A stretch of DNA of 62,827 bases, filler included. It is 14 parts of 14 records of this genome, joined end to end, with 100 filler letters (N's around TTAATTAATTAA, not from the genome) between each part and the next. Parts side by side here need not be neighbours in the genome. Positions count along the whole stretch, not along the records: positions 13,641 to 17,781 come from SRR15195285_6832; 13 more parts are not named here. The stretch is one strand, 5' to 3'. Under the pieces are notes generated by a model. It saw nothing but the letters and a program-made list of their open reading frames with translations, was not told the DNA's origin and did not search any database. Positions 1 to 62,827 of this stretch are shown piece by piece. A program made the translations under genes and the position numbers. Position 1 is the first letter of the stretch. Each line of letters opens with the position of its first letter.

Positions 1-10
1 GAGTGTATTT

Positions 11-348
11 AAGGGGGAGTGACACACACAAAGAAGGGCTGACGCGACACCCTCGTGAAACAAACAGCCCCAGAAGCCAACTAGAGCCAACCAAGGCGAC
101 ACCTCGAGAGGCGGTACCTGGGTGCGTGTAAGTCCGTAGGTTTATCACCCCCTTCGCCTAAGACTTGACTTATTTGTGAGCCAGATATGGTCGTATCGAA
201 ACCGCGCGTGGTTGCGTGCCAAGCACGACAGTAGGCACGTGCTCTGCTTAAGGTAGGTTCTTTACAGTAAGGCACTAGCTCCTCCCTTCTCGCGCCAGTT
301 CTTGCTCGGACCATAAATCATGTGGTGGCGTGATTCCTCACATCGTCA
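11..348 (+). mobile_element. Probable 3' end of an LTR retrotransposon (copia-like): polypurine tract followed by a ~329-bp LTR
   Basis: AAGGGGGAG (11-19) is immediately followed by TGAC (20) and the segment ends in GTCA (345-348), giving TG...CA ends with a 4-bp inverted repeat. There is no convincing ORF, composition shifts abruptly to very GC-rich after 348, and it lies at a contig end. Confidence 0.5.
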
Positions 349-465
349 TTCGCGGCGGTGCGTCGCGTCCGTCCGTCGCTCCCGCGCCGCGCGTGCGCAT
401 GCGCGCGTCCGTCCCGCGATCGAGCGCGCGCGCGCGCGCTGATCGTCGACGAGATTGCACGGCCG

Positions 466-1812
466 ATGCTGTCAAGGGTGCCTCTGCTGGTGCAGCACAC
501 AGCCCGCTGCCCGCGAGTGTTGACCCATGCCCTGCTGCTGCATTCTCGCTCTGGACGGGGCGGTGGGGGCGTCCAGATGCGCTGCTTCTGTGACGGCGGT
601 CCGACAAGCTTCTACTCGTCGCAGAGTGGGGTGACGGTCGAATTGCCGACGGGGATCCATCTGCATGATGTGGGTCTGCAAGGAGTTCGTCTGCCAGCAA
701 ATGAGTCAGAGCGCACAGCGTGGGAGAAGATCCTCACATCGTACGCGTCGAGCGACAGGATTCGTACAGTACAGCTGCCTGGTGCACTTGCTGCTGACGA
801 GACCTCCGGGGCAGCTTGGGCAGAAAGCCTGCTGCTAGGCTTAGACACAGCTGCCGCGATTTCCGATATAGACGGCGCCACCAGCAGCTGGAGCCGCAAC
901 TCCATTGTTGCTGTCACCGCAGCGGTGGGGAAGGTGGACGGGCTTGACCCAGATGAAAGTGTTGAAGCTGCGGTGGGAGCCGCTGCCGAGGTACATGGAA
1001 TGCACTCGCTCGCACTTGCAGTTGTACAACCTTGTAGTTGGTTTTGCGTGCTGGCCGCAGCTACCTTTGACGCCACCGTTCTGTTGGGTTACTGTAGGCT
1101 AGCGACGCCGGATTTCGAACGAGAGCACTAGTCGTGGGTGCCATTGGTAGCACTGGTGGGCACACTCCGGACGTGTACGAGAATATGTCACCTTAGTCCT
1201 GTTCCAGCGCATTTGCTGACAGTTTGGTGTCTGGCAACAAATGCTGCTCCTCAGGTACGACGTGCAGTCGTGGGTGGCAGAGCTGGCAGACGCCGGATGC
1301 GAAGCCATCACTCTAGGAGTCGAGCCTGATGGCGATGAAGACGACGTAGAGGAGGTGATCACCCTCTGCAAAGAACTTGACGTCCTTGGCGTGCCGATGC
1401 GATACCGGCTCGGCCTGCGTTTCGACCGCGACTCAGATGATTGGGCGCTTCTTGGTAACCGCGTGCACATCGCTAGTTGCGCAGCTCGCCATCTGCTATT
1501 TCCTCGTTTCGCGTCTATACTCTCTCGGCGTTGCTCACTCTAGCTGTGTGATCTTGTGCGTTTGCAACGGGCCTTTTGTTCATAGGAATGATCGAGCAGG
1601 CGCTGGATGCGGGCGTGATACATTTCGACACTTGTGCCAGGGGTCGAGAAGCTGTACTCCCGTCGGTTTTGTTAGCCGCCATTGGCGGCGCAGGTGGCGA
1701 TCAAGCGTCGGATGAGGGGGCGGTAATTGTGCAATCGTTTTCCATTCTCACGCTTGCCATTTCGCGTCTGCCAACGCTCAGTTTCGCCCTCGATTTTAAG
1801 TGTTCCCCATAA
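466..1812 (+). CDS. HMG-CoA lyase-like (DRE-TIM) protein, catalytically degenerate, with probable mitochondrial presequence; at least 4 exons
   Basis: GT-AG introns 991-1097, 1175-1254 and 1455-1585 give ...AAAE-ASDAGFRTRALVVGAIG...VAELADAGCEAITLG...LGLRFD...GMIEQALDAGVIHFDTCARG, which follows the HMGL pattern. The N-terminus is Arg/Leu/Ser-rich. The 3' end is uncertain (1799 or 1812). Confidence 0.6.
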
Positions 1813-1968
1813 TAGGATTGAGCGCACGCCATGTTATCGCAGGACATGGCTACCCAAGCGCACTTGGAGTTGCATAACCTCCTCGTAGGGTAACCAATCG
1901 CTAGTGTACATTCAAATCTATAAAGTCGGCAACGAAAGGTTCCCGTGCCCGAGTTGGAGCTTCGCCAC

Positions 1969-3382
1969 TTAGTGTTGTGATTGCAGCGTTGTGAAGATTC
2001 GCTGTGCTTTCGCTTTTAGTTCCACCGGGGCGTTCATATCCACTTTGTCCGGGTGCACCAGCCGCAATACCTGCATTTTTGCCCTTTTGGTGCTTGCTGG
2101 CAGAGCCCCGGCCGCTGCAACCTTCGCAGTGGCCGGAGGCCAGACCTGCCCAATTGTGCGCAACATCTCGGCAAGGCTCTTTCGCGCAGCCCATTGGTCT
2201 ACCTCCGCGTCGACTCGTTTCTGCACGCGAGCAATCTCCTCTGCATCTCTCGCTTTCGCTGCCATCTCCACGCGCAGTTCTTTTAGCCGTTGCTCCTGCC
2301 GTCGCTTGAGCTCTTGTCTTGCCTCCTTCTCGTCTGCGATATTATGCGAAGTCGATGAGCTCACACGCACACCATCGTCACCCCCGAAGATGTAGCGTTG
2401 AGTAGCAGTGCTACGCTGAACACGACCACGAGGTGCCTTCCGCAACGACGACTCTGTCTCTGCTCTGCTGTGTTCTACTGTAGATGTAGCTCGCCGCCAG
2501 GCTGCCTCACGCTCACGGGCACGCAGAATGTCACGACGACGCTGCGCTTCCTCCTTTGCGCGCTGTTTGAGCTCCTCTTGCCGCCTCTTTACCTCGCGCT
2601 GTAGCTGCGCCTCGTTCTGCTGATGTTTTTTAGCACGACTCACTGCGGCTTTCTGCTCCGCCGCCTCCAATGCTGACCGCGAAACCGCGGCAGCACGCGC
2701 TGCTGCCTCGGCCTCCTCAGCCTGCAACCGCATTTGGTCCCGGCGCTCCAACCCATCGTGGACGGTCGTGTCATCCCCAGGGAGCAGCGGAGTCCGACCA
2801 ACGCGGATCGTCTCGATCTGCGCGCGAAAGACTGCATCCTGTGGATGGCTCCAACTAACCTCTTTCGATTCTGTACAGTAATAATAAAATTTGCCTGAAT
2901 CCTCGTCTTCGCGCTCGTTCCACCCACTGGGGCAAGGCGCATTCATGGCTGCTGCTACGACATCCAAGCAGTCGACTTCACCCGGCGAGACGCTCATATA
3001 CACGCAGAATGCCAGCAAGTCTTCCAGGTCGTTGTCACTGAGTGCTGATGCACCAGGCCAGCTATGTCGTAGTACAAGTATGTGCGCTGCAGCTGTGGCA
3101 AATCCATCTGGGTCGCTGGAATCTGCAGCGCTCGGAGGGCCGCTGCGTTGAGTCTTCGCGTCCATATCGTCCTGACTTTCCTGGGTGCCCTCACTCTGAG
3201 CTTCAGAGCCACTGTCTTCGTCTACATTTACCACACCTGCCCCGCTCTCGTCACCCTGGTTGGCATGCAGGTCATCGTATGCGTTTTCGGTGTCTTTTTT
3301 GTCTGACTGGTCGCCCGAGGAGTGTAGGGCGTCCTGTGCCCCCGGCTCCGGCTTTGGCTCCGGCTCCGGCTCCGGCTCCGGC
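1969..3382 (-). CDS. WW-domain (CEP164-N-like), coiled-coil and auxilin-type J-domain protein, 5' truncated
   Basis: WW motif APCPSGWNE...GKFYYYCTESKEVSWSHPQD; C-terminal KRAKMQVLRLVHPDKV...AQRIFTTLQ with HPD; the frame stays open to the contig end. Confidence 0.7.
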
Positions 3383-3482
3383 NNNNNNNNNNNNNNNNNN
3401 NNNNNNNNNNNNNNNNNNNNNNNNNNTTAATTAATTAANNNNNNNNNNNNNNNNNNNNNNNNNNNNNNNNNNNNNNNNNNNN
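3383..3482. other. Artificial contig linker (first of 13; others at 6905-7004, 13541-13640, 17782-17881, 22227-22326, 26630-26729, 32332-32431, 36500-36599, 41201-41300, 44871-44970, 50592-50691, 55206-55305, 59355-59454)
   Basis: Identical 100-nt N-TTAATTAATTAA-N spacers that put stops in all six frames. Confidence 0.98.
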
Positions 3483-3519
3483 TTCCACGCTAGTTCCGAA
3501 ATTCACCGCACAGCATCAC

Positions 3520-5514
3520 ATGCACAGGGATGCCAGTCCGTTGCAATTGCTGTACGCTTCTGCACATGTGCAGCCTGACCATTGGGACGACAGCCGAAGC
3601 CCTTCTTTCCTCGGCGATACGCGCGGAACCATCCCATCATCTGCGACACAATCAATGCCATCACTCGCCAATGAGATCGAAATGCCTAGCCACAACAGCA
3701 CCGACATCTGCAGCGGAGATAGCAATGATGCTTCCACAGTAAGAAATCGCAGCAATGATACCAGGAGCAACGACTCCGGCGTCCTAATCGCTCCTCTCGC
3801 CGTAGTTCCTCCCGATATTTCGAATCACAAGCTGCAACAACGTGAGGTGAAACTGGAGCTAGAGCTACAGCGTGCAGAGATGGCAGCTGAGCATCAGTGT
3901 CAGCTGTTGATGGCACAAAATCAGCAGAGGGCTGTAGAGGAAGAGCTTGTGGCACGTGAACGTGAGATTCAGACGATGCGTGCACAGCTAGAAGAGCGGC
4001 GAATCGATGCACTGAACGAGGCACGTGCTCAGGCTCAGAATCTGCAAGCTTCCGCGGCGATTGAGCGTGATGCACGACAGCTGCTAGCAGGTTTGCGAGC
4101 TGAAAAGGACACGGAATGGCAGGTGAAATACGAAGAGATCGCTAGAATGTACAGTGTTACTGCAGCTGAGCGCGATACCGCTTTGGCAGAGCGCGACCAC
4201 TTGGCTAGGCAACTGGAAGATGCACGCAACCGTGAGGAGTCTACACGGTGTGTACACGGCAGCATGATGATTCGAAGGGTAAACAAACGCTTGATGGTGG
4301 CGTGTATGCAATCATTATGGTCAATGGTTGTGACTGCGAAAAGGTTGCGCCGTGCTGCCGTGCAGAGGCGCGTCCGACTGAAGTCGGCTAGCTTCTGGGG
4401 TTGGTTTCGTGCCACTCAACAGGGCAGGATGCTGCACCGACTACAACAGCGCTGCGAGCGACGATTCCTGCGAATGCGTTGGCAGGCGTGGATCAGCATC
4501 AGTCGACGCGGGGCGCTCACACGCCATGACGAAGACTGGCAGGCACGCATGGGTGCGCTGCATACACATATGGCCATAGAGTTGCTGCGGAGAAGACGTC
4601 ACAAAGTCTTGCTTGCTTGCCTCTGGACCTGGAGACGGAAGAGTACACTCACACGGCTACTTGGGCGTCACCTGGGACGAAACGAGACTGCCAGGATCAG
4701 CCAAATTATCTCTGAATGGCGTGTACAGGCGGGACGTTGGAAACGGTCTAAGTTAGTCAGCATACAATGTCTGCGGATACCCAAAGCCCGAGTACTATTG
4801 CGTTGGCGTGAGGCCGTAGTCGCTGAATTAGCTCTTCAGGATACTGGTGGTTTGATTACTGCCAATCATGTGCACCGTTCGTTGAGCACCAGTCTGAAGG
4901 AGTGGGCGCGGTTTATACTGCTGCAGCGACAACGCAGGCGAAAATGTGACGCAATAATGTGCCGCGTGTACAAGCTCAACTTGCGACGATGGTTTCTGTG
5001 GTTTGTAGTATCATCGCATACGCGCCGTCGCTTGCGCTCAATTCTTGTCCGTGCACAGACGCGTCGGAACCAACGAATGCGGGCCAAAATTGTTCAGGCA
5101 TGGGCACAAACTGCAGCCTCGCATGCACACCAATCTGGTCATCGCCGTTGGAAAGGCAGAGAGCTGCACAATCTCGGCTTAGATGTGGGTGGGATGTTCG
5201 AGGGCGGCGAAGTGGCAGTTGTTGCGAAGGCACTTGCGCAACAAGCTCGCATAGAGACTCTGGCGGCGGCAATGCCAGGAATGTCGTCCCTGTCGGGATC
5301 AGTAGCACGTGGTAGCCAGGGCACGACGAATCGAATAGAAGAAGAAAGGCACGCACGGGTGGCAATCTTGCAGAGCGAGCACCGTATGATTCTTGATGAG
5401 TTGCGCGCGGGGCCACCAACTACTGGGATTGCTGATTCGCTCAGAGGCACTTTGTCAGAGGTGGATGCTGCTGCCCGCCGCTATAGAAGAATTGTCGAGG
5501 AGAGTGTACACTGA
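3520..5514 (+). CDS. Coiled-coil protein with Sfi1-like centrin-binding repeats (possibly 5' partial)
   Basis: 664-aa ORF with a coiled coil, then periodic basic Trp repeats (FWGWFRA, RWQAWIS, LWTWRRK, SEWRVQ, LRWREA, KEWARF, QAWAQT). Confidence 0.6.
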   Translation: MHRDASPLQLLYASAHVQPDHWDDSRSPSFLGDTRGTIPSSATQSMPSLANEIEMPSHNSTDICSGDSNDASTVRNRSNDTRSNDSGVLIAPLAVVPPDISNHKLQQREVKLELELQRAEMAAEHQCQLLMAQNQQRAVEEELVAREREIQTMRAQLEERRIDALNEARAQAQNLQASAAIERDARQLLAGLRAEKDTEWQVKYEEIARMYSVTAAERDTALAERDHLARQLEDARNREESTRCVHGSMMIRRVNKRLMVACMQSLWSMVVTAKRLRRAAVQRRVRLKSASFWGWFRATQQGRMLHRLQQRCERRFLRMRWQAWISISRRGALTRHDEDWQARMGALHTHMAIELLRRRRHKVLLACLWTWRRKSTLTRLLGRHLGRNETARISQIISEWRVQAGRWKRSKLVSIQCLRIPKARVLLRWREAVVAELALQDTGGLITANHVHRSLSTSLKEWARFILLQRQRRRKCDAIMCRVYKLNLRRWFLWFVVSSHTRRRLRSILVRAQTRRNQRMRAKIVQAWAQTAASHAHQSGHRRWKGRELHNLGLDVGGMFEGGEVAVVAKALAQQARIETLAAAMPGMSSLSGSVARGSQGTTNRIEEERHARVAILQSEHRMILDELRAGPPTTGIADSLRGTLSEVDAAARRYRRIVEESVH

Positions 5515-5639
5515 ATGCATCATCTATTTTGGTGAGCGAAAGCATAGTAGCACAGTAGGCTGATACATTCAGCAGGGCCTGACTTCCATACAGCCGTACT
5601 GGCAGTAAATGCAGTAGAGCCAAGCACGCACGTGTTGTC

Positions 5640-6880
5640 AATCAAGCAGGATCGGTGATAAGCGCGATGAGTATGTCGTTCGGGGACTGTGCTGACGCCA
5701 CTGCTCATTGCTAGCACGCAACTGACCGAGTATGTTGCTTACACTCGCAACCGATTCAGATAATCCGACGTGCTCAACGGCGAGCGATCGGGACAGCTGC
5801 ACGCACACACGTGGCACAGGGTATTGGGTGAGGATGATCTGTGGATATGTACAATGTTTCTAGCAATGATGCCAAAACGATCACTCCAGGCAAGATGTTG
5901 CTTGCGCATGCACGCACTGCCGATCGCGCCCTGCGAGCCGAGCCAGATGTTTGATATCTCTGCTGTAACCGAAGCTGTGCTTCTTGATGGATCACCTCTT
6001 GCTTGCGTTCCATTAGTCCCCTGCCACAGCATGTTGCACATTGTTAACACCTAAGCATTCAACAGGGTTCGAGATGCCATTGACCATCTACTGCCGCGCA
6101 CCGCTGCTATCTTAGGACTGAGGCTTCCGTGAGATACACGGTAGAGCAGTTGCCACAGCATCTAGTCTATGGCCAGCCTCAGGAGGAACACGCACCGAAG
6201 CACCGCCGCTTGAATTTCGAGTCTGCTGCCTTCGCCTTGGTCTGCAAGTGCCGAATGATTCACTGCTTGGACATCCAATCGCGGCGGTGCCACCGCAGCG
6301 AAAGGGGCAACGTTTCCCCGCACTATACCGTTGCTAGACAGCTGTAGAACCGGAGCTGACTTCGCTCCCGTGCGGGCGGCATCACGTTCTATTCGACTAT
6401 CCAAACTATCGTGTAATGTCCGCACTCTGGCAGGTGAACTATCGGCCGCGGGCGACACTGGCACTCGAGTTGTTTCAACTAACCTCCTGCGGACTGTTTC
6501 CCTCCGGTTGGCTCGAGCGGAGGCCTGCGCTGACTCGAGTGATCCCGACCCTGTTCTATGCAGGACCATGCCGGTCTGAATTTGTGCTGCGTGTCGCTGA
6601 CTCTGGCGATTTGGCGGCGACGAGATCAGGCCCCGTGGTGTAATCGATCGAGAAAGCGCTGAAAGCGACGTCGGCTCGCGCGACGGTGACTGCGCTCCTT
6701 GGACTGCGCTTAGCCCGTGGCGACGAGTTGGAGAGTCGCGCCGGGCAGGCGACGCGATCCTGAACACGCCTGGGGACAGTGGTCGACGCCGTTCTGCACA
6801 GCAGCAACAATGCGACTCGAGCTGTCACTGGACGACTACTTGGCAGCCAGCTATTTGCACGCCAGCCGTGTGTGTGTGTG
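5640..6880 (-). CDS. Hypothetical spliced Ser/Pro/Arg-rich protein, partial; boundaries approximate
   Basis: 201-aa ORF 6162-6767 plus smaller downstream exon-like segments; no recognised domain. Confidence 0.3.
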
Positions 6881-7397
6881 TGTGTGTCTGTGTCTGTGTG
6901 TGTGNNNNNNNNNNNNNNNNNNNNNNNNNNNNNNNNNNNNNNNNNNNNTTAATTAATTAANNNNNNNNNNNNNNNNNNNNNNNNNNNNNNNNNNNNNNNN
7001 NNNNCAGCCTTTTCTTTTACCCAAAAGATCAGTACCCCCTTCCTATCCGGTATGAATGGTAACACATATGATTCACTTTACTGCGAGTTTTGATCAGCGA
7101 ATTGCAGATGTGAAAACCTCAGAACAGGACAAAACTACGGTCTACGCTCGAACACCGCACTCACAAATCGACCGGCGCGCGCAATCCCAATGATGTCACT
7201 CAGCGCGTCGGGCTGAGAGCGCTGCTGGGCTGGGCCTAGCGCTGACCGAAGGACTACGCCGCGGCGGCAGCGGGGAGCCAGCGGCAGCGGGGAGCGAGGG
7301 TGTTGACGTGGCGCGCCCCGTGGGTGTGTGGGAGTGTGGAGGGAAACGGGGCTGAGCAAAGGCGAATTTGGCGCCAAAAATCGGACCTCGGAGGACG

Positions 7398-7906
7398 TGA
7401 TGGACGTCATGGACGTGGATGAGGAGATGGACTGCGGCATCGCGTCGCTGTGGGAGGAGTCGTCATCGATGACGGAGGCCGCGCCGACTGCGTTCGCGTC
7501 GTCCGCGCCGACTGCGTTCGCGTCGTCGATGGAGGCGGAAGCGCTGCGCCGCACCACGCCGCTCTTCGCCGCGAATTGCGGAGACGAAGTCTGCGGCCCC
7601 GCCTGCGCCTTCATCCGCCACGGCGTCGGGAACGTCTTCCACTGCACCGTGCACCCGGGTGCAATACACGTCTGCGACATGCGCTGCAAGTTCCGCGAGG
7701 TGGCGGTCTCCGACACCGGTGCCATCTCGTACAAGTGCCGCATCTCAGGCCTGGTGACGACGAAGCGCCTGCTCTTCAACACCACCCCTTCCGCACAGGT
7801 CAACAAACGCGGGGCGGAGGAGCACGATGAGCAGTACACGCCCAAGGCGTTCACGGGCGGCGCGTTCGCGAACCAAAGCTTTGGGCAGCGCCCTCGGTTA
7901 GGGTGA
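7398..7906 (+). CDS. Small Cys/His zinc-binding protein with a herpes UL92 / plant SKIP31-like domain
   Basis: C-x4-C-x3-C...NVFHCTVHPGAIHVCDMRC...YKCRISG matches the remembered UL92-type pattern VFxC...HVCD..C...C.ISG; strong GC3 bias. The 3' end may be spliced. Confidence 0.5.
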
Positions 7907-8150
7907 AGGCGACGGTCGCTCCCCGAACACCGGCGAGAGCGCCGTCGTGCCGGGATGTCAGAGCCTCACGAGCACCGGGTGTGCGCGTGAGTGCGTGTGC
8001 CGGAGGATACCAGAGAGCCGCTCCAAAGCGAGGGCGTTGTAAACCAGACTACAGTAGCGCGCGTGTGAGGAAACGCTCCTGCAAGCGAAGATATTGTTAA
8101 CTAATGAGAACACGAGCCGCGGTACTGTCTGCACAGCGTCCACCCTGCTT

Positions 8151-10375
8151 TTACCGACCGCCTCCGACCGCCTCTCCAAATGGCTCTGGCTCACCCTCTC
8201 CGGCCCCGCCGGCTCCGACGGCTTTGCTTCGCCGAAAATTTTGCTTCAGCGACACCAGGCTCTCGATCCCGCCGGCGATGGCGCTGCCGGCGCCTGCTGC
8301 GCGGTTCACCCACTTCGGCAGCTCACCCACACCAAGCTCGTGGCAGAGACGATTGCAGAAATGACAACAGTTGTGGTCCAGCTGCGAACACACGCCCACA
8401 CAGCTGTCAGCGCCGTATCACATCACGGACACACGTGGGATCTGGCAACACCATGCGCACAAGCACGCAGCCAGGCAGCCAAGCAGCCAAGCAGCCAAGC
8501 AGGCATTTGCACACCATGTCGTAGCTGTCGCCCATCCATTCGTCCTCGAGTTGCGCCAGCTTCTTGTCTACTTGCACGCGCGACAGCGTCGTGAAGCCCA
8601 GGGATATCTTCTCCCGGTACGTGTGCATATCGCACAGCATCGGGAGCCCGGAGAACACCCCCGTTGAGCCGTCATCGTTCCATCCAAACGACCATTCCCA
8701 ACCAAATATCTCGACCGCGACGTGGAAAGCACCAAGCGCCTGGGTAGGCGGAGGCCAAGGCACAACGCACACCATAGTCAACATATGAGCGTGACATCTC
8801 TTCTGCCCTGATGAACGCGGCTACACGTAGGCTGACAACCTGTTCAGGCTGCAATGCAAGATGTTTGCGGTATATTACCTGCGTGTTAATCGCTTTCAGC
8901 GCCCTGAAACCTTTGGATTCCGCGGCGAGGCCCAAGTCATAGACGTGCAGCACCACATCTACCGTCACCGGCTCATCTGGGTTTGTGACTGGCTGGTCTG
9001 TTGGGAGGTGGGTCGAACAACGTCTGCCGAATGCATGTCGTGCCGGTGTTCTGTACTCCACGTACTCCACACCACCGTAGAGCCCACGCCCAAATTCAGG
9101 TCGGGGTGCACGCTGAGCGCCGGCAGCGCCACTCGCTCCTTTTGCCTTCGCAGCTGACGGCGCACAGTCGACTGCATTCCACGACCGCAGCGTGCCCTTT
9201 GACGATGCAGTCACGAGCTTTTGCACCACCCCGCTGCGGTCTGGCTGAGCACTGAAGCTCGAAATGGCTGCTACACCAGAGTGGTGAGCCTTGCACTTTC
9301 TAAGCACAGCGGCGGTCGAGGCATCATATGCGATCATCAGACCGTCCTCGAATCCAACCCAGACCACCACAGCTGGGCCGTCACGTGCACTCTCAATCGC
9401 AGTGACCCATCTCCTGTCCGTGTGAGCAATCCAAGGACCCCTGATCAGCTCAGCACCTGCGCGCTTCGGGTTCCACTGTGCTACGCGCCCATCTGTATGC
9501 CCGGTCCAAACTGACGAACCGTTTTCTACCCCCGGCTGCGCACCCGCGCCGTCTGTACGGTCCCCAATCGTAACCACGGCCGCACAGACGAGGTGGTTGC
9601 CTTCTCCATCTGGCAGTACTTGGAGATGCGCATGCGAGATTTGGTCCCATCTGTAAACGACACCACGCCAGTGTTACTGCTTATGGCGCAGCTAGCAAGC
9701 ACTGAAGGCGTGAGTTGGAAGGTGTCGATCTCAGCCACCAATGACTTACACGTGAGATCCTCCCTTGCCGCTGGAACCCGACCATATGGTGCCCTCACTT
9801 TCGACGGAGAGCAGGCAGCGCACGTCACTGCCTCGGCTGCCCTGCCATTCCAGCTCCACGGTCGCATCTGGCTCGTAGAACGGGCAGCCTAGTTTCGTGG
9901 TACGGACTGCCGGGGCGCTGGCGATCTCGTCAATACTCCAGCAACGGATGGTGCCGCGGCTAGAACCAGTCCACACCTCGAGACTAGGCGTTACAAGGAT
10001 CGTCGATACGGCGGACCTGTGTGCTGCGAACTGGCGATCCAGCCGGGGTTCCCACGAGCCCGAGTCCACGACGATCTCGCTCACCCGGCCATCGCTGTGC
10101 GCGCACCACACGCTGGTGCGCTCCGCTGTTTGCTGCACTACCATGTCTTTCACTGACGTGCGCGACTTCATCGGGACGCTGTGGGTGTTGAGGCCAGTCC
10201 GCAGGTCCCACGCGCGGACGTTGGTCGAGCCGCTGAGCAGCATGTCGCCCACCGTCCGCAGACATCGGATTTCGCCTTTGCTCACCGTTTCACTCCACTG
10301 ACCGTCGCTACCACACGTGGTGCTCTCGGCCGCAACCAGCGCCAGCTGCTCATCCGCATCATCGCTCCGGAACAT
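8151..10375 (-). CDS. WD40-repeat and PPPDE (DeSI-like) peptidase fusion, about 4 exons
   Basis: WD40 motifs (AHRSAVSTI...VWTGSSRGTIRCW; VWTGHTDGRVAQW; AHHSGVAAI...GTLRSW). C-terminal VVLHVYDL...GAFHVAVEIFGWEWSFG...YDM/LDHNCCHFCNRLCHELGVGELPKWVNR retains the His/Cys dyad. Confidence 0.8.
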
Positions 10376-11025
10376 CCAGGCGAGGCTGCGGGCCGACCGC
10401 ACGCCTCTCTTCGCCTGCCGAGCTCCCTGTCCCTCCCAGGAAGGGCTGCAGCCGTCCCTTCTGCAGCCCAGACCGCCTGTGCAAGCTCAGGGGGGCCCCG
10501 GTGGCGTGCTACAGCCCCAACCCCAACCCTAACGCTAACCAAACAAAAGCCGCCGCCAGATCGCGTGCCACTGCCAGTGATCGTGAGGGGCCCACGTGCG
10601 TTCGAGGGGGTGACTGCTGACCCACTGACCGTCACACTCTGACTCTGACTCTCACTGGTCTCAGTCTCAGGCTCTCACAGGCTGCCTGGGTTGGATTCGC
10701 TTGGTAGGAATCCAACACCGCGACGATCGAAAACTCACTGATCAAGAGATTGAGATACCGGGTTCACTCCCGTTGACCACCTCCCTCTAGCTAGGATCCT
10801 ACGCGTATCCCGCATACTATACGGCATAGCTACCGGTATGTAATTTCAGGGGGAATTTCGCAATTGTTCACAGTTCAGCGCTGCAGGCACTCGAAGACTG
10901 TAGACTCGATTGCTTGTGCGACCCTGACGGCGCGCGGTGAAGGGCCGTACGCACCTGACCCAAGAGCCGCGCCCTCGGAGCGAACGAAGCGAGAGCATGG
11001 CCTCGCACGTACCTACGTGGTGGCG

Positions 11026-12255
11026 ATGCCCGCGCGAGTCCAGGTCCACTCGCTGCTGCTTCAGGTGCGCGTTCCATACAGTACGTGCACGGTGCTCGCG
11101 GAGTCTGCAGGGTGGCGCACTTTGACTCACGCTGCCTGGCGGAGCAGAGGTTGCACTTGAATCGGACCGACCAGCTGCTGTCCGTTCGAGCTCTGCAGGT
11201 TCGATGCACGCCTCGCAACGCCGTCGCCGCGCACGCGCCGGCGTTCGCGACCCACCTGACTTGTCTGGCACACGCAGGTTCTCCGGAGCCTGTTCGATGC
11301 ACTGGACATCCACGGAGAGGGCAGCCTGAACGACCTGCAGTTCCTGGCGCTGCTGAAGTGCGCGCCTCCTCGTTGCACGGAACGCCCATTTGTGGGGTCT
11401 CACTGCGCGTGGCCGGCGCTTCGCTCAGGACAATGACCAACCTGAAGGAAGCCCAGTGTTACCGGCTGTTCGACATGCTGGACCTTGACAAATCAGGTGC
11501 GACCTGGCCTTCAGTCTGCTGGCACCATTTCACGCGTGACTGATGCCCTGATGCTGGATCTGGGCGGGCAACACCGATGGCACTCTGCACTGGGAATCAT
11601 GCACACGGCAGGGCACATGGAGTTTGATGAGTTCTATGTCCTCATGTGCATCCTCATTGCAATCAAGGTATGCCACCGCCGCACCACTGCCGACCCGCCA
11701 CGAGCCACGGAGCACAATCTCAATGACAAGTCTGGCTTACGCGCACCCCTTGGGCACGTACAGGACCACCGCGAGAAAGAATTTCTGTTCAAACATTCTC
11801 ACGTAAGCGTGCGTGCAGAGCGATCTGTAGTTGCCGATACCTGCCGTCGCACCAGACCGTTCGCAAGGTCGCTTCCAGCTGAGGGTCGCGTGTTGTGTCG
11901 TGCTGGTGCGGGGGGACAGACGTGCTTCAATCTCATCGATATAGACGGAAGCGGGAGCATCACATTGGCGGAGTTCCAGAAGTTCGGCTTCATCTTCAAC
12001 ATCTCAACGAAGGCATGCCAAGCTGCCTTCCGCGAGTTTGACGTCGACAACAGCAAGGAACTAGACTATACTGAGTTCCGAATGTTTTGCCTGGTCTGCC
12101 TTGACAAGCAGCGGTCCCTCGAGGAAAAGCAGGCGCGGGTGGCAGGAATGAAGATAAGCAGCGCCGCGGCCCGGCAGGTTGAGCGTCTGCTGACAGGGTG
12201 CTGCCGCGGCCGTGGACGTTCAGGGAGCGCAGCGGCGGTAAACACGGGTGGCTGA
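11026..12255 (+). CDS. EFCAB9: EF-hand calcium-binding protein, EFCAB9-like; 7 exons
   Basis: GT-AG splicing gives MPARVQVHSLLLQ-RLHLNRTDQLLSVRALQ-VLRSLFDALDIHGEGSLNDLQFLALLK-TMTNLKEAQCYRLFDMLDLDKS-GHMEFDEFYVLMCILIAIK-DHREKEFLFKHSH-TCFNLIDIDGSG...FIFNI...FREFDVDNSKELDYTEF, colinear with the remembered EFCAB9 pattern. Confidence 0.75.
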
Positions 12256-12463
12256 GCCTGCACGCGTTGGTGTAGCAAATGCTTGGTAGAGCGAGCGCAG
12301 GCACTGAATGCAATATCACCGTCTGTCAGCGCCGCAAATGAGGCCGGTCTGCTACAGCTGGCACACGTCCCGGTACAAGTCATTTGCCATCGAGGACAGA
12401 GAAGCGCCTAGGGCAGCAGCAAAGAGATAGCGAAGGAACATTGTGGTTATTCATGCGCTGGAC

Positions 12464-13292
12464 CTACCCCAGCCACCGCTGGAACTGCATCCGCACTCGA
12501 TCTGCAACAGCACCGACATTGTCTAATGCTGGGCGCACATCCAGGTGCATGCCAATGGCTGCGGTTTGGCCGTCCCCTGGTGCATTGTAGAAGTCAATGA
12601 CGTATCGCACCTGCTCCCCACACCTGCGCCAACCCGACGAGAACGTGTACGGTAAGCATGTCGGGTGGAGTGAGACAGGCGCGCGGGCAGCTGCGGGCGC
12701 ACCGGTCGACGGTCCAGTCATGCCGGTCGAAAGGCAGGGCGTAGCCAAGCCAGCTTTTAAGCCGCGCCCTGGGAGTGAGATCTTTCGGCCGCCCCTCGAA
12801 CTTCAGCAGCTTCGGCTGGCCGCACCTTGATTTGTGCATGTTCTCCCAGTCAAGCACCTCGGACCAGGCCCGTTCATTCACCGCGTTGTGGATCGCTACG
12901 ACCATGCTCATGTCCTGCTCACTCGGCTGGTAGCCCTTCCGCCGCATCGCGTTGAAGAACATCTGCGGCGATGGGTACTCCCAGAGCTGCTTCTCGTCGT
13001 CCTGGTGGTCCGGGTTGTAGTCGCTCTTCGGGATGGTCGATACTTGCCGCGCCGTGTCCAGTGGCATCTGCTGCATCGGCGCTGGCAGGTTGCGCTCACC
13101 GCCCGCCTTCATCATGTTCCCCAGGTCCACGCCCCCCGCAGCAGCCCCGCCGCCCCCACTGCGTACCGGGCACGCGCTCGCGGCCGCAGGCGGCGCCTCG
13201 CCGCCGCCGCCGCCGCCGCCCAGCCACGCTCCCCCGTGCTTCACAGGACAGCTGGATGGCGGAGCAGCATCTGACGCCTTGGCAGCCTCCAT
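12464..13292 (-). CDS. HCCS: Holocytochrome c synthase (cytochrome c heme lyase), one intron near the 3' end
   Basis: Two CPV heme motifs, WEYPSPQMFFNAMRRKG, IHNAVNERAW, PFDRHDWTVDRC, VRYVIDFY, LDVRPALD. Confidence 0.95.
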
Positions 13293-13640
13293 CGTCTTGA
13301 ACTCACCAGCGACAACAACAGTGCGCCCCGCCCTGACCGTCTATACGCTGCTGCTACTGCTGGTGGTGGTGCTGCTGTGGCCACCGAACGCGACCAGCGC
13401 CTGGCTGCAGCACGGCAGCAAGCGGCTCCAGCTTGCCGATCGTGAGCGGCCAGCTGCGCCCGCCGTGCGCCGGCCGGCGGGTCTTCCTGCTTCCGGACGA
13501 GCGGTCAGGCCTTGTATCATATTGTGATGTGACAGTTTCANNNNNNNNNNNNNNNNNNNNNNNNNNNNNNNNNNNNNNNNNNNNTTAATTAATTAANNNN
13601 NNNNNNNNNNNNNNNNNNNNNNNNNNNNNNNNNNNNNNNN

Positions 13641-15346
13641 CCGAGCCCGAGCCCGAGCCCGAGTCCGAACCAGAGCAGCTGCAGCCGACAAGTCCAGAAG
13701 CAGGGAAGCAGAGGGAGTTGCAGCAAGCCATGGGTGACTGGTCAGAAAAAGTCACCTCGGACTGGGTGATCAATGCGCTGTCGGGCATTAGCACTGACGA
13801 ACAAAAAGCAGCTCTGAGGATAGTGATCGAGACCGAAGAGCTCGACGGCGCGGAGCTTGTAGGCATGACGCCGAAGCGCCTGCAACGTCTACTCAACGCT
13901 GCCGGTTTAATCGATCCGGCAGGCACCACGCAAGCTGTACTGTCGCTGCGAGACCAGGTGCTTGCAGATCAGCGTGGCAGTGACAGTACAGGCGGTGACA
14001 GTGCTAGCGTTGCAGCAGCTGTCGAGGGCGAGGTGCGTGTGGGGCCGATAGTATACCACGAGTCAGAGGATGCCCTCGGGAGTGGTAGGTTTGGATTTGT
14101 GTTTGCATGCAAGGTGGCCGAGACCGGCGAGAGGTACGCGGTGAAGCAGATACCAAAGCTTCGATTCGAAGCAGAAGGTGGCAAGAAGGAGATCGATGCG
14201 CTCCTGCATGCGCAGTCCACGGACGAGAGTGGCCACAAGAATGTCATCCGCTACCTACAGCATATCTCCAACAAATCTTTTGTCTATATTGTGATGGAGC
14301 TGTGTGAAGAGACATTGGAGCAGCGGTTGCAACGGCGTGGCCTGCACGATCCAGAGACACGACGGACTGTCTGTCTACAATTCTGCGAAGGCCTGAATTA
14401 TCTGCACACACTCCCGGAAGCCATCACACACCGTGACCTGAAGCCCTCCAATCTACTGTTCAAAGGGGATGTCCTCAAGATAGCTGATATGGGACAGAGC
14501 CGGATCCTGGCCATAGGAGAGACTGCAGTGCCGACTGGCAGCCAAGGCGGGACCATGGGTTGGATGTCGCCCGAGGAGATCGCGTGGGACAACGGTGGCA
14601 GTGCGTGTGGAGTGCCGTTTGAGGCGCATCTCTCGGGAGATATTCACACCGCTGGCTCAATTATCTTCTATATTTTGTCAGATGGGTGTCACTGCTTTGG
14701 CTCGGTCGGCTACAAACAGCAGGCGGCGATCAGTGAGGATAGGCCCGTCTTTGACGCTCTTGCTGACGATTCAATTGCAATCGATCTCGTGGCACGAATG
14801 GTACGACATGAGCCCTCCAAACGGCTGACAATTGCCCAGGTCAAGCTCCACCCAATGTTTTGGTCTTGTGGCGAGCGCATTGAGAAGATTCGAGGCTGGA
14901 AGACCTCCTGGCGCCGTGGCCGTGATCTAGACCGCCGGCTGTCCAATCACCCAGGCAGCGTGCGGCACATTCTTGCAGACCGAGGAGCAAGAGGTGGAGC
15001 GGAACCTGGATGGCTCTCAGCGTTGGATACCTCGGTCGTGGCGCGACTCACCGCCAGGGAAGATAGTCGCTACGACGGCCGCGATGTGCTCGATCTGATC
15101 CGCGCCATACGCAACGTCTTTGAACACTGGTTTGAGCACACAGCGGCTGCCAACTCGTCTACGGCGCACGTGCTCGCCGTGGAGGGTTTAACAGGCTGGG
15201 ATGACGCAGAGATGCGCCGCGGGCACGCATCAGCGGACGCTCAATCGATGCGGGCGGCCGCTGTATGTCGGTACTTTCTATCCGAGGCGAAGTTTAGCAA
15301 GTTGCTCCTCGTGTTTGCGTTCCCGAAGGCGTGGGACTTAGGCTAA
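13641..15346 (+). CDS. SAM-like domain, IRE1/RNase L-type Ser/Thr kinase and KEN (HEPN) ribonuclease; 5' truncated
   Basis: Kinase motifs LGSGRFGFVF, YAVK, HRDLKPSNLL, KIADMGQS, GTMGWMSPE, HPMFWS; KEN motif DLIRAIRNVFEHW; N-terminal DWSEKVTSDWV...EELDGAELVGMTPKRLQRL (SAM-like). Confidence 0.8.
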
Positions 15347-15647
15347 TCTAGCGAATGGGGTTGATTCAAGTAGGCTGATTTGATTAAACGAGGCGACTGA
15401 GCCCTCGCGTGTCATGTACCAGACCCCACTCAGCATAATTAGGACACCCTTCTCTCTCTCGCGCTGGACCTGCGCGGCGCGCTCTTGACATTGGGCATAA
15501 GGCCCTTATGCCCAGTGTCACATGGGCGTCGTGGCGAATTGGATATGTTGTGAGACGAGGCCACGAGGGATGATTTTCAAGGGGCACACAAGGGTGCCCT
15601 GAGCCTAACACTGTTGCTAGATCTATCATCGCATTGTGCTGCCCATT

Positions 15648-17600
15648 CTACCCCTGGGTGCGGGCCATCATGGCTGCTCCTACGAGGCTGTTGATGTTAT
15701 GCAGTGCCTGCCTCATGCCACCAGTACTCTCGTCTGCGATCTTCTTGCTGAACTTAGTCACCTTCATCACGTTGCTGCCGGCGAGCAGCGCACGAGGGGG
15801 CGCCACAGCAGCCATTACGGCATCCACCGCTTCGTTCGTGTCCAGCTCCACTAGTGCCCAGGATGTGTTCGCGTTCACGTTCTTGTCGATCCGGTGCCGA
15901 AGGACCACCGCCTTGACCGTGCCGAAGAGACCAAATATCTCCGTCAGGGAGGCCTCGTTTTCGTAAGTGCCGACGCCTTCTTCCGTCCCGTCCCAGCCGT
16001 CGACACCGATCCCGCGCACGTGGATGCGATGCAGTTCAGGCTCAGAGGGTGCGGGTTCCATTGGCTTCTCTGCTGGCGGTGTGTACCAGGGCAGCTCCGG
16101 GTCAACTGCAAGGCCGAGTTTATCTGCGGTCCTGATAACCACCCCTGCGCAATCGAGCATTCCGACCGCTTTGACCAATCGGTCGAAGCAGGCGTCGCAC
16201 AGCACCCAGAGTGGATGGCCGTCAGGAAGGCTTTCGAGCAGCCCAGCAAAGGGTGCAGCGATGCCGCAGTAGAACATGGATTGAGTCATTGCGTAGTCCT
16301 CAATGAGCATGTCGTGCGTGTACTCCTTCGCAGCCTCGCAGTTGGCGTGCAGCGTCTCGATGTACATCCGGGTGATGTCGAACAGATGATCCATGTCCGG
16401 ACTAGCCAGCATCGAGCCTGTGAGCATCTGGCACATCTCGACGCCTGGCGGAGCGGCAGAGTAGGTCTGCCAATCGATGAACTTGAGCGCGGTGGCCTCG
16501 CCGTTCTTCCCCTTGCGGAAGATGTTGTCAGCACGCAAGTCGCCGTGGATCAGCGTGAACGGGCGCGAATCGAGGACCTTGTGGTACTCATCGCAAATGG
16601 CCTTGCCGTGCTTTTTCCACAGCGCGATCATCTTCTTGGTTTCGTCGGTGGGGAACATGTCGACGTGACCGCCCTGCATGGGCAGGTTCGGGTTGCCCGC
16701 AACAGGGTTCAGCTTAGAGATCAAGGTATCAACCAATTGAGGTGCGTCTGGCACAGTGCGGCCCCAGACTTCAAACCAGACAGCGGCGACCTCTGGCTTG
16801 CCAGAGCAAATCACTGGATGACTTAGGATGTCTGACTGCCAGTACTTGGCATGGAACTTGCCAACATACTCTGCCATCAACATGCAGTCATTCCACTTCA
16901 TACCCGTGATCTGGTCACACGTCTCAAAGCCACTGACGTTCAGGTCTTCCATGCCTATGCAGAAATACTCCTTCGGTTTCTCCGGATCAATGAAGACATC
17001 AATCACGTCCGGGATATCTAGGACGGATGCAACCTCCCTGGAAGAACGAGACAGGACGCGGAGTCGAAAGCACGCAGGGGTCAGGCGGTTGACACGCGGC
17101 GGCGCGTCGCGCGAGCATTTTTACCGGCACAGAGAGTGAACGATTGCGCACCCGTGTAGATTGGTGTAGAAGAACGTCTCCTTTTCGTACATGTTCGCAT
17201 CCAGGGCGAGCTGCCGGTTGCCCTCGAGGTCCTTGGAGTATTTGAGGACGATGCTTTCCGGACCGCTCGAACCAGCTGCGTACTCGAGGCCCACGATCGC
17301 TGCATCGCCAGTCACTCCGGCCTCGAGCTTGACCTTGATCACCATCTTTGACACAGTGGCCCGCAGCAGCGCCGATAACCAGTCGACCTCGATATCCTCC
17401 AGCTTTTTCGGGTACTTGGAGATCAGGAACGCCTTCTCCTCCTCGGTGCGCTTTGGAGTCGACGACGTGGGCGGGACCCCCTCCTCCGTCCCGTCCTCCG
17501 CGCTCAGCCCATTGCCAACCACGATCTTCCCGTCGACCGCGACTGTCACGTTCGTGGTGCCGTCGGCGGCTGTGACCGTGGTGATCACGGTGGTGCTCAT
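15648..17600 (-). CDS. Ecdysteroid/choline kinase-like (EcKL, APH fold) phosphotransferase with a C-terminal RRM-like domain; one intron (~17038-17151)
   Basis: PESIVLK...MYEKETFFY, MEDL, TLIHGDLRADNIF, FIDWQT; C-terminal RIHVRGI...EASLTEIFGLFGTVKAVVLR...WALVEL. Confidence 0.8.
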
Positions 17601-17881
17601 CGTGCTCTCCTTCCCCTGCAGCTCGGAGCCTCCCGAACGCACCCCGCGGCGCGGCACGATCTGGCACGCGAGCGCGAGCTGAGGTGCCCAGGTAGACGTG
17701 AAACTTGACTGAGATGAGCGTGTGTGAGACTACCGGTAGCCAGACTCCCCACTCAGGCAGCTGCAGACAAAGTTGCACTGANNNNNNNNNNNNNNNNNNN
17801 NNNNNNNNNNNNNNNNNNNNNNNNNTTAATTAATTAANNNNNNNNNNNNNNNNNNNNNNNNNNNNNNNNNNNNNNNNNNNN

Positions 17882-20800
17882 TGCTGCATATTGCGGTGTG
17901 CATACTCGCACGTCATCATAGCTTCGTTTTCTACGTTTTTGGCAAAGATCTCACTAAAGCTATTGGTGGGGCAGGCTTTCGCTGTCTTGGTCTCGGTACT
18001 CAACATTATTCACATTAATCTGCTCGGATATTCAAATGGCTTGTGCATTTTTTTGAACGGGTACCCCCTCTCTCAGCATCTTGTGGTTCTTTGATTGGCT
18101 CAGATCTTCGAGAGGACTGTGTAAAAGAATGTGAAGATATAGCCAAAAGACTGAAATTAGACGACAAAGCATTCTTCGCTGCAGGTGACATGCGTGTTGT
18201 TAAACAGACTGTTGATCGATTCCGCAGCAGTCGGTTAGATAGAGACGGCACGATTAGGTTCGGTGGAATGTTCACGTCAATACCGTTTTGGAATCTGGAA
18301 ACTGTGAGTTGCACTACTCGATTGGTGCCGGCGACCGTCGGAGATGATCTTTGAATGCACTCATCTATCCTATGCCCCTGGACACATGCAGTATGATTCT
18401 GAAGGCAAATATCCTGAGATGATGGAACATGCTCGGACTTTTTCTGCATACGTGGAGGAGCTACGCAAGTCTCTGGTGCGTCTGGAATTCGCACACTGCA
18501 GATGTGCTCAATGTTGAATTGCACATCTTGTCATAACGATTGCAAACCGAGAGCTTGCCACGTAAACCTTTGGAGCTGGTATTGCCTACGTGTCACATCC
18601 GTGTCCATCGCTGACTTGGTTTGTGCAGGCGAGTACTGTAGACTGCCTAGAGGATGGAGCGTGGATAATTGTGCATTGTGGGCAGATGCGGAACCATAAA
18701 CACCCCTCGGGTGGGCTTTGTGACATTCCTTTTGAAGTCAAGAAGATTCTAAGCGATATTCCAGGTGTCAAGTTGCAAGTAAGTAGCAAGTCGTTGCTCG
18801 CGACCAGTTGCTACTTACTGGTTGTATGATTGCAGTTTTGAAGAAGTTTGCCATATACATGCACGCAAGACCCCTGTGATTTTGTCTGCTGCCTGCCTTT
18901 GCAAGGATGAGATCGTTTGCTTGTCCTCATACGGTGCGGCAATGATGAGGGCGTGCAATACATTCCGCAACAAGACTCATTTGACAAATACGAACACAAG
19001 AATGGTCCGCCAATGCAGAGTTATATCCAAATGGATAGAGCGTAGCGCCAGTTTCTTTTTTCTATGCATGTGTCCCAGCTGCTGGTGCACGTGTGTACAG
19101 TCATCCATTGACATTCGTTGATGGCGAGCGCTCTCACATACGTGCCTGTGTAGGTTGTGGCATGGAAGGGGCGCGAGGGCGACATACCATGCGGTGAAAC
19201 CGAGTCAGCTAGCCTTTACGGCAGCATCCCACTCGTCGATAAAGATCAAGTGCCAATACGTTCTGATGTGAAGCCTTCCAGGCTTCACAGCAAGCGTGCA
19301 CGGAAAACGACGCAGACTTCAGTGTTGACTGGTCAGTCCGTCAAAATCATTTCCGGAAAACATTTTGGTAAGTGTGGCGAGGTCACCGCAAGCCACAATG
19401 GATTCTGGGTCGTCAAACTCGCCAATGGACCAACAGTCCACGTGCGCAGGGAGTGCGTTCACTTCGGATGGCTCCAACCGTGTCAACCATCATCCACGTT
19501 TCCTGAGGAACCGCTGTGGCTCACAAAAGCTAAAAACGTGGTTGACTGCGAACGTGATGGTGTGCAGCTGGTTTGAGCGCTCTGAGAGTCTTGGTGAGAC
19601 ATGGATCACTACTGGGTCTGATTTGGTTGGCCAGCGAGTAGTGCGCACGTTCCGTGGGAGATGCATTGCTGGCCAGGTTACAAAGTGGTTACCTCAAGGC
19701 AGCGGCGACGATGAACCCGCACTGTAAGTCAATTCTGACACACCTGAGAATATTTGTGTTGACTCTAGCTTGCGAGATCGGTAGCTCGACTAAGAGAAAT
19801 CTATTGGGTCAGGTATAAGGTGGTGCACGTTGATGGTGACCAGGAGGACCTGGAAGAGCGCGAGGTGCAGGAAGGCCGAGCGAACTTTCTGCATGAAATG
19901 GAAAGATTGAAGGAGACCCGGAGCATTAATCCAGCAGTGGTCGATCCAACTGCAGACGCCATGCAAGTGGAAAGCAGAAGTGCAGACGGTCGCAAGCGTA
20001 GGAAGCCAGAACGCTTCTTCGCTTGCCCTGCGTCTGGTAAGCGGTCTGCGACAGGATGGAATACAGACTTGAACGTCGTCAACTTTACAGATAGTGTACA
20101 CGAGGTGGAACGGCTGAAGCAAAAATACAGCTTGTTCTCTGGACGTAGACCAACAGGCCCCTGCGCCAGCAAGGCGAGCTGGTTGCGGGAGAAAGTGGCA
20201 ACCTTTGAACTTGAAATGTCAACTACACAGATGCGTTCGGGTGAAGATACCAAGAAAGCCAGTGCTGTGCACCAAAATGACACGAAGCAGCCTAAATCTC
20301 ATGGCGCTTCTCCTGCGACGGACAATCAACAAGGAATGGAGCTGACTTTGCACAATATCGAGCATTCGTTGGCATCAAAGGACCAACTGGAGCAACCTCC
20401 TGCTCTGGCCTCACAGATTGTGGGGCCGCGCAAAATTCAGACAGGCGACAAGATTCTCTGCAAGCTTCATCTGGACGACTGTGATCGTCAGTCTGATGAA
20501 AGAGAGCAATGGTTCATTGGCACAGTAAAGAAGACCGGGAAAGAAGACGTGTGCAGGCACCAATATACTCGTGCAATGCTTTGGTCGATGCACGCAATGC
20601 ATTGGCAAACTCATTCTTTTCCTGGTGCCTGTCGGTTTACAGGGTCCCAGTTGGTGGACGTTGAAGCTAACCGAAGGAATTGGTATTGATCGCTCAGAAA
20701 CACTCGAGATCCAGCTAAGCAAGAAAGGATTTCGGTGCGCGCTATGTAGCTAACTTTTACCGTGCACCTGCAGACAAATCGTGTAGCTGATGATGAGAGA

Positions 20801-21870
20801 TTGTGAAGAAAGTGTCTTACACAACATGGTCATGTGGTGCTGTCATTCATTGCGCTACGGTTGCTGCAGGGAACAGGCTTGGATGTTTGCAGAGCATTCG
20901 ACTCCAAACGAATCCATCAGAGCGCAGACGGCAGCAGAGGTAGCTACAATTGAGCAGGTCAAAGATGACGAGCTGGCTGGAAGAAATGTAGAGATAAAGT
21001 GGGAAGGCAACGATATGTGGTACCGCGGGCAGGTCTGTGCACAGAATCCAGATCGGCAAGGGAGACGTCTCGTGCAGTACATTCTCCGACCATGTTTTAC
21101 TTGCGACTCGCGCTGAGTGCTGAGTGCTGAGTGCTGAATGTTGAATTGTGAGATGCCATCGTTTGATGCATTCGAATATTCCCTTGTAGGTACTACGACG
21201 ATCGGTCGATGTATTTCGAAAAGCTCTCGGCCAGTGAGTGCGGTGCCGTCAGCGGGGGGTACCGCCTGCTACCCCGCGACACCTACATCCTCTCTACTGC
21301 AGACCTGGTAGCAGGGAATGTGGAGCCTCCTGACCCCAGAGCTGCAACTGCTGCTAGTCTGCGACTGCCTGCAACGAAAGACGGAAGAAAAACCAGCAAA
21401 AAAGCTCGCAAGAAGTGCGTGCAATGCTAAATCTACATCATTTGTCAGTTGAATGCGGTGCTGATGCTTTGGTTGTGACTTGGCACGTCGTAGTTGTCCA
21501 CAACATGAAAGAGACTGGCGGTCTGTCTCATCCACGATGACGCTCTTGGGTGATTCCTACTGCGAGTACAGCACTGACATCACTCATAGACTCCCGGAGT
21601 CCAGCGTTGGTAGCCATGATGCTCAAGTTGCTAGAATGTTGAATCGAGATTTAAGTCTTCACGAGATCCAGAGCACAGGTCCGATCGTTCGTTCTAGTCG
21701 GAGCACAGACTTGTTCAACCTAGGGATTTTCGCTGAGTTTTGACTGCGTGCGACTAGGTGTCGCTGTGTGCACGGCATGCTGGGCGCAGCACTTCGCCCC
21801 TAGACCGACCAACCCGCACGCGCCGTCTTTGTGCAAATTTTGCAAAGAAGAGATTAAGTTTCGGCTCTGA
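17882..21870 (+). CDS. Large multi-exon probable chromatin-associated protein (KOW, several Tudor-like modules, Cys-rich segments); partial, exon structure unresolved
   Basis: KOW GQSVKIISGKHFGKCGEV; Tudor-like LVGQRVVRTF...GQVTKW...YKVVHVDGDQEDLEEREV and LAGRNVEIKWEGNDMWYRGQV...YYDD; terminal CTAC...CKFC exon. May be more than one gene. Confidence 0.5.
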
Positions 21871-22326
21871 GAGAGCATGCTGGTGGTGCATAGCCGCTGA
21901 ACTGTCGATGGAGTGCAGCCGTGTCGCCAAGAATTGGCGCTGATTCAAGCCTGGTGCGTGTGCCGTGAGACCGTATGGGTGTAGCTATCGCAAGTGTGTG
22001 CTGTGTTCCATTTTCCTACAGCCGTGCATCATTGAGTACCAGCACTCTATCTTCGGGCAACAAACGCCCCATAATCTCATCGCCAGCTGGGGTCAGCATC
22101 AGCTCCAGCACACGCTCTGTGCTGGTGTCCTCAGCTGCGTCCCGCAAAGCAGATGAATTCGGGTCAGACTCCAGTCCAATTGCATCCAGCCGATGACGCA
22201 ACATGAGCCTGTGTAGCACCAGTGCGNNNNNNNNNNNNNNNNNNNNNNNNNNNNNNNNNNNNNNNNNNNNTTAATTAATTAANNNNNNNNNNNNNNNNNN
22301 NNNNNNNNNNNNNNNNNNNNNNNNNN

Positions 22327-22368
22327 CAGTCTGTATTGGAAAACACTACCATTCTGTACTGAGAATCG
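22327..22368 (+). repeat. Dispersed repeat, copy 1
   Basis: CAGTCTGTATTGGAAAACACTACCATTCT...ACTGAGAATCG; 28/29 identical to 26731-26759. Confidence 0.85.
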
Positions 22369-22503
22369 TCGACTTGGCGGCGCCGTTGGGGTACGGTACA
22401 TTATCGCCCTGGCGTTGGGAGTGGCTGCGGCTGGCCGTGCGTCCTGTGGGTCACGTTGGGGGCGCTGGGGCGCTGGGGCGCTGGGGCTGGACTGGCAACA
22501 GCC

Positions 22504-23382
22504 ATGGACGCGTCTGTGGAGGCTGGCGACGTGGGTGCGTCGGTGGAGGTCGCTGAGCCCAGCGAGCAGGCTGGCGGCGGCGGCGGCCAGGCGCGCGAGC
22601 CGCACGCCATGGTGGCGGCGCGGACGTATCTGCCGAAGGCGGCGCTGGAGTACACAGTGCACAAGCTTCCGGGGATGCTCACACGCACCCTCGCGGAGTG
22701 GGGCAAGACGACGATCGGTGCGGCGCTACAGGCGCGTGGCGTTGCGGAGGCTGACCTGCCAGAGCAGGTCAAGGCAATTGCGTCGCAGACTCTCGGTGAT
22801 AAGGCAGACACCACAGCCGCCTTCCGTGCGATCGCCGCTAGCGGCCCCGCTCACCGCTGTTGCTGTATGCTTGCAGCGATTCCTACATGGCAACCTTCGG
22901 AGCTTGACCTGACAGTCTTCCCGAGCGACGAGGTCAGCGCCGAACGAGACCGACTCTTCGTGCGGCTGCGCCGATTCGCGACGGCACTGCACGCCGAGCT
23001 CAGCGGCTTGGGACATTGGTTTGATGGGTCGTGCCCCGCGACAGGCTGCTGCCTATTTGGAGAGCGTGGCGGTTGTACCTGGAATGAGCTTGATGGTCTG
23101 ACCCAGCTGCTGCACTACAACCACCTGCCTGCTGGCTGCTGCGGAATTGTCCTGCATCCAGTGAGCCAGCACACCTTGTATCGAGTCCGCCGCCAACCAT
23201 CAACGCTGACCTGTGTGCTGGCCAACTGACAGGAGTGGCAAAAACGAGCATATCCCGTGACTTTGTTCACCGATGCGCCCCTGGAAGTACTCTTGGCCGC
23301 GCTGGCTAAGGTTGAGGCGGACTGGGTAGAGGCACAACAGTTCGTCACCGAGGAGCAGATGGGCCAAGGAAGCTGTTGCTGA
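22504..23382 (+). CDS. MMADHC: MMADHC/CblD-like cobalamin trafficking protein; intron 23161-23232
   Basis: LEYTVHKLP...PTWQPSELDL...ERDRLFVRL...GHWFDGSCPATG...GCCGIVLHP-EWQKRAYPVTLFTDAP. Confidence 0.8.
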
Positions 23383-23475
23383 TCGCTCACTCTCAACGCG
23401 AACGAGCACGGCTGCTGTGCTCTGAGCGTGGCGATAAGATCAACATTACCGAATAATTTATTAGTTTCATGGCTA

Positions 23476-26400
23476 TTAATTCCTGTGCATCAGCTCAGCA
23501 GTTGATGCTTGACTAGAGGTTTGGTTTGCAGACATCTGCGAGGCGAGCAGATGCAGATGCCTCGCTTGCTTCTGCACCAGTGTTGCCAGCCTAGAGACAC
23601 TGGGCGTTTGTCTGCCCGTTTGCCCGCCTGCCTGCCCGTCTCCCCACCTCCCTGTCTTCGCGAATGCCCATTGCAATTTACAGGTCAATTTCTGGGTACT
23701 GCGGCTTGCTGGCATCAGCAGCTGGCTCCGGCTGCGGTGCAGGGCTCGCGGCCGCCTGTATCTGTGCAGTGGCTTCCTGCGGTTGCGGAACGGAGCTCGC
23801 GGCCGCCTGCATCTGCGCAGCAGCTTGCTCCGGCTGCGATGGAACGCTCGTCGCCGCCTGCATCTGTGCGGGGACAACTGCAGCCTGAGCCCTCGTCTTG
23901 TCCAAGCTCCGCGAGTCCGCTTGGCTGGCGATCATGGCTGCCTGCATGGCCGCAAGCACTGCGAGTGTCCAGCACAAGAACGCAAAGCTGTTACCATGCT
24001 GTGCTCAGCTGTCCTGGGAGGCACTGCGCTGCAAGGCGCTGCGCTGGGCTGCACACACCTTCGGCATCCTGCTCAAGACCGAAATCCCCGCTCACCATGC
24101 CAGGACCACTTTGACCCTACAAGCGACGAACGCGATACGAATCGTATGAGTGTCAATGGTAAACGGGTGGATGGATTACGCCAAGACGGTATCCTGTCGA
24201 GCAGGTGATTCGTGTAACAAGACTTGTTCAAACTCACCGTGTTCATCGAGCCACGTAGCGAAGGTGACGTTGACTGTACCCTCCCTGCTCTCGGAGACCA
24301 CGAAGTCATGTGAGGGGCGGGACGCTGGCATATCCAGTCAGCTGTGTACCCGGCTGTGCAATGGCACGCGACGACGTAGAATGACAGCACCGTAGACTGT
24401 GCATTTGACTCACCATCGATCGACTGTGAAGCGGCGCGGACTTTCAACACCGACTTTTTATCCGAGCCTGCTTGACTAGCAATCATAGCCGCCTGCAATG
24501 CCTGGACAACATCCTCATCCTCATTCTCAAAATCTTGGGACACTGTCATACCAGAACGTGATACCTGCAGCATCGAAATCCACAAGAGCTGTCAATGTGG
24601 CGCTCTAAGGTTACCGTGCCCGAATGAAACTCTACGATAAGCCCTACCTAGTACTCTATGGCATGCACGAGCGAAGAAGCAGGCATGCGAGGAGGGAAGG
24701 GGACGGCACCAGGTCACGAGCACTGGTTCCCTTAGTCGGCGGTGAGCGGCCCCCCTTTGGCGGATCTGCGCCGGGTTCGGACGAGACTGGATCCGGCTTC
24801 GATGATGAGGCTGCCGGTGAAGCTGATGCTGCCTGGGCGCCCGTTTGCTGCTGAGAAGTTGGTGACGGCGAGGATTCTGCCTTCAGCTCGGAGAGCGCGA
24901 CCCAGGCAGACACGCGTTCTGTTAATGCGGCTTCCGCAGGCGACGACGCTTCAAGTAGAAGTACTGCTTGCTCCGGTGCCGGCTCCGGCTCTGGCTCCGA
25001 CTCCGGCTCTGGCTCCGACCCGGCTGCAGATGGAGGTACCCCTTCCGGCACGTCTTGTGGTCTCTTGCCCAAAGCATTCTCCTCTTGGACCACCACAAGC
25101 AACTCCACATCTGTCAGACCTACTGTTGCATCAGCGCCATGCTTGCCCAGCAAGGTGGCTGCACCATCCTGACCCAACCCAAACCACTCTAGACATAAGG
25201 TTTCAAACTCTGTCGGACTGCAAACCCCATCCTGATCAAGGTCATACACCCGCACAAGTTCATATGTCAGCTGGTGATCGTTGAACAAGGCAACGAAAGC
25301 TCGCAGGCTAACGTTGCCACCTTCGTCGCTGAACACACGTGCCGCTCGCCATGCGTCGATGTCCGGCCAATTCAGCTCTCTTGTAAGCTCTAGAAATTCT
25401 GCACGAGACAGCACACCGCAGGCAGATCGATCGAATTCTTTGAAGCTCTGAATCGCGTCTACTGTCATCGGCGAGAAGGCATGCGGCATCACGACATTTT
25501 TCGCATTTTTGAACCACCACTTTTTGAAGGCAAATTCAGTCACAGTACCCTCACCGATAGCGCGCATGTCTGCAATTGCATCTGCAAGATCTCGCTCGTC
25601 TTCAAATACATGCCCCATATCATAGCACAACGAGCGCACCATTTTCGGCTCCTCTCCTGCAATGTTGTCCGCGTACACCATTTCTAAAGCCCGCAACAAG
25701 TTCGCCTGGTCCATGTCTTGGGCGAGCACCAGCTCGAAGAGAGTCTTCCAGAGACCACGCTGTGCGCGAATTGCTGAGCCACTGGCGTCTTTCATTCCGC
25801 CCGTATCTGCTGCCCACACGCTGACCTTTGCCCACTCAGCCAGAGTCGGAGTTTCGCCCTTCTCTTCTGCTTCTGCAACATATTCTCTCATGTCACACTT
25901 GATTTGCTCAGCAAGCTCCTTGTTGGTCCCTTCCATCATCTTTGCCATGTCATGCTTCATCCACAAATTTTCGGCAAAGGATGCGATTGCACTCACGTCT
26001 GCGTCTGTCTTAGGCACAGGCGTCATCCGCAGCCCGCGGACAGAGTTACGCGGAGTGCTGGAACCTGTATGCTTTGTCCGGGCTTGACACTGCTCAATGG
26101 CAACTGCAAGCGCACGTACCCACTTGACAATCTGACTTGTGCCACTGGGAACGGGCGAGTCTCCCTTGACCCGATCGAGCAGGTTCCCACCTCGAGGGGT
26201 GCTGCCACCTTTCTGTCTCCCACGGAGAAGGCGACCTTCACGAGGACTGCTCGCGCCCGAGTCAGGGTCGGCTTCCGGCACGATGCGGAAATTGTTGGAG
26301 CGCCACTTCGAGCTCAGTGTAAACTGGCCACTTTCCTCATCTATCCCATGCAGGGCCTGTTCGTGCAGTGCCATGCGCTGAATGGGCGCAGAGGCGCGAT

Positions 26401-26629
26401 CGCGACCAGTGGACGGATAGTACACCAGCTCGTTCTGCTTCAGCTCGAACCAGAATCGTTTCCACACGCGCGAAGTGCAGACGTTGACAGGATACGGCCG
26501 GGTTGTATCTTGGCCAATTGCATGACCGCACTGCTTGAACAAGTAGCCTGTCATGAGCAGGCCCTTCTCCGAAGCTACCGGGGAACTAAGTTTGGAGTCC
26601 GAGCGCTCACGTCTCTTCCCGCTTGTGGA
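23476..26629 (-). CDS. PH-domain and multiple EF-hand protein (main exon 24656-26629), with downstream low-complexity exons that may belong to it; 5' truncated
   Basis: MTGYLFKQ...WKRFWFELKQNELVYY...WVRAL (PH); EF loops FDRSACGVLSRAEF and YDLDQDGVCSPTEF. Confidence 0.6.
23722..23880 (-). repeat. About 3 degenerate coding tandem repeats of 51 bp (17 aa)
   Basis: AQMQAATSVPSQPEQAA / AQMQAAASSVPQPQEAT / AQIQAAASPAPQPEPAA. Confidence 0.75.
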
Positions 26630-26729
26630 NNNNNNNNNNNNNNNNNNNNNNNNNNNNNNNNNNNNNNNNNNNNTTAATTAATTAANNNNNNNNNNNNNNN
26701 NNNNNNNNNNNNNNNNNNNNNNNNNNNNN

Positions 26730-26795
26730 GCAGTCTGTATTGGAAAATACTACCATTCTCAAGACGCCTTTTCGTCGCCGGGGCACTGAGAATCG
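26730..26795 (+). repeat. Dispersed repeat, copy 2
   Basis: CAGTCTGTATTGGAAAATACTACCATTCT, then a longer spacer, then ACTGAGAATCG. Confidence 0.85.
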
Positions 26796-26951
26796 ATGGG
26801 ATGGAGGGCGTGGTCAAGATGATGGTGCTGGTGGTGCTTGTCAGGTGAGCTGGCGGTGGTTGTTGCTATGGGCTGTGGGCGGTGATGGCGCGGCTTCTGT
26901 ACCGGTTGAAGGCGGCCTGACAGCGTGTGGTGGCGGAGGGCTGGCGGTGCG

Positions 26952-29900
26952 ATGGACACGGAGGAGCTGCAGATCTCTCCGGCGAAGAAGCGCAGCCCGC
27001 TGAAGCGCGGCGCGACCGTCAAGTTGACGCCGGAGCAGATCGATGAGCGGCGCAAGGAGGCGTGCGCAAAGCTGGTGGAAGCCGCGCGCTCGGGGAAATG
27101 TGGCGAGATGGAACGGCTGCTTGGGACGGCCGCGCTCAGCGCGGCCGAGCGCAAGGAGCGGCAGAAGCGCGGTGCGGTCGATGCGGATATCAACGAGCTG
27201 GTTGCGCCGAATGATTTTCGCACAGACTGGGGCCGGACGCCGCTCGTCGAGGCCGTGTTCCACAACCAGCCGGACGCGGTGCAGTTGCTGCTGGACAGCA
27301 AGGCGGACCCGAGCATGGCCGACGCCAGCTCCTGGACTCCGCTCATCGCGGCAGCCGAGCAGGGCCTGCTGCCGATTATGAAGAAGCTGCTGCGGGCGGG
27401 GGCTCAGCTCGACAGCACCTGGCTGGACGCGGTCGACGAGGACATCGGCTGCAGTGCGTTCCATTATGCTGCGGTCATGGGCCACCGCGACTGCACCGCA
27501 GCGCTGCGGAGAGCGGGGTGCAGCACAGAGATACAGAGCCGCGATGGGGTGGAGGGCCTGGAGCTGGCCAAAATAGTTTGTGCACGCGCTGGCAGACGGG
27601 GGCGGACCAACGTGCTGGCGCGGAAAACAAAGGAGGAGAAGGAGAGCAGTCTTGACCAAGTTGTGAAAGTGGATCGGGAGGTCTTGTACATGGATGAGGA
27701 GGGCAAGTGGCAGGTTGGCAAGAAGAAGGAACTTGGGTATGATGAGAACTTGCACGCCGCCGCGATTACGGGCGACCTGCCGATGCTGCAGCGGCTGCTA
27801 ATGGTGTCCGTCGAGAAGGGCATTGACATCAACGAATTCGACTCGCAAGGCCAGACCCCCTTGTATCTGGCGGTGTGCTCGGGTCAGCTCAAGATGGCGC
27901 AGATCCTCCTGATCAATCATGCAAATCCATACATCAAAGGCACCAACGGATCGGCGCCAATACACGGTGCTGCACGCCATGGCCAGACCAATTGCGTCGA
28001 GATGCTTCTCGAGCGCAGAGCGGACGTCAACGTGCGGGGTGTGCACGGCAGAACCCCACTTATTCTGGCCGCGTCAAGTGGCCATGTCGACACGGTGCGA
28101 GTGCTGCTGCAGCACGGCGGAGACCCGCATCAAGTTGACAATGACAGCCGAAGCGCCGTCGACTTGGCGGCAAATCTTCACATTATCCATCTGCTACGCC
28201 GAACGATTGAGCAGCGTTCGTCAAGACACGGCCGCTACGAAGTGGCAGAGCACAGTGGTCGGGCAGACGATACTTCTACCGAGCTCGGCAACTGTGCAGG
28301 TGTCTGTGAAGGCACGAAAGCGATTGATACAGTCACGGGCGAACACGTCGTAATCTTGCGCTTTGAGGACGCTGCTGCATGCGAACGGATGCGAACGGCC
28401 ATGAGAGCATTACATGGAACTTTTGCTGGTGGTTTTGGTGCGATCAATCACATGCCACCATCGTGGGTGCCGCGTTCCGAGGCTGGCGCGGATGAGCCCG
28501 TTCAGCAAGAGCTAACACTGCAGCTAAGCAGTACAGAGGAGGAGGATAACAACGACGACGACGATGGCGACGACGACGACGACAAACACGAACACGAGAG
28601 CAGCAACAATACGAAAGACGATCCTGTTCCAGAAGATGAGCAAAATCAGGAGCAGGAGCAGGAGCAGGAGGATACGTCAGTAATTGCTGGGTCGGCAAAG
28701 GGATGTGTGGCCGTGGTACAGGCGTGGAGCGTCACGTTGGGCGAGTATTTCTACAGTGCACACAACGCACTGCCGCTCGTGGAGACGCGCGCGTTGCTGC
28801 GTGCACTGCTCTATGCACTGTCAGCGCTACACGCTGCCTCGTTGGCACATGGCTCGGTCGGATTAGACACAGTCGCGCGATTCTGGGATGGTAGCTGGCG
28901 ACTCATCGACCTGCACCGGGTCAGACATCAAGGGATGACTTCCGATCCGGATTTGGTTTCACATGCTGAATCTGAGGCTGACGCACAAGCTGCGGCGGCT
29001 GATGAGCAAGAAAGCGGCGACGGTGGTGACAAAAAACGTCCGAACTTCAGCGCGCTACTTGCTCGAGAGCGCGAGCGAAATAATGGGGGGCCTGTCGTCC
29101 GACTCCGCCTACCCTCGATACCTCCCGAAGGCGTTCGACGTGCACGTGCTGAGGCGGACATATGGGCTGTCGGTGTGCTCGCCCTTGGGCTGCTGACGCG
29201 GAGTGGGCGCAGACAGTCACTTCCTTGTGGCCGAGCGGCCACACCCGATGCGTACTGGGAAGCACTGAATGAATGGGTGCGACCACAGCAGCACGCAGGC
29301 CGTGACCGAGTCGCTCTCAGCACAGATGCTGAAGAGCTGGTCGAGGGATTGTTATCGTATGACCCTGCAGGACGCCTGTCAGCGGACGAGGCTCTTAATC
29401 TACCATTTTTCAGACAGGCGCACACTGCGCCAACGGAGCACGACTACGATCGCATACAGCAGGCCGGCGGGGCGCCCGCTGTGCCGACCCAGTTGCCCGC
29501 GCGAGTCCCGAAGGAGTTTCAGCGGGTGCAGAGGCAGGTCGGTGACGGTGATAGCAGCCAGCGTGTGGAAGAGGAGCTGCAGGGCCCTGGCTTGGACAGT
29601 GTGAACAGCGTGGACGGTGCAGATGGTGCAAACGAAGAGGCCTTGGCAGAAGAACAGGCCTGGCGAGAGCAGCTCGAGAGCGTGCGTGTCCTTGTTGCCC
29701 AGCGTTCGCGAGCGAAGACCATCCGACGGAAGCGCAAGATACTCCTGCGCGATGACGCGGATAGCTTCGGAGAAATGCGCTTTGCCGGGGAGACAGACAG
29801 CGACGATGATAGCGGTGGCAAGTCTGACAACGCTATCCTAGGCATGGGGCTTCTTGGTGTGCAAGCAAAAGCGAAGCATATCAAGAAGACAACCCGACAG

Positions 29901-32105
29901 AGCGACTCTAGTAGCGAAGAAAGTTCCGATGAGAACGATGAACCGCTGCCTGAGTACTCAGACGACGACACCTCGGATGACGAGGACCAGGATGGTGAGG
30001 CTGTCGAGGAGATCGGCGTCGCCGGTCACGGTGGGCGCGACAATGCTGTGTCCGCTGCAGCGGCTCTCGCAGCTGCTGTGGACGGTGATGCTAACAGCAA
30101 TGGTGGCGACAACGGCGACAAACAAGGCAACGGCGACAAAGATAAGCAGACTAGAAATGGAACTGGGTGGTTTCGTAACCTGCTTCCAGGCAAACTGCCG
30201 TCAGCGTCTGCCGTTGCCATTCCAGGGATTAAATTTGGTAACGATAAGTTTGCCTACACTGACGAGGAGCTCGAGAATGAGAATGTGAAACACCTCTGGG
30301 TTGCGAAACAGAAGGTGGAGGATTACTACTCTGATTCTGACTCTGATACCGATAGTGAATTTGAGGTCGCTTTCAATGACCAGGCACTCAAGCAGGTGCT
30401 TGCTCGGAGGATGGAGCGAGACGCTGTCGCTCGGTATGCATCAATGGCAGGCTACAGCAGGGAAGAGATGCTGGTGTGGTTGCGCGCCAAGCAGGTGCGA
30501 TGGATAACATTGCTACCGGATGATGAGCGTGAGGCTTTGATTGATGAGCTACGACGTGGGGTCGATCGACGGTGGCAGTACAAGGAGAACAAGTACGGAG
30601 CACCGCTCTCACCTGTTACTCAACTTCACCGAACCGCTCTGAGGCTGGGGAAGCTCCATGCCATGTCTGAGAAGCTGCGGATTGCAACACCCCGGCTCTT
30701 TTGCGTGTTACCAAGCCGCACGGCTGCAAAGCTTGACTCCGTCGCTCCTCGCTGGCTTGACCCGAAGAAATGGAATAATGGATCCTTCGCACTGCATCCG
30801 ATGTGTGAGTGGGACGGTGGCCATTTCCTCCCGTCACGATACGCCTACCCGGTGACAGACCCTCAGCGAGTACTCCGTGATTGTGGAGCTATTCTCCATT
30901 ACAATATGGAGCTTGTGCAGGCAGCTCTAGAGGCGGTAGAGAACAGCCCGCTGGCTACATCCTCGAACTTCGTCATACCCTATGCAAAAATACGCAAAGA
31001 GGGCGAGGCATTTCGCAAAAGTCGACCATCAACTGAGTCGAGCAAGGACAAAGATGCAGGAGGTGGACGCGACGCAAGCAGCCCATCGTTACGAAGGCCG
31101 ATACGTGATGCTGATGAAGCGACACACACGTCGAACACGCACCCGTTCCTTTTCCGATTTATGTCGGCGGTGATTGAGAAAGCGAAGAAGCGGGCCCTAG
31201 CTGGCTCAAAAGCCTCCGCCGAGGCAGCACGGGCTGCTTCCAACTATGGCACCTCGCTTTGTCATCTAGAGCGATTCATTCTCGCATCCGATCCGATTGG
31301 CCAATTCGGTGAACTGTACCTCTGCGAACCGCCGACCGAGAAGCATCCGGACCGACCTGCAGCAGCTCCCCCGCACCGGTGTTGGTTGTGCCCTCATCAT
31401 GCGAAGGAACTCTCAAACGCAGGGGGTTCGGTCTCTCTTGGTCGAACCCCGCCCTGGACAGTTGGAGGTTTGCTCTACAGCCTGGCGAATCAACCCTATG
31501 TCGCCCCGACGCAGCCATTTGCACCTCCCGAAGTCATTGCAACGACGATGGACAGCACGGAGCCTCCTGGGCTCGGCTACAGCGACGATGGCCCTACAGG
31601 AATGTCCGATCGGGCGGCGGCCAAGAAGAAGCTGGATAAGCTGCCAGAGCCGAAGAAAGCTGCGCCGGAGCTGTTGCCAGCAGTGACTGCTGTGGCACTG
31701 GAGGTAACGAAGGTGGAGGAAGCGGTGGCGTTGCTGCGTGAAGACAAGCCCGGCCATGCTGTTGTAGTTGTTTACGTGTCGCCGCTCTCTGTGCAGCGCT
31801 CGACCGTGGGAGCTGCCTGCACGGCGAGAATCGAAAAGCGCTACCAACCGACGGCAGTGGTGGTGCTTCCGGACTTTCCACGAGATGCTAAAGGCCAGAT
31901 TGATATCAAAGGGCTACAGCCGCCCGCACCCACTGATTGGTTGCGCTCGGCGCGGCTGAAGCGGCAGCGAGAGAAGCAAGGCGCCGACGACGATGACGCA
32001 CCACCGGACGCAGCCACAGTGCTTAAAGGACTGGGTGACCCAAAGGCGTATGCCGAGAAGGAAGCGAAGCCGCCACCCAGTTCCTCTGCATGTGTGCTTC
32101 AGTGA
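26952..32105 (+). CDS. Ankyrin-repeat and pseudokinase multidomain protein with AMP-binding C-terminal-like subdomain and CaaX end
   Basis: Uninterrupted ORF of about 1,717 aa. Ankyrin repeats (GRTPLVEA, GQTPLYLA, GRTPLILA); kinase-like AHGSVGLDTV...WRLIDL...DIWAVGVL...LLSYDPAGRLSADEALNLPFF; YQPTAVVVLPDFPRDAKGQIDIKGL; ends CVLQ. Confidence 0.8.
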   Translation: MDTEELQISPAKKRSPLKRGATVKLTPEQIDERRKEACAKLVEAARSGKCGEMERLLGTAALSAAERKERQKRGAVDADINELVAPNDFRTDWGRTPLVEAVFHNQPDAVQLLLDSKADPSMADASSWTPLIAAAEQGLLPIMKKLLRAGAQLDSTWLDAVDEDIGCSAFHYAAVMGHRDCTAALRRAGCSTEIQSRDGVEGLELAKIVCARAGRRGRTNVLARKTKEEKESSLDQVVKVDREVLYMDEEGKWQVGKKKELGYDENLHAAAITGDLPMLQRLLMVSVEKGIDINEFDSQGQTPLYLAVCSGQLKMAQILLINHANPYIKGTNGSAPIHGAARHGQTNCVEMLLERRADVNVRGVHGRTPLILAASSGHVDTVRVLLQHGGDPHQVDNDSRSAVDLAANLHIIHLLRRTIEQRSSRHGRYEVAEHSGRADDTSTELGNCAGVCEGTKAIDTVTGEHVVILRFEDAAACERMRTAMRALHGTFAGGFGAINHMPPSWVPRSEAGADEPVQQELTLQLSSTEEEDNNDDDDGDDDDDKHEHESSNNTKDDPVPEDEQNQEQEQEQEDTSVIAGSAKGCVAVVQAWSVTLGEYFYSAHNALPLVETRALLRALLYALSALHAASLAHGSVGLDTVARFWDGSWRLIDLHRVRHQGMTSDPDLVSHAESEADAQAAAADEQESGDGGDKKRPNFSALLARERERNNGGPVVRLRLPSIPPEGVRRARAEADIWAVGVLALGLLTRSGRRQSLPCGRAATPDAYWEALNEWVRPQQHAGRDRVALSTDAEELVEGLLSYDPAGRLSADEALNLPFFRQAHTAPTEHDYDRIQQAGGAPAVPTQLPARVPKEFQRVQRQVGDGDSSQRVEEELQGPGLDSVNSVDGADGANEEALAEEQAWREQLESVRVLVAQRSRAKTIRRKRKILLRDDADSFGEMRFAGETDSDDDSGGKSDNAILGMGLLGVQAKAKHIKKTTRQSDSSSEESSDENDEPLPEYSDDDTSDDEDQDGEAVEEIGVAGHGGRDNAVSAAAALAAAVDGDANSNGGDNGDKQGNGDKDKQTRNGTGWFRNLLPGKLPSASAVAIPGIKFGNDKFAYTDEELENENVKHLWVAKQKVEDYYSDSDSDTDSEFEVAFNDQALKQVLARRMERDAVARYASMAGYSREEMLVWLRAKQVRWITLLPDDEREALIDELRRGVDRRWQYKENKYGAPLSPVTQLHRTALRLGKLHAMSEKLRIATPRLFCVLPSRTAAKLDSVAPRWLDPKKWNNGSFALHPMCEWDGGHFLPSRYAYPVTDPQRVLRDCGAILHYNMELVQAALEAVENSPLATSSNFVIPYAKIRKEGEAFRKSRPSTESSKDKDAGGGRDASSPSLRRPIRDADEATHTSNTHPFLFRFMSAVIEKAKKRALAGSKASAEAARAASNYGTSLCHLERFILASDPIGQFGELYLCEPPTEKHPDRPAAAPPHRCWLCPHHAKELSNAGGSVSLGRTPPWTVGGLLYSLANQPYVAPTQPFAPPEVIATTMDSTEPPGLGYSDDGPTGMSDRAAAKKKLDKLPEPKKAAPELLPAVTAVALEVTKVEEAVALLREDKPGHAVVVVYVSPLSVQRSTVGAACTARIEKRYQPTAVVVLPDFPRDAKGQIDIKGLQPPAPTDWLRSARLKRQREKQGADDDDAPPDAATVLKGLGDPKAYAEKEAKPPPSSSACVLQ

Positions 32106-32431
32106 ACTGAAGCATGCACGAAGTTGTTTGTCTCTGCCGCGCCCAGATCTCCTTCTTGACACTGCCTTCGCTGCCGAAACCCTTAGATATACACTGTATG
32201 AGTCTTTGCATTAACTGTACGCTTGCGTAACAATCATTCTGCTCTGCCGCCCGGTGTCTGCTGGAGGCTGTGGCACCTTCTCGTCGGTGGCAATCCACCG
32301 CACACGCAGCAGCAGCAGCAGCAGCAGCAGCNNNNNNNNNNNNNNNNNNNNNNNNNNNNNNNNNNNNNNNNNNNNTTAATTAATTAANNNNNNNNNNNNN
32401 NNNNNNNNNNNNNNNNNNNNNNNNNNNNNNN

Positions 32432-35400
32432 ACACACACACACACACACACGCGCGCGCGCACATGCTAGCACAATTGATTGGCATTATGTCGATTACTT
32501 GTGATAATGCTTTCTGTAAAGCACCCTCTGCCTGTGGAGCGGCGGCAATGGCTCGACGCAACTCCTCTTCCTTCTTTTTTAGCATCACATGCGAGCGGGT
32601 TTTGTACCTATGCAGAAGCAACCGCGTGATCATTGAGCGCAACAACAGACAACACGCAGGTGTTAGTGGGGTACAAAACTACCGACGCCAGTGAAATCAA
32701 GCATGTGTCCACGATGACCAACGTGTATGCACTGTCTCACTTGACGAACTCGGCATTATTGTTGTCCCGTTCCTCCATCGCGCGCTCTGTATCCTTCGTC
32801 GCATCATCCACCTTCTGCCGCAGCTCCTCCAGCTCCCTGCGAAGCACACCAAAATCACACTTGGATTAACTACCCGCGATATGGGCACACACACGAGGGA
32901 ACAGACACGTTGGCTACTGGTGCGCACCGCTCGAGCTCGCGCGTCCCGTGCCGGGCGCTCCCGACCATCTCCTCAGCCCTTGTGCGCAACGCAGCCTCAC
33001 TCGCCTGTTGAGAAAGAGCCAAACGCATATATGTTATAATCGAGCTTCCTTGTGTCTTTGACAGCCAGAGTGTACCTCGGCGGAGTCTTTCTGAGCTGCT
33101 AGAGCACTTTGCAGAGCCGCCACGTCCTTTCGAGCAGCGTCAGTCTCCTCCATAGCATGCGCTGCCTGTTACACACGCCAGTGTCACTGCAAGAGCAAAG
33201 TGGACAATATATCTCCGCGCTTACTGTCTCGTTCGCCTTCTCAACCGCAGCAGACAGCTCCTGCTTCACCTCCTCGAGCGCTAGCAGCTTTTGGTCTGCC
33301 TGCTCCACCTTCATTGTTGCGGCTTCCACTTCGCTATCGCGTTTTTCGAGCTGTCCCATTGAGGAACAGACGTCAGTTCAATCCATTGGATTACCAATGC
33401 AGAGCTGCAAATAACAAAATGCAAATTGGTAGAAAAACCTGCCTCATCAGCCAATGCCTTGTGCGCCGCCTCGAGAGCCTGGGCGCGGGTGGATGCCTCC
33501 TCAGCCTGGCGAATCGCATCATCGGCCACGCTGTGCTTCTCACCGACCTGTCGTGCGCATCGACACACATGTGTCAAACGGGTTGTTTTCCGAACAATGT
33601 TTCTGATAGTTCACATGGACTCTTGCAGTCCTTCTGCGCACAGAATCTCGGGTTGCATTTAGCTCTGCATTGAGGAAGTCGATTTTCTCCTGCTTCTGCT
33701 TGACAACCTTCGCGGTCCAGCAACACACAGCGTCGATCTCATGCACAGGCCCAAGCACGACTTTAAAACGAAGTTCTTTTTGCATGCAATGGTGAGCAAA
33801 AGACTGTGCGTGCTCACCCTAAGGCGGTCCTTCTTCTCTCTTTCAAGACTCGCTTTCAGCTCGTCTACTATCTTAGATCCCTGCTTGTCTCCTATTGCAC
33901 CACCATTGTCCGTGTAAGTGGCAGCAGCGAGTATTGACCAGATTGTAGCTGCATTCAGCCTGTTGGAAGTACTCCGAGGACATGGTGAAATGCGCACCTT
34001 TTTTCAGCTCCTTTACCTCGGCTTTAAGTGTCGCAATCGTGTTGTCACGCTCGACCACCGCCGCCTCCGTTGCATCCAACTGTCGCTCAAACTCCTCTTT
34101 CCACTTTGCGCGCTGCTTGCCTTTCGCCAACTCAATACCTGCCATGGCATCACAAATTGAATCCAGCTGCCATTTACTTCCATTGCAGCAGAGACAAAGA
34201 GTTCCTGGGCGAACCCACTTAGCTTCTCTTCGGCCTCTGACAGTGCTGACCGGACCTGTCGCATGCAATAGCTTTCATGTCAAAACGGCGTTACTGCACG
34301 GCATCAGTTCGCTACATACCTGCTTGAGTTCTGTGGTCAGAGTGACTTCGATGCTCTTTGTCTGCTCGGCCTGCCACGCAAAAGGCTCAACAATCAGCTT
34401 TGCAAAATAGATCGCCTATGAAGACAAAACGCAAGGCGACGCGCACCAACTTCTGCTGCTCCACGCTCATCGCATCGCCGTGTGATGCCACAGCCGTCTC
34501 GAGCGACTCCATGCCTGACACATTCGATACGAATTAGAAGAGTTGAGCTGATGTCTGTCTACACGGGAGACTTTGCTGTTGCGCACGTTCCCGCAGGGCC
34601 TCTGCTTCGCGTTTCGAAGATGTGAGCTCTGTCTCAGTGTGTTGAGCTTCCGCCATGATCTGCACGCGCAATGGAGTTTCAGAAAGTCCGTACAAGTGGG
34701 GTCGCTCGGTTGCACCCAGCCGCTAGTGGACGTGGCGAGTGAGAGATTGATTGAAATTTTCACACCTCATCCATTGCTCTAGCTGCCTTCTCGGCAGCGG
34801 TTCCTAGTTCATCCTCCCTCGCAGAGAGCTCTGCGACGTCAAAGCGTACTTGCGCTGTCAAAGTTTGAATACAACAAGTCTTCTGAAAATGGATAAGCAC
34901 TGAACTGTGAGACTGAGCCAAGAGATAATTCTTGTGTTTGCACAGTGAAATTGTCTCACCAGCTTGCGTGGCAGAAAGTGTAGCTCGTAGCTGCTCGCAC
35001 TCTACCTGAAGCTGATGTACCAGATCGCTGGCATCGCTAGAATCCACAGGCCCTGCGGTAGTTGCATGCGCCAGGTCCGCTTCGAGGCTTTCGATGCGCT
35101 GCTGGGCCTCGGCAGCAGCACCCGCCGCCTGTCGCATCCAGACATGTACCTCAGTCTCAACCTCCCTCTCTGTGTAAAATGCCAAGAGCGCTCACCATCG
35201 CCTCGGCTCTCTCGTCCGCCTGCTGCACTGCAACCTCAAGAGCTACCACATGCGCCGAGGTCAGTGCTGTCTCACGTTCACCCCAAGTCAGTTCACTCAG
35301 AACTGGACCTGCGTCTACTGCCATCCCCGCCACATTCTGATCGCCCACAGTCTCTCGAACGGTTTGACGCTCGAGCGCTTGCAAAGCCTCGGCACCGAGC

Positions 35401-36499
35401 ACCATTGCACCTTCCTGCGCGTGCTGCTGTGTGCGATCGTTGTCTGTTAGCCGCGCCTGCATCTCCTGCTTCGTGCCTGCCACACCAACATGCGCGTGTC
35501 AAGTGTTCCACGTCGCTGTTGGATCGACGCCAGAGGTGGTGCATTGTTTGCACACCTTTCGGACTCAACCCACGCTTAGACAGCTCAGCTCGTAGCTGCT
35601 GTACGCTCATGCCCGCCATCTTGGCCGTGGTCAGCTGTTCACGCAGCGCCTCTACCTCTGCACGTAAGGCCGCAACAACTGCGCCCTCGCCGCTTCTCTC
35701 GTTCGGTGAGGCGGACTCAACTGCGACGCCGGCGGCGATAATGGCCTCAAGGCGCCGCACCTCTGACTCCCAACCCTCCGCGGCCTTCGCTGCCGCTTCG
35801 GCAGCTTGATCAGATGCTACCCGAATCTCGTTGAGCTCTACTGCCTTGGAGTCCAGCTCCTCCTGGAGCTGCACCTCGCGCCCGGCAGTGGCATCCAGCT
35901 GCGCGGCCGCCTGTGGCAAACGAGCGGATAATAACTGAATGCGATGGGCGGGAGCGAAGCTGTCTGTACGCGAAGACGCATTACCAGAAAACTTACCAGC
36001 TGTTCCTCCAGGTCGGCACACTTGGCCTCGAGTGCACTTGATTGTGCAGCGCACTCATCGCGCACCTGCTGGACCTTGGCCTTGGCCTTCGCGGTAATCG
36101 CCTCCTTGAGGGCGAGCTTGCTCGCTTCTGACTCCGCCAGCTGGCCTTCCAGTCGCTGCCGCGTGTCCAGTAGCTCTGCTTTCGCTCGTGCCACCTCTAG
36201 GGCGAGTTCCTTCTTCAAGCGCTGCACCGGGTCAGGGTCCTCGGGGTCGGGCGGCAGCGGATCCGGCACAGTTGCAGTTGTCTTCGCCTTCGGCTTGAGC
36301 CTGACCTTCGGCTTCTGCTTGGCAGGGGATTTCTTCACAGTGCCACGCTTGCCGCTGCGCGGCGCCGCCGCCCCACCCTCCGCCACCTTCGTGGGGAGCG
36401 CGGCAGGCGGCGACGGCGCGGGTGTCCAGCCGTCGTCGTCGCCCCATCCGTCGTCTGCCGAGGGGCCAGGCTGCTGCTGCGGCGGCGGCGGCGGCGGCG
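32432..36499 (-). CDS. Long coiled-coil protein, many exons, truncated at contig ends
   Basis: Successive E/K/A/L-rich heptad exons separated by short GT-AG introns; no specific domain. Confidence 0.6.
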
Positions 36500-36599
36500 N
36501 NNNNNNNNNNNNNNNNNNNNNNNNNNNNNNNNNNNNNNNNNNNTTAATTAATTAANNNNNNNNNNNNNNNNNNNNNNNNNNNNNNNNNNNNNNNNNNNN

Positions 36600-39500
36600 A
36601 TGGTACTTCGAGTCAACGGTGCTCTTCATTTAACGTCCTGGCCCAGGACGCAACTCCCTCCTTAGTCGGGACAGTTCTGGTCTGCCGACTCTCCACCGAG
36701 GTTGAGTTAGTGCCATGAGCCACCACATTGCAGTACGGCCGCCTGAATGGTAGAAGACCTTCTAGCTGCTCGATTCTGACTGATAACTGCCCGCACAACA
36801 ATGGATTCCCGTCTTCGAAGACGACTTCCGGGTCAAATGATGGCTCTTTGTGGTGTACCGTCTCATGACCCTCCAGATGCTCGATGGTTTCTACTAGCTC
36901 ATCCTTCAAACGTGTGAGGATCCCCGCCGTCTTTCGTTTGATGGCAGGAGCGGAGTGTACACCTATTGTAAGAGCTGCCCACGTGTGTGCGAACCCATCC
37001 ATATCCTCAGGTAAGATCTCATCCTCCTGGATTGTGCCGGACTGTTCCGCATCAAAGTTGCTCAGGACTGTGACGATCAAAAGGTTGACACACACCCACA
37101 CAGCCACAAAATAAAACGATCCAAAGAACGCGAAGGCCGTCCAGAAATCAGCTCCAAGAAACTGCAGGTCTGTAACAAACGGCTCCAATTCTTGGCCGAA
37201 AACGATTTGCATAAGCAACTGAAAGCTGCTTGTGAAGTCGCTGAAGTTAGTGTGGTCAGTGTAATATGAGCAGCTGGGGCATGCCACTCCGAGCATGCGC
37301 TTTTCAAGCCGCAGGATTGGCGCCTGCAGCACTGACAGCCCCAATTCTTCAACCCTCTCATCGGTTGGCAGGCCGCCAAACAGGTTCATACCGATGATGC
37401 TGTAAAGATACACCACAAGAGATGTGATCATAATGACCCCGAAACTCGCGCGAATGCACGTGATTAGCACATCAATTAGAGCAACAAGAGCAGGGATCTT
37501 GGATGCGAGGACTACAATCCGAAAGACGCGCATGACTCGAAGAGCTTCGATGCCTGACGTGTCACCGGACAGCCTGTAGTACAACGAAATAGTCACCAGG
37601 ATGAAATCGGATACAAGCCACCCATTGTTAAAGAACGCCTTCGGCCCAAATCCAATCATCTTTATCATGACTTCCAAGCCGCACAGGCCCAAGAACAGTG
37701 CGTTCAGATAGGTCACGACCAGAAAATGTTCAGGGATAGTCGGATACATGTCACTCGCAAGTGTGACGGTGTTGCCAACAATGACTGCTCTCCAAAACAT
37801 CTCGGCCCGCTCGTCGGTAGACACCAGGAAGAAGAATGATCGCAGCTTGAACCACCACATGGGTGTCGGCTGGCCGCAGCATTTAGTGAGTGCAGATGGT
37901 CTCAAGCCTTCTTCATCCGTCTCTCCTGGATTGTAGGCCAACAGCATGTGGCGTGTACCGTTCCACTGCTTCTCTCCAATCGTTCGCACAGCAAGCCCAC
38001 TGCTTTTCTCAAATGATGCTGACAGCACACCGAGAAACAGGTTTAGAAAGAAGCACGTGAACGTAATGTGAAACGCAACCCAGTATCCCTTCAAACTGTT
38101 TGTGCTTGCCGCAGTTCTTAACATTAGCCCATGGGTACCGTCTGTCAAAGATATGAACAGCGTAGCCAAGCTGAGCGGGCTGCTGTCGAAGTTGAAGGAC
38201 GGGCTGCTCCACTCGTAGGCTCCTGTTAGGTTTTGACCCGCGGTAAGCTCGTTCATTGCTAAGCATTCTGTCTCGTTTTCATACTGCTTTAAGGTCACCA
38301 GAGGGTTAGCAGTTGCGATACAACGTCTCAGCACACCGCCAAACCAGGCGACACCGACAATTGCATACACCACGCCCATTAGCAGAAGTGGCAGCACCAC
38401 CACTGCCGTGTCAGGAATCGCTCTGACGAAGGAAATCAATACCAGTGAAATAGCTGGATTCTTTGTCAAGTTTAGCAATGGTGTAATTATACGGCCTACT
38501 CGCAGTGCCCTCGCCCACTGCCCGGCAATAGGCACTCCTGGCAAGTAGGCGACCAGGCATAACGAAATGATCACAAAATCGAGAACATTTAGACCGGCAC
38601 GCATGTACGGCTCGGTCGGTCCAGACTTGAACACGAAGCCGTGAATGATGATTTTCAGCAAACACTCATATGCAAAAGTGGCGAGAACAACCAGGTTGAT
38701 CCAGAAATACATGTCTTTTCCAAGAAATGTAGCTGGCATATATTGCAGTGGGTTGACAGCTTCCATATCAACTCCCGGTATGCTGTTGAGCTGATTGTCT
38801 GCAAGTTGAGACTTCGCAGCTGCAGCCGCGGCTACCAGTTCAACACTGTCGCCTCGACCCTCTGCTGCCAGGGAGGCACAAGAAAAGACGATAAGGCTCG
38901 AGATCATCTTGGAGAACCATGGGCTCTGTTGAATCCTTGCGCAGCGCATACGCAGCGAGCTGTCCACCGCGAAGAGATACAGCGACTTGTTGCTCGCAGC
39001 ATGCCGAGTCTCGTCGTCAAGACCGTCCACATACGTCAAGAACTGCTGCACAATGGTTGACTGTTCGGTCTGCGTGTAGCCCTTGGCAAGGTCCTGTTCC
39101 ACTGTGGCCTCCAGCACCGAAGTTGAGACGTTCGCCAGGTCGCGCACCATTTTACGCTGCTGTCGATCGTACATGCGCTTCTGCGTCGGCATCTTGTCCT
39201 GCTCTGGGACCGAGAAATTTTCAAGCAGCATCGCAACATACAACGAGAACAGAATGCAGTTCATCCACAGGTACATGGAGATGAAGAAGAGTGTGATTAC
39301 CCACGACGGATAACCATAGCCCTCTGAAGCGTTCTGCATGTACCAGTACATGGATGCGGCCCAGTCCTCTCCCACTGTCATCTCGAAAGTCGTGAGTAGA
39401 CCGTTTCCAAAGGTCTCGTAGTGCGTAGGGAGTTGCCGGTTGTATTCTTCAATACCAACGTTAGGCCCAAGTGAACCGCCGAATAGATGCATACCGATGA

Positions 39501-41200
39501 TCGCAAACATGCACATGGAGAAGAGGCTGAAAATAGAGTGGATCATGATTGGCTTCCATGCTTGGAAAATCGTTTGCACCATCGTTACCAATGACTTCGA
39601 CCGGTTTAGCAGCCTCACAACCTGTAGCGCGCGAAGCAGTCGAACAGCTCGAAGCGATTGCATCGAACCCATCTGATCATCTGCAGATCCGCCCAGCATG
39701 GCCTTTACCTGCTTCCGGAAGAAAGTGGCAAAAAATCCGAGTAATGAGGCCAAGATCACGAAGAGGTCAAAACGATTTGCCTTCGATTCGATATACATTT
39801 TCCAGCCACTCGCGAGCAACTTCAGTACAGCTTCCACAAGGTAGCACACCAAGAAGACGACCTCGAAGTTCAACAGAATCGTCTCCAGCTCTTCGTCCAT
39901 ATCCTCTTTTGACAACGCCATTGTAATGGTGTTCCCAACAATTACTAAGGATGAGAGTGTCTCAAAATTTGAGGACAACACTATTCGCTTCGACAGGTTG
40001 CGCACACGTGAGCACCTGCTGCGGCTGGCCTCTATTTCGTCGCTTGATCCGTCCTGACTCTCCGGAATCCAAAACTTGTCAGCAAGCCTTTCCTCGAGTG
40101 GGCGTTGTCTTTCGACGTCTTCCACTTCCTTAGCCTCCCGAACCAGCTTCTCCTCAGGCGTCTCAGTGCGTATCTCCTCATCCCTCATCTGGTCCAGCAT
40201 CTTCTGTTTCTGTTCAGCGATCTCATCCGATCTCGCGTTCACATCACTATATGCTGAGCAGCAGATTGCAAGGAACAAATTCAACGCAAGTAGATTCATC
40301 AGCACGGACGTGCAGAAGGACATCAACCAGGCCCGATTGGACGCGCTATCGCCGACGCCAGCACTGTACAGCGCCAGTGGCATCGTATGCATTCCTCCGT
40401 CCCCAGTAGTCTGCACGAATACTGTAAGCAAACCGCGTACAAAATCGTCGAAGTCCCGGAATCCAAACGAGTCTGCGCCGATCGGCCTCGGTGCCGGTAA
40501 GGGGGCGCAGTACGTGTACGCCTCACACGATCCATCTGATCCAGACAACGACGGTGGACAATTCACTGGACACTCATTACCCATAGCATCCGCTCGTGCA
40601 AGCTGCTCTGCAGAACACACTGGGCGTGTCGCATCCTCTCCTGGCTCACCAATACACGTGTACTGCAGCGCCCCGGCAAAGCTATTCGTGCCGACTAAAG
40701 TCAGGATCGACATCAAGAAGAGCAACAGCAAGCAGACCGTGCCAAAAAGTGACAGTGACTCTTGAAGCGTAGTGATGATCATGTCAACATTATCAATCAT
40801 CCGCAGCGTGCGCAGCGGCCTGACGATGCGTAGCACACGGCCGACAGAAAAAAGCTTCTCCAGCTTGTGGGCGACCTCTCCGCCCATCACATCGCTAGCC
40901 ATGTCGCTGCTTTCGGCGGCCACAGTGACAGCGGGCATCATTATCGATGCCCAATTGCAGACCAATACAAAAACGTGTATCTGCCACCAGCCTTGGAAGA
41001 CACACGTGTGAATTTTGCCAGCCGCGAACAATGGTTGCATTTCCAGCAGCAGCTCTACACCCATATGAGTAGCAACGAATATCTCTAAAATGCGGAGTGC
41101 CGCATAGAGATCTGGCGGTGGCGGCACGGCTGGACTCTGCAGAGCCAGTGCCACCATCGATAAGAACACCATGAAGAGCACCGTTGACTCGAAGTACCAT
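36600..41200. repeat. Exact 30-bp terminal inverted repeat (36600-36629 / 41171-41200)
   Basis: ATGGTACTTCGAGTCAACGGTGCTCTTCAT and its reverse complement at the two contig ends. Confidence 0.95.
36613..41200 (-). CDS. Four-repeat (4x6TM) voltage-gated cation channel alpha subunit, Cav/Nav-like; partial, with a C2-like segment starting at the C-terminal end
   Basis: S4 segments RVLRIVRPLRTLR, SLRAVRLLRALQVVR, ARALRVGR, ALRVMRVFR; four pore loops; S6 motifs LNLFLAII, FSLYVAMLLENF, LNLFLGVL, VNLLIVTVLSNF. Confidence 0.92.
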
Positions 41201-41300
41201 NNNNNNNNNNNNNNNNNNNNNNNNNNNNNNNNNNNNNNNNNNNNTTAATTAATTAANNNNNNNNNNNNNNNNNNNNNNNNNNNNNNNNNNNNNNNNNNNN

Positions 41301-44300
41301 GTAGTGATTCGCCTTTCGTACCGATGGCTGCGGCTTCAGACATAGAAGTGGCCTTACGTCGGTGTCCACGGAAGAGCATCCAGGCGAAGACAGATGGAAA
41401 GCCTCCTCCCCATAGGACTGCTGTAAACCAGCTCACCCAGGCAATCAGCGTGTAGCTACCGTCGTCGTCGTTGCAGACGATTGGCAATTCGTGCCTCATT
41501 CTCATAATAGCTGGGTCCGCCTGCTCGTGATGCAAGCTCAGGCACGAGTGCGGGATGAGCGGCTGAAGACCAACCTCAAGAAGTGCGGGCCACATGAACC
41601 AACTCAGCGCCACGAAGGTGGCAACAAGCTGATCCTGAAGCTTCGGCACAATATTCATGATCTCATCGAAGTTTGCAGAGCCAGGGTGCGGCAGTGTGCT
41701 GGGCTTGACTATTCGCCACCTTACAATTGCCAGCAAGCTAGAAATCAGGAACAGCGCTGGTGGAAGCAAGGCGTAGGTCATGGCAGTGAGTTCCGCTCGC
41801 CGAGGGCCTTCAGCCGGCAGTAATGACAGCATGCAGTTGAACGACTCCGAGTCGGCGAAAAAAAATGAGCTCAGCCCTGCCTGCACGCTGAACAGTGCTG
41901 CAACGGCGGCGCTCAGCCCATCCGTTTCCCATGCAGTCGGGTCCCGCAGCGAGTAGATGGCACGGCTGCTCACGAGGAACGAGACCAGCGTCTTGAGCAG
42001 CGCTGGCGTGTTGCTGGCCTCGGCTTGGTATACCGTGGACGACACGAAGGCCAAAGCCGCACACAGTGCGAGGTAGAGCAGGATTGTCACCGCGAGCCAT
42101 GGATACGTGACCCCAGTGGTGCAGATGGTGCACTCTGAGGAGTGGCGTCCACGGGCGTATCCGGCTGCACAGGCTGCGCAGAGTGGCCCCACAGCCCCCT
42201 CAGAGCAGAGGTTCAGTCCGCCGTTTGCGCTGCCCACACACTGAGATGGGACAGGGCACTGATAGAATTGGGTGTCGTCTAGTGCTGCCCTCCAAAACCC
42301 AGGAGCTGTCACGACCTGATCCAACGTGGTATCATAGACTGTGCACACCGCGCCATTGTGGCACGGCACACAGAACGTGCTCCCGTTGGCGATCTGTGAG
42401 AACGATCCAGGCTTGCACAGACACTCGCTACGTGAAGTCGACCCGATGTTTCCGGCAGTATCCTTGAGCTTCATCTGGTCAGGGTCTTCGCTGCAAGGAC
42501 TGCACTCAAAGTTGCCCTGAGTAGTCTTGTAGAAACCGTTCAGGCAGCGGCTACACACAGTCGAGTCTGTGCGCATCTCCCACCCGCTGTCACACAGACA
42601 CGCTGTGCCGTTGCTGTTTGGCACCTCGCCCTCACGTGGGCAATCGAACGCCAGATGGAGCAAGGACAGGTGCTGTGCGGGGACGTTACCGACAGCAGCT
42701 GAGTAGACCACATCCTCGCTAACTGGTGCCTCCACTGTCAATGTCCAGTTAAGATACGGTTGCCCCGTTCGGGACCTCAAGTCGTTCTGGCCGATCAAGG
42801 CGATTTCTTGAACTACTTGCCAGTTGTCTTGGTCGAAATGCACGCATCGAGGTTTGGCTACCGCTGGCTGGAACCAGCAGCCACAGAAGTCCGGGACCAA
42901 CTCGTTACACTTCGGCACACCTGTGTGCAGCCCAGCTGCATCGACAGTGGCCATGCTGCTTGAGACGGGGCAGACTGCCGGCACAGCAGTCCCGTTGGTA
43001 GGATCGGTACCCGAAGTAGCGGTAGCAAGCTGCTGCGCTGGTATGAACATGGGCTGCACGCTGACCCTTACGGCCACGGAGCCTGTGCCAGCTGCTGGGC
43101 GGCTGAGTAGGTGCAGAGACAGCAAGGCCTCGCCACCGTTGTCCGTGGTGACGGCGGGATGCTGAACAGTCGCATTCACTCCCGCTTGCTGAAAGATCGG
43201 CATGGTCACGGCTTGGCCGTCGTCCAACTGGAGCCATAGAGATGTTGGCGGCGAGAGCTTGTTGAATTCTGGGCTTGCACTCATGACAAGCATGCCTGAA
43301 GTTGTGCCCACCAAATGCGCTTCTTTTGAGCTTCTCGATGCTACCACCTCGCGCTGATCGAGAGTTACTCGCACTCCGGTGCTATTTGGTCCGTACGCCA
43401 GCCCTTGCCCCTGGAGCACGACCCCCACCGTCTGCTGGTGTTCCGGTGGTGGCGTGTCCATCCGCTCGCTCATCAACACTCCGGCAATAGTTTCGGATGA
43501 AATCACGGTGGCTGTGTCAGGCTGCACCCGAGGCAGCGGTTTATGGCAGCCGTTGCAGCAATTGCAAAGCTGATCGCCGGTCGAGCTGCTTCCGTCACAC
43601 GTGATCTCGTCTGCTGCCGCCACGCACTCAGGAACATAGCTGCAGCTCCAAGTCGAGCCACTACGACTGGCGCAAGCTGCCCGTCTGAGTGACTCGGTAG
43701 AAAATTCAGGCAACGACAAGTCGATTGACTCACACGGAGTGCCATGTGAGGCAGTGCATGCCTCAGCAATCGTGGTCACAAGTGGTTGGTACTCGCAGCT
43801 CTGTCCTTCAAATCTACACTGACTCGCCACGCCGTTCGTCTGCACTGACTCGCACACACTGTAAAGAGCACTGGTCGGCGGCACCGAGTCCGGTGCAGTG
43901 CATTGCTCGAGAACCCCAACCCAAGGTTGGTAGGTGCAGCCACCACCCTCCACGTCTTCGCACGCCTCCCGAGTGTTGTCCAGGGTCACAGAATCACACC
44001 GATCTGTAGCAGAATCAATGCAGCTGGGACCGTCAGACTCACACACGAGGCTGTCGAACACAAACGTGTTGACCATGGCGACCTCCGTTCGCCCCGTCAA
44101 CCTCATTGCTGGCCCGCCCGGGGATCTGCCCAGCGGAATTTCACCCCAGCTGCGTCTGCGAGGCCTCTGGACGCGGTTGTCCGAAAAGGTCACATCAACC
44201 AGCTCCACAACGCTGCTGTGGAAGTACGCCCCACCACCACCGCCAGCCTCCTCGCCATCCTCCTCGCCAGCAGAAGTTGCTGAACAGCTCTGTATGTTGA

Positions 44301-44870
44301 CATTCCTCAGAACGACTCGAGAACCGATGGCCAGAATCCCCCCACCCTTCTGTGCTACACAGTTTTTGATGGTCAGGGACTCGAACGTGATGGTGACATT
44401 GGGCAGTGGAGCAGCTCTGCTGTCGATGGAGAAACCTTGGGCACTACCTTGGCAGTCAATGATCGTCTTCAGTGGCCCTGAACCTCTCAGAGTGATGGTC
44501 TTGTCTCCCAGAACGACTGCACGGTTCTCCAGACCAGTGAACAGCCTTGTGCCTAATTCCAAAACATCGCCATCCATTGCTTCGTCAACGGCCGCCTTGA
44601 TACTCCTGGCCATCATAGATGCCCTGGTAATCTGCCTCGACGGCTCCGGCGACCACCATTCTTTGTTAAGGAAGCTCACATTAAACCGTTGGGTTGAGCA
44701 ATGGGAGCCTTCCGAGGCATGCCCTGAGGAGCACTGGCATATCCGTTGGGGCAGGCATGTGCCTTGGGAGGCGCCACCACAAGAGAGAAGCTCGCCTGTG
44801 TAGCACCATGGAACAGGCTCAAACGTCATGTCAAAGCCGCCAGCCATCGGTACGAAAGGCGAATCACTAC
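41301..44870 (-). CDS. Large cell-surface protein: EGF-like, beta-helix (pectin-lyase/Pmp-like GGG repeats), Cys-rich GCC2/3-like repeats, multi-TM region; partial
   Basis: Open frame of about 1,190 aa with GGGIL/GGGAY repeats, CLNGFYKTTQGNFECSPC, PGFWR...CSEGAVGPLCAACAAGY and several hydrophobic helices. Confidence 0.75.
41301..44870. repeat. Exact 30-bp terminal inverted repeat (41301-41330 / 44841-44870)
   Basis: GTAGTGATTCGCCTTTCGTACCGATGGCTG and its reverse complement at the two contig ends. Confidence 0.95.
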
Positions 44871-44970
44871 NNNNNNNNNNNNNNNNNNNNNNNNNNNNNN
44901 NNNNNNNNNNNNNNTTAATTAATTAANNNNNNNNNNNNNNNNNNNNNNNNNNNNNNNNNNNNNNNNNNNN

Positions 44971-45930
44971 TGAGCCTGAGCCTGAGCCTGAGCCCGAGCC
45001 TGATTTCGGACCGGCACCGTATACACGACGTAAAGATCCGCAGCGTTTTACGGCAGGGCTGCAGAGAGGAGTTGGTGCGTCTAATAGTACAAGTGGTAGC
45101 AGGCGACGTGGCTGGCAAGACTTCGACCACATGGGTATTTCGCAGGTGGCGACTGAGCCTCCATCCACTCGCTTTGGACTGCCGGACGGAATGGGCGGAG
45201 TCAGTACAACACCAGCGGCAGCCGCTGTTTTGGATTCGGTAGCTATGCCGACAATGCCAGATGCGAGTGCACCGATGCTCCCACCGTCGCCCCTCTTTCG
45301 ATGAATCGGTTGAATGATGAGAATCAATAATTTTTGCAGCAGCAAGCGGTCTTTTACCGAAAGAGTGACAACCAAGTAAATAACGATGAAGTTCTGCTTG
45401 CTTGCCCCCATTAGATGGTTGCGGCGGTTGTGGTTGCGGCGGTGGTAACGATGGGTCATTTAGGTCTATAATGAGCGTGACTATGTTTGCAGCACGCCAG
45501 CCTATCCTCTTCCATCGACCTTCCGTAAGCCTGTTCAATCGTGCAGCTGGCTATCACGCAGAAGCTCGTCTGCAAGTTCAGTCACACATACACACACACC
45601 CTAGGCCGGTTTGTGGTGGTGTCGGCGTGGGCGTCAGCCGAAAACATCGCAAATCGTCCCAACCCTCGGGACCAAAAGGAGAAGGACCCACGAATGCTAG
45701 GGGTCCGACGTCCGGCCGTGGCGCTACCTGCTGTTCCTCGTGCCTCCCCTCTGCGTCCCGAGTACGGACTACCCCTAGCACCCCATTGGCCTTGACCTTC
45801 AACTTCTTGATCACCTGCGTGGTCCACTTTAGTCTTCGTGCCAGCGGCTCAGAATCAGGCTGCACTGCTTCCGCCCCGCTGTCCTCTCCCTTCTCATCTA
45901 CTTCGGTGCCCCCACACCCAACTGCACTTC
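44971..45930 (-). CDS. Possible hypothetical spliced gene fragment
   Basis: Short exon-like ORFs (45578-45865, ~45430-45538, 44971-45300) with no recognised domain. Confidence 0.25.
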
Positions 45931-46287
45931 CATCTCGATCTGATTCTGATTACTATAATAGATCTAGCTCAAGCTAGTATAGTACATGTGTTAATACATG
46001 TGTTAACACATGTACTAGATCTAGCTAGATCAGTATTGGATTCTCACAGGCCGCGAGAAATGACTTGAGCTTATACTCGGTGATACTATGAATAGTAGAT
46101 GCATGAATTCTGAGTTCATACAGCTGAATGCTGATCCGCCCGGGATCCTGAGTTGCCGTACCTGGGTACTCCAGGTCGATTCTTATCAGTACAAAATCAA
46201 CACCGACCTGGGTACAGTAGGAAGCTAGCTGTGGTGCTCCTGTGGTCGCAGAACGACGAGGAAGGAGGCTTCGGTGCAGTGCAGCTC

Positions 46288-47982
46288 ATGTCTGGGGCGC
46301 AGCTGCGCAGCGCGGCGCGAGTGGGCGACGCTCTGGAGGTCGCTCGACTGCTGGACGGGCAGTTCAAGGGGACGCAGACCTCGCGGCGGTTGGACAGGCT
46401 GGCCGTCTGTGTGCAGCGCCTGCTGCGGGAGCACGAGCAGAGGCATGCGGCGGAGCCTGAGGCTGTGCCGAAGTTCATGACGCTGGAGGTGCTGCTGGAG
46501 GAGTATCGTCGCGCCAACGACGGTGCGGTGCTGCGTCCGCTGGACTATGGATTCCGCGAGCTTGCAGCCCTGGTTGAGGCGCTGCCCAGCACGTGCTGTC
46601 AGCTGACGTACCCGGGAGACGGGGTAACGGCAATCATGCCCGCCGTGCAGGCGAACTCGGCGGCGTACAACATAGCGGGTGGGATTCCCGATGCGCGGCT
46701 GAGGCTGCCAGTCAATGCGAGTGACAGCAACGGACGTTCAGCTCTATGGTGGGCTGCAAAGGGGGGCCAAGAGGAGGTCGTGCAGCTGCTGCTGAGACGG
46801 AACGCTGCAGCCGAAGTGTGCGACCGCAGCACAGGCAACACTGCGCTGCTGGTGGCTGCGGCGGGCGGTCACGCGGGCGTGGTGCAGTTGCTGCTGAAAC
46901 ACGGTGCGGATCCCAACGCCGTCAACGCAAAGGGAAACACCGCGATCATGATCGCACGGTCACGGGAGATCGCGCAAGCTTTGATCGTGTCTGGAGGAGA
47001 TGCGACAATCAAAAACTACGTCGAGCAGTCTGATATGTCAGGTGGGCTGATGCGCGAGCCAAAGAAGTCCGGCGGCCCACCACGTGGGCATGCAGCCGCA
47101 CAGCGCAGCCGTATGGGAGCAACTGGGAGGAAGCTGGGCAGCGCAAAGATAGGAGCGTGCGAAATCCTGTCACCGTTTACGTGCGGGCCTCCGAACACTG
47201 AACGCGGCGTCCACTTCGGCAGCGATCGCAGTGAGATAGCAGTTTGGGGAACTGTTGCGTCCACACACGAACGCACTGCTGCTGATGTGCAGTGGTCACT
47301 TGGGCACAAAGATGTAGCGCGGTTCCTTGAGCATCACAAGACACCACAGCAGTCTGAGCAGCAGGCCGCGAGGCTGCTGGCAGCAGGGGACTCTCTTGGT
47401 GCAGCAGAAGCAGCAACAGTCGGGCTCGCTTCCATTGCATGCAGCAAACGTGCGCTGCTTTTAGACAGTGGCGATATGACGACAAAGATGAAGGCCGGCG
47501 CAGAGTATCGCCAGCTTGAGGCTACGCAGCAAACACTGAAAGATTTGCGAGAGCAGAGTCGCTCGACAGAGCTGCGAGGCGCATTGCGGCGCATGAAAAC
47601 CACCGATCTACTGAAGTTGAGCCCGACGACAGCGACTGCACTGGTCGAAGATCGACGTTGGATGCCAATGGGGAACCGGGGAACAAGTGAGCAGGTTGAG
47701 CAGCGACATATCGACTTGGCATTGGCGATCCCAGACGACATCGAAGGCGAGAAGGAGACTCTGGCCGCTCAGAAGAAATCGATGATCGAGACCTTGCTCG
47801 AGCGGCACCACGCAATGCTTGCCGCAAGAGTAGCAGCTGCAGGCCAGCGTGACGAGGCGGAGCCCGGTGCACTATTACACGTGAATCGAGCGACGCAGGA
47901 AATGAGTTCAACCGACTCAGGGCGAACGGATGTGACGCAGACCAAGAGCATGCGAGTTCGAGGAATGCCAGCTTGGAATTGA
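46288..47982 (+). CDS. Ankyrin-repeat protein with an inserted LOTUS/OST-HTH domain
   Basis: LRSAARVGDALEVARLL, then VQRLL...LEVLLEEYRRAN...PLDYGFRELAALVEALP (LOTUS-like), then VNASDSNGRSALWWAA, GNTALLVAA, GADPNAVNAKGNTA. Confidence 0.75.
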   Translation: MSGAQLRSAARVGDALEVARLLDGQFKGTQTSRRLDRLAVCVQRLLREHEQRHAAEPEAVPKFMTLEVLLEEYRRANDGAVLRPLDYGFRELAALVEALPSTCCQLTYPGDGVTAIMPAVQANSAAYNIAGGIPDARLRLPVNASDSNGRSALWWAAKGGQEEVVQLLLRRNAAAEVCDRSTGNTALLVAAAGGHAGVVQLLLKHGADPNAVNAKGNTAIMIARSREIAQALIVSGGDATIKNYVEQSDMSGGLMREPKKSGGPPRGHAAAQRSRMGATGRKLGSAKIGACEILSPFTCGPPNTERGVHFGSDRSEIAVWGTVASTHERTAADVQWSLGHKDVARFLEHHKTPQQSEQQAARLLAAGDSLGAAEAATVGLASIACSKRALLLDSGDMTTKMKAGAEYRQLEATQQTLKDLREQSRSTELRGALRRMKTTDLLKLSPTTATALVEDRRWMPMGNRGTSEQVEQRHIDLALAIPDDIEGEKETLAAQKKSMIETLLERHHAMLAARVAAAGQRDEAEPGALLHVNRATQEMSSTDSGRTDVTQTKSMRVRGMPAWN

Positions 47983-48095
47983 TGGCATTTTACAAAATTA
48001 TCACAGTGCTCATCATAGCAATGCATGTATATACGATAGTTTTCATTCGGTACACGTCGAGCACATACTAGTATGTCCACCTTTGCTATGCTCAA

Positions 48096-49574
48096 TTATC
48101 TTATCTGTGGCGCCATCAGCGCCACTGCTGCCACTCCTGAGCGTACAAGCGCGAACTTGGGGTCTGTTGCTCGAAGACGCCAGCGGTCTTGGGTCACGTC
48201 TAGGACCTCAATCTCTGACAATATCTTTGTCTTCCCATTTCCCCTTCCGCCCGCAACAAACAAAGCGCCCCTAATCCGGCACATCGTGTGGCCAGCACGG
48301 CCGTGGATCAGATCGGGTACGGCTTCCCAACAGTTGAGCACTGGATTGAAAGCTTCGCAAGTTGCATGAACCCCACGTTCGTCCTCGCCACCAGAGACAA
48401 TGAAGCGTCCATTCGTGTCGACACAGCCCGCGCAGAACTGGCGCCGGGCGCTGAGCGTTGGCAGGATCGACCACCGATTTTTCGCCGGATCGTAGATCTC
48501 CGCAAGCTGCCACTGTGTGCCCGGCTGCCCAGCCGCGAGTCCCCCAGCGACGATCACCCGGCCGTCTGGCAGCTTGCCAATCGCATGGTGACAGTAGCAG
48601 AAATGCATGTCCGGCAACGCAGTCCAAGTGCCTTTGGACACGTCCAGCACCTCCACGCTGCGCAGGTAGAGCTCGCCCCGGCTTCCACCTGCGACTAACA
48701 CACGCCCGTCGTCCAAGACCACGGCACGCGCGCCTGCACGGGGCTCTGTCATCGGGGGTAGCGACGTCCAGCTGTCGTTCTTGCAGATCTGCACGCTGGC
48801 GCTCTCCTGTGCGTGTGAACGGGATGTGGTCGCGCTCGCCGTGCCAGCGCCAGCTTGCGAGCTTGTATTTACGTTCTCTTTGTCAAGCTCGGAGACGCCT
48901 CCTTTGCTCCTCCATCGACCCTCGCTGCCACCGGCCATCAGCACGCGGCCGTCCGGAAACCCACACGTGGCCATGAAGCAGCGGCCGTTCGGCATGTCAG
49001 CGCAGCTCGAAAAGCCCATACTGACGAGATCCAGAGACTTGACGGTGCGGACGTTGAGACCTGACAACCGTGCCTCTTCGCCACCGAGGAGCACCACGGG
49101 TGGTTGTCGGCGCAACACGATGTCGACGGATTCAAAGCAACCCTTGGACACGCGCCGCAACCGGCATAGGGCCACGAGCCCAACGTCGTCGGCTTCGAGC
49201 ACACGCGTCACGACGGAGTCCGACTGCGCCAGCAGCTGGATGAGCGGGTTGTTGTGGTTCTGCTCGTATCTTTGCGCCAGCTCTTGCGGCGTCGGAGTAC
49301 GAACGGTTGCAGGAGCCTGCGGAGCGACTTGCTGCACGGCCACGTTGCCGGCCTCGCCACTCCCCTGCACGGATGGCGTGGACGCCGCGCTCGGGTAAAT
49401 CACCTCGCGGCAGTAGGCGCAGCGCACTGCCGGCGCTACGCACGGCGCCTCCATCATCCCCGTGCAGTGCGGGCACACCACCTGCTCGCCCAACGCGAAC
49501 ACCACCGCCTCGAGGCCACCACCCACCGCCACGCGGCTTCCCATCCGCGCCACTCCAGTGCTCACGCCCGGCAT
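48096..49574 (-). CDS. Kelch-repeat protein with N-terminal CxxC-CxxC zinc ribbon and possible F-box-like segment
   Basis: About six Kelch repeats (DGRVLVAGG...SVEVLD...W); CPHC...CAYC; LCRLRRVSK. Confidence 0.85.
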   Translation of the reverse strand: MPGVSTGVARMGSRVAVGGGLEAVVFALGEQVVCPHCTGMMEAPCVAPAVRCAYCREVIYPSAASTPSVQGSGEAGNVAVQQVAPQAPATVRTPTPQELAQRYEQNHNNPLIQLLAQSDSVVTRVLEADDVGLVALCRLRRVSKGCFESVDIVLRRQPPVVLLGGEEARLSGLNVRTVKSLDLVSMGFSSCADMPNGRCFMATCGFPDGRVLMAGGSEGRWRSKGGVSELDKENVNTSSQAGAGTASATTSRSHAQESASVQICKNDSWTSLPPMTEPRAGARAVVLDDGRVLVAGGSRGELYLRSVEVLDVSKGTWTALPDMHFCYCHHAIGKLPDGRVIVAGGLAAGQPGTQWQLAEIYDPAKNRWSILPTLSARRQFCAGCVDTNGRFIVSGGEDERGVHATCEAFNPVLNCWEAVPDLIHGRAGHTMCRIRGALFVAGGRGNGKTKILSEIEVLDVTQDRWRLRATDPKFALVRSGVAAVALMAPQIR

Positions 49575-50180
49575 CCCCTAGCCCCTCCCTCTAGTGCCAA
49601 CCTTATCTCCCAGTGATCTCTACACTATATATATATCGAAGAAGAGAGCGACCTCAGAGACCGCAGACCCCAGAGAGACCGAGCTGCTCAGAGAGCGCAG
49701 CTAGGGCGAGCGAGCCGCACCGCTCTCGAGATCGAGCCACAGCTACGTATATCTCCAGAGAGCGAGCGAACGAGCGAACGAGCGAACGAGCGGTTGAATG
49801 GGCTTCAGAGGCCCCAGAGGCCCCGGTGGAACACTATCAATATATACAAGCTCAGGCACAGAGACCTCAGGAAGAGCCAGGCTTCTCGTGGCGTTGGCGT
49901 TGGCGTTGACGGACGTTGAGACTTGAGTGCAGATTTTCATATTCCGGATCCGGATCTGGATCGATCGTTTTTCCATGTTTAGTGAAGTAAACGTCCGATG
50001 TTGTCATGAATTGTTATCACCGTGTTTTTGAAAGTATGCATTTGTACAGCGGGATCCGCGCTTGATTTTCCATGAACGTGAGAACGTCGATTCGAATCGA
50101 TGTCTCGTTTTAAAACGCGGAGTCGATGGTCAGAACCAAAAGACCAAACTCAAAATGAAAAGTCTAAAAGTGGATGCGGA

Positions 50181-50591
50181 TCACGCGAAGCAGACGACCC
50201 AGCCTCCGCCGAGCGAGTGGTGGCTCCACGGCTGGCCACATGTCCCCTCGGCGCCACAACCGTTGTCGTAGTTGCCGCCTCTATTGCCTTGGTTGGTATT
50301 GTCCGAGTGCCAACTCAACGACGCACCCGAGGCTACTAGCAAGCCACTCGGGCAATTGGAGCCGCCGCGTGTCGAGCCGTCGGGCAACGTGAGGAAGTCA
50401 CTTCTGACGCCCTCCGTGTCGAAGACCGTGCATGCACCAAGCACCCCACCACCACCGCCGATCACGATGGAACAGTCCTCGCTCGGATCGTATCCGTGCG
50501 GTCGCCCCACACAGCGGCCACTCGCTGAGACTTTGCATGGACCCGAGCTAACGGTGAAGGTGCCACCAAAAGCGTTTGGCGGATTGATCGA
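50181..50591 (-). CDS. C-terminal CUB-like extracellular domain, 5' truncated
   Basis: C...YDPSEDCSI...FDTE...DFLTL...G...CPSG...LSWHSD...GWVVC. Confidence 0.55.
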   Translation of the reverse strand, partial: SINPPNAFGGTFTVSSGPCKVSASGRCVGRPHGYDPSEDCSIVIGGGGGVLGACTVFDTEGVRSDFLTLPDGSTRGGSNCPSGLLVASGASLSWHSDNTNQGNRGGNYDNGCGAEGTCGQPWSHHSLGGGWVVCFA

Positions 50592-50780
50592 NNNNNNNNN
50601 NNNNNNNNNNNNNNNNNNNNNNNNNNNNNNNNNNNTTAATTAATTAANNNNNNNNNNNNNNNNNNNNNNNNNNNNNNNNNNNNNNNNNNNNGTGTCTGTC
50701 TGTCTGTCGAGGGAAACGTACGGTAGAGAGAGAGAGAGAGCTGAGAGTCTCCACCATACGCTGTGGATGTGTGCTCGCAG

Positions 50781-51872
50781 AGAATGGCCCGGCGGTCTCT
50801 GCGGGCGTGTTTCAGCGGCCGACGCAGAAGATCAGCCATGAGGAGCGCGTGGCCGCCGTGCGCTCGCGGGCGCAGGTGGTGAAGGGTGTGCTGACGGAGG
50901 GCGAGATTGCAGCGCTGGACGAGATGTACAGAGGCATCAAGGCGGAGGCGCTCGCGGAAGCAGACGCGTCCGGCAGCGAGCAGCTGAGCCACCCAGCGCT
51001 GATCGGGCTGAGGGACTCAGCGCACCATACCGCGTTTCTGCACGTACCTTCTCCGCTCAATAAGCGGTAGCAAGCTTACAGACCCCTACTCTCACTGCGT
51101 GGTTCGCCAGTGCGTGTCTAGAGTACTGCTGTGATCGAGGTTCCTATTGGTCGGAACAGGTAGGTGCGAAGGTGGATCGAGAGCTACCGCACGTCCGCAA
51201 GAAGGTGCTGGAGACAATGCGCGCTGTCGACCGTGCGCACTGGGGACTGCTAGAGCCTCAGGCAGAAGCCGTGGGCGCTTCGTCGGTCGAGGAAGGAGAG
51301 GCTGGACGAGCGTACGTTGCCTCGTGGTCCTTGCTGTGCGAGCTGTGCGCTACAGTAGTCGCCAGTGCTCGGCACCAACGTTAGCTGCTGGTCGGCTGGT
51401 CGGCCGGTCCTCACGCTTGTGTCCACTGCTGGCCGTCCATCGCAGCAACATTAGGGTGTTTGAGTACCACGAGTACACTGTGGGTGGCGAGGTGTGCGAC
51501 CCGACGCACTCTGATGGAGGCTCCTTAGTCACGATGAGCGTGCTTCTCAACGATAAGGTATGCCGCCGCCGCCGCCGCTTCCGCTACGAGTGCTGCCAGC
51601 AGCACCACCTGAACAACGAATTGGGAGCCATGTGTCTGACAATCATGTTTGGTGGCGCGCGCACGCAGTCGGACTTTACCGGTGGCGAGTTCACCACGCT
51701 GGAGGAAGACGGCGTCACAGTGACGAACCATCTATCAGTCGAGAAGGGCGACGCCATTGTATTCCAAAGCGAGAAGTGGCACTCAGTGCAGGTGGTGGAA
51801 TCAGGCACGAGAAGGTCGCTGGTAATAGAGCTATGGGCGGGGCCGCGCAACATGCATGGGCGAGATCTGTGA
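50781..51872 (+). CDS. 2OG-Fe(II) dioxygenase (prolyl-hydroxylase-like), multi-exon, probably 5' partial
   Basis: YHEY...HSD (HxD)...VTMSVLL...FTGGEF...GDAIVF...WHSV...GTRRSLVIELW. Confidence 0.85.
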
Positions 51873-52013
51873 ATGGTTGATCTTTGCCGTTGGCTTAGTC
51901 AACGTTTTTGTTCGTTCGCGCGTTGACTCACACAGCAAGGCGCATGGACACCGTTCACGCTCAATCCAAATGGGCACACCATGCGCACATGACCTAGGTC
52001 GATTTTTGATAGC

Positions 52014-55000
52014 TTAGCTGCCCGCTGTACCCTCCTCTGCCTCTTTTCTTTTTGTGTAGATTCTGTTGACGTAGAGCTGCACAAGTCTGCGCTGCACGTC
52101 CGTCAGCTGTGCCAGCTCGTCATTCATCTTGTTGCCCAGCAGCAAATGCATATTTACACAGCACAAAACCTGCGGACAGACAAACAGTCATGCAGATGTT
52201 CAATCAATGACGTAAGCACAATTTGAATATCGCGCGCGAGTGATTGTGGGGTGGAAGGAATACGACTTCGGCGACGGTGACGTACCACAACTTTTCGCAC
52301 TTCAACTCCTTTGTGGTCCATGCAATCCCTCAGAGGCCCGAAAATATCTGGCAGGGACTGCTGAAGCTCATCAGCTGGTGATCGAGTCACGAGATCGCAC
52401 AGCTGCCGCAGACTCTGCAGCAGCTCGGTGGTGTCTTCGTCGTCCGCTCGCTGGCTAATCACATCCGCACAGTTCTGCATGGCAAGATTGTGAGCGTTAG
52501 CCGCCTCGGGTTCTGCAGATGCAACAGTCGTGTCTTCAGGCTCCACAACCTGTTCGTCCTGTACCGGCGCAGTCGGTGATACCGAGGAAGCAGAACCACT
52601 TCGACGCAGAGATGCAACCTCTTCCTCCAGTTGCTCTAGCCTGTCTGTATCTGGAGGCGGTTTGTGCGCGAACAGCGGGTGCTGTGATGCGACTTCTTCT
52701 ACTACCTGTTCCTGCTGCTGTTGCTTGACTGTTGACGACGTGCCCATGCTCGGTTTGTCTGTGGTAATCGGTTCGGCTTTCGGCTTTCGTGCCGTGGGCG
52801 TAGGCTTCTGTCGGGGCACAGCAGGTTTCTGCTTCTGCCGTCGGGTTTCCTCGACAGGCTGTTGGGGCGGTTCCTGGTCTTGCTGCACGGATTTCGTGGT
52901 TCGAGATTGTCGCACTGTGTGGTGCGAGGCAGTGCCAGTATCGTTGTTCTCCGCTCGTGCCCTCGAAGCAGCTGCCGTATCCTCGCACTGGCAGGGCTGA
53001 GCCTCTTGGCTCTGCTGTTGTATCTCCTTCGAGAGCTTTCGACCGCGCCGGCCTCGGGCGATGGACTGAATCACTGTGGCGGCTGCTTCTGGACTCCCCC
53101 GCGCTGGAAGTGGTGCCTTGCGAGCGGTTTTTCGCAGCGACGGTGTGTCGACAGTGCCGCCAATGCTGAAGCCAGGTACCAGCGGAGCGAGCACTCCAGT
53201 CACATCGCGCTGTTCCTCTGCAGTTCGTTTGCGCATTCGGGCAGTGAATGCTTCTGGACCAGCATTGTGAAGTCTGTGTAGACACTGTGCTGCGGCTCTA
53301 CGGAAATCGGGTTTCTTGTGCTTGATGTACGGTACAATTTTCTCCAGAAATAGCTTCATCTGCACACGTGACAAAAAATCAGATATCAGTTGCGAAGCTT
53401 ATGCTATGAATTTTGCAGATAAGGATTCAAAAGGTCATTTTACCTGCTTTGCTGAGCCAACGAATGACGCACAAGCCTCGTGCTGGTCGCCTGTCAGCAA
53501 ACTGATCGTCAGATCGAGGCATGCACCTTGGATGTTCGGGTTCTTGTGCACAAAACTTTTGAGAACTGATGACAACAGTGCCTCGGGAACACAGTGAGCT
53601 GTACAACACAGAGCAGCAGGTTTGCTGTTAGTGTGCGAGGCTGTGGTTCATAGCGCAGTGAATCCAAGCAAAACGTTTGCAAACTTTTTTGCACTCTACG
53701 ACTTACATTGCATTTTGTCCAGAGTAGCACGAACAGCAACTTTAGTCGCGCGATCCTTTGCAACAGTTTTAAGCAGCACAGCCGGCAGCAAGGTGCTTAG
53801 GTGTTGCTCAGAAAAGAGTTCTCCGTACGACTCGACGTAGCAGGCAAATGCTTCCAGGCATGCCGCTGCAACCTTCTCGTTCCCGTCCGCGGTGTGTTCA
53901 GACAGCAGAGACACAAGCTTGTCGAATAGCTTGTGGACAGAGTTTGCTTCAAGGCTACTGCAAATTTCTCTAAGCTCATGAAACGACTCGACACGAACCG
54001 ATGCACTGCCATCCGCACAATTTCTCGCCGCAGTGAGGAAAACTGTCTCCGCACTCTCGCTTGGCTGCAGCCCCGTGGACCCACTGCCCTCCACTGCCGC
54101 CGTCGTCTTGGCATGCTCAGCATCTGCGGTCTTGCTCGGCTTGATCGCCGAGATGTCCGCAGCTGTTCGACCCCTAGCCGTTCGCTGTGCTTCACCGAGC
54201 CCAGCAGTGCGTCGGCGGCGCCCTTCTTCAGGCCGTGTTGCCTCAGAAGTGATAGGCTCGGCTTTTCTCGGAATCTCCTGCGGCTGCTGATGTTCAGTCT
54301 CATGCGAACAGCCCCGTTCTTCCATCTCTTCGATGTCACCCATTGTCTTCCGCACGCCGTTGAGCTGTCGCACGGCACTTGGGTCGAGTGTCGCCAGCAG
54401 CTTATTTGCTGCGGGCTCCCAGCGCGCGTGTAGATACCAGAAGCACTGACGCGCCGCCGTTCTCGCTCCAGGAGACGAATCGGCCTGCATGCGCCTGATG
54501 CACTCGACGATTGCGGAGAGCTGCTTCTTTACTGCAGCGGCGGGCCACTGCTGCACGATGAAGCTCAGGTGCTCGATGGCAGCGGTGCGGCAGATAGGGG
54601 ACTTTTCTGCTTTTGCATCGCACGCATTGGTAAGCGGGAGGATCATCTTGGATGCGTGCACGTTCGAGAGCAGCGTCGCCATGCACTCTTGCGAATCCTC
54701 GATCACGCCGTGCGTCTGGCCATCGCGGATGTTCTTCATCAGCGCGCGGACGTAGAGCTCGCCATGCTTTGCCAGCTTGCTCTCCAGCGCTTCGGCGAGG
54801 CAGCAGACTGTGGCACAGCCCACCTTTACCAGCGCGGGTTTGGAGGAGGCGCTGCGCGTCGTCATGTCCAGCACCGGCTCTTGTAGCATGGCGACAAAGA
54901 GCTCCATGAAGTGAGGGCTCTCGCAGCAGCCATCGGCCACCAGCTGCTGCAGCGCCTCGAGGCCCTTGGCACGGATCCCCCACTCGCCGAGCTTGTTGTT

Positions 55001-55147
55001 GTTCTGCTCGACGATTTTCTCAAACGCCGCCTCCAGCTTGGCCGCGGACAACCCGGCGGCTCGCGGCTTCGCGACCTCGTGGCGCACCGGCGACGCCTCC
55101 GCGTTCCCAGAGACTTCCGCTCCGAACGCCCGCGTGTCGGTGGCCAT
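52014..55147 (-). CDS. CLASP: CLASP-family TOG/HEAT microtubule regulator, multi-exon
   Basis: CLASP_N-like W..R..GL...ADSSPGARTAARQCFW...LLATLDP; second HEAT region; C-terminal MDHKGVEVRKVVV-FC...LTDVQRRLVQLYV. Confidence 0.8.
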
Positions 55148-55741
55148 CGCCAGTAGTAGCCGTGCCTCTCTCTCTACCACCACCACCACGGGCAGCACAA
55201 GCCTCNNNNNNNNNNNNNNNNNNNNNNNNNNNNNNNNNNNNNNNNNNNNTTAATTAATTAANNNNNNNNNNNNNNNNNNNNNNNNNNNNNNNNNNNNNNN
55301 NNNNNTATAGTGTGTTAGAGCCCATCCAAGCAGCGTCGTAGGGGGAGTTGCTCAGTGGGGATGGCCCGCCGGGGGCGCAGGCACCAGGCAGGCCGGGCGG
55401 GGACGGACGTTCACGGCGGGTCGGTGCAGCATTGTCCATTGATCGGCGTGGATGCACTGGGACCATTGCACCCGTCGCTCGCGCGCGCCGGCCGCGCGGG
55501 CGCCGCGCGGGTATCGCGTACGATACGCGCGGCGGCCCCGCGGGACAAGACGAAGCCAGGCACGCAGCGCTGCACGTGAGGGTCACGCACGGACGCTAAC
55601 GCCCAGCTCACCGGCCCAGTCCTCCTTGAGCTCGTAGCAGGTGGCGACCGTCTGCTGCTGCCCTTCCGCCAGCAGCGGATCCAGCTCCTTCGTGTCCACT
55701 TCCTTACAGACGTGAATCGACTGCACTAGTAGACGGCACTG

Positions 55742-56848
55742 ATGCCGCGGCTGCCAGCCACCACCGCGCCAGCAATGGCACAGCAGCAGCCTGACCAGCC
55801 TGGTCAGGTGTGGGGGTCGTCGTCCCAATATGACCAGGCGGACGAGGGCGCGAAAGGTAGCGGCAGTGTACACCAACCCCTCCGTGGCTCGGCCGTGCCA
55901 CATGAAGCTACACTTGTGATGGGCTCCAACCCGTCGACGATGGATACAGCGGTGACCGCGGTAGACGTTGGGCCCGGGTACCTAACCGATGCGCGACCGC
56001 TCGTCACAGTGCACAAGCAAAATGCGCTGCGGTTGTTGCTGGCGGCCACAATTGGCGCAGTAATCAGTGGCCTCATCGTCGGGCTGGTTGTGCGGAAGGG
56101 CTCCGCCGACGTGCCGGCTGCTGCCGTGGTGGACAACACCGACGGTAGACCTCTCACCGGGCCCGGCTTAGCAGCCTGTCCAAAAACGCTGAGCAATGGG
56201 TCGTCGCTGAGACATCTGGGTGCTTACAGCCAGTATGGGCTGCCTGCTGACGGGCACTTCTACGCTGGGCACGCTGCTCGGGTAGTATGTGGAGAAGGCT
56301 TTAGGCTTGCTGACGCGACGCCGGCCGACCACGTGCTGTTGTGCCGCCTGACTGTGTCTGGAACAGCAGAGTGGTCAATGGTGAGCGATGCGACAGGTGT
56401 GTTGCCGAACTGCGAGCTCTCCCTGGAGCCACAGCCGGAGCCGGAGGTAGACGTTACACGTCAGTGCTGCGCGCATAATTCGAGCGTTTACGTCACAGCC
56501 AATTCCGATTGCCTGCGTGGCGGATGGGTACTTGGAGGCAGCGCAACAGCTCCAACCTGGACAGGGCAGCATGGCGCTGATGACGAACCATGGATTGGTT
56601 GGCGAGGAGATCTGCTTGGTGGTATTTGGATCGCCTCGATCGGCCCGGGCTACATCACGTGCGACTGGACACTTCAAAACGAGCAAGACTACGGCTCCCA
56701 GGGACAACACCCCATTGGATGCACTGAGGGCAACGAAGCACCCCCAAGTGGAGCCCCCTCGAGCTGCACGCGGTGGCAAGCGAACTCCGGCTACAGCATG
56801 GAAATCCTACCCGCCGACTTTAGTGTCCAGCGGTGTAAAATTTGCTAA
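55742..56848 (+). CDS. Type II single-pass membrane protein with Sushi/CCP-like and Cys/Trp-rich extracellular domains
   Basis: TM LLLAATIGAVISGLIVGLVV; C..LSNG...G..ARVVCGEGFRL...LLC...W....PNC. Confidence 0.6.
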   Translation: MPRLPATTAPAMAQQQPDQPGQVWGSSSQYDQADEGAKGSGSVHQPLRGSAVPHEATLVMGSNPSTMDTAVTAVDVGPGYLTDARPLVTVHKQNALRLLLAATIGAVISGLIVGLVVRKGSADVPAAAVVDNTDGRPLTGPGLAACPKTLSNGSSLRHLGAYSQYGLPADGHFYAGHAARVVCGEGFRLADATPADHVLLCRLTVSGTAEWSMVSDATGVLPNCELSLEPQPEPEVDVTRQCCAHNSSVYVTANSDCLRGGWVLGGSATAPTWTGQHGADDEPWIGWRGDLLGGIWIASIGPGYITCDWTLQNEQDYGSQGQHPIGCTEGNEAPPSGAPSSCTRWQANSGYSMEILPADFSVQRCKIC

Positions 56849-57067
56849 CAAATTATTCTTCTCAGATCTAGGCAGGAAGACCTCATCTGTCGCGCAGATC
56901 ATCGATGACCCGTGGCCTCGGTCGTTGGACGTGGTTCCACAAATCACTAAATTATCGCTTCGGGGAACATGGCCAAAAGTAGCTACTAGTACGAGTACAT
57001 GGCATCGGGAAAAATGGCTCCTCATTAATGTGTATATTGATATATATCTCTTGTTCTTTTATGATTC

Positions 57068-59161
57068 TTAATCTACAGCGTGCCGCAAATGCTGCGGTAG
57101 AGATTCTCTCGCATCTACTTCTACTTCCTGCATGGGATTCTCGCAGTCACAACGACTGCGGCAACCCTCGCCTTTTGGCTCACCCTTCTTCGCACAAGTT
57201 CCCTGTGGTGTACAATGTGTCGGCTGATCCTTCATTCGCGTTGCAACCGGCGTAGAAAAGCCGTCGACGTCGCGCCAAGCGTCATTCGTTGGTACTGACC
57301 CGTATTCATTACGACGTGCCTCAGACGGTTGCACCAACCACAAGAGAATCGCGCACATACTGAGCATGTTGAGCACTGGCACGAGCAGCAGCAGGAGCCG
57401 CCAGCCACTGCGGCCTGTGTCATGGAGGCGCCGCACAGTTGCGAAAAGGAACGATATCAGCACCGCTGTGGCGATAACCACAGCAACCAGGGCATCAAAC
57501 GCCATCATTGACTGCAAGATACGCATCGGCTGCTGCCCACGCTCTGATGATGCAACATCACCAGGAAGCGTCGGTGGTGCTGGTGGAGCAGCCGCTTCGA
57601 TGAACTGCGCGACAGGTGTTCCCGCCCAGATCTGCCGATCGCTCAAAGGTTTCTGCGTCATTTCATCGAAAACCCGAGGCACCTGTGCATGGCGGATCTC
57701 GTGCGCCTTCTCCGATTCTCCGAGTGCAGCCAGGACAATCAGAACACCCGGCCCAAAGAGCATGTACCACCAATATTCAGACCGAGAAGCACGGCCTGCC
57801 TTTGTGAAGGTCTTGCTCACACCGCTCGCAATGGCATTGATCGGACCCATCCAATTCTCCAGTAACTCGTGCGGCTCGCCTTCCCTGTTATCGTTGATGG
57901 CGTCGGTAGCGTCGGTGGTATCGACCGCAACGTGTTCTACTCCTGTCTCATCGCCACTAGGCTGGCTGGGCTCACACTCATCATGCCACGAGCCGTTCAT
58001 CGGTACAGATCCGAATGCGTTGAGGTGTGCCAACGAGCCGCGCATCAGCCAGAACGAAATCGGCAAGACAGTCAACACGTTGAGAACCGGCACGAACAGC
58101 GTCAAGAGCCACGATCCACTGTGGCTCGTGTCGTGCAGGCGGCGGACAGTCGCAGAAAGCAGTGACAGAACCAGCGTGGCGGTGCTCAGCCTGTGTAGCA
58201 ACGGCAGGCACACCGATAGGAATTCCGCAGCCTCGTTCAGCAACAGATCCGGATGATGTTCTCCAGGCATCCATTTCTGCTGCCATCCAGCCATTGGCAT
58301 CGAGCCACTGAGATCCGCCAAGCCGAGTAGAGCGAATGTAACAAACAGCACGTAAGACCAGTACTCGGACCGTGACGCACGACCTGCCTTCTGAAAACTC
58401 TTACGCATGCCGCGGACGATGGCGTGGACAGGGCCCATCCGATACTCCGGCAAGTCCTGTGGCTCGCCCAAGCTTCGCTTCGGGCCTGCGCGCGAGCTGG
58501 TCCAAGCGCAAGCGACCAGGAACGCAAGGAAGACGCAGCTGGATGGCAACGCGAAGGGGTCGCCCTGGATGGCCTGGATGAGTACCGACGAATCACTTGT
58601 CACGATGTGCCACGCGGCCATGCAGTCAGCGCGGCAGATTCCATCGCCGGCGCTGCCGGCGGTGGCCTTCTTCGCAAGTCCATCGCTTATCAGCTGGTCC
58701 AGCGACTCCGAGGGGATCAACATATCCTCCAGCTGCCGAAGTTCCGCGACGTTGTTGCAGGTGAGCTGCGCCATCTGGTCAGGGTCGCCTCTGCGGGGGT
58801 ACGCCTGCCGCGCCATGCTGCGGCAGAAGCGCTCGGCGTTGCTCGTGGTAACCAGGGATGCAAGAGCGCCCGACGAGATGATCCAGAGGAATGCGATGTA
58901 AACGGCGGTGCCGAGCGCGGTCACGGTGCAGATCGACCAGTTCACGGTGGCGCGATAGGCGATGTTGGTCGGGCTGGAGAGCATGAGCGCGATGCCGGCG
59001 GGCACGAGGAGCGCGGTGAGCGCTCCGGCGTCCAGCCAAAAGATGCACAGCGCGACGGCCACAACGGCTTGCGCCGCGCCACCGTTCCGTGCGCGGCGGT
59101 GCTCCTGAGTGAGGTCACCCATGGTAGTAGCGGTAACGGAAGTGGCCGCGGCGGCGGTCAT
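57068..59161 (-). CDS. Multi-pass membrane protein with two tandem DUF805 (YhaH/YhaI-like) domains; start uncertain
   Basis: Two copies of MGP..AI..G..K.F.KAGRASRSEYW...VRRLHDT..SG..LL...VPVLN...N..G; intronless. Confidence 0.85.
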   Translation of the reverse strand: MTAAAATSVTATTMGDLTQEHRRARNGGAAQAVVAVALCIFWLDAGALTALLVPAGIALMLSSPTNIAYRATVNWSICTVTALGTAVYIAFLWIISSGALASLVTTSNAERFCRSMARQAYPRRGDPDQMAQLTCNNVAELRQLEDMLIPSESLDQLISDGLAKKATAGSAGDGICRADCMAAWHIVTSDSSVLIQAIQGDPFALPSSCVFLAFLVACAWTSSRAGPKRSLGEPQDLPEYRMGPVHAIVRGMRKSFQKAGRASRSEYWSYVLFVTFALLGLADLSGSMPMAGWQQKWMPGEHHPDLLLNEAAEFLSVCLPLLHRLSTATLVLSLLSATVRRLHDTSHSGSWLLTLFVPVLNVLTVLPISFWLMRGSLAHLNAFGSVPMNGSWHDECEPSQPSGDETGVEHVAVDTTDATDAINDNREGEPHELLENWMGPINAIASGVSKTFTKAGRASRSEYWWYMLFGPGVLIVLAALGESEKAHEIRHAQVPRVFDEMTQKPLSDRQIWAGTPVAQFIEAAAPPAPPTLPGDVASSERGQQPMRILQSMMAFDALVAVVIATAVLISFLFATVRRLHDTGRSGWRLLLLLVPVLNMLSMCAILLWLVQPSEARRNEYGSVPTNDAWRDVDGFSTPVATRMKDQPTHCTPQGTCAKKGEPKGEGCRSRCDCENPMQEVEVDARESLPQHLRHAVD

Positions 59162-59454
59162 GTGGGGGCGTTGTGTGGTGTACTGTAGGTTGTTGGCGGG
59201 AGTCCAGAGCGTCGGTGCTGGCACGCACTCACGCAGCCGCGCCGGCCGGCGGCGGCGCGCGCGCACAATCGTTTGGTCGTCGGAAACCCCCGCCGGGGAC
59301 GGAGAACCTCATCAACGCTTTCATTCAGGGTATCCAATGGATCTATTTTTCATCNNNNNNNNNNNNNNNNNNNNNNNNNNNNNNNNNNNNNNNNNNNNTT
59401 AATTAATTAANNNNNNNNNNNNNNNNNNNNNNNNNNNNNNNNNNNNNNNNNNNN

Positions 59455-61159
59455 AATCAGATATGCAACCAGTATTTCGGGGATCTCAGTTTAAAAGAGG
59501 GCGACGATTCAAGGAAGATCTGGGCTCACTTAAAGCAGAAAGCGATAAGATCCAGCCAGGAAGTGCGTGACGCTCAACGTGCGGCAGATGACCGACGTGC
59601 ACGCCTGGAAGCATTTGCGGCGGCGGCCGCTGACGAGGAGGCGGAAGCAGTCGAGAAGATGGCTGCATCACCAGCTGGGGAGAAGCCCGACGAGCCACTC
59701 GTGCACTGGGTTCACGAGCGGGGCTCGCTGCGGAATCTGCACGGCGACATAGACTCGTCGGTCTCGTCACTGGCGGCAACGGTGGCCTCCCTGCAAGCGA
59801 AGCTTGCGGCGGCTTCTGTGGAGCAAAACCAGACTCGTCGCACCTTCGAGGAGACCAAGCAGCAAGAAACGATCATGGCGGTGACTTTCCACAGCACCAT
59901 CATTCCATTTTACGCTCATTCGGATGTGCTTCTCTCATAGACTGATGCCTCTACTGTATGTGCACAGGAGGGGCGGAGTATTGCGACCGATGAGCTGACC
60001 TTGGCGATGAAAGCAATCGTCGAATGTCCCGCCACAACTAAGGATGCCAAGCCTAGGCGCTGGCAAGTACCAGTCAATCTCGTTGAACTATCACGTCTGA
60101 GCAGCGCTCTCCTGGCGGCGAAGAGACACGGCGTGGAGTCGAAGCTCGTACTGGATGGGGATCGGCTGATGAGGACGAAGCGGGCCGAGGCACGGCTTGC
60201 GATGCTGTACGCGACGTGCGAACAGCGCCATGATCCTGCAGCATGGGTCAAGTGCCGCCACGAGCTGCAACTCGATCCAGCGCTTGGTGGCCTGCTACCG
60301 CACTTATACCGAGGCTACGACGAAGCGCTAGCAGAAGATGCGGACGAGAACTTGCTGAACGATGCGCAGGCAATGAAGTTGAAGCTTGCGGCGACAGACG
60401 CAGAGGTTGCGAGGCTGGCAGCGGAGGAGCAGCGACGTCAAGAGCGGCTTGCAAAGAAGGCGGAGAACGAGGAGCACCTGCAGCACCAGCTCACCCTACG
60501 GAAACTCGCGCGCTGTGAGCTCGACACATCACGTGCATTTCGCAAGTGGTCTAGCCAGGGAAAGCGCAAAACTGTTCTAGAGCATCCGTCGCCTTTCCTC
60601 ACAGGTGGCACGTATGCGGCTGGTGGTGCGTATGCTACGTGTCCTGCTTTATGTGCACGCCACCGATGAGTCTGACTCGTAACCCATGCTTGCGATGTCA
60701 TCCGTCGCTGGTCTGTGATTGTGGTCACGTTGTTTCGTCTCGATGCGAACAGGCGTCTCCGCGAGCCCTCCAGCTGATTCCGCCCCTCCACGAACTGCTG
60801 ATGTGCAAACGACAGGTGCTGTGCATCGCCGTATCGCTGTTTGTTAACGCTGCAGTTTCGATGTGTGGAACTTACCCGCAAGTGTGTACTTGCACTGTGT
60901 GGCGTTTCTCCACTGTGGGGTTCAGGTCAGCAAAGACCGCAAGGCGGTGTGTGGTCACCAGGCTATAGGGATGATGAGCTCGCTGCACTCGCACCGGCGA
61001 GTGCGTCTGTTGCATTGCATTGAACGCTCGGACAGTCGTTTGGTGAGAGTGCTGCTTGTCGAGTGGGTGAAAAACGAGTTGAGTAAACCGAGACAACCGG
61101 CCAAAACGATTTTGGAGCACACCAAGCTGGCAGGTATGCAAAAGATAGTGCTGCTGTAG
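59455..61159 (+). CDS. Hypothetical coiled-coil protein, multi-exon, partial
   Basis: Exon-like ORFs 59563-59880, 59969-60604 and later short exons; no recognised domain. Confidence 0.4.
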
Positions 61160-61275
61160 TATTCGATGGTGCTGTGTACTCGTGCAACCCGACTTGCTGA
61201 TAGCACCTATTAGTTTATGTATCAGACAAAATGTACATGCACCACAGTCTTTCCAGGTCGGGTTTCCCATCAGTT

Positions 61276-62793
61276 TCAGTTGAAATGCGATTGAAACAAG
61301 GTGCTTGTGGGCGTGACTCCAGTGCTACTGCTGCTTGGCTGGTTTTTTGAGAGCCAGTCTGCAAGCTCTTGCCGCTTTGCACGTTCCTCGTGCGCGGCTG
61401 CTGGCAGGATTGGCACCTCGCCCACCAAGTTCTGCTGGTGAATGGCTGCCTGAACACTGCGCGCAGCCGATCGGCGGAACGAGCCGTTGGATGACCGCTG
61501 ACGAGACAGCTTTCCTCTGCCCTTGCTGCTTTTTCTTGGCGCTGTTCCTCCTGACCCTTCTGCTGTGTCGCTCGTGCGATCAAAAACGATTCGATCCGAG
61601 TCCCAGATGGACAGTGCCTCTTCCAGCTCGACTTGCTGCATCTCGTCCGCGAAAATCCCACGCAATTGGTCTTCAAGCAATTGGGCATGCATGTCTGTGC
61701 CAGCTTGCCCTGCCTGGTCGACACCGTGTCGAGGCGCGAACTCCCCTAATGCACCACGATACAGCTCGAACCACGCTTCTTGAGCGCTGCTGTGCAGCGC
61801 AGCGTACCCAACCTGACTTTCTAGCAGTAGTTCGTGTGCTCGCGGTGGCATAGACCTTTTGCTGTCATCTTGCTGCCATTCCGGCGTTTGCGACAACCTG
61901 GCGACAACCTCAGGTGTGATCGAGCGGCGCCCACCAGCGCTTGCTGTCACCGGCGGTGAGATGGCAACCACACCCTCCAGTCCCACACTTATCGCGTGAT
62001 TGGTCAGTGTTGCCTGTGCAGCAGCCACGGCATTTTTTGCTGCGGTTGCTCTGCTTGGAGTGGGCCAAAAATCAGGCTGAGGCGCCTCCCATGTGATGGC
62101 ATCGACCAACTCGTTCACACGTTTTAGCGCTGCGCAGTGTGGGATGGCCTTGAGCTCATCGCGGAGCTGCGACGTGTTGTGCGTAGCAAGACGCTCAGCT
62201 GCGCGCTGCTGCTGTGCGTCAGTCATATCATGTAGCGCTGGATATATCATTCTTTGATCCAGCCTGTCTCCCATGCGTGGAGCAGCCCCAGGTTCATCGG
62301 CGCCGACCCTCCTGCTAGCAAGTTCGTCAGCTGCAATGGAAGGCACAGTACGAGCCGCGCCAAGCCAACTGCGACTGGCCTCTGGCGGCTCAGCGTGTTC
62401 CACGCGACGCTGACAAAGCTTGCTGCTGTGACCCTGCTCGCCGCAGTATACACACAGACAGCTGCAAGCGCCGGTGCGACACTTGCAGACCTGTTGGCCC
62501 CCACTGATGCAGGATTCCGAAGGCACGCGTTGGCGTCGGCCAGACTTAACAACCACCGCGACCAGCTCATTCAACTCATCCTGCAGAGCAGCTCTCTGAC
62601 CCACCGAGCACGTCGCCGCGTGCTGTGCCAACTCCCTCATAGTGGCGAACCCATGCCTGGCAGCGAGCATGCGGCCGGCAGCGTGCTTGATCTGAGTGCG
62701 GCTCAGCGTCCGGCGGCGGCGCGACAGCGCACGTATCTCGGCATCGAAATTATCGGGACCGCCGTCCTGCGCGGACGATGCACCTGCGCCCAT
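61276..62793 (-). CDS. Hypothetical protein with N-myristoylation signal and CCHC zinc knuckle
   Basis: 505-aa ORF starting MGAGASS; CVYCGEQGHSSKLC (C-x2-C-x4-H-x4-C). Confidence 0.65.
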   Translation of the reverse strand: MGAGASSAQDGGPDNFDAEIRALSRRRRTLSRTQIKHAAGRMLAARHGFATMRELAQHAATCSVGQRAALQDELNELVAVVVKSGRRQRVPSESCISGGQQVCKCRTGACSCLCVYCGEQGHSSKLCQRRVEHAEPPEASRSWLGAARTVPSIAADELASRRVGADEPGAAPRMGDRLDQRMIYPALHDMTDAQQQRAAERLATHNTSQLRDELKAIPHCAALKRVNELVDAITWEAPQPDFWPTPSRATAAKNAVAAAQATLTNHAISVGLEGVVAISPPVTASAGGRRSITPEVVARLSQTPEWQQDDSKRSMPPRAHELLLESQVGYAALHSSAQEAWFELYRGALGEFAPRHGVDQAGQAGTDMHAQLLEDQLRGIFADEMQQVELEEALSIWDSDRIVFDRTSDTAEGSGGTAPRKSSKGRGKLSRQRSSNGSFRRSAARSVQAAIHQQNLVGEVPILPAAAHEERAKRQELADWLSKNQPSSSSTGVTPTSTLFQSHFN

Positions 62794-62827
62794 TGTCTGA
62801 TCTTGACGACCGAGACAACCGGCACCC

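What the first reader, a model, noticed from the sequence alone, without database searches (positions are those of the whole stretch)
13641..15346. SAM-kinase-KEN: a candidate cytosolic IRE1/RNase L-like ribonuclease with a different oligomerisation module
Seen: an intronless ORF with an intact-looking kinase (Gly loop, AVK, HRD, DMG) followed by a KEN domain with an R-x4-H motif (RNVFEH, 15110-15127). A SAM-like domain lies just upstream and there is no TM helix in the visible part. Known: kinase-KEN RNases are activated by dimer or oligomer formation, via the luminal domain and TM in IRE1 or 2-5A-bound ankyrins in RNase L, and SAM domains self-associate. Inference: this may be a third architecture, possibly an antiviral or cell-death RNase in a protist. 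The upstream sensor is lost at the contig break.
Basis: partly seen in the sequence, partly recalled or inferred. Interest (0 to 1): 0.75.

Follow-up and report, generated by a model that had tools for sequence, protein, structure and literature searches.

The report
Truncated ankyrin-SAM-kinase-KEN ribonuclease gene
This is the intact back end of a marine protist gene that joins a SAM domain to an IRE1-type kinase and RNA-cutting domain; its full-length relatives also carry ankyrin repeats, so the layout echoes the vertebrate antiviral enzyme RNase L but seems to have been built independently.

Summary
Window 13643-15346 (+) is one open frame of 567 codons. It encodes a SAM-fold domain, a protein kinase with every catalytic motif, and a complete KEN RNase with Tyr477, Arg490, Asn491 and His495 (RNVFEH at 15110-15127, as reported). 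It has no membrane helix.

The window is 14 short contigs joined by artificial linkers, so the DNA left of 13641 is unrelated. The gene is cut at its 5' end inside a Glu-Pro repeat. Contigs from a DNA run and an RNA-library run continue the frame upstream.

All three long relatives (1237-1659 aa, 41-55% identical) and a fourth, N-truncated one (925 aa) read: ankyrin repeats (one also has ubiquitin-like domains), predicted helical stretch, basic stretch, Glu-Pro linker, SAM, kinase, KEN. The lost "sensor" is therefore most likely ankyrin repeats. SAM is added to ankyrins rather than replacing them.

On a kinase-KEN tree the family is a fully supported clade beside other ankyrin-kinase-KEN proteins and apart from canonical IRE1. 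Its KEN is nearer IRE1 than RNase L by sequence.

The likely mechanism is inferred, not shown: a cytosolic RNase switched on by induced self-association. I file it as a new variant of a known kind. This scan found the same family before on another genome (e1-7185690).

The parts
13643..15346 (+). Open reading frame of 567 codons plus the stop. It is the 3' part of a larger gene and is open at the contig's 5' end.
   Evidence: Translation. Relatives align over the whole length and end at the same place. No joints or indels appear in environmental contigs. 21 of 33 differences are synonymous.
13643..13675 (+). Glu-Pro acidic repeat (EPEPEPESEPE, a GAGCCC repeat). It is the tail of the family's linker, and the contig breaks inside it.
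   Evidence: Sequence. The same Glu-Pro linker precedes the SAM in P0007, P0008, P0014, P0124, P0267, P0268 and P0269. The depth spike at 13641-13709 shows a low-complexity repeat.
13730..13987 (+). Divergent SAM domain, residues about 30-115. It is a five-helix bundle with a long last helix.
   Evidence: AlphaFold2 model at pLDDT 85.9. VIA-align Z 9.9-7.9 for the 20 best chains, all SAM/PNT entries or SAM-containing proteins, at rmsd about 2-2.5 A for most over 68-84 residues. The Foldseek top rows are SAM domains. Family profile: Neurabin SAM at E 0.0016. Pfam SAM_PNT in 6 of 12 and SAM_1 in 4 of 12 members, below threshold.
13988..14062 (+). SAM-kinase linker (low confidence at residues 115-125) and an N-lobe extension with two short strands.
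   Evidence: pLDDT and secondary structure of the whole-protein model.
14063..14860 (+). Protein kinase domain, residues 141-406, with all catalytic motifs.
   Evidence: Pfam Pkinase at E 3.1e-39. Motifs G146xGxxG151, K168, E183, HRD 263-265, N270 and DMG 282-284 are conserved in every family row that covers them.
14861..15343 (+). KEN (kinase-extension nuclease, HEPN-type) RNase domain, residues 407-567.
   Evidence: Pfam Ribonuc_2-5A at 29.8 bits. The whole model matches IRE1 kinase-RNase over 441-476 columns with TM (target) 0.66-0.80. KEN profile: yeast Ire1 at E 1.2e-10, human IRE1 at 4e-8, RNase L at 0.07.
15071..15127 (+). KEN catalytic stretch: Y477 (15071-15073), then R490, N491 and H495 (RNVFEH, 15110-15127).
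   Evidence: Aligned to the catalytic Y...RN..HH stretch of human and yeast IRE1. R, N and H are invariant in 9 of 9 family KEN rows. Tyr is present in 8 of 9 and Phe in one.

Best explanation
The ORF is the 3' 1.7 kb of a larger gene of an uncultured marine protist. It encodes the SAM, active-kinase and KEN-RNase end of a protein family.

Full-length members of that family read: N-terminal ankyrin repeats (one also has ubiquitin-like domains), a stretch that looks like coiled coil, a Lys/Arg-rich stretch, a Glu-Pro acidic linker, SAM, kinase, KEN. The protein is soluble, with no signal peptide, luminal domain or membrane helix. It is a relative of IRE1 rather than IRE1 itself or RNase L.

Shown here: the domain composition, intact kinase and RNase catalytic residues, family membership, purifying selection, and continuation of the frame upstream of the contig end.

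Inferred mechanism. The protein is a latent cytosolic endoribonuclease.
1. A signal read by the ankyrin region brings molecules together, helped by the SAM domain and the coiled coil.
2. The kinase domains trans-autophosphorylate and pair back to back, as in IRE1.
3. This pairs the KEN domains into an active RNase.
4. The RNase cuts RNA without metal and leaves 2',3'-cyclic phosphate ends.

The biological role, whether stress, antiviral or cell-death RNA decay, is a guess from the analogy with RNase L and IRE1-dependent decay.
For: Domains and residues.
- Pkinase at E 3.1e-39 and Ribonuc_2-5A above the Pfam cut-off.
- The best solved relatives are IRE1 kinase-RNase chains: the 16 best rows, at E 4.7e-29 to 2.6e-21.
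- Whole-protein model at pLDDT 83.1. All listed Foldseek rows, to rank 49, are IRE1.
- Kinase motifs and KEN residues Y/R/N/H are intact and conserved.
- SAM fold.

Architecture of relatives.
- P0267: 1659 aa, 55% identity, 93% of the query covered.
- P0268: 1327 aa. P0269: 1237 aa. P0007: 925 aa, N-truncated.
- All four have ankyrin repeats, then basic and Glu-Pro stretches, then SAM, kinase and KEN.

The SAM is family-specific. My SAM profile hits 19 of 307 stored proteins: 18 family members and P0227 weakly. It hits none of the 9 other ankyrin-kinase-KEN proteins.

Tree of 76 kinase-KEN rows.
- The family is one clade with SH-aLRT 100.
- It lies in a 20-row group (SH-aLRT 90) with two other ankyrin-kinase-KEN clades.
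- It is apart from the 56-row group that holds all 11 rows with luminal PQQ/beta-propeller hits.

No membrane helix.

The gene goes on 5'. One contig of a DNA run and one of an RNA-library run overhang 13644 by 65 and 50 letters. They share an identical 30-letter consensus, which reads in frame as ten sense codons with no stop.

Selection and presence.
- 21 of 33 differences are synonymous, p 1.5e-6.
- 13 of 19 listed runs hold at least half of the sampled words.
- Contigs of two metatranscriptome runs, both from one study, cover about 13644-14925 with gaps.

A small homotypic-interaction domain placed directly before kinase-KEN recurs elsewhere: PYRIN-kinase-KEN (P0244) and CARD-kinase-KEN (P0252).

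The dimer-driven activation of IRE1 and RNase L is established knowledge, restated in PMC4536996 (abstract seen in the listing) and PMC10400998.
Against: - No experiment and no binding result support SAM self-association or RNase activity here.
- The window's own 5' part is missing, so ankyrin repeats are inferred from relatives only.
- Two relatives start with Met close to the SAM and may be genuine short forms: P0124 (596 aa) and P0149 (811 aa).
- The Pfam KEN match covers only profile positions 35-83 of 127.
- The KEN alone is weak against solved chains: IRE1 at E 1.4.
- The window's SAM gets only SAM_PNT at E 0.22.
- The catalytic Tyr is Phe in P0002, P0006 and P0125.
- RNA-library contigs do not cover 14952-15434. 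An RNA library can also hold DNA, so transcription is only hinted at.
- The grouping with other ankyrin-kinase-KEN clades rests on a quick tree without bootstraps. The tree has no RNase L row and only a midpoint root.
Confidence: 0.6

Rival explanations
1. Stand-alone SAM-kinase-KEN. The protein starts at ATG 13730 (MGDWSEK...) or a little upstream and has no ankyrin sensor. This is the literal architecture the first reader proposed.
For: An in-frame ATG lies just before the SAM. P0149 begins with Met 6 residues before its SAM. P0124 begins with Met 55 residues before its Glu-Pro linker. Several short gene calls start at the equivalent Met (P0005, P0148).
Against: The frame is open for 29 codons before that ATG. 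It encodes the family's Glu-Pro linker, which is internal in P0007, P0267, P0268 and P0269. Overhanging contigs add ten more sense codons. The Met is a conserved position of the SAM's first helix, nearly invariant in 12 rows. The short calls lie on contigs of 1.2-2.2 kb.
Confidence: 0.12
2. The SAM domain is not a self-association module. It may bind RNA, as Smaug/Vts1-type SAM domains do, and select substrates for the RNase. Or it may dock on the SAM of another protein to form a mixed signalling complex.
For: SAM domains are known to do all three things (established knowledge, recalled). Earlier notes of this scan report SAM tails on kinase-TIR proteins of the same genome (e1-7365415 and e1-7365129; not tested here). 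Several of the best structural matches are hetero-SAM pairs: CNK/HYP, Scm/Sfmbt and Ph/Scm.
Against: No RNA-binding SAM entry is recognisable by title among the 50 rows listed by the wide structural search. This is weak evidence, because the library holds one representative per cluster. My family SAM profile finds no other copy in this window, and among 307 stored proteins it finds only family members and P0227.
Confidence: 0.15
3. It is a fragment of the organism's canonical IRE1, the ER-membrane unfolded-protein sensor, with the luminal part and membrane helix lost at the contig break.
For: The best solved relatives are IRE1. The kinase is active-type, as in IRE1.
Against: No IRE1 has a SAM domain between the membrane and the kinase, as far as I recall. 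Full-length relatives have ankyrin repeats and no PQQ/beta-propeller hit or membrane helix. The family is a separate clade (SH-aLRT 100) outside the group holding all 11 rows with luminal-domain hits.
Confidence: 0.02
4. The KEN domain is a structural dimerisation tail without RNase activity, and the protein acts only as a signalling kinase.
For: The KEN is divergent: the Pfam match is partial. Tyr is replaced by Phe in three relatives.
Against: R490, N491 and H495 are invariant in 9 of 9 family KEN rows. They are present in the 12 intact rows of the wider alignment. Non-synonymous differences in environmental contigs avoid them.
Confidence: 0.05

Closest known systems
IRE1 (yeast Ire1p, human ERN1/IRE1alpha; PDB 2rio, 3fbv, 3p23, 6w3c and others)
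   Same: Active-type kinase fused to a KEN RNase with the Y/R/N/H catalytic set. IRE1 is the best sequence match (E 4.7e-29; KEN profile E 1.2e-10) and the best structural match. Activation by induced oligomerisation is the likely shared logic.
   Different: No signal peptide, luminal sensor or membrane helix. SAM sits where IRE1 has its membrane helix and linker, and relatives carry ankyrin repeats. The family is a separate clade on the kinase-KEN tree.
RNase L (jawed vertebrates; PDB 4oav, 4oau, 4o1o)
   Same: Soluble ankyrin...kinase-fold...KEN order in full-length relatives, with no membrane anchor.
   Different: The kinase keeps all catalytic motifs, whereas RNase L is a pseudokinase (recalled). 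The ankyrin repeats are separated from the kinase by a helical stretch, a charged linker and SAM, several hundred residues in all. The KEN profile scores RNase L only at E 0.07. The RNase L lineage is reported as confined to jawed vertebrates (PMC10400998). No 2-5A synthetase link has been tested.
Ankyrin-kinase-KEN proteins outside the RNase L lineage. They are noted in PMC10400998 as independent gains of ANK repeats. Here they are the unnamed environmental proteins P0151, P0157, P0189, P0207, P0211, P0217, P0220, P0250 and P0260.
   Same: Ankyrin repeats upstream of an IRE1-type kinase-KEN. Seven of the eight that are in the tree lie in the same 20-row group as this family.
   Different: None of the nine has the SAM domain. 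The SAM family is a clade of its own on a long stem of 0.93.
SAM-regulated kinases: ZAKalpha, ASK3, and Ste11 with Ste50
   Same: A SAM domain on a protein kinase that controls its assembly state. The ZAK and ASK3 SAM domains are among the structural matches (Z 9.8 and 7.2).
   Different: In those kinases the SAM lies C-terminal to the kinase or on a partner, and there is no nuclease domain. That their SAMs regulate assembly is recalled, not tested here.
Earlier finding of this scan, e1-7185690 (another genome): ankyrin-SAM-IRE1-type kinase-KEN of a marine protist
   Same: Same architecture and same reading.
   Different: That copy is reported as intact and expressed, whereas this one is cut at its 5' end. 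I could not compare the sequences: the look-up by sequence found no look-alike stretch.

Membership tests
IRE1 | N-terminal signal peptide and luminal sensor domain (PQQ/beta-propeller-type Pfam hits) | tested here: not met
   Not testable on the window's own gene, because its 5' end is missing. In the long relatives P0267, P0268 and P0269 there is no such hit; ankyrin repeats are found instead. By contrast, 11 of 84 other kinase-KEN proteins scanned have PQQ_2 or beta-propeller hits.
IRE1 | Single membrane helix between sensor and kinase | tested here: not met
   The highest 19-residue hydropathy mean is 1.17 in P0001. The peaks of 1.6-1.7 in P0267 and P0007 lie inside ankyrin-repeat helices and carry charged residues; one of P0268's peaks is ankyrin-region, the other (1.63) lies in its SAM.
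IRE1 | Catalytically competent kinase motifs | tested here: met
   GxGxxG, AVK, the alphaC Glu, HRDLKPxN, D[MF]G and PE are all present and conserved in the family.
IRE1 | C-terminal KEN RNase with catalytic Tyr, Arg, Asn and His | tested here: met
   Y477, R490, N491 and H495 align to the IRE1 catalytic stretch. The KEN fold is covered by the IRE1 structural matches.
IRE1 | Groups with canonical IRE1 on a kinase-KEN tree | tested here: not met
   Separate clade with SH-aLRT 100, outside the 56-row group that holds all 11 rows with luminal-domain hits (quick tree, midpoint root).
RNase L | Ankyrin-repeat domain directly N-terminal to the kinase fold that binds 2-5A | tested here: inconclusive
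   Relatives have ankyrin repeats, but these are separated from the kinase by a helical stretch, a charged linker and SAM. The window's own 5' end is missing. Ligand binding cannot be tested with these tools.
RNase L | Pseudokinase (catalytically inactive kinase fold; recalled) | tested here: not met
   All catalytic kinase motifs are intact.
RNase L | Member of the monophyletic RNase L lineage of jawed vertebrates (PMC10400998) | not tested
   I had no RNase L sequence to put in the tree. As indirect evidence, the family KEN profile scores RNase L at E 0.07 against IRE1 at 1.2e-10.
SAM domain | Five-helix bundle of about 70 residues | tested here: met
   Model at pLDDT 85.9 with helices at 14-25, 31-44, 48-52, 56-65 and 71-91 of the 95-residue piece. 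Z 9.9 at rmsd 2.1 A over 75 of 75 residues of the Hyphen/Aveugle SAM. The 20 best chains are all SAM or PNT entries or SAM-containing proteins.
SAM domain | Sequence match to the Pfam SAM families at the curated score | tested here: inconclusive
   Window copy: SAM_PNT at E 0.22, 12 bits against a cut-off of 24. Among 12 family SAM pieces, SAM_PNT matches 6 (best 1.9e-5), SAM_1 matches 4 (best 4e-5) and SAM_2 matches 1, at E up to 1. Family profile against solved chains: Neurabin SAM at 0.0016 and liprin-alpha at 0.007, mixed with GroEL rows.
SAM domain | Homotypic or heterotypic SAM-SAM association | not testable with these tools
   Needs solution measurements such as SEC-MALS, AUC or EM.
Ankyrin-SAM-kinase-KEN family of marine protists (environmental relatives; e1-7185690) | Family-type SAM directly before the kinase, Glu-Pro linker before the SAM, and placement inside the family clade | tested here: met
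   SAM profile at 87.6 bits on P0001. Glu-Pro linker at 13643-13675. Clade with SH-aLRT 100, and subclade with P0002, P0267 and P0003 at SH-aLRT 98.
Ankyrin-SAM-kinase-KEN family of marine protists (environmental relatives; e1-7185690) | N-terminal ankyrin repeats in the same polypeptide | not testable with these tools
   The contig ends at 13641, and only ten further codons can be read from overhanging contigs. The metagenome scan gave no longer copy: one close locus, L001, covering residues 275-564. No whole genome is held.

The most novel reading that the evidence does not exclude
Marine protists have a soluble RNA-decay switch of their own making. Ankyrin repeats sense a ligand or protein signal of infection or stress. 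SAM polymerisation then builds a filament-like assembly that forces kinase-KEN units together and releases a broad RNase, giving an abortive-infection or cell-death response. On this reading it would be a convergent counterpart of OAS-RNase L. It would also be one case of a wider rule, since PYRIN- and CARD-kinase-KEN proteins exist too: polymerising adaptor domains gate KEN nucleases.
Probability: 0.2. Interest if true: 0.75.

Novelty: new variant of a known kind. Interest (0 to 1): 0.5.

Why it matters
Kinase-KEN ribonucleases are known in depth from only two systems: IRE1 (ER stress) and RNase L (interferon-induced antiviral decay). Both are switched on by forced dimerisation.

This is a conserved protist family under purifying selection. 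It keeps an active kinase, adds a SAM domain at the position where the activating module sits, and carries ankyrin repeats upstream. That shows the same nuclease engine has been wired to another input. It offers a soluble, compact model for asking how oligomerisation licenses KEN activity. It also bears on whether RNase L-like defence is older or more widespread than jawed vertebrates, or arises repeatedly.

This particular copy adds little beyond the family, because its 5' end is missing and the scan has already met the family elsewhere.

Tried and rejected
- Complex prediction with two copies of the 95-residue SAM piece gave no verdict (ipSAE 0.01 and 0.00). The alignment was not used and the controls were not run. 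It says nothing either way.
- No whole genome is held for this window. So I could not count paralogues, look for a canonical IRE1, or look for OAS/cGAS-like genes in the same genome.
- The metagenome scan with P0001 gave 80 loci. Only one is a close relative: L001, 62% identity over residues 275-564, itself truncated. The rest are ordinary kinases. No 5' extension came from it.
- The KEN piece alone against solved chains was not significant (IRE1 at E 1.4). The family profile was needed.
- Foldseek with the SAM model gave no match at E <= 0.001, with a best of 0.15. The SAM assignment rests on the ranking, the TM-scores and the wide VIA-align search.
- tblastn of P0001 on the window found no second kinase-KEN gene. 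The ankyrin hits at 27081-28217 and 46678-47049 lie inside other contigs and other genes, and they are not the missing 5' end.
- RNA-library contigs leave 14952-15434 uncovered. I draw nothing from that.
- Literature searches found no paper that describes a SAM domain on a kinase-KEN protein. The library is limited, and I did not open the supplements of PMC10400998, whose domain-architecture figures and tables might show one.
- Look-ups of earlier findings by place (near) and by sequence returned nothing.
Full report
**What is in the window.**
The window is not one stretch of genome. It holds 14 contigs of about 3.4 to 6.5 kb joined by N44-TTAATTAATTAA-N44 linkers. The finding lies on the contig 13641-17781, so nothing left of 13641 is its neighbour. 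On the + strand one frame is open from 13643 to the stop at 15344-15346, which is 567 codons (P0001). The frame is already open at the contig's first codon. It begins with EPEPEPESEPE, encoded by a GAGCCC repeat, and the first in-frame ATG is at 13730.

**Check of the observation.**
- Kinase: Pfam gives Pkinase at residues 141-406 (E 3.1e-39).
- KEN: Pfam gives Ribonuc_2-5A at 453-503 (E 7.6e-7, 29.8 bits against a cut-off of 23.3; profile positions 35-83 of 127).
- Solved relatives: the 16 best rows are all IRE1 kinase-RNase chains (E 4.7e-29 to 2.6e-21), aligned over residues 142-502.
- Kinase motifs: G146xGxxG151, K168, E183, H263-R264-D265, N270 and D282-M-G284 are present. They are conserved in every family row that covers them.
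- KEN catalytic set: Y477, R490, N491 and H495.
- Membrane helix: the highest 19-residue hydropathy mean is 1.17, so none is visible.

**The KEN domain is complete.**
- The AlphaFold2 model of the whole ORF was built on 23 aligned relatives. It has mean pLDDT 83.1 and pTM 0.73. Low confidence is confined to the first 16 residues, the SAM-kinase linker (115-125), the activation loop (284-302) and 449-453.
- All Foldseek rows listed, to rank 49, are IRE1 kinase-RNase structures. E is from 2.5e-17, there are 441-476 aligned columns, and TM normalised to the target is 0.66-0.80. The match therefore runs through the nuclease domain.
- In a KEN alignment of nine family rows, R, N and H are invariant. 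The Tyr is Tyr in eight rows and Phe in one. Phe also occurs in P0002 and P0006.
- A profile of that alignment finds yeast Ire1 (E 1.2e-10), human and mouse IRE1 (4e-8 to 1.2e-7) and then RNase L (0.07). Apart from the shared kinase tail, nothing else of note appears.
- The KEN piece alone was not significant.

**The N-terminal domain is a SAM domain.**
- A 95-residue piece (window 13706-13990), modelled with 15 relatives, gives pLDDT 85.9. It shows five helices in the SAM pattern, preceded by a short N-terminal helix.
- An all-against-representatives structural search returns SAM or PNT domains throughout its top ranks. The 20 chains with Z >= 7.9 are all SAM/PNT entries or proteins that contain one. 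For ZAK, liprin, TIR-1 and SARM1, the SAM identity of the aligned range is my recall. The best is Z 9.9 at rmsd 2.1 A over 75 of 75 residues.
- Foldseek ranks Scm, Ph, ZAK, L3MBTL3 and Shank SAM domains first. Probability reaches 1.00 and TM (target) 0.74-0.78, but E-values are only 0.15 and above.
- Sequence evidence is weak but points the same way. The window copy gets SAM_PNT at E 0.22. Among 12 family SAM pieces, SAM_PNT matches 6 (best 1.9e-5) and SAM_1 matches 4 (best 4e-5).
- The family profile's best solved hit is the Neurabin SAM (E 0.0016), with GroEL rows mixed in lower down.

**What was lost at the contig break.**
- Relatives are all environmental. The nearest is P0002 (59% identity). 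A scan of 1.84 billion representatives gives 45 proteins at E <= 1e-30.
- A search among longer proteins found three relatives: P0267 (1659 aa, 55% identity, 93% of the query covered), P0268 (1327 aa) and P0269 (1237 aa).
- These three, and P0007 (925 aa, N-truncated), share one order: ankyrin repeats, a long helical region that looks like coiled coil by eye, a Lys/Arg-rich stretch, a Glu-Pro repeat, the SAM, the kinase and the KEN. P0267 also has three ubiquitin-like domains among its ankyrin repeats.
- The window ORF begins inside that Glu-Pro repeat.
- When contigs of public runs are laid on the stretch, one contig of a DNA run and one of an RNA-library run overhang position 13644 by 65 and 50 letters. 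They share the same 30-letter consensus. In the ORF's frame that consensus reads as ten sense codons with no stop.
- The gene therefore continues 5'. By the nearest full-length relative, it most likely continues into ankyrin repeats. This last step is inference.
- P0124 (596 aa) and P0149 (811 aa) start with Met near the SAM and may be real short forms.

**Place among kinase-KEN proteins.**
- I scanned 84 of the best kinase-KEN representatives against Pfam. Of these:
  - 11 have luminal-type PQQ or beta-propeller hits (canonical IRE1);
  - 7 have C-terminal CCCH fingers;
  - 9 have ankyrin repeats;
  - one has an N-terminal PYRIN domain (P0244);
  - one has a CARD (P0252).
These are 18 family members and P0227 weakly (E 3.5e-5). 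None of the nine other ankyrin-kinase-KEN proteins is hit.
- The tree has 76 kinase-KEN rows. P0122 was left out as a near copy of P0007. It used IQ-TREE quick search, LG+G4, SH-aLRT only and a midpoint root.
- The SAM family is one clade (SH-aLRT 100, stem 0.93) with two subclades (98 each). The window's protein sits with P0002, P0267 and P0003.
- The clade lies in a 20-row group (SH-aLRT 90) with two other ankyrin-kinase-KEN clades. It is apart from the 56-row group that holds all 11 luminal-domain rows.
- The PYRIN and CARD proteins are nested inside that IRE1-type group.
- No RNase L row was available for the tree.

**Is it a live gene?**
- Of the 19 runs listed, 13 (seawater or marine metagenome runs) hold at least half of the sampled words. 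The 19 rows come from 17 studies.
- Two metatranscriptome runs, both from one study, hold 0.38 of the words. Their contigs cover about 13644-14925 with gaps. DNA can be present in such libraries, so this is only a hint of transcription.
- No joints or indels were seen, which fits an intron-free stretch.
- Of the 33 single-letter differences inside the ORF, 21 are synonymous against 24% expected at random (p 1.5e-6). None touches a catalytic residue.

**Mechanism.**
- Shown: the domain set, the intact catalytic residues of both enzymes, and the absence of a membrane anchor.
- Established for IRE1 and RNase L: forced self-association gives a back-to-back kinase pair, which gives a KEN pair, which gives RNase activity.
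- Inferred here: the ankyrin region reads a signal. The SAM lies about 25 residues before the kinase, where IRE1 has its membrane helix and linker. Together with the helical region, it brings molecules together. The active kinase trans-phosphorylates the Ser/Thr-rich activation loop, and the KEN pair cuts RNA.
- The recurrence of small homotypic-interaction domains (PYRIN, CARD) directly before kinase-KEN in other proteins fits this logic.
- A test of SAM self-association by complex prediction gave no verdict and is not used.
- Rivals: a stand-alone short form; a SAM that binds RNA or a partner's SAM; a canonical IRE1 fragment; a dead KEN.

**What is known.**
- The HEPN survey lists KEN fused to kinase with ankyrin repeats, CCCH, ubiquitin and BRCT. 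It does not list SAM (PMC3710099; passages read).
- The study of RNase L origins confines the RNase L lineage to jawed vertebrates. It notes that several other KEN proteins gained ankyrin repeats independently (PMC10400998; passages and all of section 6 read; supplements not opened).
- Five searches found no paper that describes SAM on a kinase-KEN protein.
- This scan has already reported the same architecture on another genome (e1-7185690). It has also reported a different KEN architecture on another piece of this genome (e1-7366280).
- Those notes call this genome 'probably a picozoan'. I did not test the taxon.

**Verdict.**
This is a real, selected gene fragment of an ankyrin-SAM-kinase-KEN family, and a new variant of the kinase-KEN RNase kind. 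Its interpretation is partly right, because SAM is added to ankyrins rather than replacing them. Interest is moderate: the family is worth an experiment, but this copy is truncated and the scan has seen the family before.

Noticed in passing
window 1-62827: The window is a chain of 14 contigs joined by 13 identical linkers (N44-TTAATTAATTAA-N44). Adjacency across any linker means nothing.
   Followed up: yes
window 15435-15572: A repeated element lies just 3' of the stop codon. Summed contig depth jumps to 170-480 in two DNA runs and to 78-127 in one RNA-library run, against about 5-10 around it. The stretch holds a near-palindrome with 28-nt arms at 15475-15502 and 15504-15531, 79% complementary. 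It may be a dispersed hairpin element or a 3'-end signal.
   Followed up: partly
window 15648-17006 (-) and 17121-17657 (-): The convergent neighbour on the same contig is a 452-codon ORF with EcKL/DUF1679/APH-type small-molecule kinase hits (E 1.7e-14). By eye its C-terminal part looks like an RNA-recognition motif; I did not test this. The 178-codon ORF upstream on the same strand has no Pfam hit and may be its 5' exon.
   Followed up: partly
window 26925-32105 (+): On another contig there is a 1726-codon ORF with many ankyrin repeats, a partial kinase hit at residues 736-829, and about 900 residues with no Pfam hit. It resembles the ankyrin-kinase-TIR proteins that earlier notes report for this genome (e1-7366356). 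I did not check that.
   Followed up: partly
P0244 (543 aa) and P0252 (499 aa), unnamed representatives: These are PYRIN-kinase-KEN and CARD-kinase-KEN proteins (PYRIN at E 2.9e-19, CARD at E 2.6e-13). They are sister to each other and nested inside the IRE1-type part of the tree. So they are soluble kinase-KEN proteins headed by death-fold domains. I know of no description of them and did not search for one.
   Followed up: no
P0267 (1659 aa) and P0151 (1992 aa): P0267, the nearest full-length relative, has three ubiquitin-like domains interleaved with its ankyrin blocks. P0151 is an ankyrin protein with two kinase domains before a KEN.
   Followed up: no
P0006 and P0268: Two proteins carry the same source label (eukprot COSAG01). 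One falls in each subclade of the family by similarity: P0006 is 66% identical to the query, and P0268 is 41% identical and lies in subclade B. One assembly may therefore hold at least two paralogues. P0006 itself was not in the tree.
   Followed up: partly
window 12594-13292 (-), neighbouring contig: This 232-codon ORF has a Gly/Ala-rich N-terminus. By eye it looks like a holocytochrome c synthase. That name is recalled and comes from no call.
   Followed up: no
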